From Bugula neritina (lineage: Eukaryota; Animalia; Bryozoa), in NCBI GenBank assembly GCA_964035545.1, contig OZ037768.1, forward strand, positions 10,076,741-10,140,740: 64,000 bases of DNA, read 5' to 3'. Under the pieces are notes generated by a model, which had not been told where the DNA came from, ran no database searches, and worked only from the letters and a program-made list of their open reading frames with translations. The translations under genes and the position numbers were made by a program. Shown piece by piece: positions 1 through 64,000 of the stretch (position 1 is its first letter; each line of letters begins with the position of its first letter).

Positions 1-1289
1 TAATTTAACAGAATTAAATTATTGATAGCCATTAGAGCACCACAATTACTTATTAAAATATGTGATATAAAAACATTATTCATATTACATTACAATATTT
101 GGACGATTAATAGCAAATTTAATAGGTCACAATTATAATAATACAATGGCCAAGACCACTTAGAGCATAACACATAATGATCTCAAACTACATATGAAAA
201 CTGTCAAATTTCTTTAAATGTTGACATTGATTATTCAAAGACAAAAGAACATTTTCAGTAGGTTCCATTCTTATGGCAAAATACTGCTATTTGAATAATG
301 AATGGTAGCTAAAAATATTAGCCATAGCAACGCAAATAAGAATAAATTATATGAAGCTTTAAACATAATTAGTCAAACTCATTCAGTGTCACAGGTATGA
401 TAAGGTGTACCAGTTAGTGAACCTTCACACAAATATTGGAATTCAAAAGGTCAACATACATAAGTTATAATTTCAACATAAAATAAAAAAGCTAAGAGCT
501 AATGTTAAAAGCTCTCAAACATAAAGTAAAGCTCTAATTAAAAATAATGAAGAACTTTTACCATTTTTTTATACAATTATAACCAATAACAAAACTTAAA
601 ATTAACAAAACTAATATTGTTTATAAAGTCTGAGTCAGTTTCAAGGTGAAAGTCACAGGTAAGCTACTGAAGTTCAACAATAATATTCAATCCCATTGAC
701 TCAAAGTTACTGATCAGTTGAAGAAAATCAAACTGATTGCAGATTACCATGGGGTTATTCTACTAATAATATTGTAGTAACATTATTGTTAGTAGAATAG
801 TTATAACTATAAGTATATATCAAGCATTGTAATTATAAATACCAGGATCAAAGTTATTCCCTACCAGAAATAGTGATATTAATACTCTACTACTAATAGT
901 AATAGAATTTTAGTATTAATTTCAATTTATAAAATTTAAACTTGTTTAAACTTATTACTTATTAGTTTGACATATGTTCAACTTTTATTTATTGACTTAC
1001 ACTTAGATTCACTGTCACGCAAATGCATGATGATTCTGATTATTAAATTCAATATAACATCAATTTGTCTTGGACTTATCTGCAATCGCTTAGGCTTATA
1101 TTTCAAGTTCAACAAAATTATTATTAAAAATTCAAATGAAATTTAATTTTATTAGTTAAAATTCAAACGGAAAGCTTAAATTACATAAATTAGGATGATC
1201 TAAAAGTTTTGACTGCACTTCAACTTAAAACATGATTTAAATGAGTTATATTTACCACTTAACCTTAAGACTTTCCCCGAACTGTGAGT

Positions 1290-1770
1290 CTTATTTTTAG
1301 ACTTATGTCTTACAGCTACACTTACAGTTACTGATTATAATTACTCATATCTGATAAAGTAATTCCCTAATTACACTTACAGTATAAGTATAAGTAACAG
1401 TAACACTTACTCTTAGACTTTAGAGCTAGTTTTAGACTTAGTGCTAGGGTTACTCATAGTACACAGTACAGTCATAGCCTAAGCCAAACTCATTCTCAGT
1501 CTCACTATGACCACCATACTGATACTCTGATACTCATAGTTAAACTGAGTCATACTCAAAGTCACTATCATACTGATAGTGATACTAATAGTAATACTAA
1601 TAGACAATAGTAATACTCATAGTCATACTGATACTGCCACTAAATCTAATAACATTATTAATAGGCTAGCAGTATCACTATTATCACTACCAATAGTATT
1701 ACTATTAGTATTAGTAATACTTATGGTTACACCAATACTAATACTGTAATAGTAATTAAATATCAATAAG
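1290..1770. repeat. Cryptic 6-bp-periodic low-complexity tract (NANANT-type: CATACT GATACT CATAGT AATAGT...)
   Basis: Degenerate hexamer periodicity is visible directly; there is no exact long unit. Confidence 0.7.
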
Positions 1771-2937
1771 AATAATTAGAATGAAATTCAAATTGAATAA
1801 TGAAATGTTTATTAAATTATTTCAGTAAACTTTGAAGTTTGAGATATTAAAAAGAAATTAATATAGTAACAATACTGGAAAATTAGCTTCGCTTTAATAT
1901 AAATCAAAACTTACTTATTGGAAAATTATGAAATAGATGATTTTTACGATAAAATGCTTTGTAAGAAATTCTGCTACAAATTCATATTCATGCTTATTAA
2001 TTTTACGTTCATGTTGTTCCTTGCTTTTCACCCTTCAGTGAAATTCTTAGTTGACGCGCAACAGGAAATTGTGACGCTTCTTTGTAATTGGTATAAAACG
2101 ACTGAGATCCAAACAATCTTGCACATATAAGCTGTGTATAATAGCGTTTATTGGTTAATGTCTCTTGAAACAGCCAACAGCAGCAAATCAAAGGCCATTC
2201 GATAGCAAACCACCTGAATTATAAGTTATCTTCTCTATAGCATGCCATTTCCCGCATAAGACAATTTTACGCACAGACGTACTAACTAAAATATTACAAT
2301 GTTTGGTGATTTGTAGATATTACAAATTAATCTAACTTAAAATTCAATACTCTAAGATATACTGAGTAGTTTTAAAGAGGTTTCTAAAAACCGCAATTAC
2401 TGTAAAAAAATTCCTAAATACATTGTACGCACGATTTAGAGTGGGATAACTCTACGATAACCATTATACCATTAAGCTTCGGTTCATTAGATTATACTCG
2501 TTTCGTAGCCTGATAATTGCAATATTTACTACATATCAAAGGAGTTTTTTTACTCTATATTGCTGCGTTCCAGATGTATTTTAAAATGGAAACTATATGT
2601 AAACAAATAGTAAACGATTGTTACTACATAACATGGCCCTACTAGTACTAGTACTAATGTTGACTTTGATATAATTAATACTCGGTATTTGAGCTCATAC
2701 TTTTAATTTTTCAAGTATTTAAGTAAGTAGTCAGTCAACTTTTGTAATTTCTACTCATTATCGTTGTTTTATTCATTTTGTGTATTATAATACTAATACT
2801 AATAGTAATAGTAATACTAATAGCCAATAGGTTTTAGTATTAGTACTGTAAGTGTGTTGGTATTACTATTAGTATTTTTTTAATTCGTATGCTTTAAATT
2901 GCTTACTCTTTAAATTAAATTGGCAATTAGATTAACA

Positions 2938-5900
2938 ATGGATGTTGCCATTGTTACTCCTGCCATCAAACAACTTTTAATTGGGGCTGGAAAATTCATC
3001 CAAGATGCTGCTACATTTGAGCAAGCAGAAGAAAGAATCATGAATTTGGAAGAGAGTGATGATCAGTTTCATAAGTATGTAGTGACTGCTTTTAGTTTTT
3101 AATACTACTAACATTCTCCACACACTGATGCTACATCATCTTTTATATGGCAAGCAAAATGCTTTTATAGATCTGCCATATTTGTTTCAAATCATCATCC
3201 ATAAAAAAAGTTTTGATGCGTAACTGAACCTTATTGTAGGTATGAGTTAGTAAAGTTTGTAAAAGCTGAAATTGAAGAGTGTGTGGGGCCTATTGTCGAT
3301 GAAGAGATCGAGCGGTATAATGACAGTACTTACCAGAACTTTTCAGATACTGACACGCTAGTCACGAGGATTACTGACAAAGTCACCTCTTCACAACAGT
3401 AAGTGTTCTCTATGATACACAAAGACTACTGTGTGGGCTATTTGTGTACAATATGCATTGTTTGATATTTACTTTTAGCAATTGTTTTGCTAAATTGTTG
3501 TTTTCTACTGGCATACATTTTACACATACTTCGGGATTTTTGGAACAAGTGAAAAATATCCGCAAACATGTTGTGAAAGTCTCCAGGTTTTTTAATAGAA
3601 AACAGTGCTGATGTTTTTTTAAAATACTGCAAACTATTCTCAAGATTTATACACCATTTTATGTAGATTTGTTGCTCTGAAAGAGGACATTAGCAAGGCT
3701 GTACATGATTCAGTTGAACGGCTGGTAGAAAACTTTGAAGATGAGTTTCGTCTAGTCGACAAAGATGACCCACCTCTGACCCCAAAACAGCGTGACCCTT
3801 GCCAGTTGAGGTTAGGGAAACAAATTTCTATTTATTTCACAGTTTTATTGCAGTATTTTGTCAACCGTGCAAAATTTAGGAGTTTAAAAGATGTGAGGAG
3901 AAAACAAACTATGAGAGAGACATAATGATCAAGTTTATCCTACTATTTGTTTGTTACTAGAAATAATATTTACTGAATATTGCTGTTTGATGAAAAATGA
4001 TTTGTTTGTTCTCACTAGAAATTTAGTAGTTTAATCTCCATTCTGATCACTAGTCGTAAACATGAATATATGGCATATGGTTGTAGTGATGAGGAATCAA
4101 TGTGGAGCAGTTCATACAATCATGAGAGATTCTTGTTTGTGACAATTGAGCAGGTGAAGAAAAATATTGAACATCTCGACAAAAAGAATAACATACAGGT
4201 ATGGCCATCTTGAAAAGTAGTGGGTTTGTTTCAAATATTCTTTAATATGTAACCTTGCTAAAAGTTGGACAAAGGTTGTGACTACAAATATCAGATAGTA
4301 ATTATTTCAATTTTAGTTTTTTAAAAATGTACATGTTAATGTCTAAGTTTTTATCTTTTATAAATACTAATCAATTCAATTTTGCAATAAATTTACTAGT
4401 TAAATTTTTTTTAAATTGTAGCCTATGTGAGACAGTTAAATACTGAGATTTTTTATCTGTATTATATTATTTTCTTTTGTGATATTCTGATTAGCACCAT
4501 TTAGATAATGTTTGTGCTTCCAATATTATTAGACCAGGTTGGCAGCTATAAAGGACTTGCTGCAAGTCACGTTACATGAAGTGCTCACCAGTGATGAAAG
4601 TCATCAGAGAGAATGGGCACGCCTCGAGAGAGTCATAGTTGATGCACTTAGTGATCAAACAGAACCACTTTTACAGGTTGTTACAAGGCTTGCTAGCTGT
4701 ATACCTGTATTGTAATACACAGTATAGATAATTGGCAGTCCTGCTTAGCAGTGATTCGATATTTCAATGGTTGCAACTCTTATTCTAACATATTTGTTTT
4801 GTAACTTACTATGCTATGCTACGCTAAGGTTATTTTCAAGCAGTTTTTTATTACTAAAATTTAATTTTTTAACATATTACTATGATATAAAATTACATTA
4901 TTATACCCTCTTTGTTTTTTATACATGAAGATATTTGTATAGAAAAGTATTATTGACCATTATAATATTAGAAATTGATATAATATCATCAGTTCAAATT
5001 TATATGTGAGCAAAAGTTTGCTTTTTGTATCTTACAAATTGCAAGTTTTTTATGTGATAATTTTATTGTTCAACTGTATGCTTGCTATTTTGAAATCCTC
5101 TTTTAAAATTTATTTTGCTGAACTTGTTTTTAGAAAAAAGCTTTGTCATTCATCAGCAGAGGCTTTGCGTCAAGTCATGGGAATTCTAATGAGCTCTACA
5201 GCATTCTGATTACATTTCTCTATGAATACTTCACCAACAAAAAACAGCCAAGTATGAAAGTTAAGAATGGACTGGATACTACAAAGCCAGACTTCAACAT
5301 TCTCCTGCTTGCCGTAGGTTTAGATTAACTTTGCTGAAATACTATTTTGTGTGTCTTTCATCAGGTATTATTCTTTGTTTTTGTTAAGTAACTGTGTCTA
5401 TAGCCAATACTTCTCTTAACAGTTTCGACTAATGAATGACTTTCAAAAGATTGTGCCTAACTACTGGGTTCGATACCCAGCTAGGTTTTTAAATGATGTG
5501 ATGGAAAAGACAATTAGTTTGATGGCGATAAGTGGAGAAGCCGGAATGTCTGTACAACCATCCATGCATGCAACTCCTACACATTTCTTAGCACTCCTTG
5601 ACCCAAAAGCCGAATGGTTTATGAGATGGACAGTGAGTAGTATATGATTAGTGTAGCTTTAATTTTTTATTTCAATTTAATTCATCACATATTGTCTCAG
5701 TTCTTATACAAAGATATGGCTGGCATATTTTTATTGGGTCAACAATGGTGACAACGATTGCCAACTGAAAGTTATACAGGTTGAAATAAATACATTAGTG
5801 TTTATTAGTATTAGTATTAATCAACCAGCTAATAAAATACAGTTACTAATTTGTATTTGGTTAGCTGGTTCGTTTAGAAGTCAAATCATAATTCAAAACT

Positions 5901-8900
5901 GAATAACCAGACAAACTGCATTTTAAACACATGTTTGTTACAGCATGGCTGCTTCAGTCGTTTGCCTATATTCACTGTTATGAAGAAGCAAAAGGCCTTC
6001 TTGGAGAACCTAGTAAAGAGTATATTGGAGTTTGTGGCTTCTCGTAGAGTACCTTTTGACTTGGTTAGTGAGGCGTCTGAGAGTTTAGCTAGCCACAGAG
6101 GTACTGTAGGTAAGGCTAACCTAGTTGCTAATTGACTATTTTCTACGTTTACAACTTACTCTGTGTTCTCATTATTTTCCTGTCTCTTTGAACATTACTT
6201 TGCATGATTCTATAACCAGTATTGCATTACTAGGGTCACATCAACAGAGGTTCACATATAGCGGAGAGGAACTGGAATACATTTACTTTGTGCATGCTAT
6301 TAGCATAGTAGGACGAATACTCATGTATAAACAGGGTTTCCAGCTTTTCCCTCTCAAGGTGAAAGGTTATGAAGGTAAAAGATGTGATTAAAATTCATTT
6401 AAACTATATTACCTGTTAATAGGCATTTAAAAGTTCAAAGATTAATTTGATCTTCAAATGTAATTGTATTGAATTTTCAAATCATGTTTGATCATTAATG
6501 TAACTGTTGCTGTATTTAATTTAGCCTTTTCAATTATATATTATTTCATGACAATCAACATTTTCTGCAGGGGAGATAACCATTACAAAGCTCATCTGCA
6601 GTATATGTCAACTGGTCACCAATCCTGCCGGTCATGGTCTGCCCATGAGAAACATAACAGCAGTTTATGAACCGTCAATGTTAGCCACTGATGTTTTAAA
6701 GAAACTAAGCACATCTGAGTCTACATACCAAGCGTGTCTGTGCAGAGATCAAGTTACCAGTACATTGCTGCAGCCTATACTACACTGGCTTGACAGCAGC
6801 ATACCGGTCAGTGGTTTTCATACTTACACCTTTTTTCTATAATTTTAATAAATACATCATGTAACATTATTATTTTTTCATTTTATTCTTCATGCATGTA
6901 TGGGAAAAGAAACTGGAATTTATAAATAATAAAATTGTAGTTACAGCATTTGTTTGTTTACTCATATTTGCTTTGGATTTTCAGGATGGCACGCTAGCAA
7001 GTGATGCTACATTGTTAAATGTAGCTGATATTCTCTCGATCATGGCGACTAGAAGTGCGGGACGTAGACACATTTTGTACGGGGAAGGTGGGGACACATT
7101 CTCCAGGTCCAGGTAGGCATTCTAGACTGTTGCTAATAACTTTGAATATACTGCGGATACAGTTCTTCCAATATAAGCTGCATGCATAGCATCTTCTTAA
7201 CTCGTTTACAATTTTTAAACATATGTAAAAATTTCAACATTTATATCAAAATAACAAGTTGCCAAAGTTATACACATAGATTCACAGTCAGGCATTCATA
7301 TATAGTTTATATCGAAAGTATATTAGTTAATAAAAAGTTGAGTGAGTTGAATTATAAAATATTTTGAAAATCTTGATACATTTTTGGTCAACTTTATTTT
7401 AATTATTATTTTCAATTGCTCATCTTACGATTTCACAGTTTTATGAACCAAAGGTATGATGCAATATCTCTGTTTAACCATTAATGCGGACTGTGTTATA
7501 CTTGGTATTGTATATATATGCATGTGGGAGTGCAATCGCATGTTTCTGTTCTTGACAGAATCCTTATTGTAAAACATTTTGTAAATGATTTGATTTAGGT
7601 CAATTCGATGTCAATACTTAAAAAAGATCTTTTATGTATAGTAGGCAGTGTTATCAGTTTTACTCATTATTTTTAAAAGAGAGCATTTAAAAGCCTTTTT
7701 GTGTTTTACTCCTTTGAATTTGTCTACATATACAACAAAAAATATAAATGTAATTGTTTCATTTGGGATGACTGTTGCTCACTGGTTTATAAACACAGTA
7801 TCTTGTTACATAATGAAACTTTTTCATAGAATATAAAAAATAGAAACTTCTGAATTTAGTGAACATTTACATTCTTAATACTATTGTGTTAAATTAAGGG
7901 AATAGTGTCAAAGGATGAGTGTATGAGTGCACCCCCATGTATTTCTACTCTCTGGATATGCATGGTACTTTTCCACAATACTTCTTCATATATATGCTGT
8001 CTAGCTTTGCCCATGTGTGTATTTGTATACAGTGCATTATATAAACCATTTACTGGGTTTCACTAGTGTAATAATTATGCACCTATTGTCTAAAGTCTAA
8101 ACAAAAATGGATACTTTCTCATTAATATTATAATATTATATCTGGAATATTTGTCAATCATAATTTAACCGATTCAAATTTATTGATTATTTTAAACTCA
8201 TAAATTGAGTTTGGGATTAATTTTCTAAACTCTATTGAACTTAAGCCAAGTTGCAATCATGTTATATAGTATAAGTAAGTGTAAGTTGCAAGTTGCCAAA
8301 TAAATTTGGGTAAGGGATGTATGATACATAATAATGTAATATGCTACAGTTGTGTGCATGCAACTGTTTCAGTTCATCTCCAGTGTCTATGACAATTGAT
8401 GTGTAAGTAAGCTTACAACTGTATTTGGTTATATTTACATGTGCATACAGCTGAAAGTAATTCTTTCTTTCTGCTAATTTGCTTTTTCTGTTGATTTCTT
8501 CATTTCTGCTGCAGTTGATTATAAAAAGTGTTTAGAGTTTAGTATACACACTATATCTTTAAAAATGTGTTCAACACAAAACATTCACTAATCTAGAAAC
8601 TAAAACTTAGTTGTATGTTCTGTCACTTTATACAACAGGATGTTTGCTAACACTAGAATTAATCTGGTTTCTGTTTAGATAGTAAGTCGGACTATAAGAT
8701 ATGCTCTGAAAGCCCATTGTCACTGTTTTGTGTCGTGTAGTTATTTTCTGACTCATGCTTCAGTCAAGATGTTTTCTGTTTTCTCTCGTTTGATTTCATT
8801 TTCTGTCTTTCAACTATATTTTCAATAAAATAGGCCTACTCGAAAAATTAAAGAGTAGTTTATATCTTATTCTAAATGCATACAATGTTGTGATGATAGA

Positions 8901-11900
8901 TAGTACTTATATTATACTATAAATGTTTTCTATGTAGCATGTAACAGTATTTTGCAACAGTTTTTTAAATGTATAATTTAATTTGATTTTGAAGATCTTC
9001 ACCTGCCCACTGCTTGACGGAGTTTTGTAAAAAGGCATTGAATAAAAGTTTGCCTGCAGTGCATGGTCAAGTGCCGAGACTAGTTGCGGGGTCATATCTA
9101 TTCCTCTGCCGTCACCTGTACAATAATGGTGAAGGTCTACAGGCTATTTATAGTTGTGATTTACACTCTATTCTCGGACAAGTCTGGAACTCGGTACGCA
9201 GTGTATAGTATGGTTTTGATAACAGCTTTTTATTTAAAACTTATGACTATAATCATGAAATTCTGCCAGATAATTTGTGAATAAAAAATTTAATCAATTT
9301 TCACTTTTATTGTTTTTATGTAAGCTTCTGAAGTTAGAGTTGTCTGCACATTACTCTACACATTTAGGCATTACTATAAAGTTTTCACTCTCTAGGGTCA
9401 TGTGATATTCATTTAAATTAGAAATACATGAGCAAATAAAAGGCAACTCGAGCTGCTCGGCTCAACATTGAACTTACAGTAAACTAGTAAACTGAGTGAA
9501 TGTCTGTTTGTAGGCTTCTAAAGCTGTAAGTACCATCAGTAAAGGAAAGTTGAGTAAGCAAGAAGAAGACAAGTGAGTTATCTATGTGATGTTATTTTAT
9601 ATATGTATTTGATATATATATTTTATTTATTTGTTTTGTATTTCTGTTTAGGTCATTTAATTAGTAGAATAACCAGATTCCTTTTTATTTTTTTATGATT
9701 TTTTGTTGAAGTGTTGCTTGGGAAGAAAGGCTGAAGGATAATCTGCTTAATTTTGCTGCTACACCTAAAGGTGTGCTGTTGATGCAGCAGGCCAACGCGA
9801 TGCAGGCATGTGTTGGTTACATGTGCGTTAGACACCAGAGGAAACAGCAAGTTAGCAGTCTAGAAAAGTTTGGCTATGGCACTATTATATCACAGATAGC
9901 TTCAACTCCGTGTGGCATCCTAGAAATGAAAAAACAAGGTTCGCTTTTAATGTTAATTTTAAAATTGTTTAATTTTTAGTACTGATATTTTGAAATGAAA
10001 CTGTACAATATATTAATGTATTCGTATTTAACAAACAGTATATATGTGTAGGCCTGGTGAGTGCTCTGTGTCAAGATGCATGGAATTCTCTAGAACCCGG
10101 AGAAGAGTTTGAAATACCATTCAGACCTATGATATGGTCAGTTGATGCCATAGACAAATCAACTCTTAAGGTACTGCTGAAATATATTCTAAACTCTTAA
10201 GGTACTGCTGAAATATATTCTAAACTCTTAAGGTACTGCTGAAATATATTCTAAACTCTTAAGGTACTGCTGAAATATATTCTAATCATTTTTTTCATTA
10301 GCCAAAAATTATTATATTTAGGATATTTCTTTCGACAATATTTTTAAAGAATTTGATATGTTCAGTCAATTTCTGTCTCAACTCAGCCCATCTCTTCTGC
10401 TAGCACTATATTTATCATGGTTGTTTGCCTTAACTTCAGCTCACTGATTCCTGCTATGTCCAGCTCTAAAGACTTCTATTCTACTGACATTGGTGCTGAT
10501 AAATTGAATATTTTAAATGTAATTAACAATTAACATCTGAATATTTCAGCCACTGGTGAACTTGCTGCATATCTTCTCCAACTTTACTTCTGTGTTTGAG
10601 TTAATTGGAGGAGAGAAATTGCCTGTTGGTGTTAAGTATAGCTTCAGAGATAAAGTCTCTTCTCTGGTTGTAAGTATGAATTGGTGTTCATTGCATCTGG
10701 TGCCACATCAATCATATTTTTAAATTTGTAAGCATAGCATAGTTGCATAAGTATGGCTATTGCAAGGATAAGTGCAGTTGTTCAACCTATAGATGCATCA
10801 TAGAAATAAAGCATATTTGAGATATGCCAGTGTAGTGTATCAATGAGAATGTAGATAGAAATGTAAACTTCATAGCACTTTACCTTGACCTTGCTACTAG
10901 CATGAGTAATATAATGAGTAGAGTATGAGAAAGGGAGATAACCTTGATTACCTGCTCAAGGTTTTAGCACTCTAAACACACTGTGTTATTTTAGGATTTG
11001 ATTGATAGAGTTGTTATGCTCAATGCAGCTAAAGATGAGTCAAAAATTCACTTCCTGTTTAACTACGAGCAGTCACACGTGTTTGGTTTGAGACTTCTCA
11101 ATTCCTTGATTTGCTGCCTGGACACGTTACTGCTGATGGACAGTCAGTTTAGCGTCGTGTCAACTCTGATCAGCAGTCAAACTGCAGAAGACATATCTAG
11201 CAGGTAGAAAGTGTACTCTATTATGTGGCTATAGATGGAGTTTATGTATAACAGCCATTGTGTGTAATATAAATACTTCATGGACGTTTTAGTGGCACTA
11301 TCATCATTGATTCTTTGAGTATGGAGAGAAACCATGTACTGGCAAGAGCTTTGTTGATTGGTGGTCCATCAGAAAGGGTTCTGCCACAGCAAACGTTAAC
11401 TGATGTAAGTTTTTGGATATAAGTGTTTCAAAGTTGTTTGCTACCAAATATGTTATGTAGAAATGTTATACACTGCGTTGCCATTGCTTCGTTGCCATTG
11501 CTTCAGGTTATGGTTGTGGTTTCATTCGATGCAAACGCTTTCAAACATTAAATGAAAAATTTATTTCATAATTCGAAGTTTGGAAACGTAGTGATGGTGC
11601 AGAACACAATACACAATATTTTATTGGAATTGGGAAATATGTAATGTATGCTTAATCAAATTTTAAATATATAAATACAATTTCATGCTAAACTCTCACT
11701 TCCAGAGCCAAGTTCATGCACCGAATCTCCCTCTTATTACATCAACAACATTGTCCAAAGAATACATTCCAAATATAGTTGGGAAATCATCAATTAAACA
11801 AGGTAATTTAGTTTTGATTATAAGTTGTATATTTTGTTTTTATACGTGGATATTGACTATACTGGACATTTAAACTCTATCAACACTTGTTTGTATTGCT

Positions 11901-14900
11901 AGATTTTTTACACATGCTACAAACGATTGTGATTAAATCACTGACTAAGTGGTGTAAATCTCGGAAGATTCTCAAAGATATAGATTTGATTCATTGATTA
12001 TTTGTGTTATAATGCAGTCCGTGGAAAAGGTTCGGGTAAGGCTCAGTATATATAACTTTGTTTGAAGTTGAGTTGGGGTACTGTTTAACATTTGTGACTT
12101 GGTAATCTAACAACTGCAACAACTTTGGCATATCAGAGGCTTGTTCGCAGGCACAAATGATCTATTACCAAATAAAACTACCGCTAACTCACTCATCAAC
12201 TAATATTATATAACAATGTTTCACCGTTAATTTAGCTTTGCTGGGGTTGTGTTTCCATGTACTATATGCATTTATCTGAAGAATTTCTAGCATTTCAAGT
12301 ATTGGTTACATCTTCACCCTGTGGTACCTCTTTCAGAGTGAGACTTTGTAAGATTTTGTAAAATGATACTGAAGAGTTCTGTTCTAATTTCATCACCAAC
12401 CTAATATAAAAACATGTATCGTGATAAAGTTCTACAGAAACAGTTTATTTGTGTGAACAAGTCACGGTGTGCTAACACATTTAATATAAGCTATCGTGTT
12501 GCTAACAGATGAATATATTGTTCTGCTTTCTCTCCTACTGTTACTGCTTTTTTCATACTCTGTGTTAGTTGAATCAGCTCTGCTATGTAACATAACTTTC
12601 TATGTGAAATTGAAACATGTTGTTAATTTTTATTCACACACATCAACTTAACGTAATTATCATGTATCTCAAATCCTTTGAATCAAAATTTTGTTTATAT
12701 TAAGCACTATATATCGTTTTATTTAATTAGCTGACTATTTTTCTAATAAAAATATTTGAATCATAGTGTTAATACAATACCTTATCAACTATTTATACCT
12801 TGTTGCTAATAATTAAACACAGAATGATTTTATAATAAAATGATATGAATTTGAATATATAATAAATTTGATCTTTGTAGAAACAGAAATAAGTAAATTT
12901 CTCTCTGAAAGCAAATCTTCAAAGCTTGATGCTTCTTGGCTGGAAAAATGTAAAACTGCTTTTTGTAAATCTACAGATGGAAAGCTGGATCCTATTAAAG
13001 GAAATGGTATGAAAATTATTGTATATTTACCACTCAATTTTTTGTTTCCATTTATAATAGTAGCTGCCTGTTACTTACTTGACGCTGAACCTTCTATTTT
13101 TAGTGATACAAGATGTTCTGGAAAAGACGGTTGTTGCCATGTCTAGCATAAAATCAGAAGCCCTATTTCTAGACTCAGTTTCAGGTGCTATTATATCACT
13201 GTTAAATAAATAAATTGACAATCATGTCAACTTTTAATTAAAATTCTATTTGGAACTTTTTTCATTACTTCTCATAATAATTTGCTAAGATAAACTTTCA
13301 CTTGTTCAGTTTTTAATGCTTATTATGTATTCTGTATAGATTCAGAGACCAGTTTCAAGTCATTCAAGTTAACGACACTGCAAGAGTTGGGTGTTACTAA
13401 GGCTGTACAATATGGTGTTCACCTTAAACTCCTTACATCTACTCATGACTCACAAGAGAATCTTACCAAGCTACTTAAACATGCCGGTTTCTACTTGAAA
13501 CAGCAGCAAAGACAGGTTAGTTCTTAGGTCAGCCTCCCTGTTAGCTTTTACTTCTCTTTACCATTGTTTTTCTGTGACAGAAATAATGATATTAGTAAGT
13601 ATAGATGGCTAAACTCCTCTATTGTAATAACATATACTGAGCAGAAGTAAGGAAAGAAAATTTTTATTGTGTACTATTGCATATACTTAGTGATGTTAAT
13701 TACATTTGCGATTCCTAGATTACAGTTCTACCTGTACAAATTCTCATCATATAGCTGAAATATTTTCAAAACCCATTTTAATTTTGAGCATTTTCTTAAA
13801 GTTATGAAAATTCGTGTTCGATATTTTTTTAAAAAATCTTTTCGTACTCAAGCTTGTTTTTTGTTTGAGAACACCAAAAGTTTTTTGAAAAAAAAAACAA
13901 AGTAAACTTTTTAAAAATTATTTTGATGGTTTTTAATACGTTTACTCAACGTGATAATAATAGTGATGATAATTAGCATCTAATTTTCATATTTTATTGA
14001 ATGTGCATAAAAGTTGCAAAGCTGTATAAAAAGAAGCATAAGTTAGCTTTGCAATAAAATGGAAATGTCAATAAAAGAGCAAATGTCACTTTGTGCATAT
14101 TCATTGAGAAATATCCACCGGAGTTGTTGTTTTACCAGGTTGGGAGTCATTTACAATCACTCAACTCAAACTATGTTGGGTTTGACTGGTTTGCTGCCAC
14201 TATATTCCTCATCATGAGAGGCAGCTATGAGCGTTCGTGGAAGCTGCTACAATCATATGCCACTCTGTCAGCGTCAGCGTACATGTGGGCACCGAGGATG
14301 CACAGATCTATTCACTTGCCTGCCAACCTGGCGTCTAGTAGCATTCCACCTCTGCTCTTCTCTTCTTGTCACAATATAGAGTTGTTGATGCAAGTAGAGC
14401 TGCCATTGGTCTATTCAGCTTTTAGAATGTCTGGCTTCACTGCTTCTCAGGTAAAACAACTAGCTATGCTTTTATAAATGCAGGTTTAAAATAATTGTTC
14501 TTCTGTTAGTGCTGCAAATATCAGTCACTAAAGCTGCAACAATGAGTTAAATTTCAGCTGGGATAGTTTTAATTTTTAATTAACATTATGGAACAAACTT
14601 TTTGATATTTTCATGTAATTTGAATTTTGTGGATCCTAGGTGTTGAATTATTTTAATTTAAATATATATTGGGAAATTGTTGGTTCACAAGACATATATG
14701 CAGTTAGCAATACAATTATTTGACATGTATCTGCAATATTTGTTAGTTTATTTAGCAAAATATTATGTTGTTCCAAATAATTAGTCATTATTTTTGTCTG
14801 GCCAATAGAATATTGTCTATTAATTGTTGCTGCAGACCACAAAAAAAAATTAATTGGTAGCTTTTATTGACGTTTCTTCTCAATAAAAATAAGCTATATC

Positions 14901-15947
14901 TGACATTCAGCATAACTGACCTGACACAAGTGACAATTTTGCGGCAAAACTCGAGGTGTTAAATAGCAAAACTTTCATTAGTTTTCAAATTGTTTTTAAT
15001 AGTAAATTTTGACATCAATAACATGTAAACAACACAACTTAACTTAACTGGTTTTGTACTTTGTAGTAGAATTTTTTTTATAATCGGGTTACAAAATAGA
15101 ACTCTAAATTTATGACATAAATTAATATGAAATTTACTGTACATTTAAAATAAAATGTGGTTGTAATTTACTTTGATCTATATCTAGTCATTGGTGTAAT
15201 AGGGCACTTGTTTGTTTATGTCTATTATCATGAGATGATTTGTTTGCGCATATAATATTTTTGAGGAGCCTGACTGTATAAAGTATTGTACTGCCTGACT
15301 GTCAAGTATTATATCAATCTTAACTTTTGCTTTATCAATAATTTGTATACACCTTTAGATATGCCAGCTGTGGTTAAAGCAATGTTTCTGGAACTACTTG
15401 GATTGGAGTGAAGTATGCTTATATGTAACCATATGTACACTGCTGGGTGTGGACTACCAGGTGTACATGTGTATAGCAATACTGAGGCATCTTCAGCAAC
15501 ATATTCTACATCACCAGCAGCAGCAAAACCTTGTCATCTTTCTCCGGGTGTGTATATTTATCTCAGTTTCTTATGTATACATTAGATATATTGCTTTAAA
15601 CTTTTTTTTTAAAAAAATGGAAGTATTATCTATCAAAATTTCAAATAGCAAAATGTGTTCAGCAGATAGTTTATTCAAATAACTACAAGTAGGGAGGAGT
15701 AGAAAAAATATTACATTAGTAATCAAAGTGTTATTTTAATTTCTGTGAAAATCGTTCAATAATTTGTAGCTCTAAGTTTACAAAATCTGATATTTTATAC
15801 AAATCTACAACCAATGTTTCATGGGGTTTGTAGGAGCAGCCAATCATAGATTTCAAGGTTAGTAAACATATGGAGTATATGAAGAGACTGGAGTCTAGAT
15901 ACAGGAGAACTGTGCTGGCCGATATGTTAAATTTCTCCAAGCCTTGA
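2938..15947 (+). CDS. TBC1D32: Protein broad-minded (BROMI / TBC1 domain family member 32), multi-exon ciliary gene
   Basis: GT-AG exons join in frame, e.g. 2938-3074 [14 protein letters not shown]...[19 protein letters not shown], 3240-3398 YELVKFVK, 5422-5632 [19 protein letters not shown]...[16 protein letters not shown], ~6234 [34 protein letters not shown], ~9712 [19 protein letters not shown], ~14139 [13 protein letters not shown], ~15359 [19 protein letters not shown], last exon 15834-15947 ...[19 protein letters not shown]. These segments are colinear with vertebrate BROMI as recalled. Internal exon boundaries were set by eye. Confidence 0.92.
10161..10285 (+). repeat. Perfect 31-bp tandem repeat x4 spanning a BROMI splice donor
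   Basis: Unit AACTCTTAAG|GTACTGCTGAAATATATTCTA starts at 10161, 10192, 10223 and 10254. Confidence 0.95.
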
Positions 15948-16852
15948 GATATTTGCCAAGTTGCTGTGGTGAATAAAGATACAATGGCTGTTTTCTTGAT
16001 ATCAGTTGCTGTACATTTTTTGTTTTTGTTTTCAATATCTCTTCTGATAAATTGATTTAACTGCTTGTTATATTTCTAATCTTTTTTAATGAAAGAATCC
16101 CTCCATTCTCTGTGATAATAGTTTTATAAAAAAAACAATCTTTATAATATATCATAAATATTGAGTAGTTGTTTATATTATTTACTGTGTTCAATATATA
16201 ATGTAACAATATTATTTCCTTTTATGCATGCATGTAACTTTTTATAATTAATACACAGTATCAAATTTTAATCCTTGTCTAAATATGATAACTTTTCTCT
16301 GAGAAAATAGTGCAGACGTGAAGTCATAAGTTGGGCCATTCAAACTAGCAAGTTTAAAAAACCTTGTTCACTGGGCATATCAAAAACTTGTAATGTGCAT
16401 TTAGATTGCATGGAGAGTAATCTTTCTTTTTAGTGCTGCAACTCTTTCTCTTTCTGTAGTTGTATCTGATAATTTATTTGTTTAAAAACTTGGAATAGAG
16501 CTAAAAGTATATAGTGCTGATAATATAGAATTGTTGCACTGATCTATTATTTTTCCTACCAAGGTGTTAAACTAAATGTGGATATAAGTAGCATTGCCAT
16601 TTGTAAGATATTTTAATAATTTTAGCTTATAATAAATTCATCTCAACATCTTCTTTTATATATATATACCGAGTGACGTGTGTTTGATTTTGCCTTCCTC
16701 TGCTATCCCTCGTGGCACAAACTGTACAGCTAAAACATGAATTTTGCTGTAAATCTGAAAGAGTATCTTTATTTATTTGTAATATTAAATAAATAAAGAT
16801 CAGGTGTAACAAAATACGCAAAATTTCGATATATTTGTTGTGTCCTACCCAG

Positions 16853-17076
16853 TGGCCCATTGTACCCCGGTACCGGGGTACAATGGGCCAATTTTTTCGT
16901 CATGAAAATTTCATTATTCTGAAAGTTGTGAAAGAGATAGAAACAACAAACTGGTACCTGTAATAGACAACAGATGGAGCATTAAGACTAGAGATTATTG
17001 AACTAGTAACTTGAAAAACAGACGAATGAGAGCAACAAATGCAAAATTCGGCCCGTTGTGCCCCCGTTACCCCTAC
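16853..17076. mobile_element. Short MITE with a 38-bp perfect palindrome at its left end
   Basis: TGGCCCATTGTACCCCGG-TA-CCGGGGTACAATGGGCCA (16853-16890) and a related inverted end GGCCCGTTGTGCCCCCGTTACCCCTA at ~17050-17075. The TA-centred junction suggests a Tc1/mariner/pogo-type element. Confidence 0.6.
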
Positions 17077-18098
17077 TGGCTTATATGTTCCATCCTGAAG
17101 TGAAATTCCTAATTCATAAACGCAGATGTGTTTTCTTTACCTAATCAACATTTTGTACACATGATGTATTACTTAATAAGTTATTGAATAGCTGCCAACT
17201 GAGACGAAACATTATAATATGCTCTGCAAAGTCTTGTCACTAATAAATATGGCAAAATATACTCTATTATTAAGCAAGTATGTAATGCACAGTATATGCT
17301 TCAGTTCACTATTGGGAGTTGCATAATAAAATTAAAAACACAGAAGCTACAGGCTGCAACACATTTACTAAAAGTTAGTCTTCCTGTAACTAATAGAAAC
17401 ACTTTGAATCATTCTAATAGACATTAGCCAAGCATTAACAAGCTTATGCTGTGCAGTTAAAATTTAAATCATAATATACCAAAGTTACATGCCTAATAAT
17501 GTAGAAATTATCTACAAAAAACATAATATCAGCTGATTCTTATCTGTTTTCATATGTTGGTTCTAAAGGTAATTCAGCTTTATGATAACTGCCATTAGTT
17601 AATAATATTCAATATCTACACTTCATTTTATGTTAGCTATGACGAAGACTTATATTTTTTAGAGTAAAATAATTTTTCAAGTTTACAAGAATAAAATTTA
17701 CAACAATAGTCATTTGAGTGCCCAAAAATATAATATAATTTATCATATTTTCCACTTGTGGCTAGCCATTGAAAAACAAAGCACAATTTTGCCGCAGTAA
17801 ATGAATACCCTCACAGCTAAACACCATAATAACTTTATATTTTCACGTATGTCTTAAACAGTTGCACATTAATGGCACAATAAAATAATTTAGCAAAATA
17901 ATTATTGGTTTTGATGCAGTAATATAAAATGCTTACTGTAAGACCTAATAACGCCAATTAAACAAAAAATGCATAAATACAAATGAGGATTTTTTAAATA
18001 AAAAATAAAACACATTTACAAACAAATCCGTAACTAGACACTGCAAGATCATGTAAAATTCAGTTAAGTTCATGAATTCTATTTATCATATCCTTGTA

Positions 18099-21000
18099 TT
18101 AAGATAGCTCAAAGCCAGTATTGTTCAATATGCTATATCGGAGTTTTTCTTTGAGTATTCGCTTTTTACTATAGTTAGGCAACTTGAGCAGATTGAAACA
18201 AGTTGAGGAAGTGGGTAGTCGCCCCGCGGGTTCATTTTTTCTGATATTGAAGAACCCTTTCAATATACTACCTATCGTATCGCCAGTGTCCTGCAGTTAT
18301 AAAATATAAGAATAGAAAATGCATTTGAATATTGCTGGTAAATGTATTGTACATATGAAGCAAGTAGCTACTTAATTAGAGTTGCCCGCCCTCACCTGAT
18401 CATCAGCAACTTCAACACATCTAATAGAAAATGGTGGATCTAACTGAGCAAATCCCAACAGAGGGGGTTTGGAGCAGGAGGTGATGAACTAAAAATAGAA
18501 AAATATATAGCAAAGTGTTGCAAAAAAAAAAAATTATGACAACACCAAGTTTGAATATTTAAAATATCTAACTTCCATAAAAATCAATAATAAGTATAAA
18601 TAATAATGCAAACCTTAAGAAATTGGCTACGCTCAGTTTCGCTAAAATCTTTCTCCAAAATATCCCACAACCATAGGATCACCCTATGGTTGTTATGAAA
18701 GCCTCCAAAATATTGAGTATGCTTTCTAAAATGTCATTACAAAATCAATAGCATACTATATAGAATTTCCAAAGTAAAACAGCAATTAAAATGAAAATTC
18801 ACCAGTTAGCAATACAAATATGTAAGCTTTACTCTATTTAACAACCACAACACATAATATACCAAACCTGAGATCTGATAGGTCAATCTCAACTGTATCT
18901 CCAGAGATCAGTTTCTGTGCTTCAGGAGTAGAGAACATCCTTAACCAATCATAGTTGACAATTGAACTGAAGCCACGAATGAAAGCCTGGGTCTGCTCTT
19001 TGATCTGAGTTCTCATTTTGAATCGAGCCATGTAGTGTACATAACTTATTCTACGACACAACAGAGTTACGGTATAATACATTAATGAGTCTCCAAAACA
19101 AATATTAACTATAATACTTTAAGGCAATGGAGACAACACAGAACACTTTAAAGAATGTATAAATTGCATATGTCATTATTGTTGAGTAATATACATTTCA
19201 AAGTTAAAATAAACAATTTAGTGCCAAAAAAGCTCAAGAACACAAATATTAAAAACATTATACTGTAATTACGCTTGAAATCACTAACTAAAATACTTGG
19301 GGCATATCAAAAGAAATAACACAAAATTCACACCTATTCTCATTAGTAACACTAATAGCTCTTCCTCCAGGTTTGAGCTCGTAATTTTTCAATTGACCCA
19401 TGAAATCCTCGTCATAGGAGAAGGTAAGATCCAAGTCTTCTATATCACCATCATAATGCTGTAGAGTGACACAACGTGATGTTCAGATGAACAAACTCTG
19501 TAAGCAGCTAAACTTAGTGTTTACCACAAACATCCGTCACACAAAACAGCACAGTGTAAATAGCTCAACATGAGCTGCTAGTAACTTTTTATATGAACTA
19601 TATGAAAAATATACACTAAAGTATGGAGTGCCAATAAGGGTATGACAGCAAATTATAGACCTATGAGAGCATTATGTGAGCATATGAGAGAGAATAATGG
19701 CGAGATACTTTATTATTTAAGCATATGAGATGCAATAATAAGCGAATTTTTGATCATTTGGCACTCCATACATATGAAATGCAAGAATAAGCGCATTTTT
19801 GACCATTTGGCACTCCATACTAAAGATATATTTCATATTTATATTTATAAATATGAAATAGATATAAAAGATATAATGTAAATATTATTTTCTAAATGAA
19901 ACTTTTCATGGAATTTTTTTATAGAGTATTGCAATATCATAGATTATCATACAAATAACATAATATGGTAGGTAAAAAAAATTCATACTAATTAAAATTG
20001 ATGCATGAAAAGTCCAAAGCACACTACACTTAAATGTTGATGAGGCACTAAATGGTAAACTAAACAATGCTCACTTAGATTTGGGTGCCTCACTTCAATT
20101 AAGGAATGCTCTATCAAAGTCATAATGATGTAATTTGATTCAATAGCTAAATAATAATTTTTTAGATGCAGACCACATTAATACCTTGTCATCAATTTAT
20201 TAACGATCACATTCAGTGTTTGTCCATCCATTAGCTTTACTATACTACGAAGAACCATTAAAATATGTTGTCAAGCCAGGGTTAACCAGAGTGAAATAAT
20301 CATATATACTGCGCTTAGGACTCGGAATATATGCTACTATATTGTGATGCTAAGAAACTATACTTGAAACTAGTCCTTCTTTACGGGATAATTGAATCAA
20401 AATCAACACAAACATGATAAAAGCTATGCTCATTCAACTTGTTTAGACAAACACAGCAGATGACTGGTGTATTATTAGTGTAGGAAGTGCTTCTTTTCTA
20501 CTTTTCTTCTACTGAGCTTCTAGCAAACACTCATGTTTTCTCACAAAGTAAATTAGACTAAGGAATTTAGGACCTTTACCTTGACATAGGAGAGGTTCTT
20601 GTAGAGTGCAGGGTCAAGGGAAGGCAACTCATCCAAATAGCTGTACATTGAATTTTTCATATTGTTGAGAACTTGTGTGAGGAAGAAGGGGGCAAATGGC
20701 ACATCGATAACTATCCCCTTTAAATATAAACTCACTATATTACGTAATAAACAAAAATAGACAATAGCATAAAAAATAAAATCTTTCATACAAAATTTTC
20801 TAATGACATATGTGAGCATATACTGCAGTAAGTGTAGTAGTGTTATAGAGGTATATGCACAGCTGTAGATTTTTCCCCAAATAGGTGACAAACCTAGCAT
20901 GAGAAGTGGTCTAACCACCCAACCAAAACTTAGAAACCCAAACTAAGCAAGAATCTCTGCACCATCATATACAGCGAGTATATCAGTTCACTATAAAATG

Positions 21001-24000
21001 CAGTATGTTTGTGTATTGTACCAATAAACTATATTAAATTACACAAGTAAGATATATATAGTGATCTACATAGGCTTTAACCAAGTGATACCTCATACAG
21101 AGCTTTTCCCAGTATCCTGCCAACAAACTCAAACAACTTCAAGTGGTTGTCCTGAAGAGAAGAAATAGGGGAAGGATACAATTTCTGTTCATCTGTCACC
21201 TGAAGTCAACGGAGTAGTATTAATAGATGGTACCATTTACCGGTGGTATCAACTACTAGTACTACTGAGTAATACTACTGAGTAATACTATTGCTGAGTA
21301 GTACTATTATTGAGCAATACCACCATGAATTAATAGCCAATTTTTACGAGTTTACTGTCTTCATCCCTGTGAGAACCCCGAATGAAAAGGGTTTTTCAGC
21401 GGGGCTAAGGACTTGTTTTCTATTATGACAATAACCAATTCCTATACTACCTACTAATACTGCTTGAATGGGCTAATAAATGGTGCTTTTACATTGTTCA
21501 ATTTGTATATTGTAGACACTAAGCTGAGAAAATTAAACTACGTTATCATAATCAACAGTGCCACTATGACTACCAACTGAATTCATAAATTGAAAATACA
21601 GATTACTAAATATTAATACATACTCTGAACAGATTCAAAGCTGGATCAAACACTCTCTTCACTGTCTCTTCCAGAAACTCCTTGAAAACTCCATCCTGAT
21701 CAATTCCTGCTTCATCTAAACCCTAAGAACAGGCAATAAGTAACATTTGATTCCACATGGCAGTTGGTATAGAACATAGACACACCATTTAGATTTAAAG
21801 TTTTATATCATTCACATTTACTAGAGGTATCTAATATCTAACTAAAAGTGCTAATTTAGGTGAATTTACCAGAACTGTTTTCAGTATTTCTATTAGCCAA
21901 AATTACTAATGAAATATCAACAGTAATTGTCTGTCTATGCTTAGTGGTTTGCTTTAAATTAGGCTCACTTCTCAAATTGTTAAGGTGCCAAGTGTGAAAT
22001 TTCTTGTAAACAGATAAATTAAAACAGCATAAGGCACGTATGCTCAAGTTTAAGTGCTTTTTTCAACCTGCAGTTGCAAGTTTTAAAGGACAACAGACAG
22101 ACTAAACAAAAAACCTAATTTTTGTAACTATAATACTTCATGTGTACTCTAAAGATTGCTGTGATGATGGTCAAACGATTAGCGTAGAGATGATATTAAT
22201 TGCAACATAAACTATTTCAACTGCTCATATGATGCTTCAAGGTTACCTTGATATAATGCTTTAGTCAATCATTAACCTATGTTTTGAAAATACTTTTAAA
22301 ACTGTGGATCAACTACTAGCCAATCAAAATGAAGGAGAAGCATTTTCTCTTACCAATTATAATCTGTAAACTAGACAAATCTAGCTTATGCTGTTTATTC
22401 TTCTACCATATGAACCAATCAGCAGATACGTTGTCAGTTACTAGTATAATTTGGTCTGCTCATATTACAATTTACAACAAACTGAACACACAACACTGCA
22501 CTGTGCCTCCTATAAGTCATATCCTGCAGCACCACATTACACACAACACAGCACCTACTACACCCTATAAGCCCTCTGTAATACAGATCAGTATAAAGAT
22601 GAAGAGTCACCTGGTAATTGACAAACTTCACTCTGACCACTCCTTTCAGAGCGTGTGCAGAAATACCAGCAAGTTGACTGTAACCATCCTGTAATATTAG
22701 TTCAACAGATACACTTCATACTCGATACGCAGAATCTACATGTGATGAGACACTAAGCAGACATCTTAGTAGGTGATGACATCATACCTCTAGCAGACGT
22801 ATTAGTACATGACATCATACCTCTAGCAGCCGTCTTCTGCTTATAGTCACATATGTGACATTAGAGATTGTGCGAGCCGCAGCTGTCAATCCAAGGGACT
22901 CCTTCTCACTCATCACCAGTTTCCGGAAAAGGATAACTCGCTGTACAAGAAGACAACACATGGTAGAATTCCACCAGACTACGTTCAGCAGGTAGATGTG
23001 TGGCACAGTTTTTGTTTAATAGTATTATCATATAATTTATATAAATGAGAAAACTATATTCAGTTTTATTAGTAACTCACATCTTTATGGGCTATTATTT
23101 GAGGCATCTTCTGTAGCAGGAACTGTGCAGTTGTGTTTCCTTTATCGATTGACGATATAAACTGAGCAGGTTTGATGTCTCTAAAGAACATATGGATAGA
23201 ACACTGCAACTAAATAACTCCCTCTCATGGTTTAATATTACCCTGCTTAGGTCATTGACTGTAGCACCATAAAAGGTCACTATAAGCAAAATAATAATTT
23301 CATCTTGTAGATCAGTACCAATTGGGGTAAGCTAATGGATAAAATACTGTAGACTTATTTTGAATACCAGTTTTAGGGTTAAAATAATTTATAAGTGAGT
23401 ACATTGCCAGCTATTATCTACCTGTGGATTCGCTAGATTTGGCTTAGGTTACTCTCTAAAACCAACTTATTTTAAAGTATTCCACTTCTAGACAAATAAG
23501 TGAAGAGCTGTAAACTAGATTCGACTTTTTACTAGCATATATTAATATTAATAGTAAAAAGTTATACTTGATAATCCAATGATTAGGAGGGGCGAAGGAG
23601 CGTCTGGAATCTCTTTCATGCAGCAGTTGTAGCAGCGAGTGAGCAGCATTGAACAGAGGGTCAGTATCTGCATGTTTCCAGTCTACAAGAGACACATGAT
23701 AACATTTGGTTACCATGGTTACTATATGCCATGGTGAGTTTAAGTTTATACTATAAGTGTAGAGAAATACTATGTAAATAAGCATTATATATTGGTGATT
23801 ATTTACAGATGAATTTTCTTAATTGCTACAATTTCTGTGCATTAAATAAGTTATGGAACTTTTACAGTTAGTTCGATACAATGAGCATTAAAATATGTTT
23901 ACAATATAGACCATGCTTAAATACTAGCTATATTGGTGGGGCCATACTATAATGCACATTATGTGATTGCCCAAATTTGATAACAGACTAGATGGACAAT

Positions 24001-27000
24001 GCAGAGTGCAGTAATACAAACCAATAACATCGTAGTAAATTATCTTGAAAACCAATTGGTTTAACATGTCTGACAGGCCAATCAAATCATCTAAAGAAAA
24101 TGGCTTCTGATCTTCATACATCTCAACATCGTCCAGAATCCTATAATGCAGCAGCATTATTATAAACTACTGTAACCATCATATTCACTGCAATATCCAG
24201 TCAAAATTCAGTTTAACTTCAGTAAACAAAAAAACTTGCTTAAGAAAATTGGTGTGATGCTTCATTCACAACATTTGCTTCAACATTATTATATTATTAT
24301 TATTATATTATTGTATTAATTACGGTTACGGTACTCAAGTGAAACTCAACTTGACTCGGTCTATAGTCTATGCTATCTCTACACGAATCAAAGTTGTTGC
24401 GAAGACATGACTACATAGCCAATCATGCATTGGCTTTCATGATTAAAAAAAAGCTGAGATTAGCTACACAGTTATGGTTTTGCAACAGCTTCGATACCTG
24501 GAAAGTCAGTGATGGTAACAAAAGTAACCTTAGATAAATGATTCCACTGTGATCACATACTAAACAATGCTTACATGAACAACATCACTGCCGCATCACA
24601 GAAAAGAGCAAGAACAGAGGTGAGAGAATTAGTGTAGGACTCAAAAGATTCCGACATTTGATTGGTCAATGCATCTAAAATAACCTTGACCCTACCACTA
24701 GAACTTCCCAAATGACTAATCAATATCCAGAGCTGTTTCAACAAAGTTGGGTGAAATGCCAAACCTACAAAAACGTATGAAAGTAATGAAAATACTTTAT
24801 TTTCAACTTTTATGTGGATGTATTCTTAAATCATCGTCAGACTATGATCATACTAGTAATATGTTTACACACATAACAAGTCCAACACTAAGTTCTGTTC
24901 AACACACTGTCACTATGTTAGTGATAGCACATAATCAACACACTTGGTGAAGGAAACTGCCAAATTGATCTCAGTATACAAAATATATCAACATAAACAA
25001 TACAGACATATTTACAGAATTTTGCAATATTATACGGTCACGGAAAATATATATGTTATACCAGAGAGTATTTCAGCCTGAATATGAATCAGAACACTTT
25101 TGGCGGACAAGTACATGCTACAGGCTGTACATGTACTCAATATAATGCTACTGTCTAACTTCAACACCGCACTCTTCTTATCACCTTTCTTCTTCTTCTG
25201 ACCTGCATTGGACGATGAAGTTATACAGGTGTGTCACAGTACATGGGTGTGAAGACATGCAAATAGAGATGCTTACATACTCAGATATTAATCAATTAAC
25301 ACCAAACATAACTAATTGAGACATTAATAACTGTAAACTGAGTTGCAGTTGAATCATTTTCTTAAAATGGAACGGTTTATTACTTTTCTGACTCATATTA
25401 ACATATACCTTACATGTAAATGCCAATTCATAGTAAATATCCATATTTACAGTTTTGAAGAGAATTGCTGAAACATATCTCAAGATATCAACATAATTCA
25501 ACACATAATAGAGAAATTCTGTTTAAACTACGAGTGTGTTTAAAACCAAACAGAGAGTTTTTGCCTGCTGACAAATATTACCTGCTGACGAATATTACCT
25601 GCTGACTTTCTAGCCTCTCCTTCCGAGAGAGACATGGAGAACTCATTGAGCTCACAGAACAGAATAGAAATAGTTTTCGGATCCCAGAGAAGTTGAAGCT
25701 GCTTCGTTATGAAGGGAATAGCTTCACTGTAAGCAGATTGTATAGCATGATAATAGCATGTAGAATACATCCCAGGTATATATTACATAGCATGATAATA
25801 GCATTTATAATACATGAGAGGTATATATTGTATAGCGCAACAGTAGCATGTAAGAGATATCCAGTGTACAGATTGTATGACACGATAATAGCATGGAGAA
25901 TACATCAAATGTACATGTTGTGCAAGAATTCGAGAGTCACTAAAACTTGAGTTATAGCATACAGCAACTGAACATATAGCAAAGAGCCACACAACTAACT
26001 TATGATCCAATGGTTGGTTCGACCAGCCCAGAATAGGATGCCAGTGTGACTTGGAAGTCTTTGATCTGCCTGCCATAAACTGACCACACAGTTGCAGTAG
26101 CTTGTTCATGACATTCTACATAAAATATAGGCTATGTGAAACATCTGCTATGTGAAACATCTGCTATGTGAAACATCGCTATGTGAAACATCGCTATGTG
26201 AAACATTGGCTATGTGAAATATAACGATATTTGTATAGGCATATAAATATTCTACAATGTACGTATCAACATAAGTATAACATAAAATAGTCAACACTGA
26301 CTAGAAAACATTATGAAGCAGCTTTTATTGAGACAAAAAAGGGAACAGCCGTGGTCTAGGGGTTGGAGCGTTTGCCTAGTAAACACGAAGTCACGGGTTC
26401 GATCAGGACAAAGGCGATTGGTGATGTTAGGGAGAGCATCCAGTCATAATTACTCCTGCGCCCTATATGATTCAACAAAAACCCCTTCTATCAGGGGTCT
26501 TCTTACAGGGATGGTGACTATAAACTTGCGTGAGTAAGGTTTTTTTATTCAAACAAAAAAGAAAGCTTGACACTTGTACTTACATTAAACTGAACTAGAT
26601 TATCAACAACTCCTTCCTTTTCAGCCAAGCCCAACTGAAGCAGATTAGCTAAAAGAATTCACAATACTTTGAGATTCCAAATAAAAACTAGCTGTATCCT
26701 ATTGCTGCTTTTTCATGATTATAAAGTATAATAAAAAATCATTATATAACAAATAATATTGAAATTTGGGTCATACACCATAAAGGGTGGCAGGTATTAA
26801 CTAACCTAATAAACTGAGAGTACGGTTGCCCTCTAAAGTTACTGCGATGGCTTGAATTGCATTGTGGGAAGAGAGGAAACTCAAGCACCGAGTAAAGATT
26901 CTTTCAGAAAGGAATTTTATGTACATTTCATTACATAACGTTTCCATATGATACACAAGTGACGGCACAGATAACACATGCAGGAGCAACTCTCTAACAA

Positions 27001-29672
27001 CGTCATTAGTTTGCAATGACCCCGTGTTATACATCCTGAAATGATAAAACAAAATTTAAATATTTTCAATATTAAATATATTATTTAAATAAGTTATTTT
27101 TTCTATGAAAATATTTATCAAAAGCAAAACGAACTTGAAAAATAGTGATAGCTTTTTAAAAACTAAATTTAATATAAAATCTCCCAAAGAAACCACAAAT
27201 TTAATTTTGGCTGACCACAATCTTCGCAGAATTTTTTCTATATTTTATATTTTAATTATTATGTAATGTTACCACAGTTAAAATTGATATGAATGATTAC
27301 CTGAGTAACAGAGTGCATATGGCTGAAAATGTAGCTGCTTTAAAGCATGGCTTAGGTTTGACTAATCCTGAAATTAGTAGCTCCTAAAAGAAAACATACT
27401 AGATGTACAATGTTGTAAATTAAAAATGAAAACAAAAAAATAAAACTAAAGATTGCCAAATAGAAGTTAGTTAAAAATTGAGTGAAAAATCAAATAATTA
27501 TGTATACTAGACTTTTTTACCTCCATGGATTGAAAGAAGCTCCTCTCTTTTACGTGTGAGAGAAAATTAGTACAGAGTTGATTCATGGCAGGTCGCAGGA
27601 CATCTCCAGATTTACCTGTGAGAATTCTCCAGTTGGTCGTTGAGGTGAAAGATATTAAAACTGTGAGAAGAGTATTGATGGTTTTCATATCAGCAGAGTT
27701 TTCCGGCTGCAAAATAAATGCATTTAGGAGTTATAAGTATTGTACATGAGTGAGATACGTGTAAACTAGAAGTATATTAAATACATCAACTTTTGCACCA
27801 GTCAGAAAAAATATGTTTACTGAGATGTTTTAGTAAGTTATTAATTGCAGTACAAATTAATTGTTACAATGAACATGGAAACCCGGTAGGTAAAAATGAT
27901 TACTTCAAGAATAATTATGATCAGTGTGAGTTCAAAGTTTTGTCGCATCTTAAGCTATGAAACCTTAAAATATCAACAAATTTTTCGAAAAAAAATCCAA
28001 GAGTTATATGTTTTTAACAAACGTACAGGGCTATGCCGCTCAATTCAGAAGGAAAGGTTCTGTATCAATTAGCAAGAAATAACATAATACAGCTACTTGG
28101 GGACACTAGTATACCTTTAGCTGAGTGAACTGAGTACAGCATACTAGCAGCTGCTTAATGTGCTCTATCCAAGATGCTGACAATGACTTGTTGAGCAGCA
28201 TTGACATGTAGTTCTCCTATGAAATACAAGATGTACTGCTGAATGGTGTATAAACAGTGAAACTATCACCAGACAAGGTTACTACACATAATTCATAGAA
28301 AGAATAGTGAACACTACTATGCAATAGAAAAATAACCTGACTGCATTAAATGTGCAGTACAGTTACTGATGAATCGCAAATTCATAAGGTTTCATATTGA
28401 CTTTCTAGAAGAAACAGGTGAATGTCTCCTGCCTCTGATTCAAAGCATGTATATCCCAACACTGTTTTGAAGTTCTTCGAATATCAATTTTATTGAGATA
28501 AAAAAACCAGTTAACCATCTCCATAGTTTCATCAAATAAACTATAAAATTATTATTTTATGTGTGTGCGTGTGTGTTAGAAGTGTGATAATTCTTGCTGC
28601 TTCATAATATGAAGAAATGTTTTCAGTGCTCTTGTTAAGTTTTTGCAACAATTATTCAACTCACGCTATGGTATAAAATAATTGTTTATAAATCTACCTG
28701 GATAACTGCAGAGTTGAGAGAATGGAGGATATATTTGCACAGGCATTCAAATTTCTATAACAGAAAAGTATAAAATAAATGTGACTATTTTCAGAACTCA
28801 TTAATACAACTCAAACTTTTATGGTGGAGGCAAAAATCAGGGCATGTATAAGTTCATAGCAAATGAAATATAAATTACCAATATTTGCGTAACCAAAACA
28901 AAAATGTGGTTAAAATATAGCAATCATTCAAGAGAAAAATTAATATATCTTCTCATTGTTGTTATGCATATTGGCTATTATTACCTTAGTCACCCTTTGG
29001 TCTTTCGTAGAGAAAATTAGGAACCTCTTGGCAGATGGAAAAACGGCACTGGCTAAAAACACGTTGTAGATAATCAATTTGCTTTTTTGGTGACAATAAA
29101 ATTACTTTCTAGGTTCTGTAAAAAGCATGCCACTAAATAACAATCTATGCATGAAGAGCAAAGCTTTGAATATTACCTGGCTGAAGCGCTGGCGTGTAGT
29201 CAATCTGGTCATCTTTATAGCTGATAGCTAGATCTAAGTTGTTCCTAAAAATATACCCCAATATGTGTTGTTAATTGAATTAGGGGAAAATAATGAATTG
29301 TTGATAATGAAATGAAGAAATTATATTGCCAGCACTTTTACTGTAAGGAATAAACACAGAAACACATATACAACCTTATCTTTGAGAGAAACTGACGTCT
29401 TGTTAAGAATCCCCGGACATATTTCTACAACGAAAACATCAAGAAAACCTAATTTATTTAATCAATAAATATTTGAAATAGAGAATGTTTTTTACAAACA
29501 TCAACTTTTAAACATCAATTATACTAAATCTAGTAACCTGAATTTTGATTACTGCATTCATCTCGATAGCTTTCCACTCTCGCTTTTGTCTGGCCATTTT
29601 CTTTTCAAGTAGAAATTTATTTTTGTCATCAGATACATGTGAAGATGAGGTGCTTGTAGTATTCCCAAACAT
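18099..29672 (-). CDS. UBE3B: Ubiquitin-protein ligase E3B (IQ motif + HECT domain), multi-exon
   Basis: N-terminus MFGNT...[16 protein letters not shown]...AVIKIQ|KYVRGFLTR (IQ motif). HECT exons include [33 protein letters not shown]|[13 protein letters not shown] and [17 protein letters not shown]. The C-terminus [43 protein letters not shown]...NNTGFELS* carries the UBE3B-type insert and the catalytic Cys. A probable non-coding first exon has its donor near 31032. Confidence 0.95.
19621..19820. mobile_element. 200-bp MITE in a UBE3B intron, right end duplicated
   Basis: 14-bp TIR GTATGGAGTGCCAA / TTGGCACTCCATAC, with TAAA on both flanks (19617-19620, 19821-19824). The right ~49 bp is present twice. 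Confidence 0.7.
21340..21412 (-). mobile_element. 3' fragment of the SINE family seen at 26346
   Basis: Reverse complement AAAAACCCCTTTTCATTCGGGGTTCTCACAGGGATGAAGACAGTAAACTCG resembles 26477-26530 AAAAACCCCTTCTATCAGGGGTCTTCTTACAGGGATGGTGACTATAAACTTG. Confidence 0.6.
25735..25915. repeat. Degenerate ~45-bp tandem repeat (about 4 copies) filling most of a UBE3B intron
   Basis: Recurring ATTGTATAGCATGATAATAGCATGTAGAATACATCCCAGGTATA-like units. Confidence 0.75.
26131..26220. repeat. 15-16-bp minisatellite x6 (GCTATGTGAAACATCT)
   Basis: Copies start at 26131, 26147, 26163, 26178, 26193 and 26209. It lies ~15 bp from a UBE3B splice acceptor. Confidence 0.92.
26346..26548 (+). mobile_element. tRNA-derived SINE, antisense in a UBE3B intron
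   Basis: Pol III A-box-like TGGTCTAGGGG (26352) and B-box-like GGTTCGATC (26396), a GC-richer body and a T-run end. A related tail fragment is at 21340. Confidence 0.7.
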
Positions 29673-31339
29673 ATTGCTTTCAGTGTTATCAGTGTCAATT
29701 AAATTCAATATTTAGTGAATTGTCAGGTAAGGAACTCCATCAATAAAATCCTTGCCCAATACTTAAGTGCAAATTTTCATGAAAACCTATAAAACAACAG
29801 TGAATGCTTACAGTATTGATACACTAGGACAGCAAATTTTTTGTTCATGTAAAACTATTATGATTCTCAATACAAAATTACTCAAATTTTATATTAATGA
29901 TTATTAGAAAAACAATTTAAACAATAATATAATCATAGAGATAATTATATTGTACATAAAATAAAATTAGTTGAACTAACCCAATCCAGGCCTAAAGACC
30001 TTTTCGTTCTAATATCGCTAGATTGCTGTTTTTTATTTTTATTCAAACACTCACTGAAGCAAGAACATTATATATAAAATAGTTTTATGTTGGGTTTCTA
30101 TTATGAGATTTTGACTTAAAGTTTTGCTTATTCCTCACCTTGACGCTTGTTATTACTGTGTGTTTTCCTTCAATGACTAACACAATTGCAAAAACCAATA
30201 AGCTGAACATACATGTCCAATATATCAAGGAGAGAGGTTAGCAATCCTGGCCCTGTGGAGAAAGGAATATTTAAATAAAATTTGTCGAAACATTTATATT
30301 GTGACAAAATGCATAAATAAAGCTCATTAGAATGCTTATTGTCAAAATTTAAAGTTTTTGAGTTCTACTGGCTCGACGGAACTACCTAAATGAAAAATTA
30401 TAAAAAAATTTCTAATCACATGAAATACACTATGCCAGGCATGAGTAGAAGTGGTTATTGATTAAGAGTTTTTTAGTTGAGATGATGTCTAGCCTTATCC
30501 AGAGCACGAGATTTGAAAAATGACACGTTTCGGTTTTGAAGGCAGATACTAGTTAAGATTATTGCATAATTGCATCTTTCACCACTTACATAATTTATGA
30601 ATTTGATTAAAAGTCAAGTTTTAAAACTTTTCTCCAGTTTGTATTACTGATGATAAAAGAGATTTTCTAGATAATTAAGTAATTTTAAAAAAATCTAGAG
30701 TCAAATGGCAACTTTTATACTGCTCTCTTGAAGTGCCAGTAAACTCTCATTAGTATTCTAATGCTTACATCAGCTGAACTGTTTTTGAATGTAAAGGAAC
30801 ATAATAATTCAACAACAGATCCTACTAGTCTCACATATACTTGCTCTTGATAAACATTCATAAAGTGGAGCAATTCTCACCATATATAATACTGCAATAA
30901 ACAAGATATTTGATAAATGTCAACTGAGGTTTTAGGAAAATAGTCAGTTACTATTAGTATCATAGACCATAATTAATAGCCAAAGGAAATAAGAGACAAA
31001 GCACCCATAAAATCTAATTCTTTAAAACTTACACCCGGTGACTCATCCATACTTTTCACTCAACAAAATGTGCCCTTGTGAAAATAATATTTTTCTTTAA
31101 TGTTTCTCGGTGAGATAAATCGTATAAAGTATCCCATTTTCCCTTATGCATATCATATATTTTAACCGACATTTAATTGCATTATTATTAAATTTAATGA
31201 AAAAACAGCCAGAACAATAACTATTACTATTCAAGTTTATTCTAGAAATATTACCATAATTTTAGATATTTTCTATTTCATTTACTCAAAGTCAATGTTT
31301 AATTATAATATAAATAAGTATTATATATATTAAATAATA

Positions 31340-31790
31340 TAAATATTACTATTAGTATTAGTATTAGTAATAATATTAATAATAATTCTACTTCGACTTT
31401 TGGGTTCGATACTTATTACCAGACTTATGCTCATAATGATGATCAATAATCATAGTGTGACTATGAACATAAGTATTAAACCCATACTGATACCGATACT
31501 CATATTGATGTACTTATACTTATTTTTATTAGTTATTATGATTATCATAAACTAAGTTAAAATGATAAAGTGAAAATGATTATCAAGGATTTTAACAGTA
31601 AGGTAACGACTAAAAGTAATATCAACAAGTATTATTATTGCTATTAGGATAAGTACAACATCAACATTAATTACAAGTATAAGTATAAGTATAACTTTCA
31701 GCTTCAGAGAAATTTTTATTTTAGTCTTCAGTTTTCTTTGACTTTTAGTTTTAGTTATATCAGAAAGTTTAACTTTAAAAACTCAGCCTA
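31340..31790. repeat. Cryptic 6-bp-periodic tract upstream of the UBE3B 5' end
   Basis: ATTAGT, CATACT GATACC GATACT, AAGTAT x3 and TTTAGT units. Confidence 0.6.
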
Positions 31791-32774
31791 AGCATATTAT
31801 AAATACATACTTTTAGGCTAGGGTTCAACGTTGTCTGATTAAATTGATGATAAATCCTTTAATAATCATGGTTTTGGTGTCTTGCACTGGGCTAAAATAT
31901 ACACTTTTGGTTTCAGTGGTATCTTGATTGAGCCTGAAAAAACTCTTTAATAGAATTGCTGACCATGACATAGCAATAGTTGTCATTCGTAGCCCTGTGT
32001 TGTTCTAGTTTCAGAGTTATCTTACTTAGCTTTCAGAAAGACAACTCTTTAAACCGACGCAAGGCCGCTAATAATTATTGAGAGATTTGCACCTCTCTGT
32101 TTCCCTCTCACCGAAGTTATTAAGGTGATTTTGTTGAAGATTATAGCTAATTCTAAATAGGAATGCTCAATGCCAGTTCTCAGCTGTGAGTCCTAGAAAT
32201 CTTTAAACACATTGGTATTATTAGATGTTTCCAAGTGTTAAAGGAAACATCATAGATCAGTGGTTTCCAACCTGGAGGGAATTCCCCCCTAGGGGGGAAT
32301 TTGGACATTTTAGGGGGCGAATTTGGATTTTGAAAAATTCACAAAATTCGTTGACGGTTTTTGAGCTCTTGCAAGTTACATGTATGTGCATATCTATAAA
32401 TCTTCATCTTAGTATATCTATTTAACCAAAGCATTTTCTGCAATCTCAGTTTACTTCTACATGAATATGTTTATTAACTACTCTACCCTAACTGTTCTCT
32501 GCGCTACTTCAAATGAAGGTCAAAAATATGCAAAGACCAACAGGCCAACTTTTAGCAGTCATGCATGTCAATCTCTATGAACTGTATACTACATACCTAG
32601 TGAAGGTGTATGCTACACTAAATAATCTGAACCTAAAAATGCTGGAGTGCAATCATATCATTGCTTTTTTATGGCAGCAATGTTTTTAAAGTTACACTGA
32701 AGTGGTGACATCTATCAAAAACATGGTGTTTTTCTCCACACTCAATAAACTTTTATAGGAGAAGAACCTGTTCC

Positions 32775-32982
32775 GATTTTAGGTAAAAATGGCACAGGTA
32801 AAAATTGCACACTGGTGTTAAATTTTCTCAAACCCAAACCTTCAAACCCCCCCCCCCCATCCTGAACGCCTAACCCCCAACTCAAATCTTCAATGCTAAC
32901 ATTGAAAGTGCCAGTTTTACTTAATTTTCCATTTGTGCTATTATTACCTCTGCCATTTTTACCTGTGCCATCTGTTCCAGAT
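32775..32982. mobile_element. Fold-back MITE (GGTAAAAATGGCACA subterminal repeats, C-rich core) nested in hAT copy 1; also at ~45058-45260
   Basis: Inverted arrays AGGTAAAAATGGCACAGGTAAAAATTGCACA ... TGTGCTATTATTACCTCTGCCATTTTTACCTGTGCCA interrupt the transposase remnant. Confidence 0.65.
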
Positions 32983-33215
32983 CATTTTTAAAAAAACTTC
33001 TAGGCTCTCTCTGAAATTTTAATACAGTTTTCACGGTATTTCTCTGAGCTACCTCCCAAAAAGAAAGAGCTAGATTCTTAGCTTGACATGTGACCCATTG
33101 CAACGATTTGTTGAAAAAGTTTCAAAGCAATTACAAAAGGATTTTATTGAGTTGGTTCACAATTCAGCAATGAAGGGTGCATGATATGAAAATTTCTTCA
33201 GTTGATGTATTGTAG

Positions 33216-33598
33216 GTAGTGTTCAGTAAAAATGGCACAGGTAATAATGGCACAAATGAAAAAGTAGGTAAAAATGGCATACGAATTGTTTATTGCGTGG
33301 AGAACTTTAAGTAACATGGCCATTGATTGGAAAAATATCCTCAGCTATGCTATTGGGGTGGGGGTTTGGAGTTTAAAAGAGAGGTTTGAGGTAAGGATTT
33401 TGGGTTTGTACTTGGGGTTCTGGAGTTTGGGGGGTGGAGTGGGGGTTAGAGTTAGGGAGTGGGGATTTGGGGTTCAAGGATTGGGGGCTTGGGGTGGAGG
33501 GTTTGGGGTTTGAGTTTGGACAAATTTAACATCAGTGAGCCATTTTTACTTACTTTTCCATTTGTGCCATTATTACCTGTGCCATTTTTACATGCACC
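33216..33598. mobile_element. Second fold-back MITE of the same family in opposite orientation (G-rich core) nested in hAT copy 1; also at ~45483-45768
   Basis: GTAAAAATGGCACAGGTAATAATGGCACAAATG ... CATTTGTGCCATTATTACCTGTGCCATTTTTAC, with a GGGGTTT-rich core. Confidence 0.7.
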
Positions 33599-34483
33599 AG
33601 TTTTATCTAAAATAATTGTGGGTTTCAACAAGCAAACTCTTCCTACACATAATTGACAAAGCAGAGTTTGGTGCCATCAAAGTGAAGAGAAACTGCCTTA
33701 ACCTGCAGAGTGACTTAAGATGGGCCTGGTCAAACACAGAGCCAGGCTTAAGCAAGCTGGCACAAAAGCATCAAATGAAGCCACAACATACGCTGTGTTT
33801 GATAACATAAAAATAACGATAATATTGCTATTATTATGTAATTATATTATATGCAAATATAATAAAACGAAATATATTGCATTGTATCATATATTCTCAT
33901 TCAGTAAGTCGAAGGGGCGGGGAAATTAATAGTCAACATTTACGAAAGGGGGAATAGTATAAAAAAGGTTGGGAACCACTGGTTTATGGAATCTTGTGTT
34001 TCACTTTATATTACATGCATTTACCAGCATGTAATTCAGAATTAATAGGTTTGAAGTATACACATTTTTCAAACAAGATTTGCTGGAGTTGGCAAAAGAA
34101 TATGGTGGAACAGATTTTCCCTTGAGACAAATAAACAATAGAATGTTTGATATTTTTATATTTTCACTTTCATTGCTATAACACATGTTAATTGTATGCC
34201 TGGATCAATAATCCATTAAAGTTGTTCTGGCATATATAATCAATAAGCTATTAAAGTATATAGCAGAGTGCAGAGTTTGCTGGACTCTGAAATATTCTAA
34301 TATTAATATTATACACAGAGTAAATTATAGATCAAGATATTTACTGATTGATTTGCTTTAACTAGTCAATTAAAGTCGGTTCTGTACGAAAGCATAAGCT
34401 TTTATAATCAAAGCAAACAACAGAAATAAAGTTTTTATAACTTTCAAACTGAAATTGACTTAAGGAAAAGAGGCATAGAAATT

Positions 34484-37400
34484 ATGGCACTCATTTTGAT
34501 GCTACTACTACTAAACATTATTTTCACAGGTAATTTTATTTACCGTTTATTTATAATTCTATGATAAAACTAATTGCTTATAGCTTCTTTTAAAATTAAT
34601 AATATTTAATAGTTGTGAGGAATATTTTTACATTTTAATGGCAAAGTTTTCAATTTGTTACAAACGTAAGTTCATGTAAAGCCAAAATGCTGCTTATACT
34701 TTTTCCATTTAGATGCTGACACTCTTGGTCCAACGTTCAGCAGCAGATATTAATTTAGGCTGTTACATGGACAGTAATTCAAGAACTTTAGATGGTCTGT
34801 TCACAAATACTGCTGACAGCGTTACTCTGTGTACTTCCTACTGCTTTAAGAGGGGTGAGCATTTTAGTAGTAATAATTGAACATCCAACTCAAAGCATTT
34901 TAATGCACTCGTTATAGTATTATATGAGCTAAAAACCTATAGAAAAAAATATTATTATAACATTATGTAAGTACAGACCATTTAAGAATACGATTGAACA
35001 TTGGATTTTTATACCCAATAGAGGAAGTGCTCTATATATGATAATGCATGCATGACGATGAGCTCCATATACTTTTCCATAGCTAGCACGCTGCCCTTAT
35101 AGTTACTTTTAAAGAAGGGGATGATGTAAAACCTGGTGAATTTTCTGTTATATTGAAAGAGTTATAATAGAATATGGCACACGTCAAAAGCATGTAGACA
35201 TTTCTGCTATTGAAGTGTCTAACAAAAATAGGAAGCTTCCTTATTGACATGCACATGTTAATGTTATTGATTAAAACTTTTTTGCCCAGAAACAAAAGAA
35301 AGCTTGTAAATAAAGCTATATGATCAATGATAGTGCATATAAATGCACATTTTTTGTTGCTAAAAACTATTTTTCTATTGGTTATGACCAGGCTTTTCTT
35401 TATTGTGCTATCTATACAACATATACTTGAATGTTTGTTCTTTAGTTTAATCATGGGGTGGAGTGGTGACTGATTGTTGGAACAAAAATAAGGTGCATTC
35501 TTTATAATAGCTGTGTTATTCTATTTTGAGCTATTGTCAAAGTCTACTTCATTCTCAAAAATTTAACTACCCGCACAAAATAAAGTTTCAGAATGAATTT
35601 ATGTAGAGTTCACATTTGATTTATTTTTTATTTTTCACATGATTATAGCACTATAGTCACTAATTGAACCCAGAAAGTGTTGACGGTTGTGTATAGCCAA
35701 AATAATTTAGAAGTTTGGATTTTTCACCGCCTTTAGCAATCTGGCAGTTACCATATTATGACATAACTCTTTAGACTTATTCATGCTGTTTGGTATAAAA
35801 ATATGTTCATCTGAAAATTAATTATCCATTACAGAATTGCCATTTGACGGTGTTATGTGAAGCAAATGGTACCTTCTGGTGTATTCTGTCTCTTCATATT
35901 ATATTAGAATGTGATTTTACACTGTGTTAAGTTTTCTTGAATATATTTAGTAAGTTTTAAGCTCTTTTTGGTATAAAAAGATGCTAAACAGAACAAATCA
36001 CCTAGCAAACCAATGGGTTTTGAAACATTAAGTATAGTGAGTATATAATTACCTGAGAGTTACTCGAAGTATGCAGGCATGACATTGAAATATCGAAAGA
36101 ACAATAAAGTGGGGTCTGGCCGGCCAGGGGAAATACAAGGACCAAAAGTATAGTACTGATTTATAATTATTTTATCACAAAGTCTATCGGCGTGTTTATC
36201 TACTGTAGGCTGACATCTTTCATCTCGTAGTCTCTCGTTCGTCCTTGATCCAATATGTATTTTAATAAACAAATGCACATGGCATTATAACGTAGCATCT
36301 CGCTAGTCCGTAATTAGTGATAAACAAAAGACACATAATAATATAACATCTCCCTTCTTAAGCAGGTGACTTCCTTCTATAACATTGTGATTAAGGTTGC
36401 TGAGATTAATAATATGATACGAGTATACATGATTAATATGGATTGGGGATTAACAATGAAACTAAATAACTATGTACAGGGTGGGAAACGGCTAATAGCT
36501 TATCCCATGTGGAAGTCCTTGTATTTAGCGGGGAGGACTCCACGGTTGCTTCTGGGTTGACGCTCTGGTGGTGGTGCCGCGTTCCTGAGAGGTGTTGCAG
36601 GCAGGGCAGGCATGTGGGGGGATTCATTAGGAGCATCTCCAACATCAGTATCAGCAGCATCAGCGACACCAAGGGTCTGTGTGTTATCTGGTTTGAGGTG
36701 AACACGATTCCTACGCACTATATACTGACCGTTGTCAACCAAGTAGGATCTGGGGGAGTCATGCTGTTCGACAATCATTCCTGGCGACCATTCTTTGTCA
36801 GTGCTTGACCTGATTAGTGCAGGAGTCCCAGGTTCCAGATCAGCCAACGGCCGTGCATGGCGGTCATGGTACTTCTTCTGCAAGTTTTGGTTGGCTATTA
36901 GTTGTTGGCTAGCCTCAATAACAACTGGTTTAAGCGACTCGGCAGTGATTGGCAAATCACTTCTTAGGGCTCTGTTGAACAGAAGCTCAGCTGGACTGAA
37001 AGCACAGCCAGTGATAGGAGATTGCCTGTATTTGAGTAGTGACCTGTATATATCCTCTCTTTCATCCTCACATTTTTTTAGAAAGGCTTTCATCGTTTGC
37101 ACATAACGCTCAGCCATTCCATTGGACTTAGGGTAGTGCGGACTAGATGTTACAATGGTGAAGCACCAGCTTGATGCAAAAGTCTGCATGATTCTACTGC
37201 TGAAAGGCATGTTGTCCGCCAGAATGGAAACTGGCACCCCGTGTACAGCAAATATGGATTTCAATGCCAAAACCACGTCTTCAGCAGTCTTTCTCCTGAG
37301 TAATCTCAGCTCGGGGAAGTGAGAGTAACAGTCCACAACTACCAAGTAATCATTATTCTTATAGGACAGTATATCCATAGCCACTTTATTCCATGGTAGA

Positions 37401-40400
37401 CTTGGCAGCTCATGAGACATTAACGGCTCTTTCTGTTGACGGTTGGAAAACTTAGCGCAGGTGAGGCAACTTGACACTTCATTCCGTATATCAGCAGATA
37501 GCCCAGGCCAATAGAATGATTTCCTCGCAAGCTCCCTGCATTTCTCAACGCCCAGGTGGCCCATGTGTAGCGACTTTAGAATGTGCTTCCTCTGTGACTT
37601 CGGAACTATAAGCCGCTCTTCAACGTAAAGAAATCCATCCACATCATAGATGTCAGATCTAACATTCCAGTAGGGTTGGATTTCTGTGGGGGCCTGACTC
37701 CGTCTACTCCATGACCAACCATCTTGCAGTGCTTTTTTCAGACTGTCCATTGTCGGGTCTTCAGCATATGACTGTCTCATCTCATTCATGGCGCTATCAT
37801 CGGTTTCTAAGGCATGAACCATCACAACTTCACCTTCGAGATCACACTGATCATTTGTAACGCGTTGAAGGTAGGCTCGGGATAGTGTGTCAGCAATATA
37901 TAAATACTTGCCCGGAACATATGTGAACTCAGCTATCCGGTATCTTTGTAGTCGCAGAAGTAGTCTTTGCAGCCTTGGGGATGCCTTGTGCAACGACTTG
38001 TTCATTATCGGGACGAGAGGTTTATGATCCGTCTGTATGTGAACAGCACGTCCATAGAGGTAGCTGTGAAAGCGCTCACAGCCGAACACAACTGCTAGCA
38101 GCTCCTTATCTATTTGGGGATAGTTGCACTCAGTCTCAGTTAAGCTGCGTAAAGCGTATGCAACAGGTTTACCTTCCTGTAGTAACACTGCACCAAGTCC
38201 TGACTTTGAAGCGTCAACTTGTAAATGCGCATCCTTGGTAACATCAAAATACTGCAAGACAGGTTCGGATGTAAGCAAGCGTTTAATTACCTGGAAGCTT
38301 TCCATTTGTTCTTTGGACCACACCCACTGACTATCACTCTTCAGTAGCACTCTCAAGGGCTCAGTACAGGCTGACATGTTGGGTATGTAGGCTCTTAGAA
38401 AATTGAGAGTACCAATCAGTCTTTGTACTCCCTCTCGGTCTGTTGGGTCAGGCATGGCCTCAATAGCAGCTATCTTGTCTGGGTCAGGACGCAGACCATC
38501 TTTCGATACTATATGGCCTAAATAGCGTACCTCCGTCTGATTCAACTGAATCTTCTTGCGATTAAACTTCACATTAGCCTCTTTGGCCTTTACCAATAGC
38601 TTTCTCAGATTGGCATCATGTTCCTGTTGTGTCTTTCCAGCTACAATGATGTCATCAAAATACACTGAGACACCAGGCAAGTCCCCAAATATTTGCTCCA
38701 CCTTCTTCTCAAAGACTTCAGCACTTGAGTGAAGACCAAATGGAAGTCTATCAAAACAGTAGCGACCATATGGGGTGTTGAACGTTGTGAGCAGACTACT
38801 CTCTTTGGTCAAGGCTACATGCCAGTATCCATGTTTCATGTCCATGATGGTGTAGTATTGCATACCATTGAATCTGAAGGCAATGTCTTCTAATGTGGGT
38901 ATCTTGTGATGTTCTCGTCTCACTGCTCTGTTCAGGTCCTTGGGGTCTAGGCATATACGAACCGACCCATCTTTCTTTTCAACGCATACCATACTACTCA
39001 CCCAGTTGGTTGGTACGTCAACCTTAGATATGATTCCAGATGCCTCCATATCATCCAGTTCCTTTTTCACTTTGTCTAACATACTGAGTGGGACACGTCT
39101 TGGATGATGAACCACAGGCTTCACATTCTCGTCAACACATATCTCGTGCTCTCCATCAAGTCTGCCAACGCCTTCAAACACCTCAGGGAACTCCTGAAGT
39201 ATCGAGGTTGACAACTGATCAACTCTGCGGATCAGACCAAAAGATTCAGCAGCCTCGAGGCCAAGTATGGGAGGAAGGTCCTCATCAACCACCTCGAAGT
39301 GGACACTCTGGCTATGCTCCTTGTGGTTCACGGTGAGTTGAACTGCACCCACATTCTTGATCTTGGCCTTATTATAGCCGTAAAGGCATACAGAAGTGGG
39401 CTTTAGAGTAGCACCAAGTGACTGAACGGTTCTTAGGTTGATGCAATTTGTTTCAGCTCCAGTATCAATCTTAAACTGAATATCATTGGCCTTTCCTTTG
39501 TCACTGACCTTCATCGGAAGAATCCAAGATTTCAATTTAGATTCATTAGAAAGAGCACCAACAGCACCTATGAACAAGCTATTCATTTGTTTCGCTGCAA
39601 GAGCTTTGCCTTTGCAGACTTTCTCAAAGTGATTTTTCTTCCCGCAGTTATGACATGTCTCGCCATAAGCAGGACATCTGCCTTTGGCATGTGTGTATCC
39701 ACAAAATTTGCAATCTATGTTGTCCTTACGTGTGTTACTTCTGGTTATATTTTGCGTAGCGCCAGGCTGACTCTGCACAGTGCTGACTGCAGCATCATTT
39801 ATCTCATTGACTGTCTTCATAGTAGTATCACCGGCAGCCATCCTTGACATCTGCTGTTTGGTAATCTCAGCAGCACGGATGTCATCTAAGGCACTCTCAA
39901 GTTTAACGTTTTTGTCACGGAGTAGCCGCTCCTTCAGCTTTCCATCAGTGAGTCCAAACACAATTCTGCAGAGAAGCATTCGGTCTCGCAATTCGCCAAA
40001 ATCACATTTTGTAGCTTGAGTTTTTAGACGTTTCACAAAGGTGTCAATGGGCTCTCCATCACTCTGACTGAGAGACCAAAAAACAAACCATTCATACAAC
40101 ACGTTGCGCCGGGGATTGCAATAGGCTTCAAACTGCTCCAAAACATCAGCCATAACATCCTTGCTTTTACCTGCGGGAAAGTCAAATTGACCATAAATCT
40201 CAGTAGCTTCCTCACCAGCCTGGTTCAGAAGTATAGCAACCTGACGTCTATTAATACCCGCATTCTCAGGAGGAGGCTCTTGGCCACTCTCTTGAGGCTT
40301 CAAAACCAAATCACTTGCAAGCAAATAATTTTCCAAGGCCCTTCTCCACTTCCTCCAATTGTCTGACACATTACCTTCAAATGATAATTCTCCAGGGGCC

Positions 40401-43400
40401 TTCAAACCTTCCATGACAGCTCCAAGGCAGACCAACACAGTCCACAACAACAAACAACTAAAAGCTAAACAATCACCACTCCAATGGCAAAGTAGGGTGC
40501 GAGTACGATCTAGCTGCCACCATGAAACATTAAGTATAGTGAGTATATAATTACCTGAGAGTTACTCGAAGTATGCAGGCATGACATTGAAATATCGAAA
40601 GAACAATAAAGTGGGGTCTGGCCGGCCAGGGGAAATACAAGGACCAAAAGTATAGTACTGATTTATAATTATTTTATCACAAAGTCTATCGGCGTGTTTA
40701 TCTACTGTAGGCTGACATCTTTCATCTCGTAGTCTCTCGTTCGTCCTTGATCCAATATGTATTTTAATAAACAAATGCACATGGCATTATAACGTAGCAT
40801 CTCGCTAGTCCGTAATTAGTGATAAACAAAAGACACATAATAATATAACAGGTTTAAATTTAAATTCTTTTCTTGGTTGCCAAGGATTTAGATACGCTGG
40901 ACTTCAAAATAAATATCAGTGCTTCTGTGGTAGCGGTGACCTAGAGAAAAATGGTGGCCTGATTTCTGAAAATGATTGCAACAATCCATGTCGTGGTAAT
41001 ACAACTCAGACATGTGGAGGAGCTCATAGACTCTCAGTCTATGAGTTTTTACTACCAAAAACAAGTAAGGATACTAAACGTGGTAAAATGGAAATAGGTG
41101 TACTAGATATGAGTTGGTTAAAAGTTGACCTAGTAAGCATGAATCAATAAAGAGTAGATATAGTGCACATAAGCCAATCACAAGTTAGCATAGTAGAAAT
41201 GGACCAATGAGAAGTAAGTATATTGAATATCAACAAGTAAAAAGTATAATAGACAGCATTTATAACATGATTATTGACACCCTTAAATCGAATCCTATAA
41301 ACACAAACATATATTTCAACTTTGTATTTTGTTCCCTTTATTTAAACACAATTCAGATTCCCACAATAGTAATAGTACTAGTATTAGTACTAGTAGTAAC
41401 ATTAGTACTGTTATTACTATTATAGTACTACTCATGTAAAATTCCCACTCTTTGTCATTCTTGTTTAAATGACTTAAATCATATTAATTTATTTCACATG
41501 TTCCTAACATCTGGTAGAATAGCAACAAGCATAATATATCATTTGCCCACTTTACTCTGCAGATTCTACTAAATGGTGGAAAGTTAATAATATAATCATG
41601 AACATATATGAAAAATCAGTGCAACAGCTTTAACTCTTCTAAAAGCTTCTTATTAAACAGTATAACATCAGCTGAACATAGGGCCATATAGCTAAAGGTT
41701 TCAATCAATACTTCTCTCCCATTGGGACAATTTTGTCAAAAAAATTATTCACTGACTAGTGATAGTTGTTCTTTCATAACTATTCAGCTAGAAAAATATT
41801 TGATAAACATTTTGGTTTTAAAAATATTTCAAGTTCAATCACTGAAAGCTTATTTTAAATTATTAAAAAGCATTGGGATTAGATCAAGCTGTTATTAATC
41901 CTTCCTTAACTTTATTCATACATTAGCGATCATCAATGCTGGCATCTTCCAAAGAGCTAAATTCGTTTCTTTACACTGAAAGGCATAACTCCTCATTCAA
42001 GTATTTACTGCATGGCAAATCTCTACACCAACCACTTTTAGTAATAAAATATAGAAAATAGTCTAAACAAGCAAATAATTTATTTTGCTGAAAATAAAAA
42101 CTATTTGAATGATCATTAAGATGGTTTGTTGTAGATAGACAAGAAGTGTTTGTTTTGCTGGAAGAAAATGTTACCAATTTGAATGTGTTTTTTATTGGGC
42201 GAGCTCAGACCCACCGACAATGTACTGCACGTAACCTGTCTCAACAATATCTTCTGTGAAGGATATACTTATGACAGAGCTGATGGCACATGCAAGCACC
42301 TTGAGAGAACCTGCTCTTTAGCTTCTATAACTATGACACAGGTCTATCTTGTGAAGTCAAAACTTGGCCAGAATTACTGTGGGAAATAAAATTTTCAAAA
42401 CTGATTCTTATCCATTATATAAATTTATTAAACTGTTATTTGATATATTGCATAAACTATGTGTGTGCTTTTGTATATTTAAACATTTCCAAAATTTCTG
42501 CAAACGGTTCTTCCTATATATTGACTATGTGTTTTGTGTTGATAGATATCTGCACACTTTTGAATGTAAAATCACTTTATATTGTACAAATCTTGTGTTT
42601 ACATTAAATCAATGTATCAAAATTGAAGTTGTCTGTCCCTTTTTAATGAAAATAAATGCTGTCCATGAGAAAAAATTCTCTTTACGTCTTTAACTATGGC
42701 ATAAATCTATTTTGCAAAATCAAAAATCTGCCAAAAATACTGTGCAAACTGACTAAAAACTGAGTGGGGCACATTATACGCAATGAATTTTACAATATAC
42801 CATATAGTGCATGGAATATTTGTGTTTTGAAGTTGTTCATTCACACATTTATGGAGACTTTTGATTAGGGTTCTCCCTAGAGCAAGTTTTCAGTGAATGA
42901 AAAAACTCAAGCGCAATATACAAATAATGCAAAGCTTGATAACTCCATTATATATGCAGAGTTGTCGATACCTGTTTGTTTTCTAGCAAGAACCTCTGTT
43001 AAATAAAAAAAGTTACTTGCAAATTTATATTCAGTGGAGAGCCATGGCTTCGTTATAAAAACCTATAGCAACAAAGATTAATCTCAATATGCTCCACCCT
43101 CTCTCTTTACAGAGTAACGCTGGCAATAGCTTCTGAGTACAGACCAATCAAAGTTCTTCTATTGGCGTCTATATAACAACCTAAATACTTACTGTTGAAT
43201 GTCACAATACCAGTGGCGGCATCTAAATTCAAATATTAGCAGTAGTTCGACTTTGGACTTGTATGATATTAGCAACTCATTGAAAACTGCTTGGCTAAAT
43301 TGTAAATATATGCAATAGTTATATACTTATTCAATGCCATGAGTTTTAACAGCAGCTAAGATTTGATATCATCAGGAAGTTTAAAAGTAACCTATGATTA

Positions 43401-44401
43401 GGATTATCCGCTAGAAGAATGTTTAGTAGTAGTAGTATCATCCAAATGCGTGTCATTTCTTTGCCTTTTCTGATTCAGCTACTTTTTATAAAAAGTTATA
43501 CAAACTTGATGTCAGTTGTCTGTTTTTGCAGCAGCTCATGTTGTCATAGCAATGAAAAGTTTTAACTGTGTTTTGCACTTTTAAAGCCTATTACACTGTG
43601 CGTATTTTCGCATGCGAAAATTGAAATCACAAGTAGCAAAGGTGTCCACTGTGCGCGTTGAGAAAACATTCGCACTTGTCGCTCTGCATTCTCAACGCAA
43701 GTGCGAATCGTCTCTGTCGTCGTCACCTAATTGGCTGGTAGCTATTCAGCGAGCCCAATTTCTTTATTTAGTGCTATATTCCAGTAAATTGCGTTTCATT
43801 GAAAGCGAGTGCGATTTAAAAATGAAAGCTTTATTTATCACGCATCACTGACGCTACAGTGGACACCTTTGCTACTCGTGATTTTAATTTTCGCATGCGA
43901 AAATACGCACAGTGTGGCCCTAGGCTTAGTGAGAGCTTTAATATTGACTTTCTGAAAAGTTTGGGTTTTCAAAAGATCTCAAAAAGTAACAAAGCAATTA
44001 TACGTAATCAAGTGTCTAACCAAGATTAGCTATAGCTAGTATAAATAAGGCATAATATGTTTTAAAACATCTGAGAGAGTTTTATATACTAACTATAAAA
44101 AGTTTTAAACTTCACTTTTGCTTTTTATTATTGATTTGTTATAGATAGACAAAAAGTATTTGTTTTACAAGACGGAGATGTTAGCAACTTGAATGTGATG
44201 TTTATTGGACGAGCTCAGACGCTTGAGAAATGTGCATTAGCTTGTCTCCATAACTACTTGTGTGATGATGGATGTACTTATGACAGGGCTGATGGCACTT
44301 GCAAGTACCTTGAGGGAACCTGCTCCTCAGCTTCTGTAACTTGGACAGGAGTTTATCTTGCAGAGTCCCAACTCAGTCAGAATCACTGTGAAAATGATTA
44401 A
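34484..44401 (+). CDS. Secreted WSC-domain + PAN/Apple-like protein (4 exons; last exon present twice)
   Basis: All introns are phase 1 and GT-AG. Exon 1 34484-34529 MALILMLLLLNIIFT (signal peptide). Exon 2 34741-34854 AADINLGCYMDSNSRTLDG...SVTLCTSYCFKR. Exon 3 40885-41064 GFRYAGLQNKYQCFCG...DCNNPCRGNTTQTCGGAHRLSVY completes the 8-Cys WSC pattern. Exon 4 44145-44401 ...TLEKCALACLHNYLCDDGCTYDRADGTCKY...* has PAN-like CxxxC-C-C spacing. Confidence 0.8.
36021..40850 (-). mobile_element. Full-length Ty3/Gypsy (Mag-like) LTR retrotransposon
   Basis: 328-bp LTRs at 36021-36348 and 40523-40850, TG...CA, identical by eye. 5-bp TSD GGTTT (36016-36020, 40851-40855). PBS TGGTGGCAGC (40513-40522) is complementary to the tRNA-Leu 3' end. 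PPT TAAGAAGGGAGA (36349-36360). Confidence 0.97.
36500..40414 (-). CDS. Single-ORF Gag-Pol polyprotein (Gag with two CCHC knuckles, PR, RT, RNase H, IN)
   Basis: Uninterrupted ORF, first ATG at 40414 (MEGLKAPGELSFEGN). Motifs: CKFCGYTH...C and CHNCGKKNHFEKVC, PR KIDTGA, RT YFDD, RNase H VDASK/KELL/TDHKPL, IN HMGH...CLTC plus D,D,E (AMDIL, LADNM, MAERY). Domain order is the Gypsy order. Confidence 0.96.
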   Translation of the reverse strand: MEGLKAPGELSFEGNVSDNWRKWRRALENYLLASDLVLKPQESGQEPPPENAGINRRQVAILLNQAGEEATEIYGQFDFPAGKSKDVMADVLEQFEAYCNPRRNVLYEWFVFWSLSQSDGEPIDTFVKRLKTQATKCDFGELRDRMLLCRIVFGLTDGKLKERLLRDKNVKLESALDDIRAAEITKQQMSRMAAGDTTMKTVNEINDAAVSTVQSQPGATQNITRSNTRKDNIDCKFCGYTHAKGRCPAYGETCHNCGKKNHFEKVCKGKALAAKQMNSLFIGAVGALSNESKLKSWILPMKVSDKGKANDIQFKIDTGAETNCINLRTVQSLGATLKPTSVCLYGYNKAKIKNVGAVQLTVNHKEHSQSVHFEVVDEDLPPILGLEAAESFGLIRRVDQLSTSILQEFPEVFEGVGRLDGEHEICVDENVKPVVHHPRRVPLSMLDKVKKELDDMEASGIISKVDVPTNWVSSMVCVEKKDGSVRICLDPKDLNRAVRREHHKIPTLEDIAFRFNGMQYYTIMDMKHGYWHVALTKESSLLTTFNTPYGRYCFDRLPFGLHSSAEVFEKKVEQIFGDLPGVSVYFDDIIVAGKTQQEHDANLRKLLVKAKEANVKFNRKKIQLNQTEVRYLGHIVSKDGLRPDPDKIAAIEAMPDPTDREGVQRLIGTLNFLRAYIPNMSACTEPLRVLLKSDSQWVWSKEQMESFQVIKRLLTSEPVLQYFDVTKDAHLQVDASKSGLGAVLLQEGKPVAYALRSLTETECNYPQIDKELLAVVFGCERFHSYLYGRAVHIQTDHKPLVPIMNKSLHKASPRLQRLLLRLQRYRIAEFTYVPGKYLYIADTLSRAYLQRVTNDQCDLEGEVVMVHALETDDSAMNEMRQSYAEDPTMDSLKKALQDGWSWSRRSQAPTEIQPYWNVRSDIYDVDGFLYVEERLIVPKSQRKHILKSLHMGHLGVEKCRELARKSFYWPGLSADIRNEVSSCLTCAKFSNRQQKEPLMSHELPSLPWNKVAMDILSYKNNDYLVVVDCYSHFPELRLLRRKTAEDVVLALKSIFAVHGVPVSILADNMPFSSRIMQTFASSWCFTIVTSSPHYPKSNGMAERYVQTMKAFLKKCEDEREDIYRSLLKYRQSPITGCAFSPAELLFNRALRSDLPITAESLKPVVIEASQQLIANQNLQKKYHDRHARPLADLEPGTPALIRSSTDKEWSPGMIVEQHDSPRSYLVDNGQYIVRRNRVHLKPDNTQTLGVADAADTDVGDAPNESPHMPALPATPLRNAAPPPERQPRSNRGVLPAKYKDFHMG
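42135..42389 (+). pseudogene. Frameshifted duplicate of the PAN-like terminal exon
   Basis: Same acceptor context (TAG|ATAGACA) and colinear with 44145-44401. It has 13 nt instead of 9 nt between the CxxxC cysteines (~42224-42236), which shifts the frame to ...NLSQQYLL*. The downstream ~300 bp is also paralogous. Confidence 0.75.
43585..43926. mobile_element. PIF/Harbinger-like MITE with ~75-bp TIRs
   Basis: AGCCTA..ACACTGTGCGTATTTTCGCATGCGAAAATT..AGTAGCAAAGGTGTCCACTGT is mirrored at 43855-43926. Flanks are TAA / TAG. Confidence 0.8.
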
Positions 44402-44686
44402 AAACTGATGACTTGTATGTATTCTAAAATGCCTAAATTGATAGATGACTAATTTACTGCATAAAATTGTGTGCTTATGTATATTTATTCAATTGTAGAG
44501 TTTTTTGAGCAAAGTTTTCACTAGATTATCAACATGTGCGTAATCTTTGAATGTAATATCATATTTTATATATTATACAATTCTGGTGTCATATATATGC
44601 ATGTTCCATCATTCATTGTAATTGGGGTTGTCTTTTCATGTCTGATGAAAGTAAATTTTATTAACTGCAATATTCAGTTTATGCCG

Positions 44687-46224
44687 CAGTGGTTCTCAAC
44701 CTGGGGGGGGAATTCCCCTACATGAACTCTCCTACAGAATTGCCTTTCTACATGAATGTGTTTATTAATTACTCTACCCCAACTGTTCTCTGTGCTACTT
44801 CAAATGAAGGTCAAAAATATGCAAAAACCAACAGGCCAACTTTCAGCAGTAATGCAAATCAATCTCTATGAACTGTATACTACATACCTAGTGAATATGT
44901 TTGCTACACTAAATAATCTGAACCTAAAAAGGCTGGAGTGCAATCATTGCTTTTTATGGCAGCAATGTTTTTAAAGTTACACTGAAGTGGTGACATCTAT
45001 CAAAAACATGGTGTTTTTCCCCACACTCAACGAACTTTTATAGGAGAAGAACCTGTTCCGATTTTAGGTAAAAATGGCACAGGTAAAAATTGCACACTGG
45101 TGTTAAATTTTCTCAAACCCAAACCTTCAAACCCCCCATCCTGAACGCCTAACCCCCAACTCAAATCTTCAATGCTAATATTGAAAGTGCCAGTTCTACT
45201 TAATTTTCCATTTGTGCTATTATTACCTCTGCCATTTTTACCTGTGCCATCTGTTTCAGATCGTTTTTTAAAAAAACTTCTAGGCTCTCTCTGAAATTTT
45301 AATACAGTTTTCACGGTACCTCCCAAAAAGCAAGAGCTAGATTCTTAGCTTGACATGTGACCCATTGCAACGATTTGTTGAAAAAGTTTCAAAGCAATTA
45401 CAAGAGGATTTTATTGAGTTGGTTCACAATTCAGCAATGAAGGGTGCATGATATGAAAGTTTCCTCAGTTTATGTATTGTAGGTAGTGTCCAGTAAAAAT
45501 GGCCCAGGTAATAATGGCACAAATGGAAAAGTAGGTAAAAATGGCACATGTTTTCAATATTAGGGTGGGGTTTGGAGTTTAAAAGAGGGGTTTGAGGTGA
45601 GGATTTTGGGTTTGTACTTGGGGTTCTGGAGTTTGGGGGGTGGAGTGGGGGTTAGAGTTAGGGAGTGGGGGTTTGGGGTTTGAGTTTGGACAAATTTAAC
45701 ATCAGTGAGCCATTTTTACTTACTTTTCCATTTGTGCCATTATTACCTGTGCCATTTTTACATGCACCAGTTTTATCTAAAATAATTGTGGGTTTCAACA
45801 AGCAAACTCTTCCTACACATAACTGACAAAGCAGAGTTTGGTGCCATCAAGCACCACCTATCTGTGTGAGGTAGGATTCTCATCAATTCAAAGAGAAGAG
45901 AAACTGCCTTAACCTGCAGAGTGACTTAAGATGGACCTGGTCAAACACAGAGCCAGGCTTAAGCAAGCTGGTACAAAAGCATCAAATGAAGCCACGACAT
46001 TAATAATTGAACTGTGCTGTGTTTTATAACATAAAAATAACGATAATATTGCTATTATTATGTAATTATATTATATGCAAATATAATAAAACGAAATATA
46101 TTGCATTGTATCATATATTCTCATTCAGTAAGTCATAAAATCTTTCCGCTCTTCGAAGGGGGGTAAATTAATAGTCAACATTTACGAAAGGGGGGAATAG
46201 TATAAAAAAGGTTGGGAACCACTG
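44687..46224 (+). mobile_element. Defective Buster/Charlie-type hAT element, copy 2 (direct repeat of copy 1)
   Basis: TIRs CAGTGGTTCTCAACCT / AGGTTGGGAACCACTG and the same two nested MITEs. It retains the hAT dimerisation-motif remnant LVPSSTTYLCEVGFSS (~45838-45885) that is deleted in copy 1, and lacks ~140 bp present near the left end of copy 1. Right flank is TCATAGAT. Confidence 0.92.
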
Positions 46225-46671
46225 TCATAGATGCTTTCACAAAACGCAGCCAACAGTTCTTTCATGTATTTATAATAAATAAGATTGCAGTAATATTTTG
46301 GTCGCTGAAAACTATAAGGACTCATGAGCTTACAACACATCTCAATGAAAAGATCACATCTTTTGTAATTTCTGTTAATCTGGTAACTTTTCAACCTTGA
46401 TTTTTATGACTTAGACTATAAAAATGTAAGCTGAAAGGCTGAATAATTGAACTTATTTTGTCAATTGCTTAACATTTGTAAGATAACAGATAGACTGTTG
46501 CACATAAAAATATGCTTTTTCTAGAAGGTTTTGTCCAACAAGATTTCGCATGTGGATGATTCAAGTTTATAAGCTGTGAAGCAGAATCAGTGTATTTTTT
46601 TCCATCCAAAAATGCCCAAAAACATAAAAATGAAATCTTTCAATAAGCAATGAATGAAACTTGATAGAAAT

Positions 46672-46973
46672 TGTAAAATAATTGCCCCCAATGGGAATCG
46701 AACCCAAGTCCTCTGGCTTGCAAGCAAGTGTGCTACCATTACACCATGGAGGCCACTGGGTAAACTCAACACTACATCCCACCCAGTTCTCTGAACTCCA
46801 CTGGCCTATCTACTACTCCTTCAGTTATCAGGCTCCCCTGGCTACTCAACTCCCTCGGAGTACTACTACTACACTTCACTAAAGGCCGAATAGCTTGTAA
46901 ATAATTGCCCCCACTGGGAATCGAACCCGAGCCCCCTGGACTTGCAAGCAAGCGTGCTACCATTACACCACGG
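46672..46973 (-). mobile_element. Element with two direct tRNA-like repeats (46683-46753, 46906-46973) and a ~145-bp spacer
   Basis: Minus strand reads GCCTCCATGGTGTAATGGTAGCAC...GGGTTCGATTCCCATTGGGGGCA, with A-box, B-box, 7-bp acceptor stem and D stem. The anticodon arm does not pair. GAAAT is present on both outer flanks. Confidence 0.7.
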
Positions 46974-48063
46974 AAATGTGTTACCCATTTGCTTCCATGA
47001 GGTTTTGCCTAGTCAAACAAAAAGTAAATAGCAGTAAAAAGGAGCTAGCATTATTCCATAATGGATTGAAAGACTATTGTATACTTTTATTATTGAAGAG
47101 GTGTCATGTAGATATTTTATTGTTGGAATTTTTTTTAGGAATGTTGATTTGCTCACCATTAAAAAAGAAGCAAGGCTTAGTTTGCTTCGATTATAGTTTA
47201 CCGGCTTTCTCTATAATCTAATTTCAAGTGCAACGCAGCAGTTGAGTTCTTAGTTGGTTGAAAAAAACTTCATCACCATGCCAACAATTTCAACTCAAGA
47301 GCTAGCTAGTTTTAACATTTATGACGAATAGAATATCTGCTCACGAAACCTTCCTCGACTTATGCAACGTGCTTGTTTTCTCTACTCATGATTTTTACAG
47401 CTTATAGTGTAGGGGAATAGCTCCGCTTACACTTTCCATGTTGCCTTCACTTGTTTTAGCAAAAGCCATTATATATCTCACCTGATCTACTAGTCAATTG
47501 CCAACTGCAAATTAGCTGGAAAACCACAATGCCCTGCTTACCATATCATTATCAGCAAGAATTAACCCTCTTTACAGAATAAAAAGGAGTGGGCCTCATA
47601 TTATATAGAAACAAAAAACAAACTGAATTTTTGAGACACATAATGGTGTTTATTGCTTGTAGAAACATACAAATAATTTTTCAAAAAACTTTTTGTCAAC
47701 CTTTTAATAACTTTTATGTAGCATATATATACACAAGCTCCATATAAATTGTGTACATTTCATTTTTTTAGTTGTTACTATTTTTTTGTCATTAAGCATC
47801 CAGACATACATGTCCTTTAGGATGTCCACCAAATGCTCCAATAGCCAGCAAGTAGCTTTGCTAACTACTTACGAACAGCCATCTTTCCGGGAGGTTTCAG
47901 TACTTTGTTACAGGAACTCATTCATCACCATACACATACATACAACCTGCTTTAGGACCATTTAATACACAAATTGCTAAAATACAAATTTAAGTGAAAT
48001 TTCGTCTTGCACAAAGCATCAGACATTACAACAATAGAGACTTTAAAGTGTGCATAAGGCAGC

Positions 48064-48982
48064 CTACTCATCTTCTGCAGAACAATCACGGGCCATGTGA
48101 CCAAAGCCCCCACACCGGTAACATTTAATATCTCCTCGGCCTGGTTTGCTGCCACTGCTGCTTGCTTCCTCAGAACAATCTCTTGCAAAGTGTCCCTCAC
48201 CACCACATCTGTAAAAAGGGATATACAATACAATTACCGGAACTCCGAAAAACCAGCTGACCAAGGCACTTCGGTGAGCCTAGCGGTTTTTCAAGAATGA
48301 TTGGCCTAGCCCAGGTCCATTGAATTTCATTTTTACTTCTTAAATCGGATTCAGTCAAACAGAGGTCAATACCAATGATCTATTAATCAAGATAAATGAC
48401 ATATCAGGATGCTTTGCTCTAAAACTGTGGTCGAGTGGGTTTATGGGGACACCAAACAATATGCAATACAGTGCAGGTGAATTAGCAGCTTTATTCTTAT
48501 ACATTAACCTGTAGCAAGTTTTAGTGGCTCCGCCGCCGCCCCTGCCGCTTCTATCAGGGCACTCTCGAGACAAATGCCCCGCTCGACCACAGTTGTAACA
48601 CGAACGGCTTGAAGTATCGCCGCCGCCACCACCACTCGATCGCTCTTCTGGACAGTCTCTAGATAAATGCCCTATTTCTTTACAGTTGTAGCAGGATTTG
48701 GGGGCGCCGCCACGAAAACCACCTCCGCGACTTCCACCACCACTGGGACAAGCTCGTGCCATATGCCCAGTTTCACCACAATTATAACATCCACCTGAAA
48801 AACAATAATTTTATTTGCACCATGGTATCAATATTAATGATTCATCAATTGAAGAACACACTTTACTTTCAACACCTACCTCTATTCCCGCCTTTAGAGC
48901 CACCAGATGCCCCACCATTTTGTTCCGGACATTGCTTAGCCATATGTCCAACTTTTTCACAGTTATAACACTGAATTTCCAT
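48064..48982 (-). CDS. CNBP: CNBP/GIS2-like CCHC zinc-knuckle RNA-binding protein with RGG linkers
   Basis: Exons 48982-48880, 48794-48509 and 48208-48064 join in frame. There are six CX2CX4HX4C knuckles (CYNCEKVGHMAKQC ... CYRCGGFGHMARDC) and GSRGGGFRGG. A probable 5' UTR exon lies near 49790-49870. Orthology to CNBP is inferred from architecture only. Confidence 0.8.
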
Positions 48983-49242
48983 GATGAAATTTCACTTTTT
49001 GTCAGCTGAAAAATTAAATTGGCCAGATGAGAGGCTACCGATTTTTGTTATAGTGGTCCTAACAACAGTGTCATGCAATTCATAGAATTCTTTTTGAAAA
49101 AAGTAACCTTTTTTGGAGATTTGTCAAAATCACTGTATCAAGTTCAACTTTTAGACAGCAACTTCGGATGCAATATAATTTCAAATATGAATTAATCTCA
49201 ACCTGTAATTATCTGATTAAATTTAATAGTAATACTAATAAA

Positions 49243-49413
49243 CGATCTTAGGTAAAAATGGCACAATGACAAATGGAAAGTAGGCAAAATGATATCAAAT
49301 TTTTTCAAACCCTAGTAATAGTAATATTGAAAATGTGCCATTTTTACCTACTTTGCCACTTGTGCCATTATTACCTGGGCCACTATCATTTGTGCCACTA
49401 TTACCGGACACCC
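49243..49413. mobile_element. Short solo copy of the GGTAAAAATGGCACA fold-back MITE in the CNBP-like first intron
   Basis: CGATCTTAGGTAAAAATGGCACA ... TGTGCCATTTTTACCTAC...TGTGCCATTATTACCTGGGCC...TTACCGGACACCC. Confidence 0.65.
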
Positions 49414-50429
49414 TAATAGTAATAAACAGCTAGAAATCGCACTTGTCTAATAATACTATTAATTCCACAGCAACCACAAATAATTATAAACAATGCCTGT
49501 TCGTGTTTTATTTGTGTTCGATCAAGAAACTCTTTATTAGTTATTCATAAATTTTATATAAATATTAAAAAAAATTTTATTCAAAAAAATTAAATGATTT
49601 TTTATTAAAAAAACTTAGACGGACACTATCGGTCTGACTGACACTATCACAACTCTGATCAAGAGTAAGAGTAAAACTAAATCAGTAAATGTAACTAAGG
49701 AGTAAGGTACGTGTAATTGTAAACTTAGTTCAATTCAAAATGAAATTTAATAAAAAATATTATTAAATAGAATATTTTTAGTAATGTACCAACCTTCAAA
49801 CTCTTACACCAAAGCACTGAAACCTCCCCACACTTCTCAACAACACTAAAACGTCTTCAACCATCCAACATGTGGAGCAGAAAGGAAGAGATGAATATCA
49901 AAAAGGCATTATTGGGTTTTCCGTTTAATGTAGACCGCCAAATTATCAACATGATTGCAGAAACTAATTGAAATATTTGACAAAAAGTAAAATGAGAACA
50001 CTGGCAAACTTATACATATTATTAGTGTATAAATGTATCTAGGTATTACATAAACAACAGGCAGCAATCATAAATTACCAATTTTACTTAACACCGTGCG
50101 TTGGCCTCAACTGATACAAAGGTAACTTATCCGCATAGTTTCTGCGGCAATAGGTATTAAACTGTATAATTTATTTCATTGTAATCTAATATAGGACGTC
50201 TAGCTCACGGCAATTAAAATAAGGTCACTCGGCGATTGTATAAAGTCGAACAAAACAAAATGCAATACTAGTACTTATGATAATTATTGATATAATATTA
50301 TTGTTTTTTGTTTATAAAACTTACAAAATAATAATATAATTTAGGAAGTTTGAGATTTTACAAAAATTATTTTCGAAATAATAATCATGTTGATATTATA
50401 ATTATTATTATTTATATGCAAACATCAAC

Positions 50430-50710
50430 ATGTAAACTAAAACTGTAATTCTAATACTAATAGTAATTACTAATTTAAATTAGTATAAGTAAACCACTAA
50501 ATCAGTAAATGTAATTGTAAAGCTTTAAGTTTAAGTTTACCTTTAACTTAAACTTAAGGTTAAAGGCTTTAAGTTTAACTCATTAAGTTTAACTTTAACT
50601 TTACTTCAACGCTAACAGTTAAAGTTTAAGTGATACTAGTACAGTGACACTCATACTCGTAGTCATACTAATAGAAATACTCATAACTCACCTCGTAACT
50701 CACCTCGTAA
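50430..50710. repeat. Cryptic 6-bp-periodic tract upstream of the CNBP-like gene
   Basis: TTTAAG/TTTAAC runs and CATACT CGTAGT CATACT AATAGA AATACT CATAAC. Confidence 0.65.
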
Positions 50711-50866
50711 AAATTAGAACACTGTGCTAACACCTACAGGCGTAAAATTATGAGTGCCTCTTATGTTGTTTTTGTTTGGGTTTACCATGTGTTGAAATGT
50801 ATCTATTCTAGCATGTAGCTAAGTTTGGATATTTTAATTGTAATGTAAAGGGGTTTTAGCACAAAG

Positions 50867-51889
50867 CTAAGCTGAGTTTGTGTTATGAGGTGGTATCCTC
50901 AAATATCTGATGCTTCGAGGGAGAAAACTGTTGTGAAAGGTCTGTGAGGATGCAGAAATTGATGTTGGTTCTCCTCTCTTAGCAGATCGAGTGTTTATTG
51001 ACCGATTTGAATTTAATAATTCATCATAGGCAGATGAAAGCGTTTCATGGCGCTCTTCATCTGAGAGTATTCTCATTAAAAAAGTTATTCTATGGTCTCT
51101 TCGTTGGCTCGCAAGAGTTTTAAGCTGCAATTCAGTTTGAGCGTCACTGATGCCACATCTTCCTTTGAGGTTAGCGATAAACCTGATGGCTTGATTTTGA
51201 ACATGTTCAATTTCCTCACAGGCACTTTTGTTAGTCGGATCCCACAACGTGTCTGCATACTCAAGGATAGGTCTACATAGACTAAGGTATGCAATTAATT
51301 TTGCCTTCATGGGTGCATTGTAGATTGTATGCTTGATACAGCCAAGTATTTTGCTTGCATTGTTGACTTTAGATGTAATATGTCTGTCAAACTTTAGGTT
51401 AGACTGCATGATTACTCCAAGATATTTGGCCTCTTTAACTGTTCTAAGAGTGGTGTCACCAAGTGAATATAGATGGGAGGTGTCATCAGTTTTACCAAAT
51501 ATAATCACTTCGCACTCATCGGTATTAAACGGCATTTTCCATTTAAGTGACCAGTTATAAAGTGAGTTTAGGTCTCTCTGAAAGGCTTCCTGTTGTATTT
51601 TGTTGTTAACTTCAGCATATAGAAGTGTGTCGTCAGCATATAGACTAACTTTGCATAAGACAGATTGAGGGAGATCATTGATGTAAATTAGGAAGAGTGT
51701 TGGTCCAAGAACTGATCCTTGGAGGACTCCAGATGTTACACTTAGTTCAGATGATTCCGTCCCTTTGATCACCACTTTTTGACTTCCGTCAGTCAAAAAG
51801 CTCTGTATCCAATTGGCAATAAATGGGTCAATTCCTTTAATTCGCCTGATTTTCTCTATGAGTAGTAAATGAGGAACTTTATCGAAGGC
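50867..51889 (-). mobile_element. 5'-truncated non-LTR retrotransposon (CR1/L2 group), RT C-terminal half, frame still open
   Basis: AFDKVPH...SGVLQGSVLGPTLFLIYINDLP...LYADD...YLGV...RPILEYADTLWDP...SFLPRSI. No endonuclease region is present. Confidence 0.9.
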
Positions 51890-52329
51890 CTACTGATAGT
51901 GATTATCATTATTAAAGAATTAAATATATAAGATTATCGTTATTATATTTAATTTTATTTTAATTTAAATGTCAAATGATTTAAGTCTACTTTCGGGACA
52001 CAATCATATTGATATTCAATTTCGTATGGATATTAATAATATATTTATTAATACAAGTCTAAAGTTTTGTAGTTGTTATTTACATTTTGTTGGTTTGTGT
52101 AATTTCCTTCCAGTTCCAGTGCGGTACCAGTACCAATGTCCAGTGTAGTATGAGTATAAGTATCCCTCTAGGCTCTAGTTCAGTTCAGTTTGGGGGAGTT
52201 TCCCACTAAGAACCCCTGGAGGGTGAATGCATGGGAACTCGATATATGCATATACATAATATATGCATATAATACGTATATACTCTTTTTTTATATTAGA
52301 TCATTTATTTTATTTTATTTCTCTTTAGT

Positions 52330-53450
52330 AATGGGGTTTCATAGTAAAATGTAAGTAAACAAATTTAAAACCAACACTTTAGTCTAAATTCCATCTCTCA
52401 ACTCTCTAATAGTTCGAGGATAAAAAGAGTGAAAATATACTTTTGAAGATATTGCAGGCAAGAAAAACTTCGAGCGTTGTCTGGTATTAATTGGAGGTTG
52501 TGGAGCAACATATTCTTGATTCTTGATTTATTAAATTATTTTCTATACATTTGAAAAGTAGTTTTTGTCGCAATTCTTTTCGACGGTCTTTCATGGATTT
52601 AATTTCTGTGGCTTCTCGCAGATTACTGTAGCTTACTTGTGATCTTATAGAAAAAATAAAACGCAATGCTTTATTTGAACTTTTTTAATAATTTTAATAT
52701 CTTTTTTTAAAATAGGATCCCAAACCTGACAACCATATTCCAACTTTGACCTTACTAAACTGTAATATGCAACAAGCTTAGTTTTTGTGTCTGCAAATTT
52801 TAGTACTCTTTTTATCATTCCCAGGGTTTTATAGGCGTTGGTTATTGTTTTATTTATATGATTGGTCCACTTCATGTCATAACTAAATTCAATACCTAAA
52901 TATGGATGTGATTCTACGTTACTTAATCTAGTGTTATTCAAAATATATATTATATCAGAATTTTTTTCACCAACTGATATAACTGAGCATTTAGCTGCAT
53001 TAAATCACATCTGCCAGGTATGGGACCATTTCTCCTCGGTGTTTAGATCTTGTTGTAGCTGATTTTTATTTTTTCTGACATTGAAAAGCAATGCATCATC
53101 TGCAAACAATCGGATCTGCGAGTAGATACCTAGTGGTAAGTCGTTGATATAGATAAGAAAGAGCAAAGGCCCTAGGACCGACCCTTGAGGTACACGGGAT
53201 ATCACTTTTACCTCATTAGATGGTGAATTGTCCACAATTACAAACTGCTTTCGAAAGGACAAAAATTGGTCAATCCATAAATAGATCAAGCAATTTATAC
53301 CATACATTGATAATTTTTGTAACAACTCTTTATGGTTAACGGAATCAAAGGCCTTACTAAAATCCAAAACAACAAGATCAGTTATACTACCATGTGCTAT
53401 ATTTAAGGATAACTCATTAGCGGTATATGCCAACTGAGTTTCACAGGACC
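52330..53450 (-). mobile_element. Degraded 5'-truncated non-LTR retrotransposon (CR1/L2 group, different family)
   Basis: SCETQL...LDFSKAFDSVNH...VPQGSVLGPLLFLIYINDLP...LFADD, then frameshifts, YLGI...RSKLEYGCQVWDP and FHSFYPRTI. Confidence 0.88.
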
Positions 53451-54366
53451 TAGGAGTAAGAATAGTAGTAAATTTTTAATTTTAGCACTTTAGCTTTGCA
53501 CTTGGTTGAGATATTGATAAACAGGACTTCTCTCAATTTAAGAGTATAACTTATTCTTATAGTTATAGTTGTGCACTTGAAGAAGTCCTATGCAGTATAC
53601 TATAACTATAAGTATAGCTGTTGAGTATAACAGTTACAATAGCTATAGCCCATAACTCACTAAGTAATACTATTTATAATTTAATTATTTAATATTACTA
53701 CAAATTATGTTGAGTAATATTATGATTAATGCTCCATAGGCTATGAGTATAATTAATAAAATTAAGTGTCTTGTTGCTATTAAAGTGAAGCAGAGCTATA
53801 AGATTAAAGCTGGGTAGACACATTTGATTTCAGTACCGTGATAATGATAATACTATTACTATAAAAAATGCGCTATTAGAATTAAACTTAATATTGGTGG
53901 TAAATCTTAAATTATAGGCACAGATATAACAAATATGTTGAAAACAAGCAGGTTGTCCCTTCAACTTTCAAAGTCGGCATTCCTTTTTTCTGGTCATTTT
54001 TTATCAGATTGGTTATCATTATACTTTATAGTTTATTGTTTCTTTAATAAGGCTAATAATCAGTGGCTGTGTGGCTCAAAGCCCATGAAGTGACTTCAAG
54101 TTTAACTATTACTAATAATTATTTAATCGTTACAATTGAATAATCATTTATTTTGTTTTACAATGATCAGTCGAAATTATATTTAAACATTAAATGGTAT
54201 TAGGATGTTTGTGATTTTGGTGAAAAGAATATCACTCGTAGTATAATTGCTAGCTATATGTTTTTATTCAGAAATAACATTTTGTACTTTTTTGGGCCTA
54301 ACTTATAAGGATATGCATTTAGGCTTAGGAATTTGAATATTGATGAGCTTTTTAACACTTTAGATT

Positions 54367-57300
54367 ATGGCTTCCGAAAGTGCTTATCCTCCCTTTAGCA
54401 GACTGTTCATCATAGGAGACAAAAGGGCAAAAGAAGAAGATTATACTACATCTTTTGACAAGTTTGGAGAAATAGCAACAGTAACATTTATTAAAGATAA
54501 AAGCGGTCAAAATAAAGGTGTCAAATCTTGAACCTAAATTAATACTTTTTTATTAGTATGACATTGAGCCACATCTTTTTTGTTTAAAAGGTGAACAACT
54601 TATACACGTATGTATTTCTTGTAGAAAAACACATGCCTATAAGTCTGTTCATAGTAGAATATTTTTGTGATTAACTAAGCATTTTTGCCCATCACTGTGA
54701 TTGGAAAAACTTGGTGTTTGGCAATGTTTTCCATATAAAGAAATTAGTGGGTAAATGAGTTGTTTTTCAAAAACAGTGTTTGCCTAATTGGTGTAGGGGT
54801 TTAGAAGTTACATATTTGAGCATTTCTTTAGTAGGCTCAGTTGATGATGCATGACCTACAAATGCTTCTTGATTTCTATTGAATATTTTAATTTTTGTTA
54901 GCATCTGTCTGTCACCTCTATGTGTATCGGGTTGTCACAATTTTGTTTGTTGGTGCTTGATTTTATTAGAAAAGTTTTTTCATAAAAATGTTAATAGATA
55001 TTCATCAGTTTTTTCCGATATTACTCATTCAGCCTGATAAAAATTGATTTCAAGTACGAACTGAATTTATGTAGGTAATTTTTCTACTCCAATTGGGAAT
55101 TAATCCAACCTAATATGAGCTGTAATTTTGGGAATTGGCTATCTAGTGAGCAAAGTAGGTTATAATTGAACCTAGTTTTTCGTAGTAAAAAGAAAACTTA
55201 ATAGTTTGTAACACTCCTGTAATTATGGAGTCCAGTGAAATACGTGATGGTTACTATTGAAATTATCATTATTCTTTGTAAGCCACAGTCTTGCATCTTT
55301 TTAATACCAACTGTTTCATCTGCATAGATTTGCTTTTTCAGGCATAGTCTACATACAGATGAAAAAAACTTCAGATGCATGCAAAGCTGTTGAGGCAATG
55401 GATGGACAGTGTGTTGGAGACTCCACACGCCCACTGAAGGTACTATAATTTATCACAGTGTGACAAATCATAGATTTAATAGATTTTCTAATTTCTTTAT
55501 TTTCAAAAGCAGCTTCATATACATTTTTATGAAGCTGCTTTTGAAAAATTGATCAAAAGATGTACAATCATGGTGGGCACAAATCTAATTTAGGGCTGTA
55601 TATTAGAAACATGAGAAGAGAGTCTTTTCATTTTCTGATTTAATGTCGATTAAAGAAAAAAAATTACATTGCTTTGTTATATGATTATATATTTTTTACT
55701 TTGCCAGAAAATTCACAGGTTTCATTTGCCACCCCAACTGTCACTTTTATTTTGCGTACCACGTATTCTGAATTTTTAAATAGATCAATATCATATCGAT
55801 TTTAATTCGTTAGTATACAGGTAATAACATATATTTTTAGCTCAGTTAAATTCATCTACTTCTTGAGTATATCAACAACTTTTTATTAATATGTACTCTT
55901 AAGTTTTGACACTTTTTAGTTGATATAGATTATCTCTTCATTCACCTTTTTAAGCTCACTGCACTCTGCTAAGTAAAGGGGTATTATGGTTTTTTTTCTG
56001 AATGCATTATGTTGTGGTGTTGTAATATTGAACTATGTGTGACCTGTAATCACTTTAAGTAACATTGTGTAGGTGTTGATTGCTACAAATAGATCGGATT
56101 CTTCAACCGATGAAGATATTATGGCTCAGGTGTCCAGGCTGTTTGTTGTGATACCAAAAACTCATACCGAAGAAGATGTTCGACAAATTTTTGAGGTTCT
56201 TTAAATAGTAAAATCTTGGAAAAGCCACAATTAAACAATATGCTATTATTTTTCTTTGTGAACAATGGTCTTATTGTGAAAATAGTTATTACAGCAACTA
56301 CAATGCCGATTTTACTATACTAACATATCTAAGAGAAATTAAGACTCCACATTGTGTATGTGCTAAGGTTAGAATGATTGATTTAGACCTTTGTGCTTCA
56401 AAATTCTTTGCAACAAATTTTAAGAACTGTATATTTATATAATTGTGAACATATGTGCATAGCTTCAATTTGGAGTTATAAATTCTTATATGCCTGCATA
56501 AGAAATTCACTGTTATTTGTTGAAAATAACATTGTCCATAATCGTAATAAATTAGGGTATTTACTGTGTTTACTGTTTGAATAGCATTTCACATGCCATT
56601 ATATTTTTTATTCGTTTATTAGAAATATGGTAAAATTCGAAAAATCGTTGTTGTCAAAGACAAAAAGACTAATGAATCTCGTGGCTTGTCTTATGTTACC
56701 TTTCAAAAAGCATCTGATGCAGCCATGGCATATGAAGATTGTAGTTCAGGTAAACTTTTAATACTCTTTAATTAGAATGTCGTGTCACTATCTCTTTAAT
56801 GAAACAGCTGGTAAGGCCTAGATAATGGTTAGATAGTATCGGAAAATAAATTATTATGAAAATAGAAGTTTTTTTATTAGTTTATGCTTGCTTGGCATGG
56901 CTTATTTCAAGGTTAGAAACTCATAAAAAGTTTTTGGCTTGATCCTAGTTATTTTCAAAGGAAAAATCTTCAAATGTTTCTTTGTTATGGTTGTAGCTTG
57001 CTAATACTAAATCTATTTTCGGTTTACATTCACCAGCCCTCAGTTTACATTGATAGAATCTCAAAGTTAAAATTAATGTCAACCTATTAACTATTTGCAA
57101 AGGACTTTATGATTGACATGTCTTTTCCATAGTGTGATGTAGAATCAAACTAAAATATTTTTATTTTTTAATATTTTACTAAAATCCTAAATTTATCATT
57201 CTACAGACTTCAGGCCTAAGTTTGCTGATCCAGTTCCTCGTAAAAGGCAGTTTGACGATGCAGATAGCAGAAGTTTTGATGGAATGCGTGGATCTGGGAT

Positions 57301-60300
57301 AGGAAGCATGTCTATGAATTCTGGCCAAGGTATTGTTGTCTTTTTCTTTATGCAATGTTATGTTCCTAATCATTAGCAGTAAACATCTTTGGCAGATCTC
57401 TATAGTAGTGTTCCATAAATTACTTTTATTAAGCATGTTTTTGTTTTTGCCGCAAATCTCAAAAACTTGTCTTTAAAAATCATTTATTATATGTATCTAA
57501 AGATGAATTTAAAACTTTTTATAGTTTTTACCTGTTCCACGTGAAAAAGAATAAATTTCCTTGTATGTGGATGTCATGCACCTATTGAGTTATGTCATTG
57601 TCCACATATATAAACAAAATTGTTATTCTGCAACAACTATGTACGTAAATCGTTTCTTTTTTCACCATTCTTAAATATTTGTGCGCCGAGTTGAAATATT
57701 AATATTGTATGTATCAACATGCAGGAAGAATGGTCCGATTGGGACAAGTTTCACTTAACAAGCATGACATTTATTTTTCTATGTGTTACATGTATGTTTT
57801 TTGTTTGGATTGGTATTACTTATACGTTTCTCTAAAAAAGAATTTGACAAATGTATTGCTGGCAAATGGAGCAGTTAAATTTAATTTTCTCATTACAGAA
57901 CTTTCGCATTTTTACATTTAAAAACTCTTTAAAATATAGCTACGTTGGTCAATTGTCCAAGTGAAACTTTTAATTTCATGTTTTCCACTTCTGCGGTTTT
58001 AATTAAGAGGTTAGTTGCTGTGATAGATAGATTTTTAACCAAGTTTTCTTGGTGTTTTTGCTCTCTCATTTTCAGAGAACTGGTTGCAGTTTTGCTTTAA
58101 AAACCAAGCGAATCTATTTCCGTAGATAGGTTTTGTCATTTTAAAAATGTTGACACATCTCAAGTTTTTATAATAAAGGTATGACATATCATGGTTCCTT
58201 ATTTAGACTAAACAATCTGACATTATACACCAAAGTTGACCAAAATACCTCTATTCAACAATCAAAATTTAGTAGTAGTTGCTTAGTGTCCACATATAAT
58301 GTGAACATTCAATAATTCAATTGTTGCATGATGTCCAGATGTATGGACGCTGCACATGAGTGTGGTTTCTGGTATAATACTGTGACTTGAAAGCTGATGT
58401 GGTTCTAAATTTGTTGAAGCAAAATTTGAGGTTTATCACCACCAATTTTTCAAAGTTTAGCCTTTTCACATTGTTGCCAACACTATGGGGATTGTTACCG
58501 TGAACATAGTGTTTTCCGTCGCTCTCAGCTGAATCAATGGTGAAAGACTATGGACAAGTGAAGCTCCTGAAGTTTAATTAAATAAGTTTCAATCAAAGCT
58601 AGTCTCATCATTTATTCTAATTAGTTGGGATATCTAAAAAGTTGAAGGAAGACATTTAAAACTGAAGACATGATCTTCATACTGTAAACTCTTTTCATAC
58701 TTCAATAGCAGCCTACTACTCTCTAAATCATTTAGCGGCTTAAAATTAGTTTTTTGCTTTTATATTATCACTAGTTTATTAATGAATTCTGTCTGTTTTG
58801 TTGTAAAACATGCTGCATTAATATTCCAAGACATGCTACATATATATGAATAATTTTTTTCTCCGGTATTCTGCATATGTAGTCAAACATTTATTCTAAT
58901 TTTGACAATGTTTTCAGGGCCTGCGGATTTCATGGCAAACTTTCCCCATAACAATCAATTTTATCTGAAGGTGAGAACTCCTAAAGGACTGACTCAGCAT
59001 CAGTTGACTAGACTGTTCAATATCGTACCGACTCTTGAATTCTGTAGACTTGCGACTAATCAATTCAGCACGACAGGTTTGCACAACTACCCGTGTCCTT
59101 TCCCAACACTTAACTGTACTTCACTGTTGATTTAGTTGTTATAACATTTTTATGTTCTGTTGAAGAATTCAACTATGTAACATTTTACTCTAACTGCTAG
59201 AGCTGATAGCTCTAAACTTACACACCCAGTGAGTATCTCAATGTCTGCTGACTTGACAGAGTTACAGGTAATCTTCCAGCTACTTTTACCCACTAAAAAC
59301 TAGAAATACTTCTTACACTTCACTCTCAACTTACAGATAAAATGTCGCATCGAAAACCTCACTATGGTTGGTACTCTCTGTCAAATAACATTCATTGCTT
59401 TTGAGCTGAAATAATTTATTAAAATATTTCAGCACAGAACAATATTCATTAAAGAGCTTTAGGGAAACTTTTTTTTAGAAATAATCCCAAGTTCCTGAAG
59501 CTTTATTGCATTTCATCTATTGTGTTTTAGATTTTATAGCAGATTTTTCGATGTTGCAGATACAGCCATAGTTGGATTTTCGTCTGCTAGTTGCTGTGCT
59601 TATGCTAAGGAAGCTCTTCATGGTTTTGAATATCCTCCTGGCTGTCCTTTAGACATTGAATATTACGACGGTAACGGGTATGTTAATGCTTTTTATTTAT
59701 TCTGAATTTTATCAAAAATATTTTGAAATGCAAATATATTATCAACTTTAAAAGCAAGCTACTAGTTTCTATTTCGTTTCATTTTTAGTATGGATGAGAG
59801 TGGGTATGGTAGCTACAGCAACGGTGCTGCTAGTGGCATGTACACAGGCTCTCAAAGCTATTCACAAACCCAGATGTACGGTCAACAAACTGCAGGGAGG
59901 AGTAGCTACCAACCTCCCAGTCCACCTTCTGGCACAACTGTCTTGCCTAATAGTGAAACTAAGAAGCGTTTGTTCATCGTCTCGTATCCAGAGCGAGTTT
60001 CTACTCGAGTGTTATCGGACATGTTCAGTCGATTTGGAAACTTTATTTCAGTCAGTTACATACCAGGTAACTCCTTGAAGTTCATTTATTTATCAATATT
60101 AGTTTCATTGTTTATGGTTTGTGTGCAAGTACCAAATGCATGTTTATTGAAGTATATTGAGCTTTCAGTTTCTTTTAGACATGTGATGTTTTAATGTGAA
60201 GTTTAAATTGACTATTATTTTCTACGCAGGCAAGAATTATGGCTTTGCAAAATTTGCAAGTGTTGAAAGTGCAGACAATGCACAAAAGTACATGCATGGA

Positions 60301-60378
60301 GAAAATATTTCTGGTAATAACCTGAAATGTCTTGAAGCTGAAGACCCTCCTCCTGAAAGCAAGAAAGCCAAGAATTGA
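54367..60378 (+). CDS. RBM45: RNA-binding protein 45 (four RRMs), about 9 coding exons
   Basis: MASESAYPPFSRLFII... ; SDACKAVEAMDGQCVGDSTRPLK|VLIA ; SRLFVVIPKTHTEEDVR ; KTNESRGLSYVTFQKASDAAMAYEDC..FRPKFADP ; LTRLFNIVPTLEFC ; AYAKEALHGFEYPPGCPL ; KKRLFIVSYP...FSRFGNFISVSYIPG|KNYGFAKF...MHGENISGNNLKCLEAEDP. These match the RBM45 motif series. Confidence 0.92.
55500..55547. other. Perfect 20-bp-stem hairpin in RBM45 intron 2
   Basis: TTTTCAAAAGCAGCTTCATA - 8-nt loop - TATGAAGCTGCTTTTGAAAA. Confidence 0.85.
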
Positions 60379-60602
60379 TACAGGCATTCAATTGACTCTT
60401 GTATTCCAATGATTTTTAGTTTGTGTAGTAGCAAGTGTCATACATTCTTGTTAAGCCAATTTGTATATTCTCCACATTGGATTTGCCTATTATTCACATT
60501 GTAACTATCTTATAAATAATCATAGTCTTGCTATGTTGTGTGTTCATCAGTGTACAATAAACATGGCTGCTGTCTTGAAACCATTAGCAGTTTGTTGTCT
60601 CC

Positions 60603-62718
60603 TCACTCGTCGACTGCACGCTGGCTACATCTTTCCTCCATTGTTGTAATCATAGCATTCCACCTTTCAAACTGTTTTGTAACGGCACTTATCTGAATGG
60701 CATAATTAAGGATTATAAAAAATGAATACCAATACATTTTCACAAGTATAGTTTTAACTGCTATTACCAATGGTGTAAAGTATTTGTGCAAAAACTTCTG
60801 TACTATGTAAAAGGATACAGCTTTGTTGTAGTTGTCCACTAGTTGTTTGCTCTCATCTAAGCATGACGACACTTCCTCCTGCATCATAAGAATTATATTG
60901 ACTAATACAACAAAGAATTTCTACACTTCATAGGACATAGATTTTATGTCAGCAAGAATTACTATTTGCTCTTAGCAAGTAGTAGGTATTGAACTGTCAT
61001 GTTTTGCTATGCAAATTTAGTACATAATATGTTTACCTTTTGTAGTCCTTGTTTCTGAGAAACTTGTAATAACTTAATATTCAGATCTGATGTAACTGAA
61101 ATACAATTATATCGTCAATAAGCAATAACAACATTTAGTTCCATACACAACACAAATTCATAATTTAGTTGACTTGACCACACTAATAAACACTAAAGGT
61201 TTCAAGAGTTGCAACTGTTAATTGGTAATCAGGTAGTGGTTGCGCTAGTTCAAGAAGCTAATATATTCCATTCTCAGCACCAATAACTTGACCAAGTTGT
61301 GCTTTTGAGATTTTATAATAATCATAAAATATATTTGCGGTTCGAATTAAGTTGCCAAATTAAATCTTAGCTTCAACATTTTCACTACAAGAAATATCGA
61401 GCATTTACAAATTACCAACTTTATGTAGGACATGTCTTAAGAACAGAAACATGATTAGCATTATCCATTCAATGTTGAGCATCACCCATTTTCTCACGTT
61501 ACGTTTTCATATTAAATACAATAGTAGTGCCCATCTTAAATGGTTCAGCAACATTTAGGCTGTATAAAGTTCCCATGGAACAGTTTTTAACTAGCAGCAG
61601 CTTCATATAAAACAACTTGTATTATCAATTATACAAATTATATCTCAAGATGTCAATGGCTGATTAAAACAATAGACTGGTTACTAATTACCTCTGCTTT
61701 TTAGATGTTCGCTCTCTAAAACCCATTTCAAACGGTCAACATTCTCCAGCTGTTGCACTTGCTCTTTTAGTTGTTTTTCACCTTGAAAGTAAATTCACAG
61801 CCTTTTAATAAAACATAACATAGCACTCTATACTTTATAACTTGACCACAAAGAAATTGCTGTTGTATTTGTGTAGCAGAGGAAGTAAAACCAAATCTTA
61901 TAGATCATATCTGAACTTACTAGTCTCAATATAATCAACCATAGCTTTAGGTGGTTTGCTTAGGACATCAGAGTGACACAAAGAGACATACTTCTGTAAA
62001 TCATCCACTAAAATATACAAAATATATTTCATATCTAATCCACATTTTACAGCTCACTTTAACTGTTAAATGCATCAACCTGCTGAAAGGTTGCCATTCT
62101 AATAACTGGTGAGAATAATGATATGCTTACATGGCAGTCATTGATGATATTGAACTCATGGTCTATCACACACTCAAACACCTTCATTTAAATGTCCATT
62201 CAACTAACATCTCATAGATAAACTTGACTATGCCATTATTCATATAATTATTCTAAATCTCTTGAATTATATAGTGAACACTCACACTGACTATAAATCT
62301 TTTTAAGGTTTTTACTTGCTCTCTCTGCATCTTTTATTTTAGTATTATATTTTTCCACTTCTTGAATAATCTGCAAAAAAATTAGAAATTCATCAAAAAA
62401 CTTATCTCACTTTTGCAATCAACCTATACTTTGTATCAGAAACTTTCTTTAAACTCATCTTTTAGCTAAATGGCTAGACTCTAGAGCATCTATGTGCAAC
62501 TAAGTATAATGAAATCGATTTAAATATGTATAATATATTAAAATATTTGTTAAATAAAATTTCGGGTGGTTACAAATTAACAAAGGCAACAAAAAAGCAA
62601 ATTATTAGAACTACCATCTACTTGTTACCTTGACATCTACAGCTTTGTTAGTGTCTTTGCCACATAAAAACTTTTCTAATAGAGCAACTCTATCATCAAA
62701 TGAGCTCAGTTTTTCCAT
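60603..62718 (-). CDS. DCTN3: Dynactin subunit 3 (p22/p24), 7 coding exons
   Basis: Spliced translation MEKLSSFDDRVALLEKFLCG...|IIQEVEKYN...KNLKKIYSQ|LDDLQKYVS...KAMVDYIET|SEKQLKEQVQQLENVDRLKWVLESEHLK..|VTSDLNIKLLQVSQKQGLQK|EEVSSCLDESKQLVDNYNKA|ISAVTKQFERWNAMITTMEE...* is colinear with human DCTN3 as recalled (RVEELERWVYG...EESKALLEEYNK...SKQFVQWD). Confidence 0.85.
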
Positions 62719-63504
62719 GACCTTTTTCTACAAATAGAAAGCAAGTACGAGTTGGCTTGATGAAAAAAGTTGCACGAAAAACTTCTTAACTAGTGGATAA
62801 GTTTATTTATCATTGATATTAAGGCACAGATTCATGTCACCCTATAACCATTTATATTTTCATTTTTAAGACAAGATGTCTGTCTTGAAGGATCAGCAAT
62901 AAAAGAACACCCAATTATGCATTTACAATAACAGCCTCAGTCATAAAACTAATTCTCCAAACCACAATGTCAATTACTCTAGGCTCTTGACTGTGAGCCA
63001 TAATATTAAAAAGTGTCATACACTATAAATGCAAGTTTTCAAAAACAAAAGCCGTGACAATATTTTAGTGCGTGAGAAAGAGAGACCATAATTTTTTCAT
63101 CATGCTTTCCATTTAAATTGTTTAATAAATAATGCTCAACTCAAATTGATGTTCATCATTTTAGCTAAAAAGTTTTTCAAAGTAAAAAATAATCAAATGC
63201 AATAGTTATTATTCCAATGTAACTGATTACTAAATAATGATAAAAAATTTATAAATATTCAAGTAATACTATTACTATTAGCATTATAATTTGTTTACAT
63301 TATAATATTCATAATAATTACCATCATTTTTATACTATTTTAGCCAGCCATCATTATGATTATCAATATCATATTTTAATTTATTGTGAGGCTGAGCCTC
63401 ATTTTATTATTCATTGTGATACTGATAGTGATTGTCATTGACTAATAAGATTGAGACTTTGAGTGTTACTGTTTGTCATTGCGATTGTGATCGTCATCAT
63501 CAGA

Positions 63505-64000
63505 TGCAGTTTATAAATGGTCTCAAAAATGGAGAATACCCTTCAATATCACCAAATGCCATGCGATGAGTTTTAATACTACAGATACACTTCCAACATA
63601 TAAGCTTGGACAGGCAAGTATCCCATGGGTGGACAGCACTAAGTACCTAGGGGTCACTCTGCAGCAAGATCTTAATTTTAATCAACATATTTCTCAAAAG
63701 ATAGATAAGGCAACAAAAATTTTTGGAGCTACTAAGTATACACTAAACTGTGCCCCAATACCAAGCAAGCTGCTGGCTTACACTAGCTTATGTAGGCCAA
63801 TACTAGAATATGCTGACACTTTATGGGACCCTGCAAAAAAGCACACAGCAGAACAAATTGAAAACGTGCAACGAAAAGCTGCACGTTTCATCAGCAACCT
63901 AAGAGGGAGAGAGAGTGTGAGCGACGCAAGACAGCGGCTTGGTCTCCTACCGCTAGTTGACAGGAGAAAGAACCACAGAATCACCTTACTGTTACGCATT
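63505..64000 (+). mobile_element. LINE RT 3' fragment related to the 50867 element, running off the window
   Basis: WSQKWRIPFNITKC...KYLGVTLQQDLNFNQHI...KLLAYTSLCRPILEYADTLWDP...IENVQRKAARFISNLRGR. Confidence 0.88.

Follow-up and report, generated by a model that had tools for sequence, protein, structure and literature searches.

The locus raises the question of how two copies of one transposon came to enclose a block of host DNA with their target-site duplications (TSDs) exchanged. It lies between UBE3B and CNBP in the window, the whole 64,000-nt stretch of Bugula neritina DNA that was analysed, on the contig called C4 here, where the block with its outer target sites occupies C4:10108990-10122972.

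Layout of the locus and its target sites

The first-pass annotation had described the block as A-E-B...B'-E-A, and this arrangement is real: both the direct copies and the crossed 8-mers were found again in the same places. The left copy, E1 (32258-33981, plus strand; 1724 bp), is a non-autonomous hAT element with a Buster-type TSD rule and a short transposase-like remnant near its 3' end. The right copy, E2 (44687-46224, plus strand; 1538 bp), runs in the same direction and has a deletion with filler near its left end; each has 16-bp TIRs. As had been claimed, neither copy has a matching TSD of its own. There is an outer pair, A (TCATAGAT), at 32250-32257 and again 3' of E2 at 46225-46232, and an inner pair, B (GTTTATGG) at 33982-33989 and its altered second copy B' (GTTTATGCCG) at 44677-44686, all on the plus strand. 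The locus thus has the inner and outer pairs found in TE recombination of the SVA/lcr16a type, and its outer TSD encloses two direct copies as in a composite or macrotransposon. The outer 8-mers would match by chance with a probability of 3.8e-5, or 3.4e-4 with the central TA taken as given.

The same annotation had noted that both 8-mers fit nnnTAnnn, the target consensus of the Buster group (PMC3517528). TA does occupy positions 4-5 in A and B, as it does in every listed TSD of the family. Since all 24 other copies that could be read end to end have a recognisable 8-bp duplication of their own (17 perfect, three with one mismatch, one with two mismatches, one with a TA slip and two with a hairpin-type scar), A and B are true target sites. 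We rejected the idea, raised as a check in the annotation, that the 8-mers are fixed family flanks or part of a larger repeat, because each element end plus its 8-mer, for A and for B, occurs exactly once genome-wide and the other copies have their own TSDs.

The two extra nucleotides of B', first described as an insertion, agree with a hAT hairpin scar: the change is the one predicted by the hAT flank-hairpin rule, and the same pattern is found at two other family copies (L014 and L019). A chance match was rejected for B', given that the donor described below has B at exactly that position and that the scar rule holds at the two other copies. Taking the gene ends as read from the sequence, the UBE3B-to-CNBP spacer minus the block is nearer 4 kb than the ~2.5 kb first proposed.

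The hAT family and the kinship of E1 and E2

The family numbers roughly 110 copies; in all those examined at both ends, each end carries the 16-bp TIR, which begins CAG. The Buster-like piece within the element is a 42-aa remnant resembling a Buster C-terminus; it has no Pfam or PDB match. An intact transposase with the family TIRs had been proposed as a check; neither this nor any autonomous partner was found in the genome, where the remnant has 114 matches with a longest frame of at most 138 aa. Other hAT frames of 470-563 aa occur in the genome, and no tie was made between these and the TIRs of E1 and E2. Other pairs within the family whose TSDs differ are 4-6% apart, which implies that the family remained mobile at about the time of the event.

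E1 and E2 differ at 40/1403 positions (2.85%) and by many indels. In each of three element thirds they form one clade (support 100/99-100), on a stem of 0.038 from which no other sampled copy descends, as would be expected of an element that stayed at one site as it aged. They share 39 derived substitutions, of which 21 are absent from all 24 other copies; these span positions 302-1704. One identical tract covers 224 columns (p 0.036). The reciprocal chimerism that the first-pass annotation had suggested looking for, and which is seen with two distinct SVA elements, is not present in any of the three thirds. The comparison therefore indicates that E1 and E2 descend from one element, as in hybrid element insertion or a cointegrate, and are sisters over their whole length rather than chimeras of independent copies, chimerism between a parent and its recent daughter being invisible to a comparison by thirds.

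The donor locus on C3

The block had been thought to have moved from elsewhere in permuted order, and its donor could be located. A WSC-PAN gene cluster on contig C3 is about 94% identical to the cargo (parts of this cluster were compared by coordinates only). In the donor, the sequence that precedes E2 in the window (X) runs directly into the sequence that follows E1 (Y); the order is X-B-Y, with B single (TTTTATGG, C3:19208793, L032:1500-1507 region), no element and no excision scar, whereas the order in the window is Y...X. Because X runs straight into Y at this single empty B, the cargo is a circular permutation of the donor, opened at B. The block order is flipped relative to the donor around a single opening point, as is usual for circular intermediates. 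An origin within C4 itself, by a short-range hop or tandem duplication, was rejected, as the cargo originates from C3. Where an element flanked by B on both sides had been anticipated, the donor B is empty. The two 12-mers at 42572-42600 previously offered in support of permutation point in the right direction, but they are 3'-flank motifs common to the paralogues and also occur in L032 near 541-570; the real evidence is the donor locus.

In a genome-wide search only one copy of the cargo was found outside C3, with no second composite bearing other outer TSDs, and the outer flanks had no match in the donor. The cargo and the donor differ at 284/4721 positions (6.0%), which is twice the E1-E2 divergence (Fisher p 1e-6). 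The assembled donor, 6% from the cargo, is not the actual source chromosome. Either the cargo derives from another haplotype or from a paralogue since lost, or else E1 and E2 exchanged sequence later.

Composition of the cargo and fate of the moved genes

The enclosed 10.7 kb comprises about 5.5 kb of captured host DNA, a 4.83-kb Gypsy element and a 0.33-kb MITE, the last two having been left out of the earlier description. The Gypsy-type LTR retrotransposon (36021-40850, minus strand) has identical 328-nt LTRs, a TSD of GGTTT (36016-36020 and 40851-40855) and one open gag-pol frame (36500-40414). It is young, is absent from the donor and inserted after the move.

Reading from E1, part Y (33990-36020, plus strand) corresponds to C3:19208801-19210808, downstream of B in the donor, with 6.0% substitutions. 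The part at 41431-43325 (plus strand) matches C3:19217309-19214108 on the minus strand with 5.1-5.8% substitutions. It begins at junction J1 (41431-41436), an inversion breakpoint between cargo and assembled donor at which C3:19211385 (plus) is joined to C3:19217309 (minus); the change may have occurred in either. A high-copy MITE at 43593-43926, Harbinger-like by its TIR and TWA flanks, lacks some 11 nt at the left. J2 (within 43592-43930), a candidate circle-closing or tandem-duplication junction, falls in this MITE or directly to the right of it, and both donor counterparts of J2 are deleted in the assembly; a physical circle, a tandem duplication and repair synthesis would all yield the same closing junction. 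Next come two pieces of the upstream paralogue G0, its last intron and the 5' portion of its last exon (43927-44372, plus strand), which are lost from the assembled donor and for which we found no match above 81% elsewhere in the assembly and no likeness to paralogue promoters or introns. In the donor, part X (44373-44676, plus strand; C3:19208485-19208792) directly precedes B on its upstream side, and it is this placement that constitutes the permutation.

The protein-domain search was run exon by exon on the gene model. Gene G1 starts with a hydrophobic, signal-peptide-like exon 1 (34484-34529) with one amino-acid change to the donor. Exon 2 (34713-34854), read as the first half of a WSC domain, has a +4 nt frameshift (142 nt vs 138 nt in the donor). 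Exon 3 (40885-41064), the second half, has an open frame (PF01822, E 1.7e-9) and differs from the donor at 11 non-synonymous and three synonymous codons. A first PAN-like last exon (42135-42389) has a +4 nt frameshift relative to its donor orthologue; a second (44145-44401) has an open frame, with a match to Pfam PAN_4 below the cut-off (E 0.045). All of these are on the plus strand, and a truncated second paralogue fragment, with exons 1-2 only, is on the minus strand (43109-43526). The gene had been described as complete and intron-containing. Its exons are present, but with two +4 frameshifts it is a pseudogene. The proposal that the move relocated a spliced secreted-protein gene thus holds for the relocation, but the relocated gene is now broken, so no lasting intact copy was delivered by the event.

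Routes to the present arrangement

From the sequence comparisons, we think it probable that the block is a cointegrate, in which a single resident hAT element took in a circular donor segment and was itself doubled. We infer that C4 first carried a lone non-autonomous element flanked by A on either side. On this reading a segment of the C3 WSC-PAN cluster, its far ends joined (as a circle or an equivalent repair-synthesis product), was opened at B by hAT-type cleavage, as is shown by a B that is single in the donor but doubled at C4 and that obeys the family target rule. The resident element doubled in the process, as the sister kinship of E1 and E2 shows. Cleavage at one end only, followed by rejoining, would later have altered E2 on its left, and the gene frameshifts and the Gypsy insertion would also be later. 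The continuous X-B-Y of the donor, free of element and scar, argues for a cointegrate, as do the single cargo copy outside C3 and the unmatched outer flanks. Against it, the cargo has diverged from the donor twice as far as E1 from E2, an unseen source haplotype could have had an element at B, and the search for an intact partner transposase gave nothing.

Two sub-routes would give the same product and are not separable at this locus. It is possible that the cointegrate formed in two steps, the element hopping from A to B and leaving a copy behind, after which the near-identical copies recombined or primed gap repair that copied both B flanks. A single step is a little more doubtful; here, once the element had replicated, a transposase acting in trans would pair its right end from one sister chromatid with its left end from the second and insert this hybrid into B on the circle. 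The product agrees with the IS26 cointegrate pattern (PMC4471558), and hybrid element insertion predicts exchanged TSDs with identical, not chimeric, copies (PMC2775673). Of the routes considered, a cointegrate from a single resident element, which the first-pass annotation had not proposed, fits with the fewest steps.

Both routes put forward in the first-pass annotation presuppose an element at the donor B, which in the assembly is single, empty and unscarred. In the first, macrotransposition, a C3 haplotype with an element at B would undergo tandem duplication at J2, and the outer ends would then move the 8.8-kb composite, making TSD A. Macrotransposition is reportedly known for direct-orientation Ac/Ds (Huang and Dooner 2008, cited in PMC2775673). 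The perfect outer TSD within the family rule and the sister copies agree with it, and every intermediate could persist in the population with no one-cell coincidence required; yet its three events would have to fall on a haplotype absent from the assembly. The element lineage (stem plus tip, about 0.055-0.06) moreover predates the split of cargo and donor (about 0.03 in each lineage), which would call for one more hop, to B from some third site. The donor left over by a composite should also differ from the cargo as much as E1 differs from E2, whereas the observed divergence is twice that, and no second composite with other outer TSDs was found in the assembly. We regard this route as unlikely.

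In the second, the circle would have brought its own, independent element at B and recombined with a resident copy at A to which that element was unrelated. Two independent copies predict reciprocal chimeras, where we see sisters in all three thirds, so that chimerism would have to have been erased later by gene conversion. The TSD layout and the permutation are as published for SVA (PMC9132208), E1-E2 divergence is below that of cargo and donor, and the one long identical tract could be conversion; but with 39 shared derived substitutions, 21 of them private, over positions 302-1704, conversion would have to span nearly the whole element, and we consider this highly improbable. That an alternative C3 haplotype was threaded into C4 by the assembler via two similar element copies is harder still to credit, since such a path requires J2 and both TSD pairs to be present in real DNA, E1 and E2 are 2.9% apart with many indels besides, insertions and frameshifts of its own mark the cargo, and B' bears a mechanistically specific scar. 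Two further candidates were rejected: two independent insertions around a resident gene, which leave the crossed TSDs, the sister kinship and the permuted donor unexplained, and a Pack-TIR, given four TIRs and two whole elements with the cargo between them, not inside one.

Comparison with known systems

The closest layout is the SVA-mediated integration of lcr16a through a circular intermediate in hominines (Damert 2022, PMC9132208), which shares two direct copies, outer and inner TSD pairs, a cargo permuted relative to its donor and exons shifted to the other end. It involves retrotransposons that form reciprocal chimeras of two subfamilies, whereas here the elements are cut-and-paste hAT sisters throughout, which allows a transposase-driven route, and the donor is empty. 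Duplications via circular intermediates, treated by Chicote et al. 2020 (PMC7450558), who cite examples from cattle KIT, tilapia vasa and yeast, likewise have flipped block order and distant or interchromosomal insertion, but show microhomology or small indels only, with no part played by a transposon; at the present locus the opening coincides with a hAT target site and the cargo sits at a duplicated element.

In hybrid element insertion, or alternative transposition, of the P element and Ac/Ds, the ends of two sister-chromatid copies cooperate to give exchanged TSDs and identical copies at both junctions; in the parts of the literature consulted (PMC2775673; PMC4270019) the targets are chromosomal and the products inversions, duplications and deletions. 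A limited open-literature search gave no case in which the target was a circle derived from a different chromosome. IS26 cointegrates (He et al. 2015, PMC4471558) share replicon fusion, two direct copies, a target doubled inward and neither copy with its own TSD, but arise by replicative nick-and-copy chemistry, whereas hAT elements cut both strands via flank hairpins (PMC5499845); the likeness is to cointegrate behaviour, not to the IS26 family. Pack-TIRs (Tan et al. 2021, PMC8277862) also combine an animal DNA transposon with a duplicated host segment, and interchromosomal cases exist; their cargo is unpermuted within one element and a single TIR pair, and here lies between two complete elements.

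The layout itself is already published, in apes (SVA/lcr16a); what is new is a cut-and-paste element with sister copies. This precedent, the single event and the broken gene limit the impact. We suggest only tentatively that a eukaryotic cut-and-paste transposase inserted the ends of a single element, taken from two sister chromatids, into an extrachromosomal, gene-bearing circle of another chromosome, giving an IS26-like cointegrate in an animal germline in one catalysed step. The event copied 5.5 kb of a gene cluster between chromosomes as if it were a ring and left unusually complete footprints, even though the gene is broken today. The segmental-duplication literature (PMC7450558, PMC9132208) still asks how circular intermediates get back into chromosomes, and this locus retains its donor, the point of opening, the two TSD pairs and the element kinship that tie the integration step to a DNA transposon. 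Population data can test the route, since the alleles expected to survive at A and at B differ between the models, and other genomes can be searched for the same signature of paired sister elements whose TSDs are crossed and whose cargo is permuted.

Sister hAT copies with crossed target sites

Two copies of one non-autonomous hAT element, E1 (32258-33981) and E2 (44687-46224), lie in direct orientation, each with 16-bp terminal inverted repeats, around 10,687 bp of cargo. The outer 8-mer, A (TCATAGAT), stands directly before E1 and again directly after E2. The inner 8-mer, B (GTTTATGG), directly follows E1, and an altered form of it, B' (GTTTATGCCG), directly precedes E2. The first-pass annotation had described just this crossed layout, with A outside the pair and B/B' inside, and it was borne out. 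The probability of the outer match arising by chance is 3.8e-5, or 3.4e-4 if the TA core is given. The family numbers on the order of 110 copies in the genome, and each of the 24 other copies readable over their full length is flanked by an 8-bp target-site duplication (TSD) of its own with a central TA (a perfect one in 17 cases), which is the Buster-group target rule (PMC3517528). In a genome-wide search every end-plus-flank string occurred exactly once; A and B are therefore target sites, and the alternative that they are fixed family flanks within a larger repeat falls away.

Four of the family copies (L013, L023, L024 and L029, on contigs C3, C5, C6 and C1) share ~230 bp of flanking sequence to left and right as well as the TSD, and are nested inside another mobile unit of about 2.2 kb. 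The element itself holds nested inverted-repeat modules with 15-bp subrepeats (32774-32971 and 33217-33605); a related stand-alone module lies at 49243-49403. hAT dimerisation-domain matches of equal score were seen in 563-aa open frames at C1:30462367, C3:28905230 and C5:1593917. These frames represent a probably young autonomous hAT family, at most a candidate partner of the element.

E1 and E2 are 2.85% apart (40 of 1403 sites), against 9-15% from either to every other family copy in a sample of the best 40 of 1147 candidates scored, so that a closer third relative may still exist. They have 39 derived substitutions in common, spanning positions 302 to 1704, of which 21 are in no other copy. 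Both descend from one copy that had already aged alone (stem 0.038). Reciprocal chimerism of independent copies, for which the first-pass annotation proposed a check, was not found: the pair formed a sister clade in each of three thirds of the element (support 100/99-100).

The cargo is a circular permutation

The only close relative of the single-copy cargo lies in a WSC-PAN paralogue cluster on contig C3 (19.18-19.23 Mb). The match begins at the second base of B, and the donor order runs from X (the 300 bp preceding E2 in the window) through a single B (TTTTATGG, one mismatch) to Y (the sequence after E1). Since X-B-Y is continuous, with no element or excision scar at the donor B, the cargo is the donor sequence in circularly permuted order, with B as the opening point. 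The anticipated donor locus was thus found, with the cargo permuted, but its B is single and lacks the element. As the remaining paralogues are 70-85% alike, we infer that the C3 cluster gave the cargo and the window's contig, C4, received it.

Cargo and assembled donor differ at two internal junctions. J1 (41431-41436) marks an inversion, over C3:19211385-19217309 in donor coordinates, by which two convergent paralogues differ in their PAN-like last exons, each having the other's. Such inversions are a possible route to domain shuffling inside the cluster. At J2 (43592-43930), the final intron of the paralogue that lies upstream of B is joined to the promoter of the reversed paralogue. A high-copy MITE (334 bp), short of ~11 nt at its left end, occupies the same place. 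The assembled donor has lost the counterpart of either side of J2, so the closing junction is placed only to this interval. An insertion in the donor cluster shares a segment (C3:19216674-19217083) with a 411-bp repeat at 16668-17078, at 96% identity.

At 6.0% (284/4721), the divergence of the cargo from the assembled donor is double that between E1 and E2 (p 1e-6), so the assembled donor is not the source chromosome. Either the cargo came from a diverged haplotype or from a duplicate since lost, or E1 and E2 exchanged sequence after the move; they are identical along one stretch of 224 columns (p 0.036). With four private changes in 323 bp, the MITE may be as old as the move.

State of the cargo gene

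The youngest component of the block, itself very young, is a Gypsy-type LTR retrotransposon (36021-40850; 4,830 bp). Its two 328-nt LTRs are identical, a 5-bp TSD flanks it, gag-pol forms a single open frame, and no envelope frame was seen; it lies 34 nt upstream of the start of exon 3 of the cargo gene, G1. Removing this element and the MITE leaves 5.5 kb of host DNA, which also carries a reversed two-exon fragment of a paralogue. The first exon of G1 is hydrophobic, and a WSC domain is divided between exons 2 and 3; in an exon-by-exon domain scan, exon 3 matched PF01822 (E 1.7e-9). The gene has two PAN-like exons as alternative ends, with PAN_4 reaching E 0.045 only, below cut-off.

The first-pass annotation had called this gene complete. 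However, compared with the open donor exons, both exon 2 and the first PAN-like exon are four bases longer, and the frameshift in exon 2 halts translation before the second, intact last exon. Exon 3 keeps an open frame, and 11 non-synonymous and 3 synonymous codon changes separate it from the donor exon. The C4 copy is most plausibly a pseudogene. Through the permutation G1 gained, on its downstream side, the intact last exon of a different paralogue, with which it could at one time have formed a chimeric transcript.

The flanking genes, a HECT ligase and a CCHC-knuckle gene, agree with the earlier assignments to UBE3B and CNBP. Right of the block are two minus-strand tRNA-like sequences ~220 bp apart (46683-46753 and about 46905-46975), possibly SINE heads or pseudogenes, for which ARAGORN gave one call with an unassignable anticodon, and a 309-aa minus-strand frame (50867-51796) similar to the C-terminal region of LINE reverse transcriptases.

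Routes to the block

The permutation at B, the sister elements, the crossed TSDs, the empty donor and the single cargo copy are established here, and the block is a real, well-documented single relocation event; the order of events we infer. The shortest path would start from one resident A-E-A, and its two variants taken together are more likely than not. We tentatively place foremost a two-step course, in which the element would hop to B and the two copies would then recombine, or prime outward repair synthesis both ways. Next, and slightly more doubtful, is a single step: transposase supplied in trans would pair the element's right end on one sister chromatid with its left end on the other, and the hybrid ends would insert into B on a circle. 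Such hybrid element insertion yields exchanged TSDs with identical copies (PMC2775673). A free circle is a candidate intermediate; an identical junction would come from tandem duplication or from repair synthesis.

The macrotransposon route of the first-pass annotation (a hop to B, tandem duplication and a composite jump) has intermediates able to persist in a population, but needs three events on a haplotype absent from the assembly, and we consider it rather unlikely. Recombination between independent element copies is very unlikely, as E1 and E2 are sisters throughout their length, and misassembly is more improbable still.

The layout itself has a published likeness: a permuted lcr16a copy lies between two SVA elements that have TSD pairs on both their inner and their outer sides (Damert 2022, PMC9132208), although those SVAs are chimeras of two subfamilies whereas E1 and E2 are sisters. 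Duplications permuted like the cargo have been described without transposon involvement (Chicote et al. 2020, PMC7450558). IS26 cointegrates (PMC4471558) have equal topology but different chemistry, and Pack-TIRs (PMC8277862) carry cargo within one element rather than between two. A limited search of the open literature brought up no hAT or other cut-and-paste element with the crossed-TSD layout.

A probable scar of one-ended cleavage

Hermes makes its initial nick one base inside the flanking DNA. Opening of the hairpin that hAT transposases form on flanking DNA (PMC5499845), followed by rejoining to the same end, is predicted to convert a flank with the terminal bases y2 y1 to y2 c(y1) c(y2) y1. 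This rule predicts B' exactly, the odd flank of L019 (C7:10.83 Mb) exactly and that of L014 (C5:7.04 Mb) with one mismatch, the latter two being right element ends whose TSDs have a two-base scar like that of B'. This argues that B' is B changed afterwards by one-ended cleavage. Hairpin-type scars occur in 3 of 26 family copies and, with the same scar at all three sites, single-end cutting and repair is not rare in the family; these scars are a countable record of aborted one-ended excision.
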